Shown piece by piece: positions 1-64,000 of a DNA stretch of 64,000 nucleotides (positions are counted from its first letter, which is position 1; every line of letters begins with the position of its first letter). A program made the position numbers and the translations under genes. Under the pieces are notes generated by a model, which did not search any database, was not told the origin of the DNA, and was given only the letters and a program-made list of their open reading frames with translations. Source of the stretch: Corallochytrium limacisporum Hawaii (taxonomy: Eukaryota; Protista; Pluriformea); NCBI GenBank assembly GCA_002811645.1, contig PDIP01000047.1, positions 5,861 to 69,860 of the forward strand, in the 5' to 3' direction.

Positions 1-99
1 GGTAGCTAGGCGCTCCAGGTCCGGAGTAGGCGCCACAGCGCCCTTCAGCATCTCATCCAGTGAAGTCAGCGTCTTAGCAATCACAGATACCCTTCCCAT
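1..99 (-). CDS. Possible 5' end of a gene running off the left edge (MGRVSVIAKTLTSLDEMLKGAVAPTPDLERLAT...)
   Basis: ATG at 99-97 opens a stop-free frame to the window edge. It is divergent from ORF 536, with a G10 tract (260-269) between them. No recognisable motif. Confidence 0.3.
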   Translation of the reverse strand, partial: MGRVSVIAKTLTSLDEMLKGAVAPTPDLERLAT

Positions 100-535
100 C
101 ACGGTCTCCAACTGTTTTCACGAACCATGCCAAAGAGGAGAATCCTACAGCAAGGTCATCCTCATGGGTCGCCGATCCACATTGTTACTAACTAAGGGGT
201 CAGCTTAATACGAGGGGACAAAGAGGTAGAGATAAACCGATTGGGGCGGGTCTTCCTGTGGGGGGGGGGTCCGTAGGCCTGGAATTTCGACATAAGTTGG
301 GTGGCTTTTTGATCTTCGCTCCTTTGTCTCTTTCGCCGGGTCACATAGACTGCGTACGCATCTGAGACGTCTTTCAGTTCTGTGAAGAGAAACTTCTCTC
401 CCCGTCTTGGTATCTATGATCTGCTTGCCGTTCAAGACCTGATCCTCGAACATAATAACCACCGCCTTAGGATTGAACCTGTCGCAACGGTTTGGTGGAA
501 ATAGAGGGCACTCCAGGGGACCAGGTCTTTAAGTC

Positions 536-2227
536 ATGAATGGGTTGTTACACACCCGGCTTTCCAGCCGATTCGTTCGCCCGGGAGTGGCGGTCTCCAT
601 GGGTTGGTCTTCTTTAATTTGTGGAAGTCTCCGACGAAACTACGCCACCGACGAGGCTGAAATTGCGGAACGAAAGAGATCAGTGGAAGGTAGCCTGGAC
701 GCCTTTGTAGGCAAAGTATGGTCACGGGTTGTCGAAGCTGGCGGAGGCACTGCAAGTATGCGTCAGCCAGTGGTATCATTTGACAGTCCGCGTGAATTTT
801 TGTCGCATATATCAGACGACATGCAAACCATTTTGAATGGCCGAAGAATTAGGTACTCTAGTCACGAATTGAGGGAAAGCGAAATCGAGAAGGAGGGTCT
901 TCGGTCAACATTGGCATCGTTCGCAAAATACGATTCACAAGCCAATATAGTGCGTTTGATGAGTACCAACATCAGTGACCTTGCGGCACGCCTGAAGAAA
1001 CAAAGTGTTCCGTATGTTCAGATGATCCTGATCCACGAACTTGCGCACGCAGTACAACACCAAAGCTCCACACAGAGTGCCAACTTTTCTTCGGGACCAG
1101 CAGATCGCTTCATTGCTAGGGAATGTCTGTGTGAAGGACATGCTCTCATTGTGCAGGATGCAGTTGCGAAGGAGATTGGTATTGACGAAGACATACTGGC
1201 AAACTTTGAGATGGACATGGGTTTCACGTCTCCGCTAGGACATGACAGGGCGTCTCACGATGAGGTCGAACGAGAACTTTTAGAAGTGACTCAGCTGAGC
1301 CATCTGAGGAGGAGCATTTACTATTATGGAAAAGCTTATGCCCTTGCTGTAGGTGCCAAGGCGACTTTGGAAGCCATCAAGAACCCACAGTTGGCTACGT
1401 GGGAGATTGTGAAGCGGGGCACCGATAACAACATCATCGAAGCCCCGATTATGGCCCCACGGGGGCCCGTGTTCTCTCAAGAGTTCCAGTCGGCGTTGGA
1501 CCTGGTCACTGATGCAGACCTTCTCGACCTTGCAAAGCTGAGCACCGGGACACTGATGCCTCTTATTCCAGCAGCAGCTGTCCCTGGTGGAAACGGCTCG
1601 GGTCTCGTAGCCATTCGTCAGAATGTAGACCATGGTTATATCTGCGGATCAGCGGCGCTTGAACGCTATGACAGCATGACAAGGGCGGTATTCTTGGAGA
1701 GCATACAAAACTACCAGAAGACCATTGCACAAATCAGTGATATACCAATTCCACAACAGCTTAGTATTTCTCTGATTCGCTTGTGGAACAAGGATGAGAA
1801 CAACGTGGAGTCCTTCATAGGCCTAAAAGAACGGGCTGTGACCAAACTAACAGATGAGCTCAGCCACAACGCAGCGTTTGTGACACAGGATCTGTCACTG
1901 CCCATCTCTGATGGAATGGCCAGGATTCAACTGAGCATTGAGAGTAGCGGCCATGAATCTCCGTACGAATTCCCGAGATCGATGATTGTGGATGCGACCT
2001 ACGTTGTGCCTTTGAAGAGACTAGGCGTAGCTATTGAAATTTCACACCAGTACCGCTTTAATTCGAAGGTTGATTCGGATGCAGACTATTCGTATCTGCG
2101 GGACAATCAGGAGTCTGTGGTAGATGCCTTCGCCAGGGAATACTTGCTGCACGAAGTGCGAAACAGTTCCAACCGCGCTGAACAGCTCATGCCCATTATT
2201 CAGAAGATAGGTGGCGTAATTAGCTAG
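536..2227 (+). CDS. Putative zincin-type metallopeptidase (prokaryote-like HEXXH family) with probable mitochondrial presequence
   Basis: 563-aa ORF with HELAHAVQHQ, downstream LCEGHA (third zinc ligand) and YYYG. The N-terminus is Arg/Ser-rich, lacks acidic residues and ends RRNY/AT. Confidence 0.7.
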   Translation: MNGLLHTRLSSRFVRPGVAVSMGWSSLICGSLRRNYATDEAEIAERKRSVEGSLDAFVGKVWSRVVEAGGGTASMRQPVVSFDSPREFLSHISDDMQTILNGRRIRYSSHELRESEIEKEGLRSTLASFAKYDSQANIVRLMSTNISDLAARLKKQSVPYVQMILIHELAHAVQHQSSTQSANFSSGPADRFIARECLCEGHALIVQDAVAKEIGIDEDILANFEMDMGFTSPLGHDRASHDEVERELLEVTQLSHLRRSIYYYGKAYALAVGAKATLEAIKNPQLATWEIVKRGTDNNIIEAPIMAPRGPVFSQEFQSALDLVTDADLLDLAKLSTGTLMPLIPAAAVPGGNGSGLVAIRQNVDHGYICGSAALERYDSMTRAVFLESIQNYQKTIAQISDIPIPQQLSISLIRLWNKDENNVESFIGLKERAVTKLTDELSHNAAFVTQDLSLPISDGMARIQLSIESSGHESPYEFPRSMIVDATYVVPLKRLGVAIEISHQYRFNSKVDSDADYSYLRDNQESVVDAFAREYLLHEVRNSSNRAEQLMPIIQKIGGVIS

Positions 2228-2264
2228 TGGATCACTAGCTGAAGTTAGTACATTATTTATGTTC

Positions 2265-3362
2265 TCATAACTTTCCTGCCGGCAGATGCGTAGGCTTCTG
2301 CCGGATGGTATCCACAATGTGTTCTGAGACCGCGTCGACATTTTCAAGAGGGAAGAAATGGCTTCCCTCTACTGAGAAATGCTTGACCAATCGAATTCTC
2401 GTCGCGATCGCGTCCACAATGTTATGGGGATGGGTATTGGAGTGGGTACCGCTGAGGAATACCACTGGCGCACCTACTTCGTCCAATTTCTTGTACGTCT
2501 CATGACCATTGCCCCCCAGGTAGAAGCTGGCTTCCGTCTCCGGCAGACACTTTAATGTCACTCCTTTGTTGCCCTCAAGAGGCTTCAAGCCACCTGCTGC
2601 ATATGCAAGCATCACTTCCGGATGAATGCGTCGAAAGAGCTTCTTTTGGCTCATCAATTCGGCAAACTTTTCCTTACTTTCAAAGTTAGCACGCCGTGCA
2701 CGTGCAGTGTTTGCATGTTCCACACCGCTATCATCCACGGGAAATGTAATGGGATCTGCAGCAACGATAGCACGGAACGTGCCTGGTCTATAAATCTCTG
2801 TCTGGAGTGCAAGACATCCGCCCATGCTGTGTCCGTAAGCAAAGAAAGACTTACCCACCGTACCATGCATTCGGCCTTGCAGAAAGTCTCCAACATAAGT
2901 AAGATCCTTTGCGCATATGGCCCAGCCAGATGAGTTATCGAATCCCATGCTGGGGCTATCCCCGTGACCTCTGATGTCCACCGTCACTGCATCGAGCTCT
3001 GGCATCTTCTGCTGCAGAGATCGAATGATGGGGTCGTTGATCTTACGGCAAAAGCCCGTGGGATGTATCATGAGCAATGTGGGTCCTTCACTCCGCTTCC
3101 CATTCTGTGGCGCATGGTAATCAACTGTAACATATCGGCCCGTATGATCATCGACGTTGACCTCTTGTGTCCAAGTGGGTTTCAGCAATGAGTCATCAGC
3201 AGATTTGAACCCAGTCACTTCCAGCAGGGACATTGACTGACGCATCTCTTCTGAATTGTGCATGGTCGCATATGCTCGCGACACCTGGGTGTATGCTCCG
3301 AGGTTATTTTTCCAAGAATGCGCTGCACGCAGTAAAGACCTAATAATCATCGGACAATTCAT
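2265..3362 (-). CDS. Alpha/beta hydrolase (Abhydrolase_6/LPX1-like)
   Basis: HPTGF oxyanion motif, DIRGHGDS, nucleophile elbow GHSMGG, catalytic His in GSHFFPLE. First ATGs at 3362 and 3350. Presequence-like N-terminus (SRAY/AT) and C-terminal -GKL. Confidence 0.85.
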   Translation of the reverse strand: MNCPMIIRSLLRAAHSWKNNLGAYTQVSRAYATMHNSEEMRQSMSLLEVTGFKSADDSLLKPTWTQEVNVDDHTGRYVTVDYHAPQNGKRSEGPTLLMIHPTGFCRKINDPIIRSLQQKMPELDAVTVDIRGHGDSPSMGFDNSSGWAICAKDLTYVGDFLQGRMHGTVGKSFFAYGHSMGGCLALQTEIYRPGTFRAIVAADPITFPVDDSGVEHANTARARRANFESKEKFAELMSQKKLFRRIHPEVMLAYAAGGLKPLEGNKGVTLKCLPETEASFYLGGNGHETYKKLDEVGAPVVFLSGTHSNTHPHNIVDAIATRIRLVKHFSVEGSHFFPLENVDAVSEHIVDTIRQKPTHLPAGKL

Positions 3363-4110
3363 GAACGTAACGACTTTGCTAGGTGCCGAATGATGAACTT
3401 CCACCGGCCTGCAACTACAGCTGCTTCGTACGAATACACTATGACTACAGCGATCAGTTACACTACATACCTGCTTTTCATTATCGTCTTGAATTCAAGA
3501 CTAACGCAAGACGTACTACACCATGCCGGAATACAGCACCATTTGTGCCCGCTCAAGCCTCATCACGCACCCTCCAAATGACGTGTCGTGACCAGCTCAA
3601 CCCCTTCATCGCCCGTGGTCAGCTGAGGCGGGAAAAACCCTCAGCCAACACATACGACATTGGATGATAGTGTGCGATTTATAGAGAGAGCGAACCGGGT
3701 GAATTGATAGAATTCTGGAGGGGCTGGGGTTGGCAGGAAGGGCGTCCCGTGGAAAGGGGGGGGGGTGGGTTTTGGCTGGAGAGGGGAAAATTAGCCTAAA
3801 ATTAGCTATTGACCTCCGCCACGGCAAGCGTACTCCGGCACCGCAGTTTTGATCGAGATGTCATTCTGTGGGTTTTCTCGATATCCTGATAGCACGGGAT
3901 ACCCGAAGTCACCTTTTCTTTGGGTGGGGTTCGGACAGGTAAGGACGGGCCATACTGTCTGGACGCGGGGAACACCGGTTGGTACGCAGCGGGGAGGAAA
4001 GCGAGATCCGAAAAGCAGCCGAAGGGGTGATCAATAGTATACATAGATGATGTCTATTTTCTTAGAGGTCACTACGTGTGCACTGCGAGCATTGACTGTG
4101 CCTATTGTAC

Positions 4111-5376
4111 TCATGATATGGTGGCTACGGGTTCACTGCTAGGTGTTCGTCCCGTGGCCTTCTCGAGGTCCGCCAGGACCTGATCAATGTCAATGTCTTC
4201 TGGTCCACTGGGTTCCTTCTGATCGATGTGGGTAATATCTTTGATGCCACGCAGGGGCGCTACCACGACGGCACCTTGCTTGGGCAACCAATCAGCGATC
4301 AGGCCGGCCTCAGCCGCGTTCCCGTACGCTTTTTTGGATTCGGCCTGCAGCCTCATGCTCTCAGCTTCTGCAAAACCTTGGGCCTGCAGTATCTTGGCGT
4401 CTGCGTCACCTTCAATACGGGTCACTTCGGCGTTCGACTTTGCGTATGTAATATCTTTCGTACGCTGACCTTCACTGATGATCTCAGACTTGTATCGATT
4501 GGCCTCGGCAGGCTTCTTGACGTTGGCTTCAAGTTCACGATCTTTTCTTGCCAATTCGTGCTCTTGAATCTCTACCCTCTTCCTTCCTTCAACAACCTGT
4601 ACCTCTGTCTCTTCTTGTTTGATGACCTGATTGAGCTGCGCTGAACGCAGCTGATACGCAAGCTCGCTGTTCGCATTTGCTGTGTTGACCTCCTGGTCAT
4701 AAGAACTTTGCTTTACCTGGTAGTTCCTCTCGTTTTCAGCAATCGAGTTGTCGACTCTGTACCTTACATCGCTGAGTGCCTGCTTAGCGTTCTCTTCTCT
4801 GATGCTCGCAGCGGCATCCTCGTCGGCCACGGCAATGCGGGCGTCACGCCTGACGCTCTCAGTGCGACTAACACCCAGAGAATCCAGGAAATCAACGTCA
4901 TCTGATACATCCGTCAGAGTAAAACTGACAATTTCAATCGCCATCTTGCCAATGTCCGGCGCTGCTACCTCCCTAACCTGCATATTGAGCTTCTCTCGAT
5001 CGACCAAGACCTCCTCTACGGACATACTTGCAATGATTGCTCGCAAATGACCTTGCATACTTTCCATACACGCATCTCTAATATCATTGATTGTCATACC
5101 CAAAAACTGTTCGGCAGCAATCTCCATCAATTGTGGGTCATTATTGAATTTACATTGTGCTACAGCCTTGACAGAAATTTGCACACCTTGAGCAGTTTCC
5201 ACACCTGTCAGATCAGGGTAGACTGTGAATGTTTCAAGGCTTATACGCTGGATATCGGTCACTGCCGCGCATGCCCAGCCCCAGCCGCCAATGATAATCC
5301 GGCGACCTTTATGGCCCATGCAGCCACCGGTAAGCACCAGAGCCTCATTGGGGCCAACTGTGTGAACCTGTCCCAT
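4111..5376 (-). CDS. Flotillin/reggie family protein, divergent flotillin-2-like paralogue A
   Basis: MGQVHTVGPNEALV start, SPFH domain (VETAQGV, AEQFLG, GHLRAI, EVAAPD) and EA-rich flotillin coiled coil (KKPAEANRY). Confidence 0.92.
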   Translation of the reverse strand: MGQVHTVGPNEALVLTGGCMGHKGRRIIIGGWGWACAAVTDIQRISLETFTVYPDLTGVETAQGVQISVKAVAQCKFNNDPQLMEIAAEQFLGMTINDIRDACMESMQGHLRAIIASMSVEEVLVDREKLNMQVREVAAPDIGKMAIEIVSFTLTDVSDDVDFLDSLGVSRTESVRRDARIAVADEDAAASIREENAKQALSDVRYRVDNSIAENERNYQVKQSSYDQEVNTANANSELAYQLRSAQLNQVIKQEETEVQVVEGRKRVEIQEHELARKDRELEANVKKPAEANRYKSEIISEGQRTKDITYAKSNAEVTRIEGDADAKILQAQGFAEAESMRLQAESKKAYGNAAEAGLIADWLPKQGAVVVAPLRGIKDITHIDQKEPSGPEDIDIDQVLADLEKATGRTPSSEPVATIS

Positions 5377-6430
5377 GGTTCTACGATTGTCGAACACTTG
5401 CTTGATCCCCAGTGTCTGTTCACATTTCGGGAGGTTTGGGTCTTCGAACAGCTACACGCCTGCCACGGTGTCCAATGACAACTTCCAGAATCTACACATT
5501 TGAAATAGATGATCATGAATGGCTTGCCCTCACATGAAACTGTGCTCGCCGGGGCAGGCACAAGACACACACTGCTGCGAGCCGCGTTCGGACGCACAAT
5601 CAGTATGAACCGGCCGGTTCATGTAAGTGCCAGTGACAAGTCCCCCCCCACGGTGCGAATAAACGCCCAATCCTCCCCTGGGATCAACACTGCGAGCATC
5701 GTGGCCCGGAGCATCCGCGACCCGTAAGCTGGCAGCTTCACAGTAGTCGAGTCTAATGGATACAGAGGGGAGCTTAGAGTACATGCCGTACACCAGAAAG
5801 TCTCGCGTAAAGAGTAAGCCAGCAGTGCCTGAAGTGGCTATGGACAGTTCCACTTTGACACGGTTGTCTTTGGACGGACAAACCAATCGCTCGCAATGCC
5901 TCCCGAACTGTCCCGGGGATACTCTCATGTCTGTCTGCTGCAGTACGTAACTTTCTTCCCCGCCTTAGCGACAGGAATACTTGTTTTCTCAAAATTACTT
6001 TCACTGTTACACTATACCTGCCGGGACGCGGACACTTTTTCTGTTAATATTTCCATTTGGATGGGGATCGGTGGCCGATACGAACACCACCAAAACCAAC
6101 TCCTCCTTTCGACCCAAAGCTACCAGCCGCGCGCTCTCTCACTGGGCGCCCTCAGCCTCATCGGACCCGGGCCGGACTCCACCGCTTATCTCCCTGGCTG
6201 CAAAATAAACGCTGCCAGAGCCCGGGTTACTTTGCCGCCTGCATTCCAGGCAGAAATTTCCCATAGTCTTACTATGCAATTTTCTTCTCTCCAGACCTCG
6301 GCCCACGAGCACTGTTTTAGGAATTGGGAATCCATAAAAAAAAAAGAGGTGGTTGAGAAAATAAACGGTGAGGGAGGAAAAGGGGGATGGCACTGGATTG
6401 GCCCGGCGATGTTCGCGACGCAAGAGTAAG

Positions 6431-6448
6431 GTAGTAGTAGTAGTAGTA
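6431..6448. repeat. (GTA)6 microsatellite
   Basis: gtagtagtagtagtagta. Confidence 0.9.
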
Positions 6449-7599
6449 CTTGCAACCGTTCCTCGGCCAGGCAGCGCCTGTACAGAACAAACGCATTGCA
6501 TGCGCGGCCGCCGTGTTTTGTCTTTGTCCCCTCTGCCTCATGCAGGTTGTATGTTGTCGTATCGATTTGCATATCGAGCCGACATGGTGCTGGGGGCAAG
6601 GATTCCGGGCCGGAGATATCATTTGACTCACGGACTGTGTGTGTGCGCTCCTCTTTGTGTTTTTCGTTGATCGTCCACGGTCTTGGCTGTTCTGGTTCAG
6701 GGCCTGTTGAGATGGAGAGGTCCCGAGGATAGCCATCGCAAGTCTGTCCTCATTTCCGGCAGCTAATTGCTGATCACGCAAGGCGAGACACACACTGGCG
6801 CAGTGTGTTGTTGCGACAACACTGCGGCGAGTTTTTCTGCTTCGAATGGCCTGCTCGTATGTGGGGGGACGCTTTCGGTATTTCCTGACTGGCTTTTGGC
6901 GTTGGCTTTTTTGGCAGTTGTACCTCCCCTTCCCCGCCACGCGCTTGTTCCCGCCGAATTCAGTACTGCCAGAACCGCGCCAACAATCGCACAGAAAAAT
7001 CCCACAACGAAAGCGGCTTCGTACCCGTGGTTTCCAGGATTTGCTGCTTGCTTAGACTTCTGCTCCCTTTCACTGCAAGGAAACAAGTTTGGTGTTTGTG
7101 GTCATGCTAGAGTCCCGGGCGGAGCGGATCCGCGCGATGCTCAAAATTATCTAATATAGAATATCTACCACGTCTTGCACCCGGAAATTATCAGGACCCT
7201 TACCCCCGCCCTGCCGTGTACCGGGTCCTCCCGAAAACATCCCCCCGCCCAAAGGGGGGCCAGGGGGGGGGTTTGCGCCGTGAGTGGGTACGGACGGAAC
7301 TATGCAACACCGCGCGTTGACATCACAGACACAAATCGACCGAAACTGATTTCGAAACGGGAAGGGTGTGAAGAGTCGAATACGAACTTTCGTTTCAGCT
7401 CGAAACGAGCACCAGACATATAGCAGATGGGGTGTGACTTTCTCTTCGATGACGCAGTAGTGTGCTTCAAATTTGGACAGGTCATATGCAGGTACTTCCA
7501 AAAGCGACCTTGCACGAAAACGAAATCAAAAAATTAGCGTTACGGTTTCGGTTCGGAATCTAATCGGTTCGTGTTTAGAGTCTCGTGAAGAAGAGAACC

Positions 7600-8886
7600 A
7601 TGGGTCAGATTCACACTGTGGGACCAAATGAGTCTCTGGTCGTTTCTGGTGGATGCTGCACTGGACGTACGACTCGCTTCGTAAGCGGCGGTTGGGCGTT
7701 TGCAGCATGGTGTGTTACCAATGTAGAGCGTTTAAGTCTAGAGGTCATGACCCTACATCCCCGCTGCGAGGAAGTTGAAACTGCACAGGGTGTTGCTCTG
7801 ACAGTCACTGCAGTAGCTCAGGTCAAGTTCCTTACCGATCCTAAGCTTTTGCAGAGCGCCGCAGAACAGTTTCTTGGGAAGACTGTAACTGAGATTGAAG
7901 ACGTCGCCAACCAGACCCTAGAGGGCCATTTGCGTGCCATTCTGGGTACGATGGGGGTGGAAGAAGTGTATCAGGACCGAGAAAAATTTGGTAGCCTTGT
8001 TATGGAAGTGGCTGCTCCTGATGTGGGCAAGATGGGACTTGAAATTCTTAGCTTCAACATCTCTGACATTTTCGACAACCTGAACTACCTCGACAGCCTG
8101 GGTGTCAAGCGCATCCAGGAAGTTAAGAGAGACGCTGACATTGGCGTGGCCGAAAGCGACCGTGATGCCGCCATAAAGGAACAGGAAGCCCTTCGTGAGC
8201 GTGAGTTTGTGCAGTACGACACGTCGACAAACGTTGCGGAGGCTAACAGAAACTACCAGCTCAAGCAGAGCGCATACGACGAAGAAGTCAACACAAAGAA
8301 GGCAGATGCCGACATGGCATATGACCTCCAAGCTGCTCGTATGAACCAACGGATTCGTGACGAGGAAATTGAGGTCGAGGTCGTGCAGCGCCGTAAGGCC
8401 ATTGAGGTCGAAGTCCAGGAAATTCTGCGCAAGGAGCGTGAGCTGGAGGCCAACATCCGAAAGCCTGCCGATGCCGAGACAGTACGGATCGAGTCCCTGG
8501 CTGAGGGTAACCGAAACAAGGAGGTCACTGAGGCCACTGCTGCCGCGGAGGCCATTCGCCTTCAGGGCGCTGCCCGGGGTGAGGCCCTCAAGGTCGTTGG
8601 TGAAGCTGAAGCTGAGCGCATGCGGGCTACGGCCGAATCCTACAGCCGCTATGGTGACGCTGCCCTCACCGATATGATGTTGACAGTTATGCCCAAGCTG
8701 GCAGCCGAAATTGCTGCTCCTCTAGGCCGTGTCGATGACGTCGTGGTCATTGGCAGCGGAGATGGCCAGAGCTCAAAGATGGCCCGCGAAGTTACCAACC
8801 TGGTGGGTACCATCCCACCTGCCGTGCAGGCTCTAACCGGTGTTGACATTTTGAAGGCCCTCACCACTGTTAATGGTCGCCCATAG
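7600..8886 (+). CDS. FLOT2: Flotillin-2-like protein, paralogue B
   Basis: MGQIHTVGPNESLVVSGGCC, QTLEGHLRAILGT, EVAAPDVG, RDADIGVAE, YGDAA and C-terminal ALTGVD closely match the flotillin-2 pattern. Confidence 0.93.
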   Translation: MGQIHTVGPNESLVVSGGCCTGRTTRFVSGGWAFAAWCVTNVERLSLEVMTLHPRCEEVETAQGVALTVTAVAQVKFLTDPKLLQSAAEQFLGKTVTEIEDVANQTLEGHLRAILGTMGVEEVYQDREKFGSLVMEVAAPDVGKMGLEILSFNISDIFDNLNYLDSLGVKRIQEVKRDADIGVAESDRDAAIKEQEALREREFVQYDTSTNVAEANRNYQLKQSAYDEEVNTKKADADMAYDLQAARMNQRIRDEEIEVEVVQRRKAIEVEVQEILRKERELEANIRKPADAETVRIESLAEGNRNKEVTEATAAAEAIRLQGAARGEALKVVGEAEAERMRATAESYSRYGDAALTDMMLTVMPKLAAEIAAPLGRVDDVVVIGSGDGQSSKMAREVTNLVGTIPPAVQALTGVDILKALTTVNGRP

Positions 8887-9035
8887 AAAATCTACTAAAA
8901 CAACCGTATGTTTCCTTCCATGTCCAAAGTTCATGCTCGTGTGCGTCCAAGGTATGAAGATAGTGTACAGAATGTATATTCTAATCATATGCTATTACAA
9001 TTACAACAGCCTTGAAAAAGGTATGCAGAAGAGAT

Positions 9036-9563
9036 CTAGACGTAGATTCCTTCATCATTTTCTGTTCCTTCGTTTCCTGATCCTTCCTGTGCTGCTGCTG
9101 ACTCCGGCTCAGTGCGCGAGGTAGGCACATCTGTGTCCATCGCTGAGGATGCACTAGGCCCAGCCGCCGGTGCAGTGTGTTCCGACGGAGGCTGGGACAC
9201 TGATGAGGTACGTCCGAGAATGTCAGATACCATCTTCTTTCTGATCTCCATGTCCTTCATAATCTTTGCATTTTCTGCCACTGCTTCTTTAAATTCTGGG
9301 TCATTCGGATCAGCTTCCATAAGCTCTCTGTTGCTCCGCTCCAGATGCTGCAGTTGGTTCTTCAAGTGTGCGAATTCCTGCAGCAGCCATTCCCGTGACT
9401 GATGTGCAAGTTGTTCATTTGGAACATGATGTGGTTGAGCCTGCGATCCACATGTTGGCCGTGCATTCTTGAACGAAGTAAAAAAGATACCTGGGCCCAG
9501 CTGCACTTCCTGGCCGGGATGGGCGACAGCCTCGTCGACCTTTTCCTGCAGATTGTTGCTCAT
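9036..9563 (-). CDS. Uncharacterised coiled-coil protein
   Basis: 175-aa ATG ORF with a helical core LQHLERSNRELMEADPNDPEFKEAVAEN and an acidic low-complexity tail. Convergent with flotillin B. Confidence 0.7.
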   Translation of the reverse strand: MSNNLQEKVDEAVAHPGQEVQLGPGIFFTSFKNARPTCGSQAQPHHVPNEQLAHQSREWLLQEFAHLKNQLQHLERSNRELMEADPNDPEFKEAVAENAKIMKDMEIRKKMVSDILGRTSSVSQPPSEHTAPAAGPSASSAMDTDVPTSRTEPESAAAQEGSGNEGTENDEGIYV

Positions 9564-10185
9564 TCTGTCGAAGGTTTCTTCGCCTTTCTTCGGGATATGT
9601 TTTTGTTGTCAAATTGTTCATCGCAAAAGGGTTCTTTGTCATACATACGTGCTTCCTCCCGTAAATCGTTCATCAACGTGAACACGCTATCAGCAGTGCC
9701 GAGGACACAACAAAAACCGAGTCGTGACCGCTGGAGACATTCCCCAAGAATTTCAACCGCCCGCAGCCTCCGGGAGGTGTCTGAATGATCGGGACCAAAG
9801 AGGGTCTTCTCAGCGGTGGGGGGAACCTTGGGTATTGCGAGTAGTGAGCAGGGAGTCTGATAAAGTGACGGTGGCGATCTAAATCGTACACTGACCGACT
9901 GCAGTAGTAGAGTGCGTATCTCAGAACAAGACACCGCTTGATCTCCTCGGGCTACAGCAGTCAGTGCAAAGGACTGCACAAAGCGGTATTGCTATTTAAT
10001 ACTTAGGTAATGTAATGCGGTTGACTGCAGGCTGAAAGTTACGAGACAATCTTGGAGAGAGAAGCACTGGTTGGCATTCATGGTTAAGTGAGAAAGAAGA
10101 ATTCTTGCAAGGGTCCTAGAGCTTCCGGATCCCTTACCATACACATTCAAGCAGCTCAAGAACATAGCAGAGGGTGCTGCACGAG

Positions 10186-10788
10186 ATGGGAAACCTTGAA
10201 CTCGACGCTGGTAAGCCCCTGCCTAGCCACCATAGAGAGCTCTTCAAATGTGCCATCATTGAGGCATGCCATGCTGAGCCCTCGGATTCAGCCTACTGTG
10301 TAGGTTGTGTTATTACCAGCCCAGATGGTACCATCTTGGCAACAGGGTTCTCGCGGGAATTGCCTGGAAACACACATGCAGAAGAGGTCGCACTCTCAAG
10401 ATGTAACCCCAAGGATCTAGAAGGTTGCACAATTATCACTACCATGGAGCCCTGCTCCCTTCGCCTTAGCGGAAAGACGCCTTGTGTGGAGCGCATTCTT
10501 GCCACTAGTGCACGACAGGTTATTGTCGGCGTTCGTGAACCGAGCCACTTTGTTGAAGACTGTGATGGCTGCGAACAATTGCGTAACGCGGGTATTGACG
10601 TCTACGAGATGAACCGCGAACTGGACGGCGACTTGTACAAGATGTGCCAACGTCTAAACAACCATCTCACCGACTCCCCGGTGTCACCAACCCCAGAAGA
10701 GAATTCCTTCGAGGGAACGTCCTCCAGAGAACGTATCATGAATATGTTACGGAATTCTTCAGCCCTCTGCGGTAAGAAGAGCAACTGA
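10186..10788 (+). CDS. Cytidine/dCMP deaminase-fold protein, RIB2/RibD-type (probable riboflavin-pathway deaminase)
   Basis: TGFSRELPGNTHAEE zinc motif and TTMEPCSLRLSGKTPC (PC-x8-C), typical of fungal Rib2-type deaminase domains. Confidence 0.85.
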   Translation: MGNLELDAGKPLPSHHRELFKCAIIEACHAEPSDSAYCVGCVITSPDGTILATGFSRELPGNTHAEEVALSRCNPKDLEGCTIITTMEPCSLRLSGKTPCVERILATSARQVIVGVREPSHFVEDCDGCEQLRNAGIDVYEMNRELDGDLYKMCQRLNNHLTDSPVSPTPEENSFEGTSSRERIMNMLRNSSALCGKKSN

Positions 10789-10893
10789 AAGCAGGCCTCA
10801 AGTCCTTGAAGGAAATCCTATCAAATGCTTTGCACAATTACCTTGACAACTCTTATAGTGTTACAATATATTCACCATGATTATTTGGCTTGA

Positions 10894-13800
10894 CTAGTAG
10901 TTTGTTCCATTCGCATTCTCCTTCAAAGGTGCTTTGCCCTTGCCCTTGTTCTTGGACGCCGGCATCTTGGCCTTGTCGGGCTGTTTGCCCTTGCCATGGT
11001 GCCCGTGGCCATTGCCATTGGGATGCTCTGATCCATTTGCGGGGACATGATGGTAGTTCCCATTGGTGCTGCCATTGACTGGCCCAGGACCGTTTCCAGT
11101 GGATGCTGGTGGGTGAACACCCTTTGGCACAGTGTCCAGGGGTGGTTTCTTGTGCTCGCCCTTGCCTTTCTTGTCTTCCTCAACAATTTTGGGCAGTGCG
11201 GTCTCGTTCTGCTTCTTCGGCTTACTTGACTGTTGCTGCTGCTGGTCCGTGCGCAAGAACTGCTTCTGCAAGTCACGGTAGCGCTGCATGTCCGCCTCGC
11301 TCACACTCGGTTTGATGTTAGCAACGGCGTACTCCAAGTCCTCTTGGCGTAAGATTATCTTTGGTTGCTTCGGTGCCTTGTCCTCCGGACCACCACTTTC
11401 GGCATACTTTGCCTTTGCGGCTTCAAACTCAGTGATCGTACGACGCAGGGCCTGCATCATGGCACTGCTGCAGAGGGCATAGTAGTCGGCGCCAGTGAGA
11501 CCCTTGGGACACCGGCGTACAATGGACAGAAGGTCGACGTCCACATCAACGTTCAGCTTCCGGGTTTGAGCCTCGACAATCTTTAGTGCGGCACGTTCAT
11601 CCTCGCTGACGCCCAAGTACAGCAGACGATCAAAACGGCCTGGACGAAGCAGAGCGGGATCGATCAGATCTGGTCGATTGGTAGCACCAATTACAAACAC
11701 TTTTTCGCCGGAGTCCATACCGTCGATTTCCGCCAGCAGCTGGGACACGATACGATCCATTACACCGCCAGAATCGCCGCTCTTGCCACGGGCCGGAGCC
11801 AGTGAGTCCAACTCATCGAAGAAAATGACACAAGGGGCAGCGTTCCTACCACGCTCAAAGATTTGTCGAATGTTCTTCTCAGACTGTCCAATGTACATGT
11901 TGATCAGCTCAGGACCCTTGACACTTAGGAAGTTTAGATTGCATTCCGTAGCCACAGCCTTTGCCACCAGTGTCTTACCAGTACCGGGGGGTCCGTAGAG
12001 CAAGACACCACTGCGACTAAGACCACCGGCAAAGAGCTCGGGCCTCTGCAATGGCAACTCAACCAAGTCCAGAATTTCTTCCTTGACCTTTTCCATGCCG
12101 CCAATGTCTTCCCAGAACACGTTCGGCTTCTTGAGCACACCAATGCTCTCCTTCTTGGAACCCTTCCATCGGTCTACACCATAGTCGACATCTTCGGAGG
12201 TCAGGCAAAGACCTGGTCCTGTGAGGAAATGACCAAACTGCCGGCCAATCGCTGCGGAAGCAATCTCATCGTCACTACTGTACTCGGCCATGAGCGCGTC
12301 CGCAGCGTGGCGGAAGGCATGCTCCACTACCATGGTCAGCTCCAGGGGCAAAATGCCCACGGTCAGCTCGGCAAGTTTCCGGATGGTAAGCTCTTGGCTG
12401 AGCTGGAGATTCACAGGATGACGGTCAAGCAGCTTGCGGAGCATAACTTCCCGTTCTTCAAGCTTTGGTGGTTTCAATTCAATCTCATGACTGAAAAGAG
12501 CCCGGCAGTCGATTGAAAGATCTTCCACATCACGAACTGTGGCAATTACAGTCATGGGGTGTTCGCTCTTGTGATCCATCAGGCGACGAAGCGTGGAGGC
12601 AACATGAACAGCTGCACGGTCCCCACTACCAGACGGATCATCTCCAGCAGGTGCCAACACATCAACGTTGCGCATGAAGAAGACTACAGGAGCACAGCGA
12701 CGAGCAGCTGCGAACTGGCTCTCCAAAACCTCGTCCAATCCGGCCCCACTCAGACCCGAAAAGGCGGAGCAATTGATCTCTAAGAAATCCACGCCGTTGG
12801 CAGCAGCTGCAGCACTCGCAATTGCTCGTTTCCCTGAGCTCATTGGTCCGATGAGAATAGCCGAGACCGAATTTGCACGACTACCTGAAAAAGAGTGAGC
12901 GTGGAAGTTCATACCAATGACCTTCTCTAGCTGAATCATGTTGTGGAAGGGAATGCTTTCCGAATGGTCATGCATATCCAAGGGGCCAGAAGATTTCTCG
13001 CCATCACGTTGCGCAAGCACTTCTGAAATCAGCTTGAGATGAGCATCTTTGGCAACCTTTCTGTACACCGAGTGAAGCGGTAGTAGGAAGTCACCCAACG
13101 GCTCATAAAGCTCCAATGGGAGCCGTTTTGGCTGTGAGATGCCCTCCTGCACAATTCGTGTAGTGTCAGCCCTGACCAACAAAAACCCGTCAGTGGCATC
13201 TGAAGAACCACTGATTTCATTCACAGTGAACCAGACCAAATCTGGTGTCACAGTTGCAGTCCGTGGATCCTTCGTGAAATCAATCATCGTTTGTCCGTCC
13301 CCAGATGATCCCACTAGTGGAATGGCAATCACATCTCCTTTCTTTAGCAATCTTGTTGCAGATGCAAAGTACTGCCGCAAGGCAGTCGAAATTCCACTGG
13401 CCCGAAGGTATGTTGAAGTAACCACTTGACGAAGCACAAGTCTGTCAGCCACTGCAACGGGAGATCCCCCGTTTCGGGATGCATTCAAAGCATGGAGTTT
13501 CCCGGTCCAGCTCAGTGGCTCGCTTGGTCTAGAAATCTGCTGTAAGACATCCCGAGACACAACGGCGGACGTGTCATTCATTGGCGCATCCCAAACACGA
13601 ACTTGGACAAGCCGTTTAACATGACGCTTCTCATCCATCGGCGCTCCTAGATGAAGGTAGGCGTAGCCTCCTGTTACCAAATCGTTGGCAGCCATGGCAC
13701 GCCATCCAAGCCAGATTGTTCCCGTAGTAATAGTGGAAATTGTGGCGTACCCTTCCTCATATAGTGGGGCTGGCATAATATGGTACTCCGCGTGTGCACC

Positions 13801-14694
13801 TCCCGGCTCGTCACATGCGGATCCACTCTTCGATGAACTGTTGGAATTTGGAGAGATCTGGTCGTTGCCAGAGCTCCCTTTTCTCTTCAGATACCGTGAC
13901 CCTTGTCCACGAAGACTAGGTGGACGCAAATTCTGCAACAAAAAGGTAGACTCTCCGTGATCCCCGTAGTAGTGGTCTTCGAGCGAGTTGGATTTGGCAA
14001 GGGTTCCCGCTTCGGACATTGGTTTCATATTCAGCTTTCGAAATGCTCCCAGTAACAGCGGTTGTGTAGGCAGCTCAACAGTCCGCTCTACCGGTGCATT
14101 TGTCGCCTTGTGACCATCAGTGTTTTGGTTGGAGGGCTTTACCGACGGCAGTACAACAAACTCTGTACCATCTGAGTCCACCACTGCTTGCGTGCAAGGA
14201 TGCGTTTCCAATACTTTCACTTTCCCCGGCATACTTGGGGCCTGTAGAATTTCTCCAGTGCGAGCTATGGAATCTCCAGCACTGAAAAGATCATACAAGT
14301 CTTGCGACTGCTCTGAGAGAGCCTTGTACGAGTCGTGGTCTTGGGCCTCCAAAACAACGACGGTAGCTACTGGCAGAGTGTGCAACGCTGCCATGCTTAG
14401 CACATCGCCCCGCTGGAAACCATGGCGCTCCGCAAAATTTGCAGATAAACTGCAGATTCCCTTTGTACAACTAGAACTATTTGACTTTGCAGTGACCACT
14501 AATCTATGTTGAGGTCCCTTTAACGGCCGCAAGAGCACTGGCCCGACATGAGGCCGCCAACAGGTCAGACTGACATATGCCGGCTCAGTCCCCGCTAACT
14601 TACCAAAGACCGCTTTGTAGTCGGTCTCTGATAAGTGTAAAACGGTTCGATCTGGGTCATCGTTGTCGATGACCAAGGAGAACGAACCTGGCAT
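10894..14694 (-). CDS. PEX6: Peroxisomal AAA+ ATPase peroxin-6
   Basis: Degenerate D1 (GPMSSGKR) and canonical D2 (PNVFWEDIGG, GPPGTGKT, SVKGPELINMYIGQSE, IFFDELDSLAP, GDSGGVMDRIVSQLL, TGADYYALCS). Intronless. Confidence 0.95.
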   Translation of the reverse strand: MPGSFSLVIDNDDPDRTVLHLSETDYKAVFGKLAGTEPAYVSLTCWRPHVGPVLLRPLKGPQHRLVVTAKSNSSSCTKGICSLSANFAERHGFQRGDVLSMAALHTLPVATVVVLEAQDHDSYKALSEQSQDLYDLFSAGDSIARTGEILQAPSMPGKVKVLETHPCTQAVVDSDGTEFVVLPSVKPSNQNTDGHKATNAPVERTVELPTQPLLLGAFRKLNMKPMSEAGTLAKSNSLEDHYYGDHGESTFLLQNLRPPSLRGQGSRYLKRKGSSGNDQISPNSNSSSKSGSACDEPGGAHAEYHIMPAPLYEEGYATISTITTGTIWLGWRAMAANDLVTGGYAYLHLGAPMDEKRHVKRLVQVRVWDAPMNDTSAVVSRDVLQQISRPSEPLSWTGKLHALNASRNGGSPVAVADRLVLRQVVTSTYLRASGISTALRQYFASATRLLKKGDVIAIPLVGSSGDGQTMIDFTKDPRTATVTPDLVWFTVNEISGSSDATDGFLLVRADTTRIVQEGISQPKRLPLELYEPLGDFLLPLHSVYRKVAKDAHLKLISEVLAQRDGEKSSGPLDMHDHSESIPFHNMIQLEKVIGMNFHAHSFSGSRANSVSAILIGPMSSGKRAIASAAAAANGVDFLEINCSAFSGLSGAGLDEVLESQFAAARRCAPVVFFMRNVDVLAPAGDDPSGSGDRAAVHVASTLRRLMDHKSEHPMTVIATVRDVEDLSIDCRALFSHEIELKPPKLEEREVMLRKLLDRHPVNLQLSQELTIRKLAELTVGILPLELTMVVEHAFRHAADALMAEYSSDDEIASAAIGRQFGHFLTGPGLCLTSEDVDYGVDRWKGSKKESIGVLKKPNVFWEDIGGMEKVKEEILDLVELPLQRPELFAGGLSRSGVLLYGPPGTGKTLVAKAVATECNLNFLSVKGPELINMYIGQSEKNIRQIFERGRNAAPCVIFFDELDSLAPARGKSGDSGGVMDRIVSQLLAEIDGMDSGEKVFVIGATNRPDLIDPALLRPGRFDRLLYLGVSEDERAALKIVEAQTRKLNVDVDVDLLSIVRRCPKGLTGADYYALCSSAMMQALRRTITEFEAAKAKYAESGGPEDKAPKQPKIILRQEDLEYAVANIKPSVSEADMQRYRDLQKQFLRTDQQQQQSSKPKKQNETALPKIVEEDKKGKGEHKKPPLDTVPKGVHPPASTGNGPGPVNGSTNGNYHHVPANGSEHPNGNGHGHHGKGKQPDKAKMPASKNKGKGKAPLKENANGTNY

Positions 14695-15324
14695 GGCCAC
14701 GTCTAAGTGCCACCAATTTAGCTTCTATCTATTCTTCCTTTCTCAAAGAGAACATGGTTTATTTCTATGTCACGCAAATAAAATACCGTGTGTTTTGTCT
14801 CTGGTCATACCTCGAAAAACAATACGCACCGATCCAGTAGCCATGCAAGGCTCCGCTGAAATACCTCAAGTCGGTGGAAGGATCCTACGCGTCTGCACTC
14901 ACGTAGCGGAGGAAAATGGAGTGGGCGGCGAGAACCCCCACCCCCCGGGGGCTCCCTCACTCCGTTGTTCGGGCGCTCCCTGCCACTCTTCTACTTCTCC
15001 CTTGCAGTCCCAACTGGGGCCTCCACAAAGGCTTATTATTGCCCACACCACCCTTCTTCCGCAGGCTCATTTTCGGGATAGCATACTGCGGCTGGGCCCC
15101 TTTGCGACGAGGAGGAGGAAGGAAGAAGGCGAGGGGTTGTTGCGCATGGAGACACGCCCCAGACCTACCCAAAAAATTGATATTATGATGCGGACAAAAC
15201 TTTGTCCACTATTTTAGTATATATTTTGCGTTATTATGATTTGAATGAGGAGTCATTCTACCAGACCTTTTCCAACCGGTGTCGACTCCCCGTCGATCTG
15301 CGCAACCGATGCAACTGGGAGTCT

Positions 15325-15459
15325 CCCCCGGGGGGGGGGCAGGCAGGGCAGCGAGCCGTCAGTAGCGAATTAGAACTGGGACCGCTGTTGCTAAAAATAT
15401 CTTCCCCTCCTTCGCCCCGGTTTCCTCTCTTCCCCCCCCCCCCGGGGGGGTCCCCGGGG
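15325..15459. promoter_or_regulatory. CnGn palindromes (C5G10, C12G7, C4G4) in the PEX6/aminotransferase divergent region
   Basis: Seen directly; function inferred. Confidence 0.5.
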
Positions 15460-16179
15460 CCTCGGGCCGTACTTCTTTTTTTTCTTTTCTTTTCAGCTTC
15501 CCACTCCAGCTCGGCTCGGACCCTTGAGAAGGGGGCGGGGTATATAATTTGGGTCCTGGTAGGCATCATTCCCTTCCCCTCTCCCCTCTCCACCTCTCGC
15601 CGAGAGGAATTTGATATACCTACTCCAAGGCGCCCAAAATATACGTTACCCAGGACGAGGTTTGAAAGCGAGAATGAGCCAATATAAATGTAAGGAACCG
15701 TGATATACTGAGTGGCCTACATTTACTATGCGCAACGGTGACGGTAAGGCCGGACGAGCGCGACAGTTTCTGCGTAATTCGTCGGACTAGTTTCACCCCA
15801 CCCTTCCTTCCACACACACTCTCTCTCACTGGTCGATGTGTTCGCTGTGATTTGTTCAACCAGAACCGTCAGCACCTGTGCAAAGTAGGAACCATGCAAT
15901 AAATCACTTAGGTAGGAGGGCCGGAAGAGCGGTGGTCCGTGCACCGATGCGTGGACGGGAAGTCACTCTGTTGCAATGGGACAACTGCAAGAGCTTGTAT
16001 ACACCGTCAAGGTAGATCAAAGGCCAGAGTCCGCACCTGGTGGTCTCAGTTTCTGCTGAAGTGGATTGAAACTTGATAAGTGTGAGTTGTTGAGCTAGAA
16101 AGCAGATACTTTACTTGCAAACAGTATGTATCCTTGATCGACAGTTTCTTTGAGTAGATCGGATCAAGTAGAATCAATA

Positions 16180-17436
16180 ATGTCGGAGACTAATGGACAT
16201 GTTGTGGAGGTTGATTTTGGCTCTTTGAACCCGCGGGTGGAGGCCATGAAGCCTTCTGCCACGGGAGCACTCTTCTCCGTGGTTGCGGACATGGAGCGTC
16301 AAGGAACTAAGGTCCTTCGTCTGAATGTCGGTGAACCAGACTTTTCTGCGCCTCCAGAAGTGATTGCGGGAGGAATGAAGACCCTCACTGATGGGGATAC
16401 GTTCTACACCGAGAATCAGGGATCAATGGCACTGCGTCAGAGTATCTGCAAGAAATTGGAGCGTGACAACGGACTGAAATACACTCCGCAACAGGTTGTT
16501 GTAAGCAACGGCGCGAAACAGAGCATCCAGCAGGTGATCATGGCCCTTGTACGCCCTGGAGATGAGGTTATTGTACCTGCCCCTTTCTGGGTGTCGTATC
16601 CTGAGATGGTCCGGTACGCGGGTGGTATTCCCGTCATGGTTAATACCGAACCGGAGAATGGCTTCTGCCTGACTGCGGAACAACTCAAGCAGGCCCTTAC
16701 GGAAAAGACTCGGATCCTTATTTTATGCAGTCCAAGCAATCCAACAGGTGGCATTTACTCTGAGACTCTACTGAAGGAGCTTGCTAGCGTGCTACGGGAG
16801 TGCGCACCAGCTGACTGCGCCGTTTTGACGGATGAAATCTATGAGTACATCAACTTCGGCGACGTGCCCCATTGTAGTATGGCTGCGCTGTCATCGGATA
16901 TGTACGCAAGAACGTTTACGGTCAATGGCTTCAGCAAGGGATACGCAATGACGGGATTTCGCCTCGGATATGTAGCTGCTCCAACTACAAAACTGGCTGG
17001 TATTCTGTCCCGTATCCAGGGCCAGACCACCGGCTGTCCTTCCTCTGTGTCCCAGCGAGCAGGCATCTCTGGCCTGGAAGAGCTGAAACCTGAGTACTTT
17101 GAGAAGATCGCAAACGTCTACAAGGAACGTCGCGACTGCTGCATGAAGATCCTGCGGAAGACCAACCTGAAGTTGCATGTACCACCGGGCGCATTCTACC
17201 TGTTCCCGCTGGTAGACCACCTCTACGGCAAGACATACTCTCACAACGGGGAGATTAAGACCATCAAGAACAGCTATGACATGGCCGGATACCTCCTCGC
17301 AGTGGGCAAGGTGGCACTTATGCCAGGTGCTCCATTCGGTGATGATCGCGGCATCCGTATTGCATACGCAAACAGCATCGAGAACCTCACGGAAGCAATG
17401 GAGGCCATTGTTTCGGCAATCAATGCCTTAGAATAG
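16180..17436 (+). CDS. PLP-dependent aspartate aminotransferase, class Ib (bacterial AspC / plant prephenate aminotransferase-like)
   Basis: PSAT, GEPDF, SNGAKQS, PFWVSY, CSPSNPTG, DEIYE and the PLP-lysine motif NGFSKGYAMTGFRLGY. Confidence 0.92.
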   Translation: MSETNGHVVEVDFGSLNPRVEAMKPSATGALFSVVADMERQGTKVLRLNVGEPDFSAPPEVIAGGMKTLTDGDTFYTENQGSMALRQSICKKLERDNGLKYTPQQVVVSNGAKQSIQQVIMALVRPGDEVIVPAPFWVSYPEMVRYAGGIPVMVNTEPENGFCLTAEQLKQALTEKTRILILCSPSNPTGGIYSETLLKELASVLRECAPADCAVLTDEIYEYINFGDVPHCSMAALSSDMYARTFTVNGFSKGYAMTGFRLGYVAAPTTKLAGILSRIQGQTTGCPSSVSQRAGISGLEELKPEYFEKIANVYKERRDCCMKILRKTNLKLHVPPGAFYLFPLVDHLYGKTYSHNGEIKTIKNSYDMAGYLLAVGKVALMPGAPFGDDRGIRIAYANSIENLTEAMEAIVSAINALE

Positions 17437-17503
17437 GTTGGACATGTTTCGTGTTTCAATATATTTGTATTTTAGTGCACAATTTGTATGACAATTAGAA
17501 CGT

Positions 17504-19387
17504 TTATGCGGCACGACTGAAGAGAACAATGCTCTCCGTCAAGTCACGCGATGCCTCCTTGTCGAACAGACTAAGCTTGAGGATGCCATCGGCAGTGACA
17601 TCGACACCTACCGTGACATCACCTTTAACCTCGCCGAGAGATGCAGTTAGCAGGTCAGTCTGTTTGCTCTGAGCGGCATCCTCGGCGACCAGTGCCACAG
17701 TGACGCCCTTACCGTTGCCGGCCTTGCACTCCAGAGTGGCGTGGCACGGAACGTTGGTATTTTCGCGGAAGACGGTCACATCACAACCGTCACCTTTCAT
17801 CTTGATTGAGATGGGCAGGCCCTCTACCTCCCTTTGCGCCTCACGGGCCCAGACCTTACGGGCTGAGTGTCCGCGCAGGAAATAAGCCTGCAGAGCCGAG
17901 CCTAGGGCAGCCAAATCGTCCAAAGATGTGTACTGGTTGATGGAGTCCTCAAGTTGTCCCTTGGGGAACATGCCAGCAATGGCATTGCGGAGCTTGGCAA
18001 TATTTCCACACCCACCGCACACGATGACCTCATCAACCGCATCGGCAGATACATTGGCCTCGGCCAAAGACTTTGTCACCGTGTCCTTCACGGCAGCAAT
18101 GGCACCGTCCAGCAGCATTTCGAAGCGGCCCTTGTGCATCTTACCCTGAAAATCAACACCTTCGTGCAGGGAGTCCACGCTAACAGCCGCGTTTTCTGTT
18201 CCAGAACTGATGGTCTTCTTTACTTCCTCGCAGGCAGCCACCAGCTTCTTTTGTGACCGTTTCGATTCCATTAGATCCATGCGGGTCTTGCGCTTGAATT
18301 CCTCAGCAAAGTGTTTCATCAGAGCTTGGTCGATGGTACCACCTGACGCAGAATCACTGCGCTGTTCGCTGACCTTAGTATACAGGCCGTGACGAGCCAT
18401 ATAGATGGAGCTACTGTGGGCAGTGCCGCCGATATCGACAACAGCAACAACATATCCCGCCGCTGGCTCGCTGTGTTCCTCGCTCTTCTCGCCCTTGCGA
18501 TCGTGTTTCTCCCGCTCTCCGACACCCATAGCCATAATGGAGGCCATCGGGCTGTTAATGATTCGCAAGCAAGCCATGCCAGCCTCCTTGCACGCACTAC
18601 GAACCAGGTTCAGAACCACTGGATGGCTCTCATGATCGAATCCTGCAGGGATACTGACCACGCAGGACCTCACAGAAGAATGTGTGTAGCTTTCGGCAGT
18701 GACGCGAAGATTGTCAAAAAGAGAAGTGAGCAATTTGCGTGCAGGAATGGTTCCGTCACGCTCATCTTCACTCTCTGTGGCCAGATCAGGCAAAGCAACA
18801 AGAGGACCAATGGGGCTTTCATCAGCCTCCGTGTCGGCCTTAGCAGGTTCCATGACGGAGTAGGAAGCGAGTCCAAGTTTCCGCAGCGTAGTGAGCCTCT
18901 GTTCACGCTGCTCAGCTTCTGCAGCAGCAATCATGTCAATGATACCCATCGCGACACTTCCCGGGAATCGAATGAGACGGCTCTTGGCGCTAGCACCCAC
19001 ATCGAAGTGCTGAGTACCATCCTCATCGTTTACGACGGAAACAGCAGCGCTTGTGGCTCGGTGACCGTCCGCATTCGCAACCACAGAGGCAGCTGTGTTT
19101 AGGACAGTCTTTGCGTTGGTCCAGCCACCTTGCAGACCCGAAGAGTCAGCGTCGATGACTGCAACTCGGCAAGACGACGAACCAATGTCAATGCCGATGC
19201 ACCAGCGAGAGTCAGCAGTGTCATCGTACAGGTCCAGAGAGGCCTTGACAGGGGTTTCCTCCTTCTTTTGTGGAGTTTCCTTGACCGGAGTACTGGGTGC
19301 GGATTCACCGCGGCCAGCAGCTGCTGCAGCTGCAGCTGCCTGAGCCTTGGCCTTCTTGCCGCCCTTCCTATTTCCCTTAGGAGCCAT
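17504..19387 (-). CDS. HSPA14: Atypical Hsp70, HSPA14/Ssz1-like (ribosome-associated complex subunit)
   Basis: GIDIGSSS, VANADGHRAT, VVDIGG, HFAEEFKRK, DSLHEGVDF and VCGG motifs. Truncated substrate-binding domain without lid or EEVD. Confidence 0.75.
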   Translation of the reverse strand: MAPKGNRKGGKKAKAQAAAAAAAAGRGESAPSTPVKETPQKKEETPVKASLDLYDDTADSRWCIGIDIGSSSCRVAVIDADSSGLQGGWTNAKTVLNTAASVVANADGHRATSAAVSVVNDEDGTQHFDVGASAKSRLIRFPGSVAMGIIDMIAAAEAEQREQRLTTLRKLGLASYSVMEPAKADTEADESPIGPLVALPDLATESEDERDGTIPARKLLTSLFDNLRVTAESYTHSSVRSCVVSIPAGFDHESHPVVLNLVRSACKEAGMACLRIINSPMASIMAMGVGEREKHDRKGEKSEEHSEPAAGYVVAVVDIGGTAHSSSIYMARHGLYTKVSEQRSDSASGGTIDQALMKHFAEEFKRKTRMDLMESKRSQKKLVAACEEVKKTISSGTENAAVSVDSLHEGVDFQGKMHKGRFEMLLDGAIAAVKDTVTKSLAEANVSADAVDEVIVCGGCGNIAKLRNAIAGMFPKGQLEDSINQYTSLDDLAALGSALQAYFLRGHSARKVWAREAQREVEGLPISIKMKGDGCDVTVFRENTNVPCHATLECKAGNGKGVTVALVAEDAAQSKQTDLLTASLGEVKGDVTVGVDVTADGILKLSLFDKEASRDLTESIVLFSRAA

Positions 19388-19582
19388 AGCGATTCAGTAT
19401 ACGATCTGGAACACTATGTTTAAGTTCCAATATATTAACAATAAAATTTAATATTTCAGAGCACGATCCACTTATACGTTACGCACACAACTTGCCGACT
19501 TTAGAACAGTCTTGTTAAACACCGCACGCTGGCCTGCCAGAGAGTGTACGTGAGACTCGCCCCCTCCCAATCTCGTTCGCGT

Positions 19583-19603
19583 GGGGGGGGGGGGGGGGGG
19601 GGG
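19583..19603. promoter_or_regulatory. G21 homopolymer in the HSPA14/RPS25 divergent promoter
   Basis: 21 consecutive Gs seen directly. The regulatory role is inferred from recurrence upstream of most genes. Confidence 0.5.
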
Positions 19604-20432
19604 AGGGGTGGTTGGGGGAAACCAGGGTCGAGCATTTTCGCGGTTCCAACAGAGAGTCCTCGGTAGAGTGGCTTCCGGATTTTCGGGTCCACGGTCCCCC
19701 CACCCTCTTCTTTCGCGCCCAAGATCTCACCGAACTCCCAAGCGCTGTTACATCCTTCGGCGCTCGCCCAAGTTTTCTTCCTACAGGCGTCGGTTTTGTG
19801 GCTGCACTGGGACGCGAAACGGAAAACAAGGAAGTATGGAAGGCCGGAGTTTCCCCATATATTGAGTACGGACAAAGTCGCCCAGAGCCAGGGCCCGTCT
19901 CCCCACCGTGTCCCACCATGCGGGTCAATGGCCTTGATTCGACACAGTATTTTAATATTTTCACACACACAAAATTTTAAACACACAATTGAACAAGTTT
20001 GATTTTCGTTTTCGCCAATAAAGGGGTCAGCAATTTGTGAGATATTTTCTTACCCGGTTGGGTCCGAGCTTATATACATTGTGTATGAACACCGCTGCCA
20101 TAGGTACCTGCATAGTAAACATACCAAAGGCCTACCCATTTGTCTTTGCTGCATACATTGTGCACCACAGGCATGTGCCGTGGCAGAGACTCTGCGGACC
20201 CCAGCGCTTGACTATACTTATGTGACAGATAGTGGAACGGCTGGTATACCTTTGGTTAGGTGGCTAGCAGGGACACGCAGTGGCCAATGACAGTTTGGGA
20301 ACACGTCTTATACAGAAAATTGTATTGCACTATGCACGTAGGTTATTGATAGGTATAAGTAAGTTATGATCTAGTCAACCTCTAATGTGATTACTAAATC
20401 TTTACTCCGGGAATAATAACTAGGTAGTCAAT

Positions 20433-20774
20433 ATGCCGCCTAAGGTTCAGAAGTCCAAGGAAGCCAAGGCCAAGGCCGCCGCGGCCGGTGGTAAGGCCAA
20501 GAAGAAGAAGTGGAATAAGGGTAAGGTCCGCGATAAGCTGGAGAACGCCGTTATGTTTGACAAGGCCACTTACGCTAAGTTCGAGAAGGAGGTGCCCTCT
20601 TACAAGCTGATCACCCCCGCCATCGTTTCCGAGCGCATGAAGGTTCGCGGTTCTCTTGCTCGCGCTGCTCTGAAGGAGCTCGAAGAGAAGGGTGTTATCA
20701 AGCCTGTTGTCAAGAGCCACGCTCAGCTCATTTACACCCGCGCTGTCGGTGGTGATGAGGAGGCCGAGGCCTAA
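20433..20774 (+). CDS. RPS25: 40S ribosomal protein eS25
   Basis: MPPK start, [34 protein letters not shown]; strong codon bias. Confidence 0.98.
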
Positions 20775-21149
20775 ATCGGGTTTTCTATTCACATTATGCT
20801 CCGGCATCTACATTTTTCAATTAGCTTTTTCATTTCCGTACATGTATCAAAAATCAGTGCATAGAATCTTAAGAATTATTTAATTCGAAAACCATGGGCC
20901 TGCTGTGTTTATTTTTTTGTCCGTATGCCACAAATGCGACATGACATAGGGACAGAGTAGCTATTGTCGTTCAATCATGTCTGTGTAGATGCTGCTTGCC
21001 ATTGCCTCCGACTCTACTTGTGAGTGTGCTAATCCTTCTTCAGGTACAAGCTGCGGAATCTTCATCTTTACATTACTATCTGTGTACGAGAATATTCTAC
21101 ATGTGGCGATATTGAGAATTCCTACAAAGTTTTATATCTTGCTCATGCT

Positions 21150-21578
21150 CTAGGTCGGATTCGGTTTGGGTGGCTTCGCCTTAACCTTGTCGAACCTTTC
21201 TTCCAATTGGTTCACAATATTCTCTACTTCTTGAACAGCGATCTCAAGGTTCGTTACACTCTCCTGGAGTTCGTGGTAGGGCTTCAAGCGCGTAAAGACC
21301 TTGTCCAATTCCTTTTCACAGGTGATGGCTCTGCGCGCGATTGTGTCCGTTTGTACTCGCATCTCTCTGAAGTCTTTGGCAAGATTGACATTGACGGCTT
21401 TAAGAAGTTCATAGTCAATGAGGGCTCCCTGGACCTCTGCCCGCAGATAGTCCTCGATCGCAGCAAACATCTCTTCTCCAGCTACCTGTACATCTCCCGT
21501 GGGCCCTTCACTGCCGGATGCCTGCGATTCCGTGGGCTCACTGCCTGCTCCTTCGGTCTTTGCTTGGTCGTCTGTCAT
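21150..21578 (-). CDS. BLOC1S2: BLOC-1/BORC subunit 2
   Basis: MFAAIEDYLRAE...DYELLKAVN...LQESVTNLEIAV...LEERF coiled coil matches the BLOC1S2 pattern. First ATG at 21578. Confidence 0.8.
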   Translation of the reverse strand: MTDDQAKTEGAGSEPTESQASGSEGPTGDVQVAGEEMFAAIEDYLRAEVQGALIDYELLKAVNVNLAKDFREMRVQTDTIARRAITCEKELDKVFTRLKPYHELQESVTNLEIAVQEVENIVNQLEERFDKVKAKPPKPNPT

Positions 21579-22045
21579 GACTATACAATTCCAACAAGAC
21601 TTACTATCAGGCTGCGTCAAACTCAGGGCGTGATCATACACTGTAACGAAGTTTCCAAACAGTTGATCACCTGTGGCTGACCTATATCGGCAAGCAAACT
21701 CGATATTTCCAACCAATAGAAACTGTGGCAGAGTTAACGATTACAAGTGTAATTGCAATACTACACCGTAAATATATCTGAATAACTACATCAGTATCAT
21801 GCACTACGCTGTTGGTCCCTTTGAAACTTAAATAGCTCACTGCCTCGCGTTGCGCCAAAGGGGTACTTTTACTATGCACCGCGGGCAGCCCGTACGGGCG
21901 AGGTTCGGAAGGGGAAAGGCCCGATGTGGGGAGGGCAAAGACAAAACATAGGAAAGACGGCAGGGTTCGGCTGATGACTGATAATACTAGTTTCTTTAAC
22001 AAAGGTAGTAGATTCTGAAGTATGATGATGACCCAAGCAGCCATG

Positions 22046-22843
22046 TCATCCAACAATGGTACCAGGTGGGAAGTAGGATACACCGAACTCCGTACTCTTG
22101 AAGTGGAGATGGCGCGGCCCCAGCAAACTGTCCACAGTGCTGCTTTGAATGTCCCTCGAGCTAGGTCGCTGAGCTGTGATCGCTTCCATGGCTTTGCCAA
22201 CTCCAAAGCGAACAATGAGCTCGCCATGTATAGCTTTTGAAATGCCAGACTTCAGTGGTCGCTCATCAACGGTGAGGTCGGCCATGGAGTGCAGCTCGTC
22301 TGCTAAGGCAGAGTCCTTGATGAGAACCACAGTATATCCATTCCGCTGTTCTGCACACGCCTGCGCGTGCAAAACCAAGTGTTGAATAGCTCCTTGGTCA
22401 GGTGTAAGATATTGCAGCACTGTGAGATCATCGATGAAGACACAAAGTCGTTCGCACACCCCTTCATCACTCGCTTCATCCAATTGGGAAATGCACCTTT
22501 GCAGGTCTGCTAAGCAGTCATCAATTGTCCAAGGTTTGGGTGTGAGATCTCCGGACGAGGTGCACACGTCACGATACGGGGACACAACTCGAAAGCGTCC
22601 TTTTCCTTCCAGATCCCGAAGGTTCAAACCATATTTGGCAGCGATTACTCGATAGTGAGCGTCACTGTTTAGCAGCGATATCAATACCACGTTACATTTG
22701 TCCTTCAATGCTTGACAGAGCGAGCTGGCAATCATGAAGCTAGCTTCTCCGCCATTTAATTCACGGACAAGCATTAACTCTCCACCCTTTAGCAAAGGTG
22801 AGTTGCCTGCTAACCCGAGGGCCTCGTCTAGTCTGCTGAACAT
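22046..22843 (-). CDS. ELP6: Elongator complex protein 6
   Basis: RecA-like inactive ATPase: ASFMI, HYRVIAAKYGLNL, VFIDDL, PLKSGISKAIHGEL, C-terminal LHFK...VSYFPPG. Confidence 0.85.
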   Translation of the reverse strand: MFSRLDEALGLAGNSPLLKGGELMLVRELNGGEASFMIASSLCQALKDKCNVVLISLLNSDAHYRVIAAKYGLNLRDLEGKGRFRVVSPYRDVCTSSGDLTPKPWTIDDCLADLQRCISQLDEASDEGVCERLCVFIDDLTVLQYLTPDQGAIQHLVLHAQACAEQRNGYTVVLIKDSALADELHSMADLTVDERPLKSGISKAIHGELIVRFGVGKAMEAITAQRPSSRDIQSSTVDSLLGPRHLHFKSTEFGVSYFPPGTIVG

Positions 22844-24722
22844 CAGCCTATATATCTATGTCAACCCGGCCAGTTTGAAGAGCACAGCCTCTTCGGTGTT
22901 GGTACACAATCTACACATAGTCTTGATTGTCCTATTAAACTACCATCTCTACCTCTGAATTCCACCTAAAGACAAGAATCTCCGACACCCATGTCATCAA
23001 ATGCGAGTGCAAGCCACCGGCCACGAGTCTCTCAGGGCGGGGTGCATTGCTGCTGGTCCTCTTTTCACATCCGGAGCCTGCGCTAAAGTCCACTCCAAGG
23101 TTTCATGCCTTTGTGTTTTGGCCACCGCTCCATCCTTTGGCCGGTTTGCTGATGATGACGAATCTCTTGAACCGGTGGGTCTATAGACAATGTACTGTCA
23201 CCTGGGCTCGAGAGAAAATTGTGAGCGGCCGGTACGGTCCTTTCGAAACACCTCCGTTTTCAAAATTGCTGCTTGCGGCAAGCCTGGAAGGACAAGCCAA
23301 CCTACCCGCACAAGAGGTCATTGACCCAAACGAAAAGTCTCTAAACAAAAGAAGGAAAACTTCGCAGCACATTCAGTAGTGCAGCGACTTGACCTTCCTT
23401 TTCGGTTCCGTTCAGCACCATCTCCGTATTCTGCAGCCCCCCCCCCTTCTCCTCGGCGTCTCATCAGAAAGAGTGCGCAACGCGCCGCCGCGGACCCTCC
23501 TCACCCACCGCACCAGGCAAAAGGGGGATATAGGGGGGGGGAGACACCAAGCCCCGAACGAACGCGACAGTGCCGTGCCCAAAATGAAGAAAGAAAAGGT
23601 GGCAAAGGAAAATCGAGGGGTGCAGAATTGGCTTCGTACAATTTTCAAACTCTCGCTCCTCCTTCCCCCCTTCTCTTTCCCCGCGCCCCCTCCTGCGGAA
23701 GAAGACAGGGGGCCCCCCTTTTTCTCCCCCTCCCCAGCCCCAGGTCGATCCTCTCGTTTCCTGACTTTTCCCAATACCTTTTCCGCCCCCCATTTCGGTC
23801 GCCTTATCTTCAGTATGGAAAATGACGTTCAAACCCTTACCCGCCCCGTCCCCCTTCCCGGGTGCGGTATTTAATTCCGGTCGATTCCATACTTTGCTTC
23901 CAACACATATGTTTTGTACGCGTCGGTGGGGCATGGCGCACTCACCCTATCTCCCTGTCGCTCCTCGGTTTTTATTTCCTGTGCGTGGCGTTCGGAAACA
24001 CTGAATTGGCAGAAGGAAAAACCCAGCAGCGGCGGTGGTTTGTGGTAGAGTCTTAAAACCGGGTTTCCCCGTTCGCTCTCCATCAACGCCGACCGTGGAG
24101 GAGCGGGCCCCCGGGGGGAGGGATGTGGGGGGAGGGCAGCGTACGTGAAGAAAAAAGGGTAAGTGATGGAACGTCCGACCACTGTTGGCAGTTAATAATA
24201 GGGATAGATAGGGAGTTGGAGTTGAGTCCTTTAATATCATCGAAGAGAGGGGGGGGACCTAGGGGCGGGTGGATTCCGAGGGGGTTGCAACTGCTACCCG
24301 ACGGTCACAACACAGTTGGCGAATTCCACTGGCTTTCGATCATTGCACTGAATCGTGGCACAGCTCGAGGGAGTGATCAATGTACGGCCGAGACTACACC
24401 TGATCGAGACCGAACGGTTAATAGAGTGAGATTGCTTCCAGCTCTTACAAAGGAAAGAAATGAACTACGAACAATGCCCCGCCAACCGTTTGAAGGTTCT
24501 TCAGAGGATCGAATGGTTTGCATTGTAATAACGCCTCAATGTGCTGACATCAGCAATTTATTAGCAACGAACGTGTCCTCACTATCGGGACGCGTGAGCA
24601 TGGGCAAGTGACTGTAGTATTTGCGCATCAGAATACACTTCAAGATGTAATGGGTTCCAAGTCAGTCGAAACAGAGATACTCGTCGCAGATCTATATCTC
24701 GAGAAAGCAAGAGTTGAGCACA

Positions 24723-27494
24723 ATGAGCGCGAGTCAACTCATCTTACCGGTAGAAACCCGGGCGAACACAGGACACATTTGTGGATTTTGCCGAGACGTT
24801 GTGGCTGAGCTACAAGGTATGGGTACCAGCCCCGTGGAGCACCCTCCTCCGCCGAATCCGGCTGCGTCAGATCACATGCCGGTGTCTGCACACGGCCTTA
24901 GCGATAGTGTCAGTCAGTCGACCCGCAGCAGAGAATCCAGCATGTCCTCTGCACGGAAACGCACTCTGAGTATGAATAGTGAAGCGTCTACTGTAGAGGA
25001 GCAGGGCCCTGCGAAATTACAGGAAGCTTGCCTATATCACCTGGCACGGATCGTTGGCGAATCGGCGATGCCTATGGAGGCTATGGACTACATGGAAACA
25101 GAAGACCGCGAAGAGATGGACTCTCTGGTGCAAAGGAGCTTGGGTGGAAAGCTTCGGGAGATTTTCGTCAACGCGGAAATTGCGCAGGCCATCTTTGATC
25201 ATTTGAGTGAGTCGGGTATGCTTAATGCATCAATTATTACGCACGCATTTATTCCAGAGAACTGCTCACTGCATCGTGTGCAGATGATGGCCACGGGACT
25301 GAATCATGCAGCTCTGCGCACCATCTGTTCCCATCCACTGACGACTCTCTGTTTGCCATTGCCGTCTCCTGGTTTCCCCAAGTTCGATGGTGCGTTCGCT
25401 TTGCAGGCCATGGTCGAGACGCGCGTGACTCTCCGCCACTTGTGCCTTGCCGGCTGCAGGCATATTCCTACCGACGCATTCGAATCCATTCAAGGGTTGA
25501 GCAATTTAGTTTACCTAGACCTCAGTGGAACTCAGGTGGATGTTCGACAAATCCACAATCTGCCACATTTGCAGCACCTAAATCTGAATGCTGTTACAAT
25601 TAATGAGAGCAGCCACCTCTTTGGCCTTGCACATAGGTGGACCAGACCACAGCTGAAAACCCTCAGTCTGGCAAATACCTGGATCCACACCCAGATGTGG
25701 AAGTCTATTGAAGAATTCACCGGTTTAGAAATGCTCGATGTGACGGGGTCCGATGTGACCGTCTCCTTGATGTCCACCGTGATTTCTCGCGCGTTGCCAA
25801 ACCTCAGATGGCTGGCCCTCAATGGCATCGGCATCGAAGATGAGCATTTCCAGGCCATTGCCAACGGATGCCCCAAACTGCAGTTCGCGGGCTTGTGTCT
25901 AACGAGCATGAAGAGACCTTTTGTACGTGATGGTCTTGTTGTTGCTGGCCACAATTCCCTGCAGGAAATAAGAGCGGCCTTGGAAGTCTATCCCGCCGCT
26001 GCAGATTTCTGCTTTAATGCTCTGCGGCATCTGTTCTTCATGTACCGGAGCCAGCCTCCAGAGACGGATCAAGGTGATGCGATGCGTGTTCTTCAGGCCA
26101 TGCGCATTCACTTCCACAACACCACAGTAATGGTGGCTGCTAGTGCAAGCATGTTCCACTTGACGCGTCAAGGTATGGATGGCCAGGATCCGGAGGTTCG
26201 GAGGGCTGTGCTGGAGCTGCTCGTGGAAGGAATGCAGTATCATGCAGGAAACCTGCAGTTCCAGAAGAATGCATGCCTCACATTGTACAACTTTATGATT
26301 TCTGGAGAGCTTGAATACTGCTACGAGCAACTTGCAAAGTTACTTATGGTAGCGGCTTTCAAGTTTAGTGATGTGGCAATCATTCGCATCAGCTTGAACT
26401 TGGTAAACTCTCTGGTGTGTCTCGGAGGACATCACAAACTAGTCATTGGACGAAGTGGCGTGATAGTTGATGTTCTGTGGTTGATCAATGACCGTATGCG
26501 CACGCCTGGTCTAGCTAGCGTCCTGGAGACCGCATGGAGTATGTTGTGGAACATCACCGATGAAACACCAGAGAATTGTCATCTCTTCTTCAATGCCAAT
26601 GGTATGGATAGCTTAATGGCTTGTATCCAGTCCTATCCCAGCGCAGAAACCATGATCCGCAATATGCTTGGCCTCTTAGGAAACATTGCCGAGGTCCCTG
26701 AACTGCGCCTGCGCCTCCTCACGAGTCCAGTCATGCCCAATCTTCGTGAGTATCTGGAATCTGCATTCGATGGAATCGAAGTGTCCTACAATGCGTGCGG
26801 CATTCTGGCCAATCTCATGATGTTAAGTGATGATGAATGGCGCGACAATGGCTACTCCAAATCCGATGTGGCTGTTGATATGTACAAAGCCATTCGCCGC
26901 TGGCCCATTCTGCAGCACCGCAGTATCAACTACCGCTCCCTACTACCCATTCTGACCTTATGCCGCAGCGAGCAGCTGGCGGTGGCAACTTGGGCGCACT
27001 GGGCCATTGCCAACCTGTGCAGTGTGTACCCTTTCAAGTATTGTGAGATCTTTTTGCGTGAGGCTGGGCGCGGTGATGGCACCATTGAGGGTGCATTTGC
27101 AGAATGGGTTGACCCATCTAGTCCTGGCAATCACGCCATGAACATGGCTGCAATGTCAGTGTCAGATACATTGGCTGCTGTGCAGAACGCGCGGGAGATA
27201 GAGAGTAGTACAACCTCGTCGAACGGATCAGGCTCGAATCGCCGGTCTTCGCAGCGGAGTACCTATCCGTTCGCAGGGCCTGAACAACTTGAAGGCAACG
27301 AGCAGTCGAATAACATGGCCAAGAAGATCCTCGAGGAGGACATGGGCAGCAGTATGCCGGACGAGACACAGCAAGATCGGATGAAGCATATGGCGAGACT
27401 GTGCTTAGCGCTGCGCAAGATTGTGGCTCATATGTGTTCATCTTATTTAAATGGAGAGCTTCAATGGCAAGAGGATCCCATGCCTTTGCTTTAA
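24723..27494 (+). CDS. ZER1: ZER1/ZYG11-family CRL2 substrate receptor (BC/VHL box, LRR, ARM repeats)
   Basis: BC-box-like PAKLQEACLYHL, LRRs, then WSMLWNITDETPENC, RNMLGLLGNIAEV, DGIEVSYNACGIL, INYRS and YPFKYC motifs characteristic of ZER1. Confidence 0.9.
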   Translation: MSASQLILPVETRANTGHICGFCRDVVAELQGMGTSPVEHPPPPNPAASDHMPVSAHGLSDSVSQSTRSRESSMSSARKRTLSMNSEASTVEEQGPAKLQEACLYHLARIVGESAMPMEAMDYMETEDREEMDSLVQRSLGGKLREIFVNAEIAQAIFDHLSESGMLNASIITHAFIPENCSLHRVQMMATGLNHAALRTICSHPLTTLCLPLPSPGFPKFDGAFALQAMVETRVTLRHLCLAGCRHIPTDAFESIQGLSNLVYLDLSGTQVDVRQIHNLPHLQHLNLNAVTINESSHLFGLAHRWTRPQLKTLSLANTWIHTQMWKSIEEFTGLEMLDVTGSDVTVSLMSTVISRALPNLRWLALNGIGIEDEHFQAIANGCPKLQFAGLCLTSMKRPFVRDGLVVAGHNSLQEIRAALEVYPAAADFCFNALRHLFFMYRSQPPETDQGDAMRVLQAMRIHFHNTTVMVAASASMFHLTRQGMDGQDPEVRRAVLELLVEGMQYHAGNLQFQKNACLTLYNFMISGELEYCYEQLAKLLMVAAFKFSDVAIIRISLNLVNSLVCLGGHHKLVIGRSGVIVDVLWLINDRMRTPGLASVLETAWSMLWNITDETPENCHLFFNANGMDSLMACIQSYPSAETMIRNMLGLLGNIAEVPELRLRLLTSPVMPNLREYLESAFDGIEVSYNACGILANLMMLSDDEWRDNGYSKSDVAVDMYKAIRRWPILQHRSINYRSLLPILTLCRSEQLAVATWAHWAIANLCSVYPFKYCEIFLREAGRGDGTIEGAFAEWVDPSSPGNHAMNMAAMSVSDTLAAVQNAREIESSTTSSNGSGSNRRSSQRSTYPFAGPEQLEGNEQSNNMAKKILEEDMGSSMPDETQQDRMKHMARLCLALRKIVAHMCSSYLNGELQWQEDPMPLL

Positions 27495-27546
27495 ATGTTT
27501 TAGATATTGAACAAATCCTCTCTATTGTGCCTTGTTTCGGGCGGCT

Positions 27547-30100
27547 TTACTCGTTGTCGTTGGATTTCAGGATTGAGCTGCGGAAGATTTCGGACATAAT
27601 CTTGGGTAGGTCTTGAGTGTTCATGCACACAAAGGCGCGGCCAGTGGGCAACGAACGGCGCAGTTTCTCAGCCTGGTCACCAATAGTACCAATGAAGATG
27701 ACTACAGCGTTCACCTTAGATTCCGAGTCCATGATTTTGGTAAGCTGTTGAGGGTGGATGCCGTAGCGGTCTAGGTTGGCATCTGAGATAAGGCACACAA
27801 AGGATTCATCTGCCTCTTTCTGTGCCATCTCGTTGATGGATTGTTTTAGAGCCTCAACTGTATGATCACCGCTCATGCAGAACTGGGAATGTGCCTGCAT
27901 CTCTAAGAGGACGTCCATCCTATCTTTCTTGTTCTTGGGCTCCTTTCCTTCAGGCACGAGGGGGATACTCGGGCTGTCGCCGCTGTGCCCAACAATCTCG
28001 TATTTGAATCGGTCACCAGTATCTTGTAGAGACTCCATGACCATCAAAGCCGTTTCCATTGCACGGGACAATCGGTTATCCATACCGTTGAAGCGGTACA
28101 TGGAGCCAGAGCAGTCCATGACCAGGCGCATACGCTTCGGATGTTTCATGGTTACGCCGAACTCGGGCTGCTCATACCCACGCCGCTTGTAGATGCTGGA
28201 CTCTCCGGTCAGACCTTCGATCAAGCGGTTATCATCAAGGTCACCATCACTCTGGTTCTTGAGCCACACGCGATCCTGACCCTTGGCTTGCAGGGCCTGT
28301 ACGATGGCACGCAGCTCCTTAGTTTGCTTCTTGATGCCTTCAGCAAATTGTTCGTACTGGCGATTGTCAAAATCGCTCATCTTGATCTCCTTAAGCCGAT
28401 CGGCCAAGGCCTTTTCGCCCATGGCGCGGGCTGCGCGGGCCACCTCTTCAGGCACCTGCGCCTTCTCTTCATCAGAGAGCTGGTATACATCGTGACCAAG
28501 ATCCAGACGATAAGGACCACCCTTGCCACCGAGACCGGCAGTGTCACGACCTCCCGTGCCACCCGCCCATTGGTTGCCCCCAACGTGCGGCTTATTCTCC
28601 TTATCGACCTTGCCGTGTTTCGGGTCTTTCACATCCAGGCCAGAGTTACGATCGTGCTCTATGCGCAGCTTGCCATTCTCCTGCATCATCTTTTCCGGGT
28701 TGCCCATCATTTGCTGCCACTGCTCCAGGCTTAGCTGGAGGTTGGGCACGTAAGTTTGCCAGCAGCGGATATGACCATCGATATCAACAGTGGCAAGGTT
28801 GCCGCTGGCTAATCCAAGCATGTGGATCACAGGCACCTCACGGGCGAGTGCACGGGCGTAATAAGGCCGGTCTACAGGGGGACCACGCGGGACGGCAATG
28901 GTCTTGGTAGTAATGCGCACTAGATCGTTGACTTCCATGGCGCAGACATACGCATGTTTCTGGGACACCACATCTTCGACTTCAGCGCTGACGCGATGGA
29001 CAACCTGGTTCGTCTTGGACATGAACAGGGAGGAGTGCGGGTCCATCTCGATGCGGCCTGAACGGGGAATGGAGTGCAGTTCCACTTTCTCATTACTGAA
29101 GAGACGCTGCGGCATGCCCTGTGCAATGTAGGCGTAGGAATCCGCAGTGGCAAAGGTTTGCACATCAGGGACATTGACTGTGGCTTGCATATCGATCTCA
29201 CCATTCGGAAGACGGGAAAGTTGCAGAGCCGTGGTGCTCATCTGTCCAGAGCTCAGGGCGGAGTACATCTCCTCGTTGGGGAAACCTTCCAAGAGCTGCA
29301 AAACCTCAGGAACACTTGTCAGGCTTTCGTCATCACGGCGGCGATGGAACAACCAGTGTTGATTCTCAGTGTCCCGAATCACCATGTGACCCTGATCAAG
29401 GCAGTCAATGCGTTCAGCAGCAAACGGGAGGGTCATGGAGTATGTGGCACCCTCGGTGAGGTCGACTACTGCCAATTCCTTACTGAACTGGCTATAGATC
29501 ATGAGGGATCCAGATCCGGGGACAGGTTTGGCTGTGAACACCGGTTCGTCCGAATTGTGGCGACCAAAGGCAGCGTTAAAGTGGGAAGCAGCCTCATTGA
29601 AGACCCCCTGGCTCACCGAACAACGGCGCATTGTGCCGGCACTGGTGTCCAGGAGAAGAAGGGAGTTTTCTTCCGCGTCGTGGATGCAAATGTGGTTGCT
29701 CATAATCCCGTCCGGGGCCACCAACCTGAGTGACGGAATGAAGAACGGCGAAGAATGAGGGAAGAAGTCTTGTAGAGAGTAGGTGGTGAGTTCGCGATGC
29801 TTGTCATTTATCTGCCACAAGGTGACAGGCTGGCCGCCGAGCACATAGAAGGCATCTGTAGCCGACGATGACGCCGCGCTGAGTGGCAGATTGGTGTTGT
29901 CGAAGGGTAGGGACCAGCGGTACATTTCTTCAGCAAAACCGACACCACGGCAGTCTTGGCGGTCAATCTCAGAGGAGGTTTGGCTGACCAAGACCGGCTG
30001 GCTCATCTCCAAAGGCTTCTTGATGGCCGGTACCTTAAAGCTACGGGCCATGGGGCTCAGAGAGACAGTGCCCACTCGAATAGTTGCGGGAAGGTTACGC
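27547..30100 (-). CDS. VWA8: VWA8 exon 2: middle region and C-terminal vWA domain
   Basis: PKHGKVD..PHVGGNQWAGGTGGRDTAGLGGKGGPYRLD, MIDAS motif DCSGSMYRFN, VGHSGD, SGDHT, SDANLDRYGI. Confidence 0.95.
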
Positions 30101-30636
30101 CTGTGATGAGGAAAAACAATCGGCACAAAGCGAGCAGAGTCGAGTTAGTAAAATCTACCGCGAAAGACCAGAGTGGCTTGATCGCCAATTACATCGACTA
30201 CACTTAAACTTGACTATATCACAGAGGTGAACAATCATGTACACAACTGGAAGACAATACCATGACAAAGATGACAGTGATGGAGGTCTCGAGAGAACTG
30301 ATGCCATAAGTGATCGGGAATGCTTGCTTTGCGTCAATGAGGGATTGTCAGTCTGCGGATGTGCTCGATGATAAGTGAACATGTCCCTGTTCCCGATAAC
30401 TGTGGCAACCCCGTTCTCATCTTTACACCCACCTGTCAATGAATCCTTGTCATCGGCTGTCCTCCTGCTGCAGTCCTTACGACGTTCACATCCTGTGACC
30501 TTCGCTCTATTCATGAAATTCATATGATAAGCAGCACCGCAAACTTTTTCCGTCCCGTGCATCCCCGAAGGCATCAGAGGTCTCCGTCCAGTTGAATGCT
30601 GTGTAGCGATTTTGCAAAGGAACAATAAATACTTAC
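30101..30636 (-). other. 536-nt spliceosomal (U2-type) intron, phase 2, in VWA8
   Basis: 5'SS GTAAGT (30636-30631), branch point TACTAAC (30150-30144), pyrimidine-rich tract, CAG acceptor ending at 30101. Splicing joins ...LAPE-RNLPAT... in frame (3263+2554 = 5817 nt, 1938 aa). Confidence 0.93.
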
Positions 30637-33600
30637 TCAGGTGCCAGACTAATGTCGTTGGCAGTGGCAACCAAAGGAATGCCATGTTTTACCAGTGTCG
30701 AAATGAATACTTCACGGACGTCCTTGTCGTATGCATCAAAGTCAAATACATTGCGCATGACGACGCCGACGTTCTCGTCGGGAAACTCTTGCAAATGCCG
30801 GACGACATTCACCAGCTCACGAGTACTGTAAGGATACTGTAGGCTTCCCTCGTCCACCATCTTGCGAAGGTCGTCGAATGCCAGGCTGAGTTTCTCTAGG
30901 ATGTGAGTAGGCACGTTGGGACCATACTTCTTCAGCATGCTTATCTCAGACGCCAGATCTGGGTTGTCAACAGCGTGGCAACTAAAGATGTCACCCATGG
31001 CCGCAAAGAAATCGTTACCCAGGAAGGGGAAACCAGGGCGGTTTGCCAAAATGAACATGCGGAACTCAGGATGAATGCGAATAACGCCGTGCTCTGGCTC
31101 GGTTTGATCTGTGTTGTGGAATGCATGACTTGCATAGATCTTGCGACCATCACTCAGCAGCATTTCTCCAGACTCGACCAGAGTCTTCAAAATGCAGGTC
31201 ACGTTCGTGGGGGCTTTATCAGCTTCGTCCACGACCAGAATGTGTCCATACGTCACAGCGCGGACCAGTGCACTGTCCTCATATGTCAGAACACCATCCT
31301 TGACGCTGGGTTGAAGAGTCAGAGTTTGCACTGTGGTGTCACGATGAAGCTGAAGGTACTCACGGGGCTGGTTGAGAACCTGAAGGAAACGATCAACCAG
31401 CTTGTTCTTACCGACTCCCTGGTTTCCAATCAGCAGCAGGTGATCGCCAAGGTTGAAGTCCTGAAGCATTTCCTCGAGGACACGCATATGCTGGTCATTT
31501 TCGTAAAACAGGATATCTGGGACAAGGGCAGGGGCAGTATTCTGCCGGATCTCCCCAACAGTGCGACCAATCTTAGCATACTTCTTGCCATCCCGGTCCA
31601 CGTATTCAATGCTTGAAGAATGTCCTGCGTTGCCGCCCACAAATGCAGCTGCTTTCTCAGATCCTTTCTTAGTCGGAGCTGGAGTGATGTGCTGTTCCTC
31701 CAGAAGCTTCTCCAAAGACTCGCGGGCCATAGAGGGTAGGAAACGGCTCAAGCAAGCACGATGAATCGACGTGTACAACAGGCCCGCACCCTGGTCCTGG
31801 TATGACGCCAGGGCCTTGGATATGCGGATCAGCTGGCGAGTGGACAGAGACTGGCTGATGGAAGACAATGAAGGGTCCTGTGTCTGACGGATTTCCTGGA
31901 CAAAGTTCAAAAGCTTGTCGAGTTGCTTTTGAGGCACGTTCGGCACAGCTCCTTGTAGCACGACCTGTTCCTCAGAGATACTCAATGTGCGCATCTGGTG
32001 GTACATGAACATACTTAGAATCTCGCTACTCAACCAGCTTGTGCCACTACTCGATGGCGGCTCACTCAAAGCGACAATGCGGAACGACGGGTGAATCCTC
32101 ATAATTCCACGCTCGTTCATTCCCATATCATTCAGACCATATCGGTCTTTGATAGCTTCGTAGCGGTCCGGTCCCATCAGACGCTTACCCTCGAACAGAA
32201 CAAGTTCCCGATCTTGTACCAGTCGCTGCAAAACGGTGAAGGTACCGTGGTTGATACGGTGAATCCCGTCTAGAACACACAGAGAACCTTCCAGTGCAGA
32301 CATGACCAAGGGACTGTATCGCCAATAGGTGTCTCCATTGGGCTTTGTCGCACGCTGTTGTAGCAAATCACGAGCAGTCATGTCATTGTAGAGCATGACT
32401 GGTTCCACATTGTATCCCAAAGTTCCGGCGAAATGGTTGACCATTGCACTCTTACCACAACCGCGAGGCCCGATCACAGCAAAGTCGCCAACGGCATGGG
32501 TCATGATCATGTCTGCCATCATGCGCTGGTGGAAAGCGGTCTCAATGAATGGTTCTGCTGCAGGAGGGAAAGTAGAGTTAGGTCCACCTGGAACAGTGAT
32601 CCCAATGTCTTCGCCGCCCTTTTTGTTCTTGAAGACAACCTTAGCAGCGCGTTCCTCATTGCCAAGGCGCTGTACATCACCAATAAGATAAGATCCTTCG
32701 TTACGAGTGCTCAGACCCAGGGACTGGGCTGCACCCTCTACAATATCCCGGTCCTGCTGTCCAACAGTAGATTCAATGGGATACGAGAACCGTGCCAGTT
32801 GCAACGGGTCAACGGCCGGGAACTTCTTGGCAACTGTCGCCAGCAGGTCCATATTGTCCATCGGGAATTCGCTCATGCGTACCATTTGGCTCGTATCAGC
32901 AGCCTGGATGGCGCTGGCGAACTTCAGAGCACTCTCAACTGCCTCTGCACTCTTTGTACCCTGACCTCCAGCGACATTGTGGCACATCTCCAAAAGTTCA
33001 CCATAAGGTGGGGTCGTAATGTCGCGTGCCTGGAAGCGTGAGCGAAGTGGAGGATCAAGGGGGTTGCCACGGAAGCGGGGTACGGGCAGGCCCAAAGCAA
33101 TGACACGGAAACGCTCACTCACACGAACCAGCTTCATGGCTTCGAGTTCCTTGGGATCGTGATCTTCCAAAAGTTTGTCGAAACGTTCTGGAGCCACTAG
33201 GAAGCGACCGTCTTCGAGTCGCATCTCGCGGTTCTCCAGCAGGTTGTTGAGAATGGGCAGCACATTGCGCTCAGCCTTTTCAATGCCTTCAAGGATGAGT
33301 ACACGACCTTCCAGAGCAGCCTTCACTGCTGCCTGGTCCATATAGTAGGCAGTTGAGGAAATAATCTCACGGCGCTGCTTAATATCAGCCTCTGTGGTAT
33401 CTCTGCATAAGCTGATATACTCGACTTCACGTTGCGTCAGCTCACAGAATTTCAGAGCCAAACGTCGTCGGCGAGGGCCCGGAGGACCCACAAGGAAAAT
33501 ATCCTGGCCCAGTAGATCTTTCTGCATCATCCATCGGAGGTGCATCAAATCGGTCTGCTTTTCAGAGCCGCTGGCAGCCTCATTTTCAAGGTAACTAATA

Positions 33601-33899
33601 GGCGCCAGTTCAGGGTATTTTGGTTCACGAATCTCCAGGGTTACATCACCAATGGACACAGTGCGGGGTGGCTGTCCGTTGCCACCTGAACCACCGTTGG
33701 AACCACCGTTGGAACCACCGCCAGCTGCGGACATGCCGCCTGATGACGATGACAGCATTGCTGATCCCCCAATGACTCCACTACCTGCACCGACACCCGA
33801 AGACACATAGGCACGAGTAAGGTTCCCAGTGCTCATCAGCGGTCGCACCATTGCATTTTGGAGGCGTCGAACCACCCCAGCTGATGCTTGAGCTAGCAT
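30637..33899 (-). CDS. VWA8: VWA8 exon 1: mitochondrial presequence and MoxR/dynein-like AAA modules
   Basis: WMMQKDLLGQD, EGIEKAERNVLP, GPRGCGKS, GNQGVGKN, DEADKAP, YPYSTRE. Ends at CCT GA|GTAAGT. Confidence 0.95.
33688..33720 (-). repeat. 12-nt coding tandem repeat (GGSN, about 3 copies) in the VWA8 N-terminal linker
   Basis: gaaccaccgttg repeated on the + strand. Confidence 0.8.
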
Positions 33900-34658
33900 A
33901 TCTGGATTGTCAGTCGTGGCCTGAACCGGCTCGTCGAGAGCGGTTTGCAGGCTTTGATCTGGCTGTACAGAAATTTTTGAAGGTTTGCTACCGCGTCCTA
34001 ATCACTATCTGTTCAGATTAGTGCATTGAGTTGGGTTCGAGATCTATACCCGGTGGCCTCTTCTAAATTAGGAACACCAATCGCACGGTGCTGAACCATT
34101 GCTATAAATAGTGTTGCTGAGATTAAGTACCTCAAGTAGGACCCATTTGAGTAGCGGTGGTAATGTCCTACTTCGTGCACACTCCTGTGCTCGCTTTAGG
34201 ACTGAGCAAGCCGGCAAGAATCTATTTCTGCTACGCTCTGGATCAGTGGAGATGTCCAGTTTCTTCTTGACCACGACACACTTTCGGACTCAACTGATAG
34301 TCAGGTGATATGGTCTGCGAAGATCTCAAACCGGCAAGACTGCGTCCGCAGAACAGTTCGACAGCCCCCGGCGAGCACCACCCACCGGCAGGTCCACACC
34401 CCCCCCCCAAGGCAGGGTCATGAGTCGTCCTAATTTCCTTCCCTCCCTTGGTGACTCTTCGGTCACCAGCCGCTCGGTACTCTCAGTACTGAGCCGGTGG
34501 GGAAGTAGCTATTTTTAGCTGGAACCTACGGTGAGATTGGTACCACGGTACTAAATGTATGGAAACCTATCCAGTCCCAAACTGATATAGAAAGACTACT
34601 GGCCATGTGACAAACAAAATCAATAATTAGTTTTTAAAATCAAGTCATTACTTATTTT

Positions 34659-35423
34659 TTATATCTCAGCGGCGCTACTGCTCCCTGGGTCATCGTCCTG
34701 AGTGCTGTGGTCACTGGCATTGTCCTCGCTCATCCTGGAAGATTTCTCTGCCTCGGTCTCGTTTGCGGGTGATGAAAGTTCTTCTCTGTTTTCCTTATCG
34801 GCCATTTTGTCATCGTCACCTTCTGAATCTGTTATCTCAACGGGCTCCAGAGCTAGTTCTTCATCGTCAGAATCGTCGCCGACGGGTTCGTCTCCTGCGA
34901 CTGGAGCGCCCATTGTCCGAGAGATTGGTTTGAGAAGATCACGCATGTGGCCACGAGTAAGTAGAGCTACAGCCACCAAAGAATGGCCGCACAGAAGGCC
35001 GCCTACGGCATCTTGTTCAGTGTCATTCATAATCTTGAACGCGTGGTCGTTGATTTTCTGCATCAATTCTCTGTCAGGAGGATCATCCACTGCCACAGAG
35101 ATCGGTAGACTACCTTCCATGCCCCCAAGCTTCTTTGCGTCCCCGTTCCAGTCGCGTAGTGCCCGGACATACTTGCCGACCTCACGACGTCGGAAATTCG
35201 TGGACACAGAGGTCACAAACTCGCTCGCTTCGCGCGCGTTGCTTTTTCCTGTGGGGACGTCCTTACGGGGTGTTTGTGCTGGAGTAACGATCTGTACTTC
35301 TCCATCTTCGTCTTCGATGATCTGTGTATCCAATTGGGATCTGCGCTGTCGTTGTTTCTTTGAAGGGTCACTAGTGGCACTGTATGTGCCGCCAACCGCT
35401 TGAATCTTTCGCTTTCGCGGCAT
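34659..35423 (-). CDS. Uncharacterised, probably nuclear protein; weak resemblance to the Rrn10 (UAF) motif
   Basis: 254-aa ATG ORF with basic NLS-like N-terminus (PRKRK, KKQRQRR), short helical core PPDRELMQKINDHA...HSLVAVALL and acidic tail. The family call is tentative. Confidence 0.65.
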   Translation of the reverse strand: MPRKRKIQAVGGTYSATSDPSKKQRQRRSQLDTQIIEDEDGEVQIVTPAQTPRKDVPTGKSNAREASEFVTSVSTNFRRREVGKYVRALRDWNGDAKKLGGMEGSLPISVAVDDPPDRELMQKINDHAFKIMNDTEQDAVGGLLCGHSLVAVALLTRGHMRDLLKPISRTMGAPVAGDEPVGDDSDDEELALEPVEITDSEGDDDKMADKENREELSSPANETEAEKSSRMSEDNASDHSTQDDDPGSSSAAEI

Positions 35424-36006
35424 GTGTATTCGGTTTTCTCATGTCATGCTTGATCCAGATCAATAGTATTTCATGACATTGCGTTTCATCTTAAACCACC
35501 TTGATGTCAGCTAAGCCTGGCACTGCGCCATAAGAAATACATCTTCGTCGGAATAGCCATGGTTCGGCTGTTCGCTGTCCCCGTTTTCTTCGCGGGCCCT
35601 CCACACACCCCCGCACCCTTCCCCGGGTGGGGGGGTCCTTCAACAGGGAAAGCTGTGCGAAGGGCGATGGCTGGGTACGGAGAACTCGGAGTCGAAATTG
35701 GTCTTTACGCAGGTTTGGAGAACTCCCCCCGTCCCTCTTCCCGGCCTGGTTTGCGCGCGAGAACTCGGGCCAGTGGGCATGGACCGGGAGAGTGGCTCGG
35801 GGAGCGCTTTGCGGCCCAGGGATACGGAAACATAGGCCGGGTTCCGAGTGGGCCTGACGACGAGGGAGGTGAGAACAGGCCAAAGCCGCGCAGAAGACAT
35901 TCAAAAAGGTACTTGAAACTTGATAAATTTCGTCTTAGACATCCTCCTAAACTGTCAATGCAAAAAAGTTGAGAGACAGGTGACAAACTGAAGATGCCAT
36001 AAGGAG

Positions 36007-36579
36007 ATGCCTCACTCCACTGGAATCGAGGAGATTATGTCTCTTGGAAGTACTGGTGAAATTTCTGGGAGCATGAAGCGGTCTGCACCCAACTCCACTA
36101 CGAAATCGTCAACGAACGGTGAGCCTAGTGCGAAGAGTTCGGAGTCAACGGTTAAGCGACGGAGAACGAAACTTCCGAAACCCATTACACCCTCCATGGA
36201 GAGTAGCATTGCTCTGCATCTGAAGGCAAAGACACCCGGTGCGACAGAGAAGAGTCTAGAGATTGGAGACCTTTGGCTGCAGGCAGCTGTGGGAGCTCAG
36301 AAAGTTTGGGGTGATGCTGAACAGACTATGTGCTACCTCAGGTCACTGGAGGAGCTCATAATGAGGTACGCCGTGTGGGCCGACAATAATCCGAAGACCA
36401 CCGAGGTGTTGGAGCAGCTCACTGTAGCACACCCACCCCGAGGAACCGGCCAAGGGGAATCGTCGGCGGATGCAGAGGGCTCCACCTTGAACAATCAGAA
36501 CGGTTCCACCCCAACCAGAGAGCCTGCATCGCCGAAGGATAAAGAAAGAACGGGAACGTTGACGGAGAAGAATTCATAA
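36007..36579 (+). CDS. Uncharacterised protein with NLS-like KRRRTK
   Basis: 190-aa ATG ORF with a helical core flanked by disordered ends. Stop lies 35 bp from the ATG3 stop, as in other convergent pairs here. Confidence 0.65.
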   Translation: MPHSTGIEEIMSLGSTGEISGSMKRSAPNSTTKSSTNGEPSAKSSESTVKRRRTKLPKPITPSMESSIALHLKAKTPGATEKSLEIGDLWLQAAVGAQKVWGDAEQTMCYLRSLEELIMRYAVWADNNPKTTEVLEQLTVAHPPRGTGQGESSADAEGSTLNNQNGSTPTREPASPKDKERTGTLTEKNS

Positions 36580-36614
36580 TAGTACACTATTACACAATTT
36601 ATTTTCAGACACGC

Positions 36615-37538
36615 TCAGACGTACATCTCCCGTGAGTAATCGTAGCTAATCGTGGGTACAATAGCCTGCATGAACTTGAGAAAGATCATGAGGTATTGAT
36701 ACACTTCGACTTTATGACCGTTGCTTTCCGCCATCGCAACAATCTTTTGCATGACCTCCGCATGTTTGCAGGGATGGATGCTCACCATGGGAGTCTGATA
36801 GAAAGGATGGGTTTCCAGGGTCACCGTCTTATCCATGTGGTCTGGGCTGATGTCCTCGTACATTTCCTCTGGCTTTAGAGGCCGACCATCCTCCGCATAA
36901 CCGGCTAGCCAAAATCTGGGCACGCGATAGTAATTGTCGTAGGTAACACTGAGGTCATACCTCCGCGTTGCCAGCACGCTGTCCGGTGCCTGGCTCTGTG
37001 TACCCTGTGCCGCAGGTAGTTCGTCAGGGTCGTCTTCTACAAGCACCTGCCCGGCAACGTCGTCCAAGTCGGGCACGTCACTGTCATCCTCATCTTCATC
37101 CTCGTCCGCCGCGGCAGAATCCTGCAAAGTTGCTTTCATCGTAAGGTCCTCCGTCAGGTCTGTCACCTGTCGGTCAGCGGTATTGTCACGCTGTGGTTCC
37201 AGCCAGCCACCCTCACCATCGTCATCCTCAACAAAGTGATCCGCGTGTTCCATGGCACTCTGCATGTCCTTACACCTCTGTGCGCACGGCACACCCTTCA
37301 TGGTTATGTGCTGCTTTTCGTTGGGCATGTAGTCCTTGGGTGCATTGCCACCGTTCTCCCACTGCCACGTTGGATATTGGAAGTTGAGGAAATCTCCAGC
37401 CAAGACAAATTCTTCTGGCGTGATCATTCCCGTTTTTGCGAAAGTGCTCTCCTTCATTACTGGCATCATCCGTTCACCGATTCCCAGCAGGAACCGTTGA
37501 ACGGAATTCTTCGCGTCCAGGTACGCTTTCTCTGTCAT
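36615..37538 (-). CDS. ATG3: Autophagy E2-like enzyme Atg3
   Basis: ESTFAKTGMITPEEFVLAGDFL, PTWQW, RRYDLSVTYDNYYRVPRFWL, catalytic SIHPCKHAEVM, FLKFM..VPTI. Start at 37538 chosen by family length; an in-frame ATG also exists at 37691. Confidence 0.95.
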   Translation of the reverse strand: MTEKAYLDAKNSVQRFLLGIGERMMPVMKESTFAKTGMITPEEFVLAGDFLNFQYPTWQWENGGNAPKDYMPNEKQHITMKGVPCAQRCKDMQSAMEHADHFVEDDDGEGGWLEPQRDNTADRQVTDLTEDLTMKATLQDSAAADEDEDEDDSDVPDLDDVAGQVLVEDDPDELPAAQGTQSQAPDSVLATRRYDLSVTYDNYYRVPRFWLAGYAEDGRPLKPEEMYEDISPDHMDKTVTLETHPFYQTPMVSIHPCKHAEVMQKIVAMAESNGHKVEVYQYLMIFLKFMQAIVPTISYDYSREMYV

Positions 37539-37794
37539 TCTGTTAGTTAATGTGCGAGGAATAACTCTGTACGATATCTTTCCCCGTGGTTCTAGCCCAG
37601 TTCCTTCATCCCGGGGTCGTTCATTGACGTGCGAAGTGTTTCTCGCAGATCCGCTTCCACACGAATAGTACGGTCCACCACTTGGATACATTCACATTCT
37701 GCATTATATATACCATTCTGGCTCAGGATATCGCGTGCGCAGCTCATGTAGCCGAAGCCATATTGTCGTGCACGGGCAAGCATCCCAGGAACAG

Positions 37795-37851
37795 TCTCTG
37801 TCTCTCTCTCGCTCTCTCTCTCTGTGTATCTGTCTGTCTGTCTCTCTCTCT
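37795..37851. repeat. Imperfect (TC)n microsatellite
   Basis: Interrupted tctctc runs. Confidence 0.85.
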
Positions 37852-38198
37852 TCCTCTCTGTGGCGCACTCTCCTCTCTACGTCACTTGGACTGGCGGCGG
37901 GCACAGTACCAGTATCGTCAGCCTCCGGAGTCTGCACCAGGTCCACGGGCCAAGACCCAGAGGAGCGCAGTCAATTTACTCTTCAATACGATGACATCCC
38001 CCACGTATCAATGACGGGAAGTCGTGGCGAGAGCGCAAAGCAAGCGCCAAAACCCCAAAGCCAACAATCTCTCCCCTCCCAAAGCGCGGGGCCCGAGGAA
38101 ACTGCCAACAAACGCACGCACCAACAAAAACACACACACACACACCCCGAACCCGCTCCGTTTTCACCGCCGTTCGCAACAGAAAGACTGCGGTACCA

Positions 38199-38760
38199 CC
38201 CCCCCCCGGGGGGGGGGCCGTCGCAGAGACGGACACCGGCCAGGGCAGCACGCAGGGCGTCAGGACACTCAGTGAAAACGCCGTCGTTATCAGCCCGACG
38301 GGTGAAAAACCCAATCGGTCAGCCCTCCCCCAGTCTCGATCTGTTCGATACCTCGAGGCCGGGAGCGAAGTTTCATTTCCCTTACTTTTGATATTGATAT
38401 TCCGCTGACCAAAATGATACTCTCACCAATCTTATCGTGATATAACATGGTGCTCAGCTCAGGTCGGCAAAAAGTTTGGGAACAGTGGCACGGGAAGTCA
38501 ATACTTTCAGTACTGCGGCGGCATTTCCAAAGGAGGGAGCGGGATCGGGGAGTGACGTTCTCCGCCGCTCGCTCTCTGGGGTCTGGCCCTTGCTCCCAGC
38601 CCCGAGTCCCCCGCTCTGCGCCCCCCCCCCCCCCGGGGAGCCTTCTCTGGCGGTGGCCCGTTGCCGTCGGCTTCTGTTGTTGTTTCTTGCAGTTCATTCA
38701 GTACGAGAGGAAGGACAACGAACCCATCCGGCCGGCCCCGGGGGGGGGGGGGGGGGGGGG
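38199..38760. promoter_or_regulatory. CnGn palindromes (C9G10 at 38199, C14G4 at 38621, C4G21 at 38736) in the ATG3/CUL1 divergent region
   Basis: Seen directly; function inferred. Confidence 0.5.
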
Positions 38761-39157
38761 AGGAGGCGGAGGAATTACGACCGCTCTCCGCGCAGATTAA
38801 GAGAAGAAGAGAGAGAAGGAACGGCGCTCTCCCCGAAAGGGCCGTGCGTCCGTTCCCTGCCCGCTGAGGAACTTCCAGAAGCAAAAAAAACAAAACACCA
38901 AAGTAGGCCAAAGCTGGGACACAAACTCTCATATTTTCAGTATAGCAGGGGAGTACGGTTGCCAAGAATTCGAGCACGTCAGCATGGCAGGCACGGTTGA
39001 ACATCCGGCAGGCCATTTGCGGGGCAGGCAGCGCCCGGAGAGGGCTGAGGGTTCGGTCAGCACTCCTGTTGGAAGTTCTCGATCCCATACATTTTTCATG
39101 GAAATCCTCGTCGCTGGGCCGCCCGGTCCGGGTCCGTACTCGTACAGCGGTGGAGCG

Positions 39158-39158
<1 letters not shown>

Positions 39159-39190
<32 letters not shown>
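39159..39190. repeat. (AC)16 microsatellite
   Basis: Perfect AC run. Confidence 0.9.
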
Positions 39191-39192
<2 letters not shown>

Positions 39193-39896
39193 ACAGAGCC
39201 CGCTGCTCCTCGTCCTCCTCGCCTCCGCAGGGACGCCGCCGCGTTTCTTTAGGCTCTTGGCTTCCCCCTTTGTCGGGAACCCCCTCCCTCCCTCCCTCCT
39301 TCCCTCCCTCCGGGGGGTGGGACGGGCTTTGCATTTTTGCTTTCTGCGGATGGCCCCGATTTAGGCGTGTGTACGGTCAGGGAGCAGAGAGGAAGGAAGG
39401 GAAACCTCGGGCACAGGAGGATCTCGGGTACATGTGTCTGATCAGCAAGTTTGTGCCAAGGGGGAGGCAAACTGCCAAGGCCATGGTTGTTTGAGACGTG
39501 TTCTGGATTTCCGTGCAAAGACCTCAGTCAACCCAGTAGCACGGCCTTGGAGCGACAGTGGTTCTGGCTTTTTCTTTGAGAAACCGGCTATCAAGTGGTA
39601 TTTGGAGAGCGGTAACAATCCGAGGTAGTAGTTATGCGGAGATCCCATTACTCTGTAGTATATACATACATGGCTTCAAGGAAGCCTCTTGAAAGATTGA
39701 AAAGACCAAGGTCACCGGGATAGACCATTGGACAGAATTTTGAACGGAACACGGCGCCTCCAGGGATTGCAACGGAACGTTCAGATTGTTTAGGCGTGGA
39801 ACCCTCTAAAGAACTGGCTGTCATAGCCAACAGCCGTCCATTAATTATTCGTGGGATATCATTCCTTGTTCCACTTACAGTATAGATCCGGCCGAC

Positions 39897-42242
39897 ATGG
39901 TACCAGCACAGCCCATGGCCCATGAAGCCATGTCACTTTTCGACAATGGGCAAAACAAATATATTTATGCGAAGACAAGCTCACGGGAGGGCAATGCGAC
40001 TTGGCTTAAGGAGATTGAGCCTGATCTGCGGTCATTGTTCGAAGACAACAAGACGGGAATGAGTCGTGCCACTTACATGAATGTGTACACAATTATTTAC
40101 TCCCTCTGTACAAATAACGCCAGTCAGAAGCAACCGCAGGATAGCAATCAGGGTGCCATTTTTGGTGGTGAGGAAGTTTATCGTAGTTTGAGTGAATTCT
40201 TGAAGGAACACTTGCAAGGAATTGAAAAGCAAGCCGCGAGTTTGCAGGATGAAGGACTCCTACGTTATTTTAATACGGAATGGAACCGGTATTTGAGTGC
40301 GGCCAAGTGTGCCAACCACTTGTTTAACTACCTCAATCGACACTGGATCAAGCGTAAGAAGGATGAGCTGGAGCCTGTGTACTTCATTAATACTCTCTGT
40401 CTGGTGTTGTGGCGTGAAGAGGTGTTTCGACCATTAGCTGATCGCATTTCCCGGGCACTGCGCATGTTAATCAAGAACGAACGGGATGGTGAGACCATCG
40501 ACACTAGTCTTGTGTCCCAGGCCGTGCAGTGCCTGGTTATGATTGGAGCCAACGACGACGGTGGCTCCGCCTCTCGCAATGACGAGCGTCCGTTGAGCAT
40601 TTACAGAGTTATTTTCGAACAGGAACTACTTGAGGAAACACGAAAGTATTATGAAGCTGAACGGGACGACTTTATCGACAGCAATCCGGTCACAGAGTAC
40701 ATGAAGAAGGTGGAGGCTCGCCTGGAAGAGGAACAGCGTAGGGTACAGATTCTTCTCCATCCCTCGACAGAAGAGAAGCTGTTGAAGGCATGCAAGGACG
40801 TGCTTATCAGCGAGCGCATTGAAAAGTTCTACGATGAATTTAAGGTCCTTTTGGAGAATGACATGAACACAGATTTGGCCCGCATGTACAGTTTGCTCTT
40901 CCGGGTACCCAATGGTCTGAATAAGTGCCAGGAATCATTCCAGGAACACATTATTCGTCAGGGCAACTTGGCCATCAATGCCAATCTGGAGAATGCGTCT
41001 ACGGATGAGAAGAAGTACATCAACATTTTGTTGACCACGCACCGGAAATACAGCGAACTGGTGCAAAGTGCATTCAACGGCGATTCTTCGTTTGTGGCAT
41101 CCTTGGACAAGGCATGCAGGGATTTCTTCAACCGCAATGAAGTCACAAAGAAGGATGCCACGGGCTATAACACACACAAGTCACCAGAAATGCTGGCCAA
41201 GTACTGCGACGGATTGTTGCGCAAGTCAAGCAAGACAAACGAGGAAGGTGATCTTGAAGATGCACTTAACGACCTCATGGTGATTTTCCAGTACATGGTT
41301 GACAAAGATGTCTTCAACAAATTCTACTCGAAGCATTTGTCTGCCCGCTTGATCAACAAGATGAGCGCTAGCGATGATGCTGAGGAGTCTATGATTTCCA
41401 AACTCAAGGTGGCCTGTGGTTACGAGTATGTAAAAAAGCTGCAGCGTATGTTCCAGGACGTCGGTACGTCGCGTGATCTGAATACTGAATTCAATGGTCA
41501 TCTCCAACGCCTCGAAGTGAAGCTGGACTCCGCGTTCGAGGTACAGGTGCTGGCAGCCGGTTCATGGCCCATTGGCAAGCAGCACACAGAATTTATCCCC
41601 CCTCCTGATCTTCGCCGGGCCCTGGAACGGTTTGAAGCCTTCTACAACAAGAAGCACAGTGGTCGCAAATTGGAATGGCAATATCACCGCAGCAAGGCTG
41701 ACATTGTGGCCCGTTTCAACGGCATGAAGTACACCATTACCGGGTGGTCTTATCAGACGGCCATCCTGCTCATGTTCAACGAGCGGGACGAAATCACCTT
41801 TGACGAGATCCACCAGGCCACCAAGATTCAGAAGCCTTACCTGGAGAAAGTGATCGAAATGCTTTTCAGGACCAAGCTCCTGAAGGGTCCTGAGAAACTG
41901 CAGGATGACTCCAAGATTATTCTCAACAAGGACTTTAAGAGCAAGCGCATTCGCATCAATATTGCCATGGCCCTGCGTCACGAGAGCAAGGCAGAGAGTG
42001 AAGAGACTCACAGGACCATTGACCAGGATCGCATGCACACCGTGCAGGCCGCCATTGTACGTGTAATGAAGACCCGCAAGACCATGAAGCATCAGCAACT
42101 GATTCAGGAGGTGATTGCCCAGGTGAGCCATCACTTTAAGCCCAACATTTCGGTCATCAAGAAACAGATTGATGCCCTACTGGAGAAAGAGTATATTTGT
42201 CGTGATGAGGACTCTCCCGGTGTTTACAACTACGTGGCGTGA
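39897..42242 (+). CDS. CUL1: Cullin-1
   Basis: YMNVYTIIY, FNYLNRHW, KSPEMLAKYCD, DKDVFNKFYSK, SASDDAEESMISKLK, HSGRKL and neddylation motif AAIVRVMKTRK. True start may be the ATG at 39930. Confidence 0.93.
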   Translation: MVPAQPMAHEAMSLFDNGQNKYIYAKTSSREGNATWLKEIEPDLRSLFEDNKTGMSRATYMNVYTIIYSLCTNNASQKQPQDSNQGAIFGGEEVYRSLSEFLKEHLQGIEKQAASLQDEGLLRYFNTEWNRYLSAAKCANHLFNYLNRHWIKRKKDELEPVYFINTLCLVLWREEVFRPLADRISRALRMLIKNERDGETIDTSLVSQAVQCLVMIGANDDGGSASRNDERPLSIYRVIFEQELLEETRKYYEAERDDFIDSNPVTEYMKKVEARLEEEQRRVQILLHPSTEEKLLKACKDVLISERIEKFYDEFKVLLENDMNTDLARMYSLLFRVPNGLNKCQESFQEHIIRQGNLAINANLENASTDEKKYINILLTTHRKYSELVQSAFNGDSSFVASLDKACRDFFNRNEVTKKDATGYNTHKSPEMLAKYCDGLLRKSSKTNEEGDLEDALNDLMVIFQYMVDKDVFNKFYSKHLSARLINKMSASDDAEESMISKLKVACGYEYVKKLQRMFQDVGTSRDLNTEFNGHLQRLEVKLDSAFEVQVLAAGSWPIGKQHTEFIPPPDLRRALERFEAFYNKKHSGRKLEWQYHRSKADIVARFNGMKYTITGWSYQTAILLMFNERDEITFDEIHQATKIQKPYLEKVIEMLFRTKLLKGPEKLQDDSKIILNKDFKSKRIRINIAMALRHESKAESEETHRTIDQDRMHTVQAAIVRVMKTRKTMKHQQLIQEVIAQVSHHFKPNISVIKKQIDALLEKEYICRDEDSPGVYNYVA

Positions 42243-42449
42243 ACGTCACGCCCGCGTTCAGTGCAAAGTAGATTCGAAATAGAGAACCCAAATAGAGACA
42301 CTGCCACAATGGTCACATTTTCTGGATCAAACGTATTTTATGTCTTCGAGTTTTGTAAAGGAATAGTAGATTTGGACTCTAATGATGCACAAACAGTTCA
42401 CCAAGTGTTTCAAAGACGGGACACAATTTACGGATTCTGTTTTTCTTCT

Positions 42450-44966
42450 TTACGATGCCTCTTCGGTCTTGACTTCTCCACCATTCGCGTTGGCGTTAGG
42501 GGCTGACGATTCCGAAGTGGCCATCGCGTTGGCAAACGGATGATTGTTGTTGTTGATCTGGTTCAGAATGTCATCCAGGTCAAGGTGTGTGTAGTCATTT
42601 TCCTCAACATTGCGGGGCGCCGACTTTTCATTCTCCCCGGGGGCGACTGAAGCGGGAGTACCAAAGGTCATGTCCCCAAGGTCCGCAGTGATTTGGTTGA
42701 CAGCATTGGGGATGACCGTCGTGATACCCGTCCGCACGTAGGAGTTCTTCTCCTGCTCCTTGTTGTCCCCGTCTGTGCTGTAGTAGGGTCCGAAAGCCTC
42801 GTCCTTGTCCCGGTTGGGATACAGAGTCCGGAGCTGGGGCAAATCGTGAACGCGGTCAGCGAGACCACGGATCGCAAGATCCTTGGAGAACCATGGCTGC
42901 AAGTGCCAAACCTGCTTCTGACCGTCCTCGTTCTGGCTCACCCAGGCCACACTCATGCCACCAATTTCAGAGTCACTGAAACGCAAAATGAACGTACCAG
43001 GTTGGCACTGCAAGAGCAGGTCTTGTGCGTGCTGCTTGCCGATGAAGCCCACAATGAGTCCAGCCTTCCATGTTGCAACCAGATGGCGCTTAACGACCTC
43101 TTCAATGCCGTAGAACCATTCCCAGAAGGTGAAGTTGCGGTTCTGCAGAGGCTCCTTGTTGAACTTATGCCACGTGCAAATGTAATCGGACCCCACTCCA
43201 ACCTTTTGACCCAAGTAATTCAGACCGTCAGGTTCAATTTCTCCGCCATTTATGCGCGCAAAATGTTTCGACAAGGCGGCGGCCAAATCGTTCCATGCGA
43301 CGCTGTCGGGAACCTTCCAGGGCACCCGGGGATCGACGCTGAAGTGGTTGTCCCAAAGAACGGTGGCCTCAGCATTCGGCAGCTGATTACCGTGCACAAT
43401 CACAACGATGGGCAGGGACAGCGCGTAGAGCGTCAGCGTGATGTCGTTGGGGATGGAGATCGACATGCAGAAACACATGGCGAACTTTTCTTCCGTCACA
43501 GTCTCGTCGCTCTTCAAATCACCACGTCGAATCTTTCGGAGACTCATGTTCTTGAAGTACGCGCGCAGAATCTGGTCGCTCTCGCTGTAGTCCATGACCG
43601 ATGTGTTGTTGAGAATGTCACCACAGTTGGGCAGGTTCTCGCCATAGTGGCCCGTACCGGCACCAGTGGCAATGCGGTCTCCTGCCCGACTCCGCTTGCT
43701 GCGGGGACCGTTGGCGGCAACGGCAGCGGCAATGTTCCTGGTGGATGCGCTGGCCAGATCACTGGTCCGCAGTGAAGCAGGAAGCTGCACATCCAGGTTG
43801 CTGCCGTCAAAGCCCTCGGGCATGTGTCCGATTTCGGAAAAGATGGCGGCGGCCTGATATTCATTGACCACCGTAGCGGTGACCTCTGGAGGGTTGACGG
43901 GAACGTTCAGTACCTGACTGATGAGGAATCGACAGGACGACTGGAACTTGGTCTGCGTCTTCAGTACCTGAGGAGGCTGCTGATCGATCAGGAAAGCCCG
44001 CTGAATCAGCTCAATGAGAACGTCCAGAATAAGCTTGCGCATGACCAGGATGCGATCCTCGCTCTGGGACATGGGCAGTTGCTGCATCAGCATCTGCACG
44101 TGCCGGGTCTGGTTCTTCGTGCTGAACACAATCTCTGCGAGCTTTTCGAACCAGGTCTGGTATGTGGCAAGCACCTCGTTGCTCTGTTCCTGAGTCAGAG
44201 TACCCAGGCGCACCTTTTCACGGAACTGAATGGTCTTGTTCACCACAACGTGGCGCTGCAGACGCGTAATCAGCTGAATGTTCTCCTCCAGTTTGCCGAG
44301 CAGAGTGTGACGGAACTGCAGACAGTTCTTGGCCTTCTGGCTCACACTCTTCTCAAGCTGCTGGTAGTTCTGCTGCAACTGCTTGTAGTTGGCCTCCTTT
44401 TCGGACATTTGCTGCAGAATCTGCTGGTACTTGGCAGCCTCCTGGTATTGGAAGATAACATCTTCCTGCAATTGGCGGAGCTGCTTAATGTCATTGTCTG
44501 CATCCCGAGCTCTGCCCTTTGTGGCCTCAATCTCGTACATAATCTTCTCGTGGTCTGCGGTCAAGACGTGCTGTGCGCTAGTCACGGTTGGAGCACCCTT
44601 CTCGAGAATCTCCTTCTCGCGCTTCAGGGCATTCGACACGACCTGGACAAAGCCCATGGGGTCATTTTCGCACATCTGACGGTAGCTGGTCGCAATTTCT
44701 TCCAGCCGCAGACGCAGCAGAAAGCTATCTCCCGGCTGGCTGGAAATTTGCTGCAGGTACTTGTGCACCTCCTCGAAGAGCTCGCGAACCTTGGTTGCGG
44801 CCTGTTGCTGGCCGTCGTCACTGCCGGCCTTGATGGACTCCCAGTTCTGTTTCTCAAACCATTCCGCAAAGTAGTGCCTCAACTCGATGGGGAATGAGTA
44901 ACCGTACAGTTCACGCACTGCCGGCATCTGGTGCACCTTCGACCAGGTTTCTCCCTGGGTCGCCAT
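42450..44966 (-). CDS. STAT: STAT transcription factor, STAT5-like architecture
   Basis: N-domain LYGYSFPIELRHYFAEW, coiled coil, DNA-binding domain (QPPQVLKTQTKF, SLPIVVIVHGNQ), linker (FTFWEWF), SH2 (GTFILRFSDSEIGG), tail tyrosine NSYVRT. Confidence 0.95.
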   Translation of the reverse strand: MATQGETWSKVHQMPAVRELYGYSFPIELRHYFAEWFEKQNWESIKAGSDDGQQQAATKVRELFEEVHKYLQQISSQPGDSFLLRLRLEEIATSYRQMCENDPMGFVQVVSNALKREKEILEKGAPTVTSAQHVLTADHEKIMYEIEATKGRARDADNDIKQLRQLQEDVIFQYQEAAKYQQILQQMSEKEANYKQLQQNYQQLEKSVSQKAKNCLQFRHTLLGKLEENIQLITRLQRHVVVNKTIQFREKVRLGTLTQEQSNEVLATYQTWFEKLAEIVFSTKNQTRHVQMLMQQLPMSQSEDRILVMRKLILDVLIELIQRAFLIDQQPPQVLKTQTKFQSSCRFLISQVLNVPVNPPEVTATVVNEYQAAAIFSEIGHMPEGFDGSNLDVQLPASLRTSDLASASTRNIAAAVAANGPRSKRSRAGDRIATGAGTGHYGENLPNCGDILNNTSVMDYSESDQILRAYFKNMSLRKIRRGDLKSDETVTEEKFAMCFCMSISIPNDITLTLYALSLPIVVIVHGNQLPNAEATVLWDNHFSVDPRVPWKVPDSVAWNDLAAALSKHFARINGGEIEPDGLNYLGQKVGVGSDYICTWHKFNKEPLQNRNFTFWEWFYGIEEVVKRHLVATWKAGLIVGFIGKQHAQDLLLQCQPGTFILRFSDSEIGGMSVAWVSQNEDGQKQVWHLQPWFSKDLAIRGLADRVHDLPQLRTLYPNRDKDEAFGPYYSTDGDNKEQEKNSYVRTGITTVIPNAVNQITADLGDMTFGTPASVAPGENEKSAPRNVEENDYTHLDLDDILNQINNNNHPFANAMATSESSAPNANANGGEVKTEEAS

Positions 44967-45407
44967 TGTGTCGGTTGAGATTGGCAACTCGACTATTTAT
45001 TCCTGACTTAAAGTTTCTTTCTTGGTTTATGCGTAGCGCGCTTCCGATATTCCAATGATTCGATTTGATGTGGTTCAACCTCAGACTGTCCCGTACATAT
45101 TTTAACCAATGGTGATCGCCCTGAGGAAACCTTTCTGGCTGGTTGTGAGCCGGTTGTATATCGTAGAGCGAAACTTTGTGGACTATAGTACTTGATTACT
45201 GACCAAGTTCACATACCTTTCCCAATTTAGAAACACGATTCTGGCAGTCTCCGAAAAACTGCCAGGTATGTGTTTACTTTTGGAAAAAACTTTTCCTGTG
45301 TCCCTGTACCAGAAGCCCACATTGCTACCAACGGCTGCTTTGTCGTCGCTGTTTCCAAAGGTTTCCAAAGGTTTCTCTTTCCGGAAAACTCCCGTGCGTG
45401 CGTCTGT

Positions 45408-45441
45408 TGTGTGTGTGTGTGTGCAGTGGTGTGTGTGTGTG
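45408..45441. repeat. Interrupted (TG)n microsatellite upstream of STAT
   Basis: Two TG runs separated by cagtg. Confidence 0.85.
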
Positions 45442-46714
45442 CGTCCACCGCCGAGCGAGAGTGCCTTCAAGTCACAAGGTCCGCTCGTACTGCCTGTGTC
45501 TGAGGCCTGTGCCTGGAGGGAGTGGCTCCCGCTTACCTACACAAACACACCGCCGTCCAAAAATAATGTAAAAAAAAATATCTGTTTCTGAGTGCGGCGG
45601 CAGCAGCAGCAGTTCCTTCACGGAGCGCGGACGGGCGGCCGCGCCGCTGGTCGGAGCGGGGCAGGGGGGGACCCACACACACACACTCACACAGAGCGGA
45701 GGGGACCGAGAAGGGAAACGAAAATAGAAAGTATACGAAAAAGAAGAGAGTGGCCCCGCCTCCCCGGGGGGGGATTCCGATGGCCCTGAACCGCAAGACG
45801 GAGAGAGAGAGAGTGAGCGCAGAGGAGAGAGGGAGGGTGGGGTGGGGTGGGTGGGCGCCAGGCGCCAACCTCGGGGATAGTGCCTGACTGCGAGTCTGCG
45901 CTTGAGAAGAGTTTTTTTTCTTTTTTGAAAACCGGGGATCAAAAAAAAACAAACGAGGAACAAAAGAAAAGAAAGGAAGAAGGAGTGCGAGGGTGAGAGA
46001 CAGTGAGAACAAAATACGAGCAGCCAAACCACCCGCACTCCGTCCCACCTTCACCTTTCGCTCCCCTCTCCCCTCCGGGAAAAAGGGAGGGGCGGCGGCA
46101 GAGGGCAGCGTAGGGAAGGACGCATTGCGAAATAAAAATAAAAAGAAATAAAGAAAGGAAAGGAAGAAACAATGGACAACCCAGGCAGAGCGAGTGGAGC
46201 GGCGGGGAAGGAAGTGAGCACCAAGGAAAAGAGAAAGGGCACTAATAAAAAAACACAGAGCGTGCGAGGGAGCGCGAGTGGAGTGAGAGAAACGGGACAC
46301 AATGAGAGCGAACGAAATGCCACCACCACCACCACCAAAAAAAAAAAATTGAAAATTGATAGAAATGGGGTCGGCGAAGGAGGGGTTTAAGCTGGCCTGT
46401 GGTTGGCGGTTGACCTGTCCCTGATAAGCTAGGCAGAAGAACTTGAAAAAAAAAACACCCGAGAGAAAGAGGCAAGACAAGACACAGAGAGAGAGAGAAC
46501 GAGAGAGAGAGGTACGGAGAGGGTGTAGAGCGTGGAAGCGTGGCGCAAGCGGGAGACTGGGACTTAACCGCTACCTTCCAACCGCATCAATGGACATACC
46601 ACCGCGCCGATAGCAAGCCACCCGACTTGAATTGTGAGAAGAGATTGCGCGCGAGATGACTCCGGGTTCGCCGTTGCAGCCCCTTTCTTCCCGGGGGAAC
46701 AGCAGCGAATACTT

Positions 46715-46744
46715 GGAGAGAGAGACACACACAGAGACACAGAC

Positions 46745-46785
<41 letters not shown>
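46715..46785. repeat. Compound (GA)n/(CA)n microsatellite
   Basis: Long AG run at 46753-46785 preceded by GA/CA units. Confidence 0.9.
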
Positions 46786-46790
<5 letters not shown>

Positions 46791-47525
46791 AGGAAGGAGA
46801 AGGAGAGGGGGGGTGCGGGGTGGGGGACTTCGCCTGTTGTTGTTTGCCGCCTGGGAGGAACTACAGAAAAGCCGCAAAAAGATACTCTCACCACACCCAA
46901 GCACCTGATTCACATATTTCTATACTTAAACAACGTACAGTTTATTGTACCGTTGGGCTCCTCTCTGCGATAATTTTTTCGTCTTCGGTTCTTCCCAGTG
47001 TTTTCACAAAAGGAAGGAAAACAACCGAAAGGCAAAGAAAAGAAACACTTTCAGGACATACACAATAATAGGTCCCGCCAACGGGGACGAGGGTTTCCTT
47101 GACTCAGCATAGAGAATCTATGGTGTCAAATGGTAGTCAAACAGCTACCAACTCTCTCGCACACGAACAATGCAACACTTCGCCCTCTCGCGGGGCCGGA
47201 GACGACGGGAAGAAGGGGGTGGGAGACAAGGATGTCAACTTCATTAGGACCCCAACGACACGTTCCCCCCTAGCTTGCCGCTACTGCGACTACTGCGTAC
47301 GTGCGTGTGCGTGTGTATGTTATTCTTTTGCTTCCTTTGATATGCTTGGAGCAAGAGTTGGTCGTGACGGCCACCACCAGCCCCTCCCCCCCCCTCTCTT
47401 CCCCAATCCCCTCCCTCGGTCCCCCCCCTGCGCGTAGACCCAACCATCCCTGGCCCCCTCCTCCCCGCCATCCCCTCCCGTGAAAAAAAAAAGGGAAAAA
47501 TTATTGGGTTTGAGTTGCACCTTAA

Positions 47526-47791
47526 AAACTCCCCGTTCACGACATGGACTGCTGCTAGGTGGAACCGGAAGTTAAAGAATGGGACAAAAAGTCCATGGGA
47601 GCACGCCCATGCGTGGAGTTTATTGATGCATGCTGGTGGCGATGTGGTCGAGTGTGTGAGTAATAGGAGCTCTATTATACACGTATTTCGGTGATGGTAG
47701 AAACCATGACCTAACCGGTTGCGTTACTGTCACCCATGCATCATCGTGCTATAACAGTAATATTATGGACACGGGTAGGCTTAGGGAGTTT
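47526..47791 (+). ncRNA. Candidate structured non-coding RNA domain, family not identified
   Basis: Terminal helix AAACTCCC/GGGAGTTT encloses CATGGACT/AGTCCATG, TGATGCATG/CATGCATCA, GGTGGCG/TGTCACC, TAATAG/CTATTA and ATGGT/ACCAT. The G-U pairs favour the + strand. Confidence 0.35.
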
Positions 47792-49606
47792 CTACTTATC
47801 TACTCTCCGTGGGCTATGTGTGTGACGATTTGTTTGACGATCCAAACCTCTTTCACCATGGTTGTCCATTTATCCCTTGCTGTGCGTGCTGCCAATACTG
47901 CCAATGAATGCCATGCTAATCTGCTCCATCTCATCAATCATTCATCCACGAGCAACTCAAAACAATCCACCACTTACTTCGCAGGGTTAGAAGTCATGTG
48001 GAAACATTCACAGCATTGGGATGACTGTTAATCGACCGTGCCCCGGACCCGAATTCTAGTTCCAGCTTGGTCAAGCTCGGGTCCTGCTCCGCGCACATTG
48101 GAGCAATTCTCCTCCTTCGTCGTTGCGTTTCCATTTACTTTGTTGAGTGTATTCACTATTATACAAAAATTTGTGCAGCGCCGAACCATTCTGGGTGTGT
48201 CAACCTCCGAGCTGATGACAGATCAAATTTCGTAATCTTCAACTTGCTTATATTGTGTATGGATTTCGCATTAGCGAGGGACAGGAATGGAAGTTTCGTC
48301 TAAGAAATTTCCTTCTATATCTAGAATGCTACAGGTATATATCTAATGTGACAATACCGCAACAGGTACGCTCGGGTCCTAGCACATAAAGTACTAGAAC
48401 TACCATTGTTATTGCTGTGTTGTTCTAACGTAGCTGAGCGGTTTCAGGTCCCGCCCCAGAGATTGGAATGAGGTACAGGGAAGAAAAAGTTTTTTCATCA
48501 TCAACCACGGTTCCTATTCTCTATGTATTTTGACCACAACTGGGCGCCCAGAAAAAATGGAAACAAGACGGTGGCGTGAAAAGGGAAGAATCGAAAAGAG
48601 TCAGAGGTTGAAGCAGAGTCAGGACGGACATTAATGACAGTGCTGAGTTCGCGCATGCCGATGACCAATCATGAATGTATTGAAGGTTGTTGTCCGTCCT
48701 GGTGAACTTCGATGCCGCCTGTGCTTGCCAGGGCCTGTCCGCGGACGCAGAGTGGGTCATAAAAGCCATTAGTGGGTCCATAGCTTGTGGCGGGCAAAAG
48801 ACGAACATTCACCATACCAATAGCGGATTCGTGATCTATCCCGGGGTAAACCGGACAGAGATTCCTTATCCGGCTGTTCCGTTTTATCAAGACTGTTCGA
48901 TTGACTTTCACATGTGCTGCACTTTGAAGAAAGAGGTCCGAAAACTTCCGAAAGCTTACTATTTATCACGTCCACAATCACATCACATCGCAAACAGACA
49001 GACCTGCACTCGTATCGGTACCTCACTTCCGTCGCTTGAAACAGACGCATCAGTTGGTATTAGATCTGTTTCTGTTCACCGGCAGCAAAACCCAAACTAG
49101 TACATTACCTATGCCGAAAGATTTGCTTGCGCAGCAAAATTTGCATCCCAGGTCCCCCTTTAACACCCCTCCCACCAAGGGGGCCTCCCCACCGGGCCAG
49201 ATGAGAAAGTCACCGTTGAACCACGATTGGGACCGAGGTGGGCTATTTTCTTTTTCCTATGGGGAGGGGGTACTGGGCACACCCGCGGCCCGCGTGGGTG
49301 TTCTCGTCTGATACAAATAGAGCGGAGAAATAAGACCCAAACCAGGAAAAATCAAAAATCCTATGTACACGCATTTGCAGTGCGGGATAAGATTGGGTAA
49401 AGGGACGAGAGGCGGGGGGAAAAGAGCCCAAAGGGACCATGAAAAGACACACGGAGGAATGGCCACTGCCGCAGGGAGAGCAGGGCGAAAAAAAAACACG
49501 TCTCTCACAGGGTGCACCCCTTGTGATACTCGAGACTGCCACTGGCCAGTGAATTGCAAGAGGACGGAAGGGGGGGGGACTTCGGAGTCTACGAACGGGT
49601 GATCCG

Positions 49607-50002
49607 TCAGAGCGGGCAGTCCCAAAAAAGCGTACAGACGGGAGAGTAATTCAAAGGCCGACGACAAAAGAGAAAAACTGCAACTCTTGGTCTAGTGTGG
49701 CTGGGTACTTTGACTATACACTCCGATGCTTCTTTCCCACTGCCGGTCAAGGGGGTTGAGGGGGTGTCCCAGGTGCGAAACTTTACCATCCACGCGTCAA
49801 CATAACAATGGGAGGCAATAAACAGCAAGATCGCTAGCATCAACAGTGTATTCTCCAGAATTCCCGATGATGATAAACCAGTGAGCAAACTGAACCGAGT
49901 ACAGAAAGAAATAAGGGCAATACTGACACACAAGAGAAATACCATGGTCCAAACCCACAGCTGGGCCCCACTCGGACCCCACATAGGAGGTCCGCGACAC
50001 AT
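49607..50002 (-). CDS. Possible small two-helix membrane protein
   Basis: 131-aa ATG ORF with two hydrophobic stretches (LWVWTMVFLLCVSIALISF; TLLMLAILLFIA), divergent from SPCS2. No recognisable family; may be spurious. Confidence 0.25.
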   Translation of the reverse strand: MCRGPPMWGPSGAQLWVWTMVFLLCVSIALISFCTRFSLLTGLSSSGILENTLLMLAILLFIASHCYVDAWMVKFRTWDTPSTPLTGSGKEASECIVKVPSHTRPRVAVFLFCRRPLNYSPVCTLFWDCPL

Positions 50003-50749
50003 CCACAGGCAGAAAGGCTGTTGGCTTGGTGCACCAGATCGGTCCCAGTTGTCCAAGCGTCGCGCTGTCGTGGAGAGAACACACCCATGTAACTGAGGAC
50101 AGCTCGCGTTATGGTATGCATTATGTATTAATATATCAAAATGGTGTATCGCTCACACCTATCTATAAGAGACTTGGATATTATCTGCCGCAGACAGTGC
50201 CCAGGCGCTTCGGCCACCCTCCTGTGTAAAGCTGTCGCCAGGAGGGAGGCCATAGCCCAGCCTTTTCTATAATATATGTACTTCCATTTTTAAACTGTAC
50301 TGATCATAATCGACCAATTCGGTGCGCCCTCTTCCACCTACATATGCCTGCCTTTCCGTCGGTCTGAAGCTTGTGGCGCTCGCCGGGACCAAACCCTTGG
50401 GAAAGAGAGGGCAACGGGCCCGGGGGGACTTATAATAGACTCCCGATATAAATTCATTTAAATTACGAATTATGGGCTGGGTTGGGTTTTCAGTTTTAAA
50501 GGGTCGTGGCTGTTTTTGTTTAAACCGCCGAGCAAAGTGCTTCGTGGTTTGGACGCTCGGGAAAACCTTGGCTTCGAGTGATTAGCACTACACCTTAGTG
50601 ATTTCTGGGCGGCAGAGATGTGTTAAGCTATTTCTTGGCGTCTTTACTTGTCGAAATTTATATTACAGATGACAATGATATGACAATGACGAAGGCCATC
50701 GGATTGGTTCGACTGCAAAAAGGGGACGTGTGTTTTCATAGCGACAAAG

Positions 50750-51271
50750 ATGACGGATCAACCGGAGGCCCCGTTCAACAAATGGGACAATGCAGCTCTT
50801 CGCAACAACATTGGTGATAAAATTAGTCAGTTGATGAAAGGTATGGGATACACCGAGAATACCACAGCAGAAGACATCCGCTTGACCCTCCACGCTGTGG
50901 CCACAGTAATTGCCGTTATCAGCGGCGTATACGGGCTCTACGTGCCTCTCAATGAGAGCTACTTTCAACAGTTAGCACTTTTTCTACTTTACGGTGCCCT
51001 CTTCCTGGGTGGCTACGCCACAACCTATCGTTTGCCGGATGGATGCACCTTTGTGGGACGAAACAAGCAGGGTGAGGATGTTTACGTTGTCTCCAAGCTG
51101 CCCGCCATGACTGGGCGCTTGACACTGGGCATGCGGATAGGTACCACAAAGAAACAGATTAATCTGGATGAGTTTAGTGTTGGTGAGATCGTCCACGTCG
51201 ATGGATTTGTTTCTGATGATGCCTTAAAGAAGAAACTGCAGAAGCTCGAATCAAACTGCAAGAAGGCTTAG
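50750..51271 (+). CDS. SPCS2: Signal peptidase complex subunit 2 (Spc2)
   Basis: NKWDNAALRNNIGD, GYTEN..EDIRL, two TM helices, C-terminal SVGEIVHVDG. Confidence 0.85.
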   Translation: MTDQPEAPFNKWDNAALRNNIGDKISQLMKGMGYTENTTAEDIRLTLHAVATVIAVISGVYGLYVPLNESYFQQLALFLLYGALFLGGYATTYRLPDGCTFVGRNKQGEDVYVVSKLPAMTGRLTLGMRIGTTKKQINLDEFSVGEIVHVDGFVSDDALKKKLQKLESNCKKA

Positions 51272-51322
51272 ATATAATTGCATGAGTTATAAGAATACGG
51301 AATCTTTAGTATTGTGTTAGTT

Positions 51323-53290
51323 TTACATGGCGTCGAAGTGCAACAAGTGTGCGCGTTCCTTCCTCTCCCTTTCATCTTCTTGTTTCTCTCGCACGTGCAA
51401 TATGACAATGACTATACCAACCAGCAGACAAATGACCAGCAGGGCAAGAATAATGAAGGGCAAAAAGTCGGCAGGAGTGATGAAGAGCTCAATTCTCCAG
51501 GCATCTGAGTTGCTAGCCGGGCGTGGATCCACCACCACGTGACTGTTCGGAATAATTGAGCGCAGGAGGACCGTGTTGGACTTATAGTCACCGCCAGCAT
51601 CTGTCGGACTGGTCAGCATACCAATTCCGACGTAGAACTCTTCAACGTAGTTCGGGTTGAACCCTAGACCTGCTAGATGGTTCGCCGCCGCCATTGGGGT
51701 GGCATCAAAGGAAGCACCAATGGCCAGGGCGTGACCCCTCTTCTTTCCTTTGTAGTCAGCAATGGTAAATCGCACTGTGGCACCGTAAGAAGGGTTCAGT
51801 GCAGTCCGGACGACAACCAGTTGGCTGTCCTCTTGATAGGCCTGCAGGACGTTGACATCCAGGAAGTACGCATCTCCCCTCACCGCGTTTTTCAACAGCA
51901 TCATCTGGCCAGAACCATTGGCATCCTCTGCGCCCACCAGGAGGTCGATCTGGCCGTCAGTATCTAAGTCTATGGGTGCAACTAAGGTCAGTGTACCGGT
52001 CACACTCTTAGAATCTATGACCTTCTCATTGGCCTGCAGCACGAAGGTACGGACGTCCACAGAATAATCAGTCTGTGCTGAGACATCAACCATGGTGCAG
52101 GTGTCAGTGGTAACGCCATCGCATCCTGAATTCGCAAAGTATGACACTTTGTTGTTCTCTGTGTCGATCACCAGCAGATCGCCGTATCCATCTAGGTCGA
52201 TATCCGTCAGCCGTATCCGTTGAGCATCCAATAGCCCAAGACTTGGTTGTAATGTTAGAGCATACGGGCCGACCAGCTCATAGTCTGGGTCCCTGTTGCA
52301 AAACGACTCTGGATTTCGACATCCTCTGCTGGTGATGGTGGAACATAATTCGATCTGGGCGTTCAAATACCAAACCATTCTGTCAAAGCTGGTGCACCCA
52401 TCCTCATCACTTGCATCTGCTGTGCACGCCAAGCCGACGATGTCCAAATTACCATCCCGATTCATATCGATCGCAGTTAATGGACCGAAGAATTTCATGT
52501 TGTCAGCAGTATACTCTAGCTTCTTATCAAGGGTGTACCCGCCCGCAGTTGCCCCGGAGAGCTGTCGCAACCAGACCTCTATCTGCCCCAAACTATTACT
52601 TATGACGATGTCGCTGAGACAATCACCATCGACATCGGCGTACAGGATGCTGATCATGTTACCAAGCTCGTCGCTCCCGGGGAATGGACTTACCGAGAAT
52701 TCCTTCGTGTCCGAGTTGTAGATTGCCAGCATCCGCTCCGGGCCACCATTTTGTACCGTGTTCGTGGCATTCATCCCCGTACCGTAGTAGAGCAGTCCCT
52801 GACCGCCTTCGTAGTCAATGGATGCCACAAAATCACTGGCCACTGGAATGCTCAATCCGACGCTTTCAAATGCTTCACCGCTTTTGCCTTCGTAAATATT
52901 CCACACCCGGTCAGAGTCTGGATTCTCTCCAGTCGCGGCAATTATCAGGATGTCCTCCAGACCGTCGCTGTTGTAGTCGAGGACGTGCACTCCGTAAATA
53001 TAATCATACCCATCAGGAAGATCTTCATCTGCGAGAATTTGTGTACCTGTCCGACAGAAATTTCCATCCTTGTCACCTGGACAAGTGTACAGTGCGCTGT
53101 GGGCATTGTTTGTGTAAAGAATTTCAAGGGTCCTTGTGTTTCCCGTATCCGAAAAGGCTACCGGTACTCCAGTCAATGCGTCCATCGCGCCACCGAAGGC
53201 GCCATTTTGTAGTTCAAACAGTTGTGCAGAAACAGCAGTGACTGTCACCGCTGTCTGTAGCAACGATAGTTTCAGTATCTCAGATGCCAT
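51323..53290 (-). CDS. ITFG1: T-cell immunomodulatory protein / LINKIN (FG-GAP repeat type I membrane protein)
   Basis: Signal peptide from MASEILK, FG-GAP loops (DYNSDGLEDI, DVDGDCLSDI, DMNRDGNLDI, DIDLDGYGDL), GLGFNPNYVE, IIPNS, TM helix and diagnostic tail EKQEDERERKERAHLLHFDAM. Confidence 0.93.
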   Translation of the reverse strand: MASEILKLSLLQTAVTVTAVSAQLFELQNGAFGGAMDALTGVPVAFSDTGNTRTLEILYTNNAHSALYTCPGDKDGNFCRTGTQILADEDLPDGYDYIYGVHVLDYNSDGLEDILIIAATGENPDSDRVWNIYEGKSGEAFESVGLSIPVASDFVASIDYEGGQGLLYYGTGMNATNTVQNGGPERMLAIYNSDTKEFSVSPFPGSDELGNMISILYADVDGDCLSDIVISNSLGQIEVWLRQLSGATAGGYTLDKKLEYTADNMKFFGPLTAIDMNRDGNLDIVGLACTADASDEDGCTSFDRMVWYLNAQIELCSTITSRGCRNPESFCNRDPDYELVGPYALTLQPSLGLLDAQRIRLTDIDLDGYGDLLVIDTENNKVSYFANSGCDGVTTDTCTMVDVSAQTDYSVDVRTFVLQANEKVIDSKSVTGTLTLVAPIDLDTDGQIDLLVGAEDANGSGQMMLLKNAVRGDAYFLDVNVLQAYQEDSQLVVVRTALNPSYGATVRFTIADYKGKKRGHALAIGASFDATPMAAANHLAGLGFNPNYVEEFYVGIGMLTSPTDAGGDYKSNTVLLRSIIPNSHVVVDPRPASNSDAWRIELFITPADFLPFIILALLVICLLVGIVIVILHVREKQEDERERKERAHLLHFDAM

Positions 53291-53706
53291 TGTTATGTAT
53301 TCAGAACTATTGTTCACACCTCGCCACCGGGCGCTGTTCCTGGATGAATCATTCTCCTTGAGATTCTTAACTCTTTTCACATTTACACGCACACAGTATC
53401 TCAAATTGTTCCTGTGGCAGGTGTCGATCCTGAAGAAGCTAACCAAAAACATACAATTCTGGTATGTTGTTAACGTCCTCCCGTGAACACAGAGGAACTC
53501 TTGTAGGAGCCCCCTCCGCTTAAGGGGGAGTTCAGTACAAATAGTACTGGAATGATTTTACCTGATTGTGATCCTCCGTAACGATGTAATCAAGGATTTC
53601 TTGGGGAACCCGTCCGGTTGGTTTGAGACCAGCCCTTGTATTTCTACTGTGCTAGGGAATTCTATTGTGGCATTGAAATTGGTGCTGCTTTGTCTTGCAG
53701 CATTCG

Positions 53707-55233
53707 CTACTGTCTAGCGGTTGGCGTCAAATGGAACGAGTCAATCAGTTCGCGAACGCAGGGAGTGGAATCGTTAGCCAGAAACTTGGCGATCGTGTAT
53801 CCCTTCAGATTGGAGAGGTACGGATCCGCGCCCGCGCGTAAGAACGCGGACATGATGGTGGCAAACTCCTTACCATTGGATGCGCAGCCTTCGCGATAGC
53901 TACACAGAAGATCCATGGCTGTCTCGTCATCGTTGTTTGGAAGGTTGCAGTCACTGCCAGCAGTGAGGAGAACCTTAATGACCTGAGATGCGCGGACAGA
54001 AGCAATTGTAAGCGAGAACGCATTGTTCGCTGTGTGGTGGACAATGGATGCCTGTGTGATTGGCTCACTCGAGTTGGACGGGCTACGATTAACAACGGCC
54101 TGGCACATCCAGCTCTCTATTAGCTGTTCGGTGGCAATGTGCAGCGGTGTACGACCTACGGAGTCCAATACGTTGGGATCAGCACCCTCATTGATCACGT
54201 TCTCAATGAGGAGGGGATCCACAGGGCTGATTGTCAAGAAGTGGAGCAGGTATCCACTGTACAGCTCGCGTGAAATCGGTTTGCGCACACTGTACAGGCG
54301 GTTCAGATCACTGGTGTGTGACACCAAAACCATGACAGTTTCGGGAATCAAGTTGTGCTCAGTGGAATCCGTGCTTTCTTTCTCACCAGCAAGAACTGCA
54401 AGGGCCTGAATGAGCGGAGTCTCTCCATGTCTGTTCACCGCATTGACATTGCATTCAAAGTTCTCGAGGACAAGGGCAAGATGCTCAGGCCTTCCCATAG
54501 TGGCTAGTACATGCAGTAGATTGTTCATGCTATCGTCGACAGCATGGACAGCAGCACCACGTTCCAATAGGGCAAACAAAACCGACATATCGTTGTGAGC
54601 TGTTGCAATCTGGACAGGGGGTCCATCCGTCGACGGCTCATTGATGTCAAATCCTGCATCCAGAAGCATATCTATGATGTCTACTTTCCCTGAGGCAACC
54701 GCAAAGTGCAGAGCAGTCGGAGGTGCACTGCGTTTTTCCGGCTGACTGTTCTGCCTGGCCACCTGCGCCTGCGGCCGTAACTGTTGTTGAGTTCTGGAGG
54801 AGCCCTCGTTCGCGTGCGGGTTCGGCCCCGCCGCACCCGCTGCTATCAAGGTTTCTACGATACCCTCTGATCCTAGTTTTGCTGCCATGCACAAAGCCGC
54901 GTTGCCCGAGCACAAGCCATCTAACTGTGTGTATTGTTGACCTCGGCTATTGTTGGCCCACAAGGCATGGGCCTGGCCTTGGGCTAATTCCTGAACTAAT
55001 CGCAGGCCATCCCCTGCGCACACTGCATCCTGAACTTTGCTAAGCGAGTACGATCCTGCAAACAGTTCCTGTAATTCCGGCAGCAGGGCCTCCTGTACAT
55101 CTTCCAATAGCTTTGAACCTACTGAGCTACTACTGTTCGCTGGGCTAACGGACGGTATTAACGACCCATACGTGCTGGACTCAGACGCAGTCTGGCTCGC
55201 TAAGTGCTTTTCCGTATCTGTTAGAGTTGTCAT
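53707..55233 (-). CDS. Ankyrin-repeat protein
   Basis: Repeated ANK motifs (TALHFAVASG, GETPLIQA, GADPNVLDSVGRTPLHIA, AGADP). Confidence 0.85.
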   Translation of the reverse strand: MTTLTDTEKHLASQTASESSTYGSLIPSVSPANSSSSVGSKLLEDVQEALLPELQELFAGSYSLSKVQDAVCAGDGLRLVQELAQGQAHALWANNSRGQQYTQLDGLCSGNAALCMAAKLGSEGIVETLIAAGAAGPNPHANEGSSRTQQQLRPQAQVARQNSQPEKRSAPPTALHFAVASGKVDIIDMLLDAGFDINEPSTDGPPVQIATAHNDMSVLFALLERGAAVHAVDDSMNNLLHVLATMGRPEHLALVLENFECNVNAVNRHGETPLIQALAVLAGEKESTDSTEHNLIPETVMVLVSHTSDLNRLYSVRKPISRELYSGYLLHFLTISPVDPLLIENVINEGADPNVLDSVGRTPLHIATEQLIESWMCQAVVNRSPSNSSEPITQASIVHHTANNAFSLTIASVRASQVIKVLLTAGSDCNLPNNDDETAMDLLCSYREGCASNGKEFATIMSAFLRAGADPYLSNLKGYTIAKFLANDSTPCVRELIDSFHLTPTARQ

Positions 55234-55773
55234 TGTGTTCGATATTTACGTATTTCTTTACATTGTACGAGTCCCAAAAATGCCTATAGCCCGAGGGCTT
55301 CGTGATGAGTGTGTTATCCAATCTCTGAGAATCACTTTCACGGAAGGAAGTTACAAGAACACGTGTCGCTCTACAACCTCTGATCGTGTAAGTAGCTGGA
55401 CTCTCTCCCAATCTCATAGCACTACCCAGGGGGCGTCACATGGCTTCGGCAAACCTACTGGGATGCCACTAATCGACCCTAGCCAAAGATGATCCGACTC
55501 CTCGGTCGAACTGTCCGTCTCGACAGTGTCCTACGGCAACAAATGACACACACCCCCACACAGACGTCCTGCAGTGTACGTGTACGTGTACGTGTGTACA
55601 ATCTCTTCCCCTGCACGGGGACTGATTTTCACCGCTCACCGACAACAGCCTTGCGCTTGTAGGTAGTGCCCTCCTGATATCGTGAAGCCTTTGCAGCAGC
55701 ACACACAGGAGCGAGAGAGCAAGCAGCAGCGGGAGCAGCACTGGGGAATAAAGAGAGTGGGTGGGACGGTGGG

Positions 55774-56057
55774 NNNNNNNNNNNNNNNNNNNNNNNNNNN
55801 NNNNNNNNNNNNNNNNNNNNNNNNNNNNNNNNNNNNNNNNNNNNNNNNNNNNNNNNNNNNNNNNNNNNNNNNNNNNNNNNNNNNNNNNNNNNNNNNNNNN
55901 NNNNNNNNNNNNNNNNNNNNNNNNNNNNNNNNNNNNNNNNNNNNNNNNNNNNNNNNNNNNNNNNNNNNNNNNNNNNNNNNNNNNNNNNNNNNNNNNNNNN
56001 NNNNNNNNNNNNNNNNNNNNNNNNNNNNNNNNNNNNNNNNNNNNNNNNNNNNNNNNN
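55774..56057. other. Assembly gap (N run)
   Basis: 284 Ns flanked by G-rich sequence. Confidence 0.99.
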
Positions 56058-58929
56058 GGAGGGAGGAGGGCACACAGCGCAAAACGAAAGTGTACCTTTC
56101 CGCATATCACAGTGAGACAAATGGAGAGGGGGAAAGGCAGTGGACGGGCAGGCTCATGGTTATTGGCCCGCATGGAATGAGCCAGCTTGAAAAAAAAAAA
56201 AAAGAAAGGGAACGAAAGCAACGAAGAACAAAAAAAAAGGGAGAAAAATATGGGACCTCAACCCAGAAGTGGGCGGGCGGATATGGTGCCTTTGAGTGGA
56301 ATTGACGAAACACAGTGGGTACCCACTATTTTTTTGTTGCAAAATTGAATATGTGTTCGTCCCTTCCCTCTCCTCCTCCTCCCTACCCCCCCCATTGCTC
56401 ACTCTTTCCAAAGGCGGCGACCTTGTCACCTCCGTTGGAAATCACATGTCTGGCAAAGGAAAAGCCAAAAGCAGAGTTACCTTTCGTTGTGTTGATCCAG
56501 GAATGCAGAGGGGGGGAGGGGACGTAAAAAAGAGGTGGGGGGGAGGGGGGAAGCGTGAGCGACAGGAGACTCGTCTTTGAGAAATCCCCCCCCTCCCCCC
56601 AGGAGGAGCACTGCCGGGCACATGCGATACGCAGTCTAGGACGACGCGGAGCAAATTATACACATTGACGAGGTTTTGCAGTAGTTGATGAATGGACACG
56701 GTGCAAGCCCAGACGCAGGAAGCGAGAATTATTGGTTGCATTCCTTTCTTTCCACTCTTTCGCTGTCCTGTTCTTTTTTTTTTTGCGCAGTGTGTAGAAA
56801 GAACACAGCAAAGAGTTGCCTCAGCAATTTCAAAGCGCCATCGCTACATCGCCATACAGGGGAGGGTTCACGGCGCGACTTACGGCGCTCCAAAGGCTGT
56901 GTGGGGTGTGGGCCTCTAACCCGTCCCCCTTCCCCACACCCGCACCAGCCAACAGAGCACACTAAATTCCGACCGCAAGATGCAGTCCATGTGGGCACAT
57001 ACACGTCTGAAAATATTCAGGGCCTGGAAATTTCCCTTGATATCATCGAACGCCTGAAAAAAATTACAAAGATTTCTAACGGAGACTTGGGGGGGGGGGG
57101 GAGGGGTTGTTCCTGGTGCTCGGTTGGGTGCGGAGGGGCTTGGGTTCGTGGGTTCGTTCTCCCGACCCCTGCGCTTTTCTCTTTTTCCTTTGGCAGAAGC
57201 CAATTTTTTTTCTTGTTCTTGAACTGTGCCGCAAACACGGGTGACTGACTGCTTCGCTTGACCGCAGGCGCTCGCTGCAAAACCTGGTAGTAGAGTTTCA
57301 GCCTTCCTCCCCCCCCGGGGGGGGGGGGGGACCGCCATTACGCACTTTGGGAAAAGGAACAGAAAGAAGAGCAATCAACCCAACCCACTCTTCCGTCTGA
57401 GTTTGTTTTAAGTTGTACCACCTGCGCACAATTATTTATTTATGCGTAGTTGCCCCAGTACTGCCTCCCAAGGGGGGCACCCAGGCACGAAACGCAGGGG
57501 ATTGCAATGCGGACACTTGTCAACAGCACCACAACAGCAAGCCGCGAGAGGTGTCCCGCAAAAAAAAGGGGAAGGTTAAGAACCAGAAAAGAACACCAGA
57601 GTTTTTGAGAGAGGGACTGGCCAAGGGCGTCAAACTAAAGCAATAAAAAAAAAGGAGAAGAAAAAGCCGAATGGCCAAAAAGAAAAGAAATAAACCAAGG
57701 GGGGAGTGGGGGGCCGAAAGGAGCGAAGGGGGGGGGAGGGCAACGGAACCTCCGCACTACTAGGGGTATCCTGCTGCTCATTATAGCTGGCTGCGCTTGT
57801 GTTGGTTGCTCCAAAAACGGTTGGCACGCGCTGGTTTTTCCTGCAAAACAGCAAGTCCACTTTCTTAAAAAGCGCAAAAATGGACCAAAAAACAGTAAGG
57901 TACAGGAAGAACGACTCGCAGGGCTTGTTAGATTACGGTGACCGGCGATGTCGAATGTTTCCCATGCGAGACCCCCCCTGACTGCGAAGATTGTATGTTG
58001 CTAGTGCGATTAGACATTGAACATGCTGGTGATATTGCATGCTGTATTATAGTATTATTAGAGTCTCCTTCAGCCCTGGTTGGATGTGTGTGTCACGGTC
58101 AAATGCACTACAGAAAATGATGAGCCAAAGATACACCCCCGCACCCTAACCCGCAGCACACACAGTCTCTGGTTTGGCGTCGGATGGGGTAGGGAAAACG
58201 CGTACAAATACTATGTCATTTACGAAAGGAACTTCACCCCTCTTGCATTCTGCTGGACTACCGGGAACGAAGAAAGCAAAAAGTCAGCCCCGGCAGACCG
58301 CACGAATGCCATATTCCACGACCGGCCTTTTTCTTTTTTTTTTACTCCACCCTCACCTCAATTCCTTCTCTTGCGTTTTCCTTGCGTCGTTTCCACGTCG
58401 TTGGGCACTGGTTTTGTACCGTTCTTGGGTCCCCCTTTCATCCTTCAAGAATGTCCAACACACGACGAAACGAAGTGATTGTCGGGGCCGCATTTTGGTC
58501 GCTGGAGAAATATCCGCCAGTGCACTGGTTACTCCGGAGGGTTGGGTGTCAGTTTTGCATTCACTGCGGTGGAGGAGAGCCGAAGACGCAAATTTGACAG
58601 ATTCGAGGAAAGAAAGTGGGCGGGCACCAGGACAAAAACAAAGGAAATGAAAACCCCGGAGAGGAAAGAAAGTGCGTGCGGACGCTCTCGGTCGGAGCAC
58701 ACAGGACAGAGTGGGCTGCAGTTACTTGGCTGTTTACCTGCCTACGTTTGAACCCTGGCGGCTCACACCCACTCTCTCTCACTCTCTCTCTCTCTCTGCG
58801 TCAATTTCCTTTTCGTCTCCGTCCTAAGACGTGCGGAATTTTGGGAAAAAGAAGAGACTTTGGCAAATCAGAGTTTTCCTTTTATTTTTCTTGCAGGGCT
58901 TGCAGCGGAAACTTGCGGTTGGAAGGGGG

Positions 58930-59134
58930 NNNNNNNNNNNNNNNNNNNNNNNNNNNNNNNNNNNNNNNNNNNNNNNNNNNNNNNNNNNNNNNNNNNNNNN
59001 NNNNNNNNNNNNNNNNNNNNNNNNNNNNNNNNNNNNNNNNNNNNNNNNNNNNNNNNNNNNNNNNNNNNNNNNNNNNNNNNNNNNNNNNNNNNNNNNNNNN
59101 NNNNNNNNNNNNNNNNNNNNNNNNNNNNNNNNNN
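58930..59134. other. Assembly gap (N run)
   Basis: 205 Ns flanked by G runs on both sides. Confidence 0.99.
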
Positions 59135-60432
59135 GGGGGGGAGTCTGCTTATGTTCGGCCTCACGCGCGACCTGGCTGCACAGTTCGTTCGTTCTGCTTC
59201 GCACCTCTCTCTCTCTCTTAATCTCTCTCAACCCTTTTTTTTCCTTATTTCTATTTCTTTCGCTGTTTTCCCATTTCTAAGCGTCATGCACCGCTGACGA
59301 TTCTCAGTCTTCTTTCCAACCGGCTTCAGTGTTTGCTCGCAAATGTTTCTGTTTGCGGTTACGCGATCATATTCCAAGTGACCGCAGAGAGAATGTGTTC
59401 AGTATGAACCCATGAACACACAAGCCTCACACATCACAGGCACGCCTTCCGATTCGTGTACTTCCTTTTTCACCGTGTCCGGACTCTTCCTCCCATGTTC
59501 CCAGTTTTAACTCTAGCTCTATAGTAAAACAGTAGAAGAAAACAGTGGTCAAAAAAAAAACAGAAAAAATGGGTCGGGTTGGTCAGGGGCTGCGAGCTTC
59601 ATGGTGGTGGTCTCCAAGAGACAAGTGCCAACTCCAACACTGCGGTCAAGCTTGGCGGGCAGCGGAGAAATAAATTCGCGGAGAGGGAGCGAGAGAGAGA
59701 GAGAGAGAGCCACAAGAAAAAAAAAATAAGCAAACAAAGCAGTCAGAGAAAATTGAGTTCGATGGCCCACAACGCGCCTGTTCACCTGTACCCGTGGGCA
59801 GGGCAGCTTAGCCAGCCTTTTTGTACGAACCGTTCCTGATCTTTATGACCATTCTGGAGGTTTTACAGGTCCTCCTCCCGGACGACGGGGCCGGGGACGC
59901 ACGACCATGGCGAGTGATCTGCAGACTTTAGACCTGAAAGTTTTTTGATCATCTCTGTCGATGATCATCATCTCGGGTCCCCGGGGGACGGGGGTACTCG
60001 TCCTGCCTTCCTGTTCTGGCACAAATAGGGAAACTGAGCGAGTCCCCACACGACTACCTCGCGCGTTGGAATGCCATCGATCAACCGCGGAGATCCTCAA
60101 GCTGTCAATAGTTCTACACCTGATTTTTCTAACGCCTTTCCCGATCGGTCAGTTGGATAGGAAAAACTACCAAAGCTTGAGGGAGCGCACGGTGGCCTCC
60201 TGCGAAAAACGTTCTCCCTCCTTCGCTCTCTCCAGAGCAGCGGGGTGTAAGTGGGACAGCCGTGAGTTGGGGGAGTCTATTTTAATGGGCACTGCAAAGC
60301 GCACTCGTCCAAGCGGATGAGACGGAGAACGACAGACAGTGGCAGGTCATGGCGCAGTCCTACGATATGATGACGTACAGATATATTTTGATGTACAGAT
60401 GGATGGATGAGACTATGCGGTCCATGCAGTGA

Positions 60433-62355
60433 CTAACTGAAAGGTGATGGACGACCCACTGATGGCAAAACTCCGGGACTCCTACCTAGACCTTTGGATG
60501 GCGAGGTACTGCCAATCATCGGCAAACCGCCGGCTTGCATGGGTTGCGGAGGCGGTAGACCGTACCTGTTGCCACCATGGTCAAGATTTTGTTTGGATCG
60601 GTACACGGGCAGCTGAGATTTGCTACTGTTGATGCCGGGGGCGCCCAGAGGTTGCAGTCCTTTGGTGCCAGCTCCGTCGCCGCGGCCAATACGTGGTAAC
60701 TTTGCATTGTGGGTATTGTCGGTGGAATGTGGTACACTATCTCTGGCCCAGGAGCCTGTCACAAAGGGTGCTGGTAAGCCCGTAGACCCCTTGTGAGTGT
60801 TGTGATTACGGAATGGTGTCTTGTCTTCAACACTAGCGCCTTCAAGGAGGCTAATGAGGCCATCAGTGCCATCAGGCAGACTGTTGTTGCTTGCCCTTCG
60901 GTGCGCTCCGTACGGGTGACTCTGGTGATCCCTGTGGCTTGGCATGTGTTTCTTGGTGGCCCGTGATGGGAATGCATTCTCCTTCTGCTGTTTGGCTAAC
61001 GTCGCATGGCTTGTAAAGCCACTTCCACCGAAGGCAGACTTTTGAATCGTTGGCGCTGGCCCGTCTGTGTACGTCTGGGCAAAGAATCCTCGCTTTTGCG
61101 GGGAGACATTCAGTTTGTTCTGAGTTCCCTTGTCGTGACTCAAGCGGCGATGCAACACTGGTTCCCAGGCCTCCTTGGGATTGAATGGATTATTCTTCGA
61201 TGGGGATAGGTATGCCACAGGCTCTCTCGTCCCAGCCCTATCACCTTCAGCGGCAAGCCTCCCAGACGAACGGTGGGTACTATCACGTTCTTGGCCAATC
61301 TGCTTGCTGTGGTGATGCGTTCGTTGTCCTCGAGTATTGATTGAGAATTCCGATGTAGCATTGTGCAGTCCACCAGCTTGCTGCTGATGACGGAATGTCA
61401 CACTGGGCTGCTGACGCTGCCGGTCGTGCTGATGTTGGTGGCGCTGTGCCAGGGTCGTCTTCGGTGACTTTTGTGACGCATCAGGCATACCGGGGATACC
61501 CACTCGGAAGAATGGGAACTGGAGGCAGCGGCTAGCACTCGGACGCTGAGCAGGGTTCCACATCAAGGTAGCTTCCAGCAACTCCAGAGCCGCGGGGCTT
61601 GCCATCGGTAGAATTGTTTTCAGTGGTGTGCTAACCATGTCTGGCATGCGAAAATTCATGGCCGCTGCCAGTCGGTGACCGTCGGGCCAGTCCCCCCGGC
61701 TCGGGGGCCCCAGAACTGATATGATCTTGTAGATCTCGTCGATCTCTGAACTTCCCGGAAATAAAGGTCGCAAGCTGAAGAGCTCAGCCATGATGCCTCC
61801 CATGGCCCATATATCAATTGGGCTGTTGTATGTTGTTGCTCTCAATAACACTTCGGGTGCCCGATACCAGCGGGTGCTAACATAGTCTGTAAACGGCGGC
61901 CGTGAACGAATTTCGCGGGCCAGGCCAAAATCTGCGATCTTCACAACGTCCTTCGCGCAGAGAAGATTTTCTGGCTTGAGATCGCGATGAAAGAAGCCCT
62001 GTCGATGCATGTACGCTAAACCTTGGAACACTTGATAGATAATGTTCCGTACTGTGGCTTCCGGGAACAGTTTCTTTCGGTCTTTCATCACCTCGTAGAG
62101 ATTTGAGTCCATGTATTCGAAAATGAAATGTAATTCATCGCTTTCCCGAATGACTTCCTTCAACTTAACGATATTTGGATGGTTCAATTTCTTTAAACTT
62201 TTGACCTCCCGTAATGACATACACTCCTCCCAATTGTAGAATTTCTTTTTCATCTTCTTTACGGCAACAAGGTCTCCCGTCTCAACATTTCGTGCGGATA
62301 GTACGGTACCATAGGTACCATCACCTAGCTCTTTGACAGTCTTGTACCGATGCAT
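60433..62355 (-). CDS. MAK: MAK/ICK (CILK1)-family CMGC kinase
   Basis: [72 protein letters not shown] (TDY activation loop), long disordered C-tail. Confidence 0.93.
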
Positions 62356-64000
62356 GGTTGAGGTTCTCCCCACTTATCACCAAACTCGGAATTTGTATGT
62401 AGACCAAGATTCAAAAAGTTTGGTTGGCAATCATCTACCCCATGGTGTCGAGTTGCAATGTGGCTATCCCTGGAGCTATCCACGCGACGTCTACTGTCCT
62501 AGGGAACTTTCCCGGGCTATGGATGATACAGACAAGACTGGAAGTTGATTCATCCCTTAATAACTGAAAACAAATTCCTTTATGACCTTCTTGATGGTCG
62601 TTGTCATCCAGGCCCGGGCAAACAAACGTGCTCACCATGTCGCGTCCCGTGGCCAAGCCTGAGCCCCCCTGGGCTCCTCGATCCGCTCCACTGCAAAAGA
62701 CAACGGCTCCCCCCGGCGAAAAACGGGTGGGTCTAATCATTTCCCGTCTCCCTCCAACGCTGGGGTTGGGTTGGTCGAAAGTGGCCGCCACGGGTTTTGG
62801 CCAGTGAGGGCCTAAATCCCTAGCCGCTCCCCCTCCCGTTTTCCCGCCAAATGATTGATTGGGTGTACACTGCCCCCATCCCCGCTCCCGCCTCTGTCAG
62901 TGGGGGCCTTATTGGGGCAAAAAAAAAAAGCCAGCGCCAATGCCCCCACCTCTGGAACGGCGAAAGTCTAAGGGAGCCACAGGGTTCCCCGCCACTTTCA
63001 TCACCCGCTCGGACCTTTGCACACGAATTGGGCCCATTGGCTGTGCGTCACTTGGAGACACACACAGACACGGCGCAGCTGGACACTGTACGCAGCAGTA
63101 CTAACAACAACAGCTTCGCGAAACTTACGTACTACTTGCTTCTGTCTGCCCACTGTGCAAAAGCCGTTCAAGATGAACACGACGGAGCTATAATTTTGAC
63201 ACCCAAAGTATATTTATAGAAGGCAAAGAACATTAAATGTATGATATTTGCATTAAGTCCGCATATACTTCAATCTCTGCAAACCAACGGGATTTTAGTC
63301 CCCAGAGGCAAGAAAGGCCAGGAACATCGTAACTACGTGAAGCAACCCTGCCCGCACTTTTAACAACGGTTAAATTCAGTAAACCCTTCACCGAACCCAC
63401 TGAGGAGCGGTCCAGTGATCCCCCCAGCCTTCCCTTCCCACTTGGCGGCAGCTGATTGAACGCGTCATTCCTCTACTGACGATGACACTGGGTTTTCATG
63501 GTGTGCTTAGCTTTGGTCTCCCCACCCCCCCTAACCTCCCCCTTCCTTCTTTCAGCCGGCCAACCGGTCCCGGGGGTCGGGGCGTAACAGTTACCAACCA
63601 AAAAAAGAGAATCTTCCCTCCCGGCCCCCCCTTTCCTTGCACGTTCGTTATGGTCAAGCGCTAGCTTCCAGTTTCCTGTTTGCACTTTCAGTACGTTGAC
63701 TATTGACAGTGGCGGTTTTCTGTCCCCCCCCCCCTCCATCCTCCCCTACCGTTCCAATCTCAATTTTTTTTGCCCTTTAGTTTCTTGCTCGCTCCTCCAA
63801 GAAAACACCAAGAACATTCTTCCTTTTTTTTTCCTTGCTCTTCATTGGGTCTCTTACGATCCAGAAGACGACGCTCCCTGTGGGCCCCGCCACGTACCCC
63901 AACAGATAGGGAGACGGTTTCTTGGATCGGAGGGGGACTTGAGCAAGTTGCAATTGGCCAGCGAGTGAGAAGGGGTGGGGGGGGGCACCAAACGAGTCGT

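What the first reader, a model, noticed from the sequence alone, without database searches (positions are those of the whole stretch)
30101..30636. Sole visible coding intron sits at the AAA/vWA boundary of VWA8 and opens with an in-frame stop: candidate isoform switch
Seen: the other genes, including 2.3-3.8 kb ORFs (PEX6, ZER1, STAT, CUL1), are uninterrupted, but VWA8 keeps one 536-nt intron. The 5'SS itself supplies the stop (CCT GA|G TAA), so retention gives a clean 1088-aa protein ending just after the last AAA module, and splicing gives the 1938-aa AAA+vWA protein. Known: mammals express a short VWA8b isoform lacking the vWA domain, and bacterial MoxR ATPases work with separately encoded vWA partners. 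Inference: the intron survived genome-wide loss because it sets the ratio of AAA-only to full-length subunits.
Basis: partly seen in the sequence, partly recalled or inferred. Interest (0 to 1): 0.8.

Follow-up and report, generated by a model that had tools for sequence, protein, structure and literature searches.

The report
VWA8 keeps its ancestral isoform-switch intron
In a nearly intron-free single-celled relative of animals, the mitochondrial ATPase gene VWA8 keeps one intron at the exact codon where animal transcripts run into an intron to make the short VWA8b protein, so the long/short design probably predates animals; whether the short form is made here is untested.

Summary
A minus-strand VWA8 orthologue is split by one canonical 536-nt phase-2 intron (30101-30636; GTAAGT...TACTAAC...CAG). 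Exon 1 (1088 aa, three AAA_5 modules) and exon 2 (850 aa, vWA with a DxSxS MIDAS motif) are colinear with animal VWA8.

The in-frame TAA is trivial: any phase-2 GTRAGT donor gives one. The position is not trivial. It is the same codon and phase at which animal short VWA8 isoforms end.
- Eleven database proteins besides the window's own (mammal, bird, reptile, fish, mollusc-like) stop at that glutamate.
- Four transcript contigs read GA|GTAAG or GA|GTAGG on into intron sequence.
- The annelid Dimorphilus has its longest intron there (290 nt against about 63).
- Two fungi and Thecamonas lack it.
- All other tested intron positions are empty here, and a 2288-aa paralogue has no intron.

The 24.1-Mb genome (probably Corallochytrium) is nearly intron-free. 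The intron is therefore most likely the orthologue of the animal VWA8a/b switch.

The public proteome splits the gene into 1072-aa and 834-aa proteins at the intron. First-stage readers had already noted this same stretch in an overlapping window.

The parts
30637..33899 (-). VWA8 exon 1. It encodes a disordered, arginine-rich N-terminus (possible mitochondrial presequence plus a Gly/Ser-rich stretch) and three AAA_5 modules. Read without splicing it gives 1088 aa ending ...LAPE.
   Evidence: ORF and translation. Pfam AAA_5 x3, E 4.5e-92. 53-55% identical to animal VWA8. AF2 model has pLDDT 83 and pTM 0.83, with residues 1-74 and 1082-1088 disordered.
32448..32471 (-). Walker A of AAA module 2 (GPRGCGKS)
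   Evidence: Translation; invariant columns G477, G480, G482 and K483.
31404..31427 (-). Walker A of AAA module 3 (GNQGVGKN)
   Evidence: Translation; invariant columns G825-N832.
30633..30638 (-). Split codon 1088 and the donor-borne stop. GA|G TAA is read in unspliced RNA; GA+G (Glu) is read after splicing.
   Evidence: Sequence. The same arrangement (GA|GTAAG, GA|GTAGG or AC|GTAAG) occurs in four animal transcript contigs and in the Dimorphilus genome.
30101..30636 (-). Spliceosomal intron, 536 nt, phase 2, GT-AG
   Evidence: Sequence. It restores the frame and colinearity with orthologues. No Rfam family near threshold. Fold z-score -1.28, not significant.
30144..30150 (-). Branch site TACTAAC, 43 nt upstream of the acceptor
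   Evidence: Sequence. There are only 10 TACTAAC in 264 kb counted on both strands.
30101..30119 (-). Pyrimidine-rich tract and CAG acceptor
   Evidence: Sequence.
27547..30100 (-). VWA8 exon 2: middle region and C-terminal vWA domain, 850 codons plus stop
   Evidence: Translation. Aligns end to end with sea-urchin VWA8 residues 1058-1894, E 2e-173.
27778..28125 (-). vWA domain core (Pfam VWA_2 stretch, exon 2 residues 659-774), with MIDAS DxSxS at 28102-28116
   Evidence: Pfam E 1.5e-3, below the gathering score. DCSGS translated. The block is conserved with animal VWA8 and with the paralogue.

Best explanation
The window carries the orthologue of animal VWA8. Its single intron is the orthologue of the intron that animals use to make two proteins from this gene.

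- Spliced (GTAAGT / TACTAAC / CAG), the mRNA encodes a 1938-aa protein with three AAA+ modules, a middle region and a C-terminal vWA/MIDAS domain (VWA8a-like).
- Unspliced, or with the transcript ending inside the intron, the ribosome reads GAG TAA. It releases a 1088-aa protein that stops in the flexible tail just after the lid of the third AAA+ module (VWA8b-like).

Shown here: the anatomy, the exact positional and phase identity with the animal breakpoint, the loss of all other tested intron positions in this gene, and the rarity of coding introns in this genome.

Inferred: that the short form was already made in the common ancestor (I rate the orthology of the intron at about 0.9). Also inferred: that the short form is still made in this organism and is the reason the intron survived (about 0.55).

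A non-adaptive version gives the same picture. Intron loss by recombination with cDNA would spare an intron in which many transcripts end.
For: 1. In alignment A1, vertebrate short isoforms (Lemmus 1039 aa, Paramormyrops X2 1030, Pleuronectes X2 1033, Sphenodon 1027, Melanerpes 1031) and four contig-derived proteins all end at ...LAKE or ...LAQE, in the column where exon 1 ends ...LAPE. Of 259 family proteins with a hit to the exon 1 tail, 12 end within 3 residues of that glutamate, and all 12 end exactly on it.
2. At the DNA level, contigs L001, L002, L003 (83% identical to Aplysia) and L014 (99.6% identical to a loach) have uninterrupted 976-1029-aa ORFs, so their upstream introns are spliced out. 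They then read GA|GTAAG or GA|GTAGG and continue 254-1969 nt without any C-terminal coding.
3. The Dimorphilus genomic locus has 36 introns. The one after aa 1009, phase 2, maps to window codon 1088, phase 2, and is the longest (290 nt; the others are 52-149 nt).
4. Literature: mouse VWA8a/VWA8b, and C. elegans 974-aa and 1804-aa forms with identical sequence (PMC7297598). The human long form has 45 exons, and zebrafish also has long and short forms (PMC8517341).
5. Mortierella (9 introns), Obelidium (17) and Thecamonas (1) have no intron at this site. The intron at GNDFFxxx|GD, phase 1, is shared by Dimorphilus and Obelidium and is absent here, which shows intron loss in this gene.
6. The genome is 24,109,830 bp, matching the 24.1 Mb of Corallochytrium. 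That organism fell from 5.5 to 0.0 introns per kb of CDS at conserved sites (PMC5560861). At about 32 expected ancestral introns, the chance that a single random survivor is this one is about 3%.
7. The intron lies at 56% of the CDS, not at the 5' end where random survivors of cDNA-mediated loss tend to sit.
8. The 2288-aa paralogue on contig C176 has no intron.
9. The AF2 model places the break after the last helix, in a disordered tail.
Against:
- The splice signals are perfect consensus, which favours efficient splicing.
- The sense strand of the intron has no AATAAA or ATTAAA, although AATAAA is about 5-fold enriched downstream of stop codons in this genome.
- The immediate stop is generic for phase-2 GTRAGT donors.
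- The annotated C. angaria model has no intron exactly at this codon (nearest: after aa 940, phase 1, and after aa 988, phase 0). The nematode short form may therefore arise differently, or that model may be wrong.
- No other unicellular holozoan gene structure could be examined. 'Ancestral to Holozoa' rests on one protist plus bilaterian animals.
Confidence: 0.6

Rival explanations
1. Ordinary constitutive intron and chance survivor. It is spliced efficiently, the short protein is not made in meaningful amounts, and the match with the animal breakpoint reflects only shared ancestry of an old intron.
For: Fully consensus GTAAGT, TACTAAC, pyrimidine tract and CAG. No canonical poly(A) signal on the sense strand of the intron. 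The stop at the donor is generic (5 of 9 phase-2 introns in Dimorphilus VWA8). Other coding introns also survive in this genome (notes seen).
Against: Only about 1 in 32 (21 positions in exon 1 and 15 in exon 2 in Dimorphilus) would coincide by chance with the one intron that animals use for the short form. The mid-gene position is atypical for random survivors. The paralogue lost it.
Confidence: 0.3
2. The intron is kept for another function carried in its sequence, such as a non-coding RNA, a structured regulatory element, or intron-mediated enhancement of expression. Isoform production is not the reason.
For: First-stage notes on this stretch proposed a rod-like RNA of about 280-350 nt. In intron-poor genomes some surviving introns host snoRNAs (notes).
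Against: No Rfam family near threshold: best E 9.2-9.5, at 11-14 bits against gathering scores of 36-44. The whole-intron fold is not unusual: z = -1.28, and 11 of 100 shuffles fold as well. This reading does not explain the positional identity with the animal breakpoint.
Confidence: 0.07
3. There is no intron. Two adjacent genes, an AAA-only ATPase and a separate vWA protein, sit here like a bacterial MoxR/vWA pair. The public proteome models them this way.
For: EukProt holds exactly a 1072-aa protein (M17 to E1088) and an 834-aa protein (exon 2 from its first Met). No full-length form was found.
Against: Perfect GT/branch/AG signals with exact frame restoration. The two halves are colinear with single-chain VWA8 of animals, fungi and protists, with only about 3 residues of slack. 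The 834-aa model would lack a targeting sequence. Gene predictors trained on an almost intron-free genome are likely to miss a rare intron.
Confidence: 0.03

Closest known systems
Animal VWA8a / VWA8b (KIAA0564) long and short isoforms
   Same: Same protein family: 53-55% identity in the AAA half and 36% in the C-terminal half. The break lies in the same codon and phase. The short product ends at the same glutamate with no intron-encoded tail. Both forms share the N-terminus.
   Different: Animals have about 36-44 introns in the gene, and their short transcripts are documented. Here this is the only intron and no transcript evidence was obtainable. In the animal contigs the mRNA runs on for hundreds of nt into the intron, which suggests intronic 3' ends. 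This intron shows no canonical poly(A) hexamer.
Bacterial MoxR-class AAA+ ATPases with separately encoded vWA partners (CbbQ-CbbO, NorQ-NorD)
   Same: The AAA modules of exon 1 match NorQ/CbbQ chains in the PDB by sequence (E about 1e-10). A MIDAS-bearing vWA domain is the functional partner. An AAA-only form would recreate an excess of AAA over vWA.
   Different: There the parts are separate genes and the ring is six identical chains. Here three AAA modules are fused in one chain, and the vWA domain is attached or omitted by RNA processing. The partner stoichiometry is recalled from the literature and was not tested here.
Midasin and dynein concatenated AAA+ rings
   Same: By sequence, midasin is the best PDB match (E 4e-13). 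By fold, the exon 1 model superposes on three consecutive dynein AAA modules (7z8h AAA1-3, TM 0.48/0.48; 7mi3 AAA2-4, TM 0.54/0.50).
   Different: Those proteins carry six modules in one chain. VWA8 carries three, so a closed ring would need two chains. That is an inference and was not tested.
Two-in-one genes whose single intron yields two proteins, such as HBS1/SKI7 in this same genome
   Same: A surviving coding intron in an almost intron-free genome whose unspliced form encodes a shorter, differently functioning protein.
   Different: A different gene. That case reportedly had RNA support; this one has none yet. I did not re-test that note.

Membership tests
VWA8 (AAA+ / vWA mitochondrial ATPase) orthologue | Three tandem dynein-related AAA (AAA_5) modules in the N-terminal half | tested here: met
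   Pfam AAA_5, 3 stretches, E 4.5e-92. The AF2 model shows three AAA modules.
VWA8 (AAA+ / vWA mitochondrial ATPase) orthologue | C-terminal vWA domain with a MIDAS motif, colinear with animal VWA8 | tested here: met
   VWA_2 is only E 1.5e-3, below the gathering score. However, exon 2 aligns end to end with sea-urchin VWA8 residues 1058-1894 (E 2e-173), and DCSGS is present.
VWA8 (AAA+ / vWA mitochondrial ATPase) orthologue | Closest relatives are VWA8 proteins, not the in-genome paralogue | tested here: met
   Best hits are animal VWA8 at 53-55% and Chromosphaera at 51%. The paralogue on C176 is only 37-52% identical.
VWA8 (AAA+ / vWA mitochondrial ATPase) orthologue | N-terminal mitochondrial targeting sequence and matrix location | not testable with these tools
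   The N-terminus is Arg-rich, lacks acidic residues and is disordered in the model. No targeting predictor or localisation data were available.
Spliceosomal (U2-type) intron | GT donor, branch site, pyrimidine tract and AG acceptor; removal restores the frame | tested here: met
   GTAAGT, TACTAAC at -43, CAG; phase 2; GA+G rebuilds Glu1088.
Spliceosomal (U2-type) intron | Spliced junction observed in RNA | not testable with these tools
VWA8a/VWA8b-type isoform switch | Intron in the codon after ...LAK/LAP, phase 2, with an immediate in-frame stop | tested here: met
VWA8a/VWA8b-type isoform switch | Transcripts that stay unspliced at, or end within, this intron while being otherwise mature | not tested
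   Met for animal contigs L001-L003 and L014.
VWA8a/VWA8b-type isoform switch | Short protein present in cells | not testable with these tools
   No proteomics access. The split public models (1072 + 834 aa) are gene predictions, not protein evidence.

The most novel reading that the evidence does not exclude
The three-module AAA chain is half of a ring. Two chains close a six-module ring, and the intron-controlled mix of long and short chains decides whether a ring carries two, one or no vWA/MIDAS arms. A long+short pair would give 6 AAA modules to 1 vWA, the same ratio as in midasin and in the CbbQ6-CbbO1 type complexes. On this reading the switch is an ancient stoichiometry control, older than animals. 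It was strong enough to protect one intron through an almost complete purge of introns.
Probability: 0.15. Interest if true: 0.75.

Novelty: new member of a known kind. Interest (0 to 1): 0.55.

Why it matters
- **VWA8 biology.** VWA8 is a poorly understood mitochondrial AAA+ protein linked to human disease, and the role of its short isoform is unknown. If the only intron left in the gene of a nearly intron-free protist is the one that generates that isoform, the long/short pair is probably older than animals and under selection. That makes the short form worth studying in its own right.
- **Intron evolution.** This would be a clean, testable case of why particular introns survive genome-wide intron loss. 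The reason could be function, or the fact that transcripts ending in an intron shield it from cDNA-mediated removal.
- **Annotation.** The finding corrects the public gene model, which splits one gene into two proteins.
- **Literature.** Full-text searches of the held library found no paper linking VWA8b to read-through of this intron or tracing it beyond animals. The library is incomplete, so this is not proof of novelty.

Tried and rejected
- **Blank look-ups.** Exact-protein contig look-ups found nothing for the Pleuronectes short isoform, the window's own 1072-aa protein and Acropora VWA8. No vertebrate or cnidarian genomic locus was examined.
- **Unicellular holozoans.** A search with Chromosphaera VWA8, intended to reach other unicellular holozoans and a possible full-length protein of this genome, returned only animals in its best 120.
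- **Intronic non-coding RNA.** Rfam gave nothing near threshold.
- **Rod-like intron RNA.** The whole-intron fold energy is not unusual (z = -1.28).
- **Intronic poly(A) site.** The sense strand has no AATAAA or ATTAAA, so this cannot be decided either way.
- **Nematodes.** The C. angaria model has no intron in the exact codon. I do not count nematodes as DNA-level support.
- **ORF inside the intron.** The 176-aa ORF has no family match and is in a third frame, so I rejected it as coding.
- **Complex prediction.** Not attempted: two AAA halves exceed the 1000-residue limit.
- **Human-length Logan proteins.** Proteins of 1905 aa listed were not fetched or used.

Full report
**What is in the sequence**

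The gene lies on the minus strand.
- An ATG-started ORF runs from 33899 to 30637.
- It ends ...CCT GA and is followed by GTAAGT. Unspliced RNA therefore reads GAG TAA and yields 1088 aa ending ...NDISLAPE.
- 536 nt further on there is TACTAAC (30150-30144), then a pyrimidine-rich stretch, then CAG|G at 30101/30100.
- Splicing joins GA to G, rebuilds Glu1088 and continues for 850 codons to the stop at 27547.

Pfam finds three AAA_5 modules in exon 1 (E 4.5e-92). Exon 2 gives only a weak VWA_2 hit (E 1.5e-3, below the gathering score). Even so, exon 2 aligns from residue 19 to its end with residues 1058-1894 of sea-urchin VWA8 (E 2e-173). Exon 1 aligns with residues 49-1036 of the same protein. 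The MIDAS DxSxS motif is intact (DCSGS). The two ORFs are therefore one colinear VWA8 gene with nothing missing between them. The 176-aa ORF inside the intron is in a third frame and has no family match.

I never built or submitted the joined protein.

**Is it more than chance?**

Two things must be kept apart.

The stop codon at the donor is not remarkable. Any phase-2 intron beginning GTAA or GTGA gives xxG TAA/TGA. In the Dimorphilus VWA8 gene, 5 of 9 phase-2 introns do so.

The rarity of the intron is real.
- Neighbouring same-strand ORFs in the window carry unrelated domains and are separate genes.
- RPS25 is an intact ORF.
- A strict donor/branch/acceptor scan of the window plus 200 kb of another contig found only this case with long open frames on both sides. 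There were only 10 TACTAAC in 264 kb on both strands.
- The assembly is 24,109,830 bp in 286 contigs. This equals the 24.1 Mb reported for Corallochytrium limacisporum.
- For that organism, intron density at conserved sites fell from 5.5 to 0.0 per kb of CDS, and three of four EJC components were lost (PMC5560861).
- Other follow-up notes of this scan name the same organism. I did not verify the name beyond these concordances.

**The decisive comparison**

The two coincide exactly.
- In alignment A1, annotated short isoforms of a rodent, a bird, the tuatara and two fishes all end ...LAKE or ...LAQE, as do four proteins from metatranscriptome or RNA-assembly contigs. This is the column where exon 1 ends ...LAPE. 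Long isoforms continue ...LAKE-LPLP.
- Of 259 family proteins with a hit to the exon 1 tail, 12 (including the window's own) end within 3 residues of that glutamate. All 12 end exactly on it.
- The contigs behind four of them have uninterrupted ORFs of 976-1029 aa, so roughly twenty upstream introns have been removed. They then read GA|GTAAGG, GA|GTAAGG, GA|GTAGGT and GA|GTAAGA and run on for 359, 880, 1969 and 254 nt. None of this downstream sequence encodes the C-terminal half.
- By similarity, one of these contigs is a gastropod (83% to Aplysia), two are other lophotrochozoan-like invertebrates, and one is a loach (99.6%).
- In the genome of the annelid Dimorphilus I mapped all 36 introns of VWA8. 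The one after residue 1009, phase 2 (AC|GTAAGT), maps to window codon 1088, phase 2. At 290 nt it is the longest in a gene whose other introns are 52-149 nt.
- The literature reports long and short forms in mouse and zebrafish. It also reports a 974-aa C. elegans form identical in sequence to the start of the 1804-aa form (PMC7297598, PMC8517341).

**Phylogenetic spread and loss**

VWA8 is widespread. It occurs in Chromosphaera, fungi, choanoflagellates, Thecamonas, a cercozoan, Rhodelphis, Vitrella and euglenozoan-like taxa.
- Mortierella (9 introns), the chytrid Obelidium (17) and Thecamonas (1) have no intron at this site.
- An intron at GNDFFxxx|GD, phase 1, is shared by Dimorphilus and Obelidium. 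It is therefore old, and it is absent from the window gene. This shows directly that the lineage lost introns from this gene.
- None of the other 20 Dimorphilus positions in exon 1, or the 15 in exon 2, is occupied here.
- With about 32 introns expected from 5.5 per kb over 5.8 kb, a single random survivor would be this particular one about 3% of the time.
- The intron lies at 56% of the CDS. That is not where cDNA-mediated loss usually leaves survivors.
- A paralogue on contig C176 (2288 aa, three AAA_5 modules, a vWA-like C-terminus 40% identical) is one uninterrupted ORF.

**The intron itself**

- It has no Rfam match near threshold.
- Its predicted fold is not more stable than shuffles (z = -1.28). 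The rod-like RNA proposed in earlier notes is therefore not supported as more than chance at whole-intron level.
- AATAAA is enriched about 5-fold downstream of stop codons in this genome (11 of 75 against 2.2 expected), but the sense strand of the intron has neither AATAAA nor ATTAAA.
- If a short form is made here, plain retention is as likely as intronic termination. Partial loss of the NMD/EJC machinery (PMC5560861) would make a retained-intron mRNA easier to translate. That last point is inference.

**Structure**

An AF2 model of the exon 1 protein (32-sequence alignment) is confident, with pLDDT 83 and pTM 0.83. Only residues 1-74, a few loops and the last seven residues are disordered. 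The break therefore falls in a flexible tail right after the last helix of the third module.

Foldseek superposes the model on three consecutive modules of the dynein ring (7z8h AAA1-3, TM 0.48/0.48; 7mi3 AAA2-4, TM 0.54/0.50). By sequence, the nearest solved proteins are midasin and the MoxR ATPases NorQ and CbbQ. No VWA8 structure was found. This suggests, but does not show, that the chain is half of a ring.

**Public annotation**

The protein collection holds exactly a 1072-aa protein (Met17 to Glu1088) and an 834-aa protein (exon 2 from its first Met). Both come from EukProt. A full-length form did not appear in a search that could have found it. The published models thus split the gene at the intron. 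This may mean only that the predictor missed a rare intron. It is at best a faint hint that the transcript evidence was unspliced.

**What could not be done**

The central functional claim is therefore untested in this organism. No gene structure of another unicellular holozoan or of a non-bilaterian animal could be fetched. The annotated C. angaria model lacks an intron in the exact codon.

**Verdict**

- The intron is very probably (about 0.9) the orthologue of the animal VWA8a/b switch intron.
- That it still yields an AAA-only protein here, and survived for that reason, is the best explanation (about 0.55-0.6).
- The main rival is a constitutively spliced chance survivor (about 0.3).
- This is a new, non-animal member of a known kind of isoform switch. 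It is of moderate to good interest because existing RNA data could settle it quickly.

Noticed in passing
G000:C176:295665-302531 (L010:866-7732, + strand): A second VWA8-like gene: one uninterrupted 2288-aa ORF with three AAA_5 modules and a vWA-like C-terminus. It is 37-52% identical to the window gene in the AAA part and 40% in the C-terminal part. It has no intron at the homologous site.
   Followed up: partly
window 27550-30051 (-) and 30636-33851 (-): The public proteome (EukProt) represents this one gene as two proteins, 834 aa and 1072 aa, split at the intron. The upstream model starts at Met17 rather than at the first ATG (33899).
   Followed up: partly
L013:5453-5742 (Dimorphilus gyrociliatus VWA8): The homologous intron is the longest of 36 in this miniaturised genome (290 nt; the others are 52-149 nt). 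It is very AT-rich and contains AATAAA. This fits a 3' end for a short isoform, but AT-richness makes the hexamer weak evidence.
   Followed up: partly
window 27494-27547: The stop codons of the convergent ZER1-like gene (+ strand, ends 27494) and VWA8 (- strand, ends 27547) are only 52 nt apart. Their 3' UTRs must be very short or must overlap.
   Followed up: no
window 33465-33488 (-), protein residues 138-145: The first AAA module has GPPGPRRR where a Walker A GxxxxGK[ST] would be. The lysine is missing, as in animal VWA8 (GPPGPLRR), so module 1 is probably not a conventional ATP-binding site.
   Followed up: no
L025:1882-1998 (G000:C176:91882-91998, + strand): A 117-nt candidate intron with GTAAGT and TACTAAC, and open frames of 66 and 159 codons on either side. 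It was the only other plausible consensus intron in 264 kb scanned.
   Followed up: no
window and G000:C176:10001-210000: Within 150 nt downstream of the stop codons of 75 long ORFs, several hexamers are enriched: AATAAA (11 against 2.2 expected), CTTTAT (12 against 1.6), ACAATA and AAAATA. They are candidate 3'-end signals for this genome.
   Followed up: partly
L016 (Caenorhabditis angaria VWA8 model): The annotated protein reads oddly around NVFDFDSF|RVHKSERH, where orthologues are well conserved, and lacks the intron at the conserved codon. The model may be mis-spliced there.
   Followed up: no
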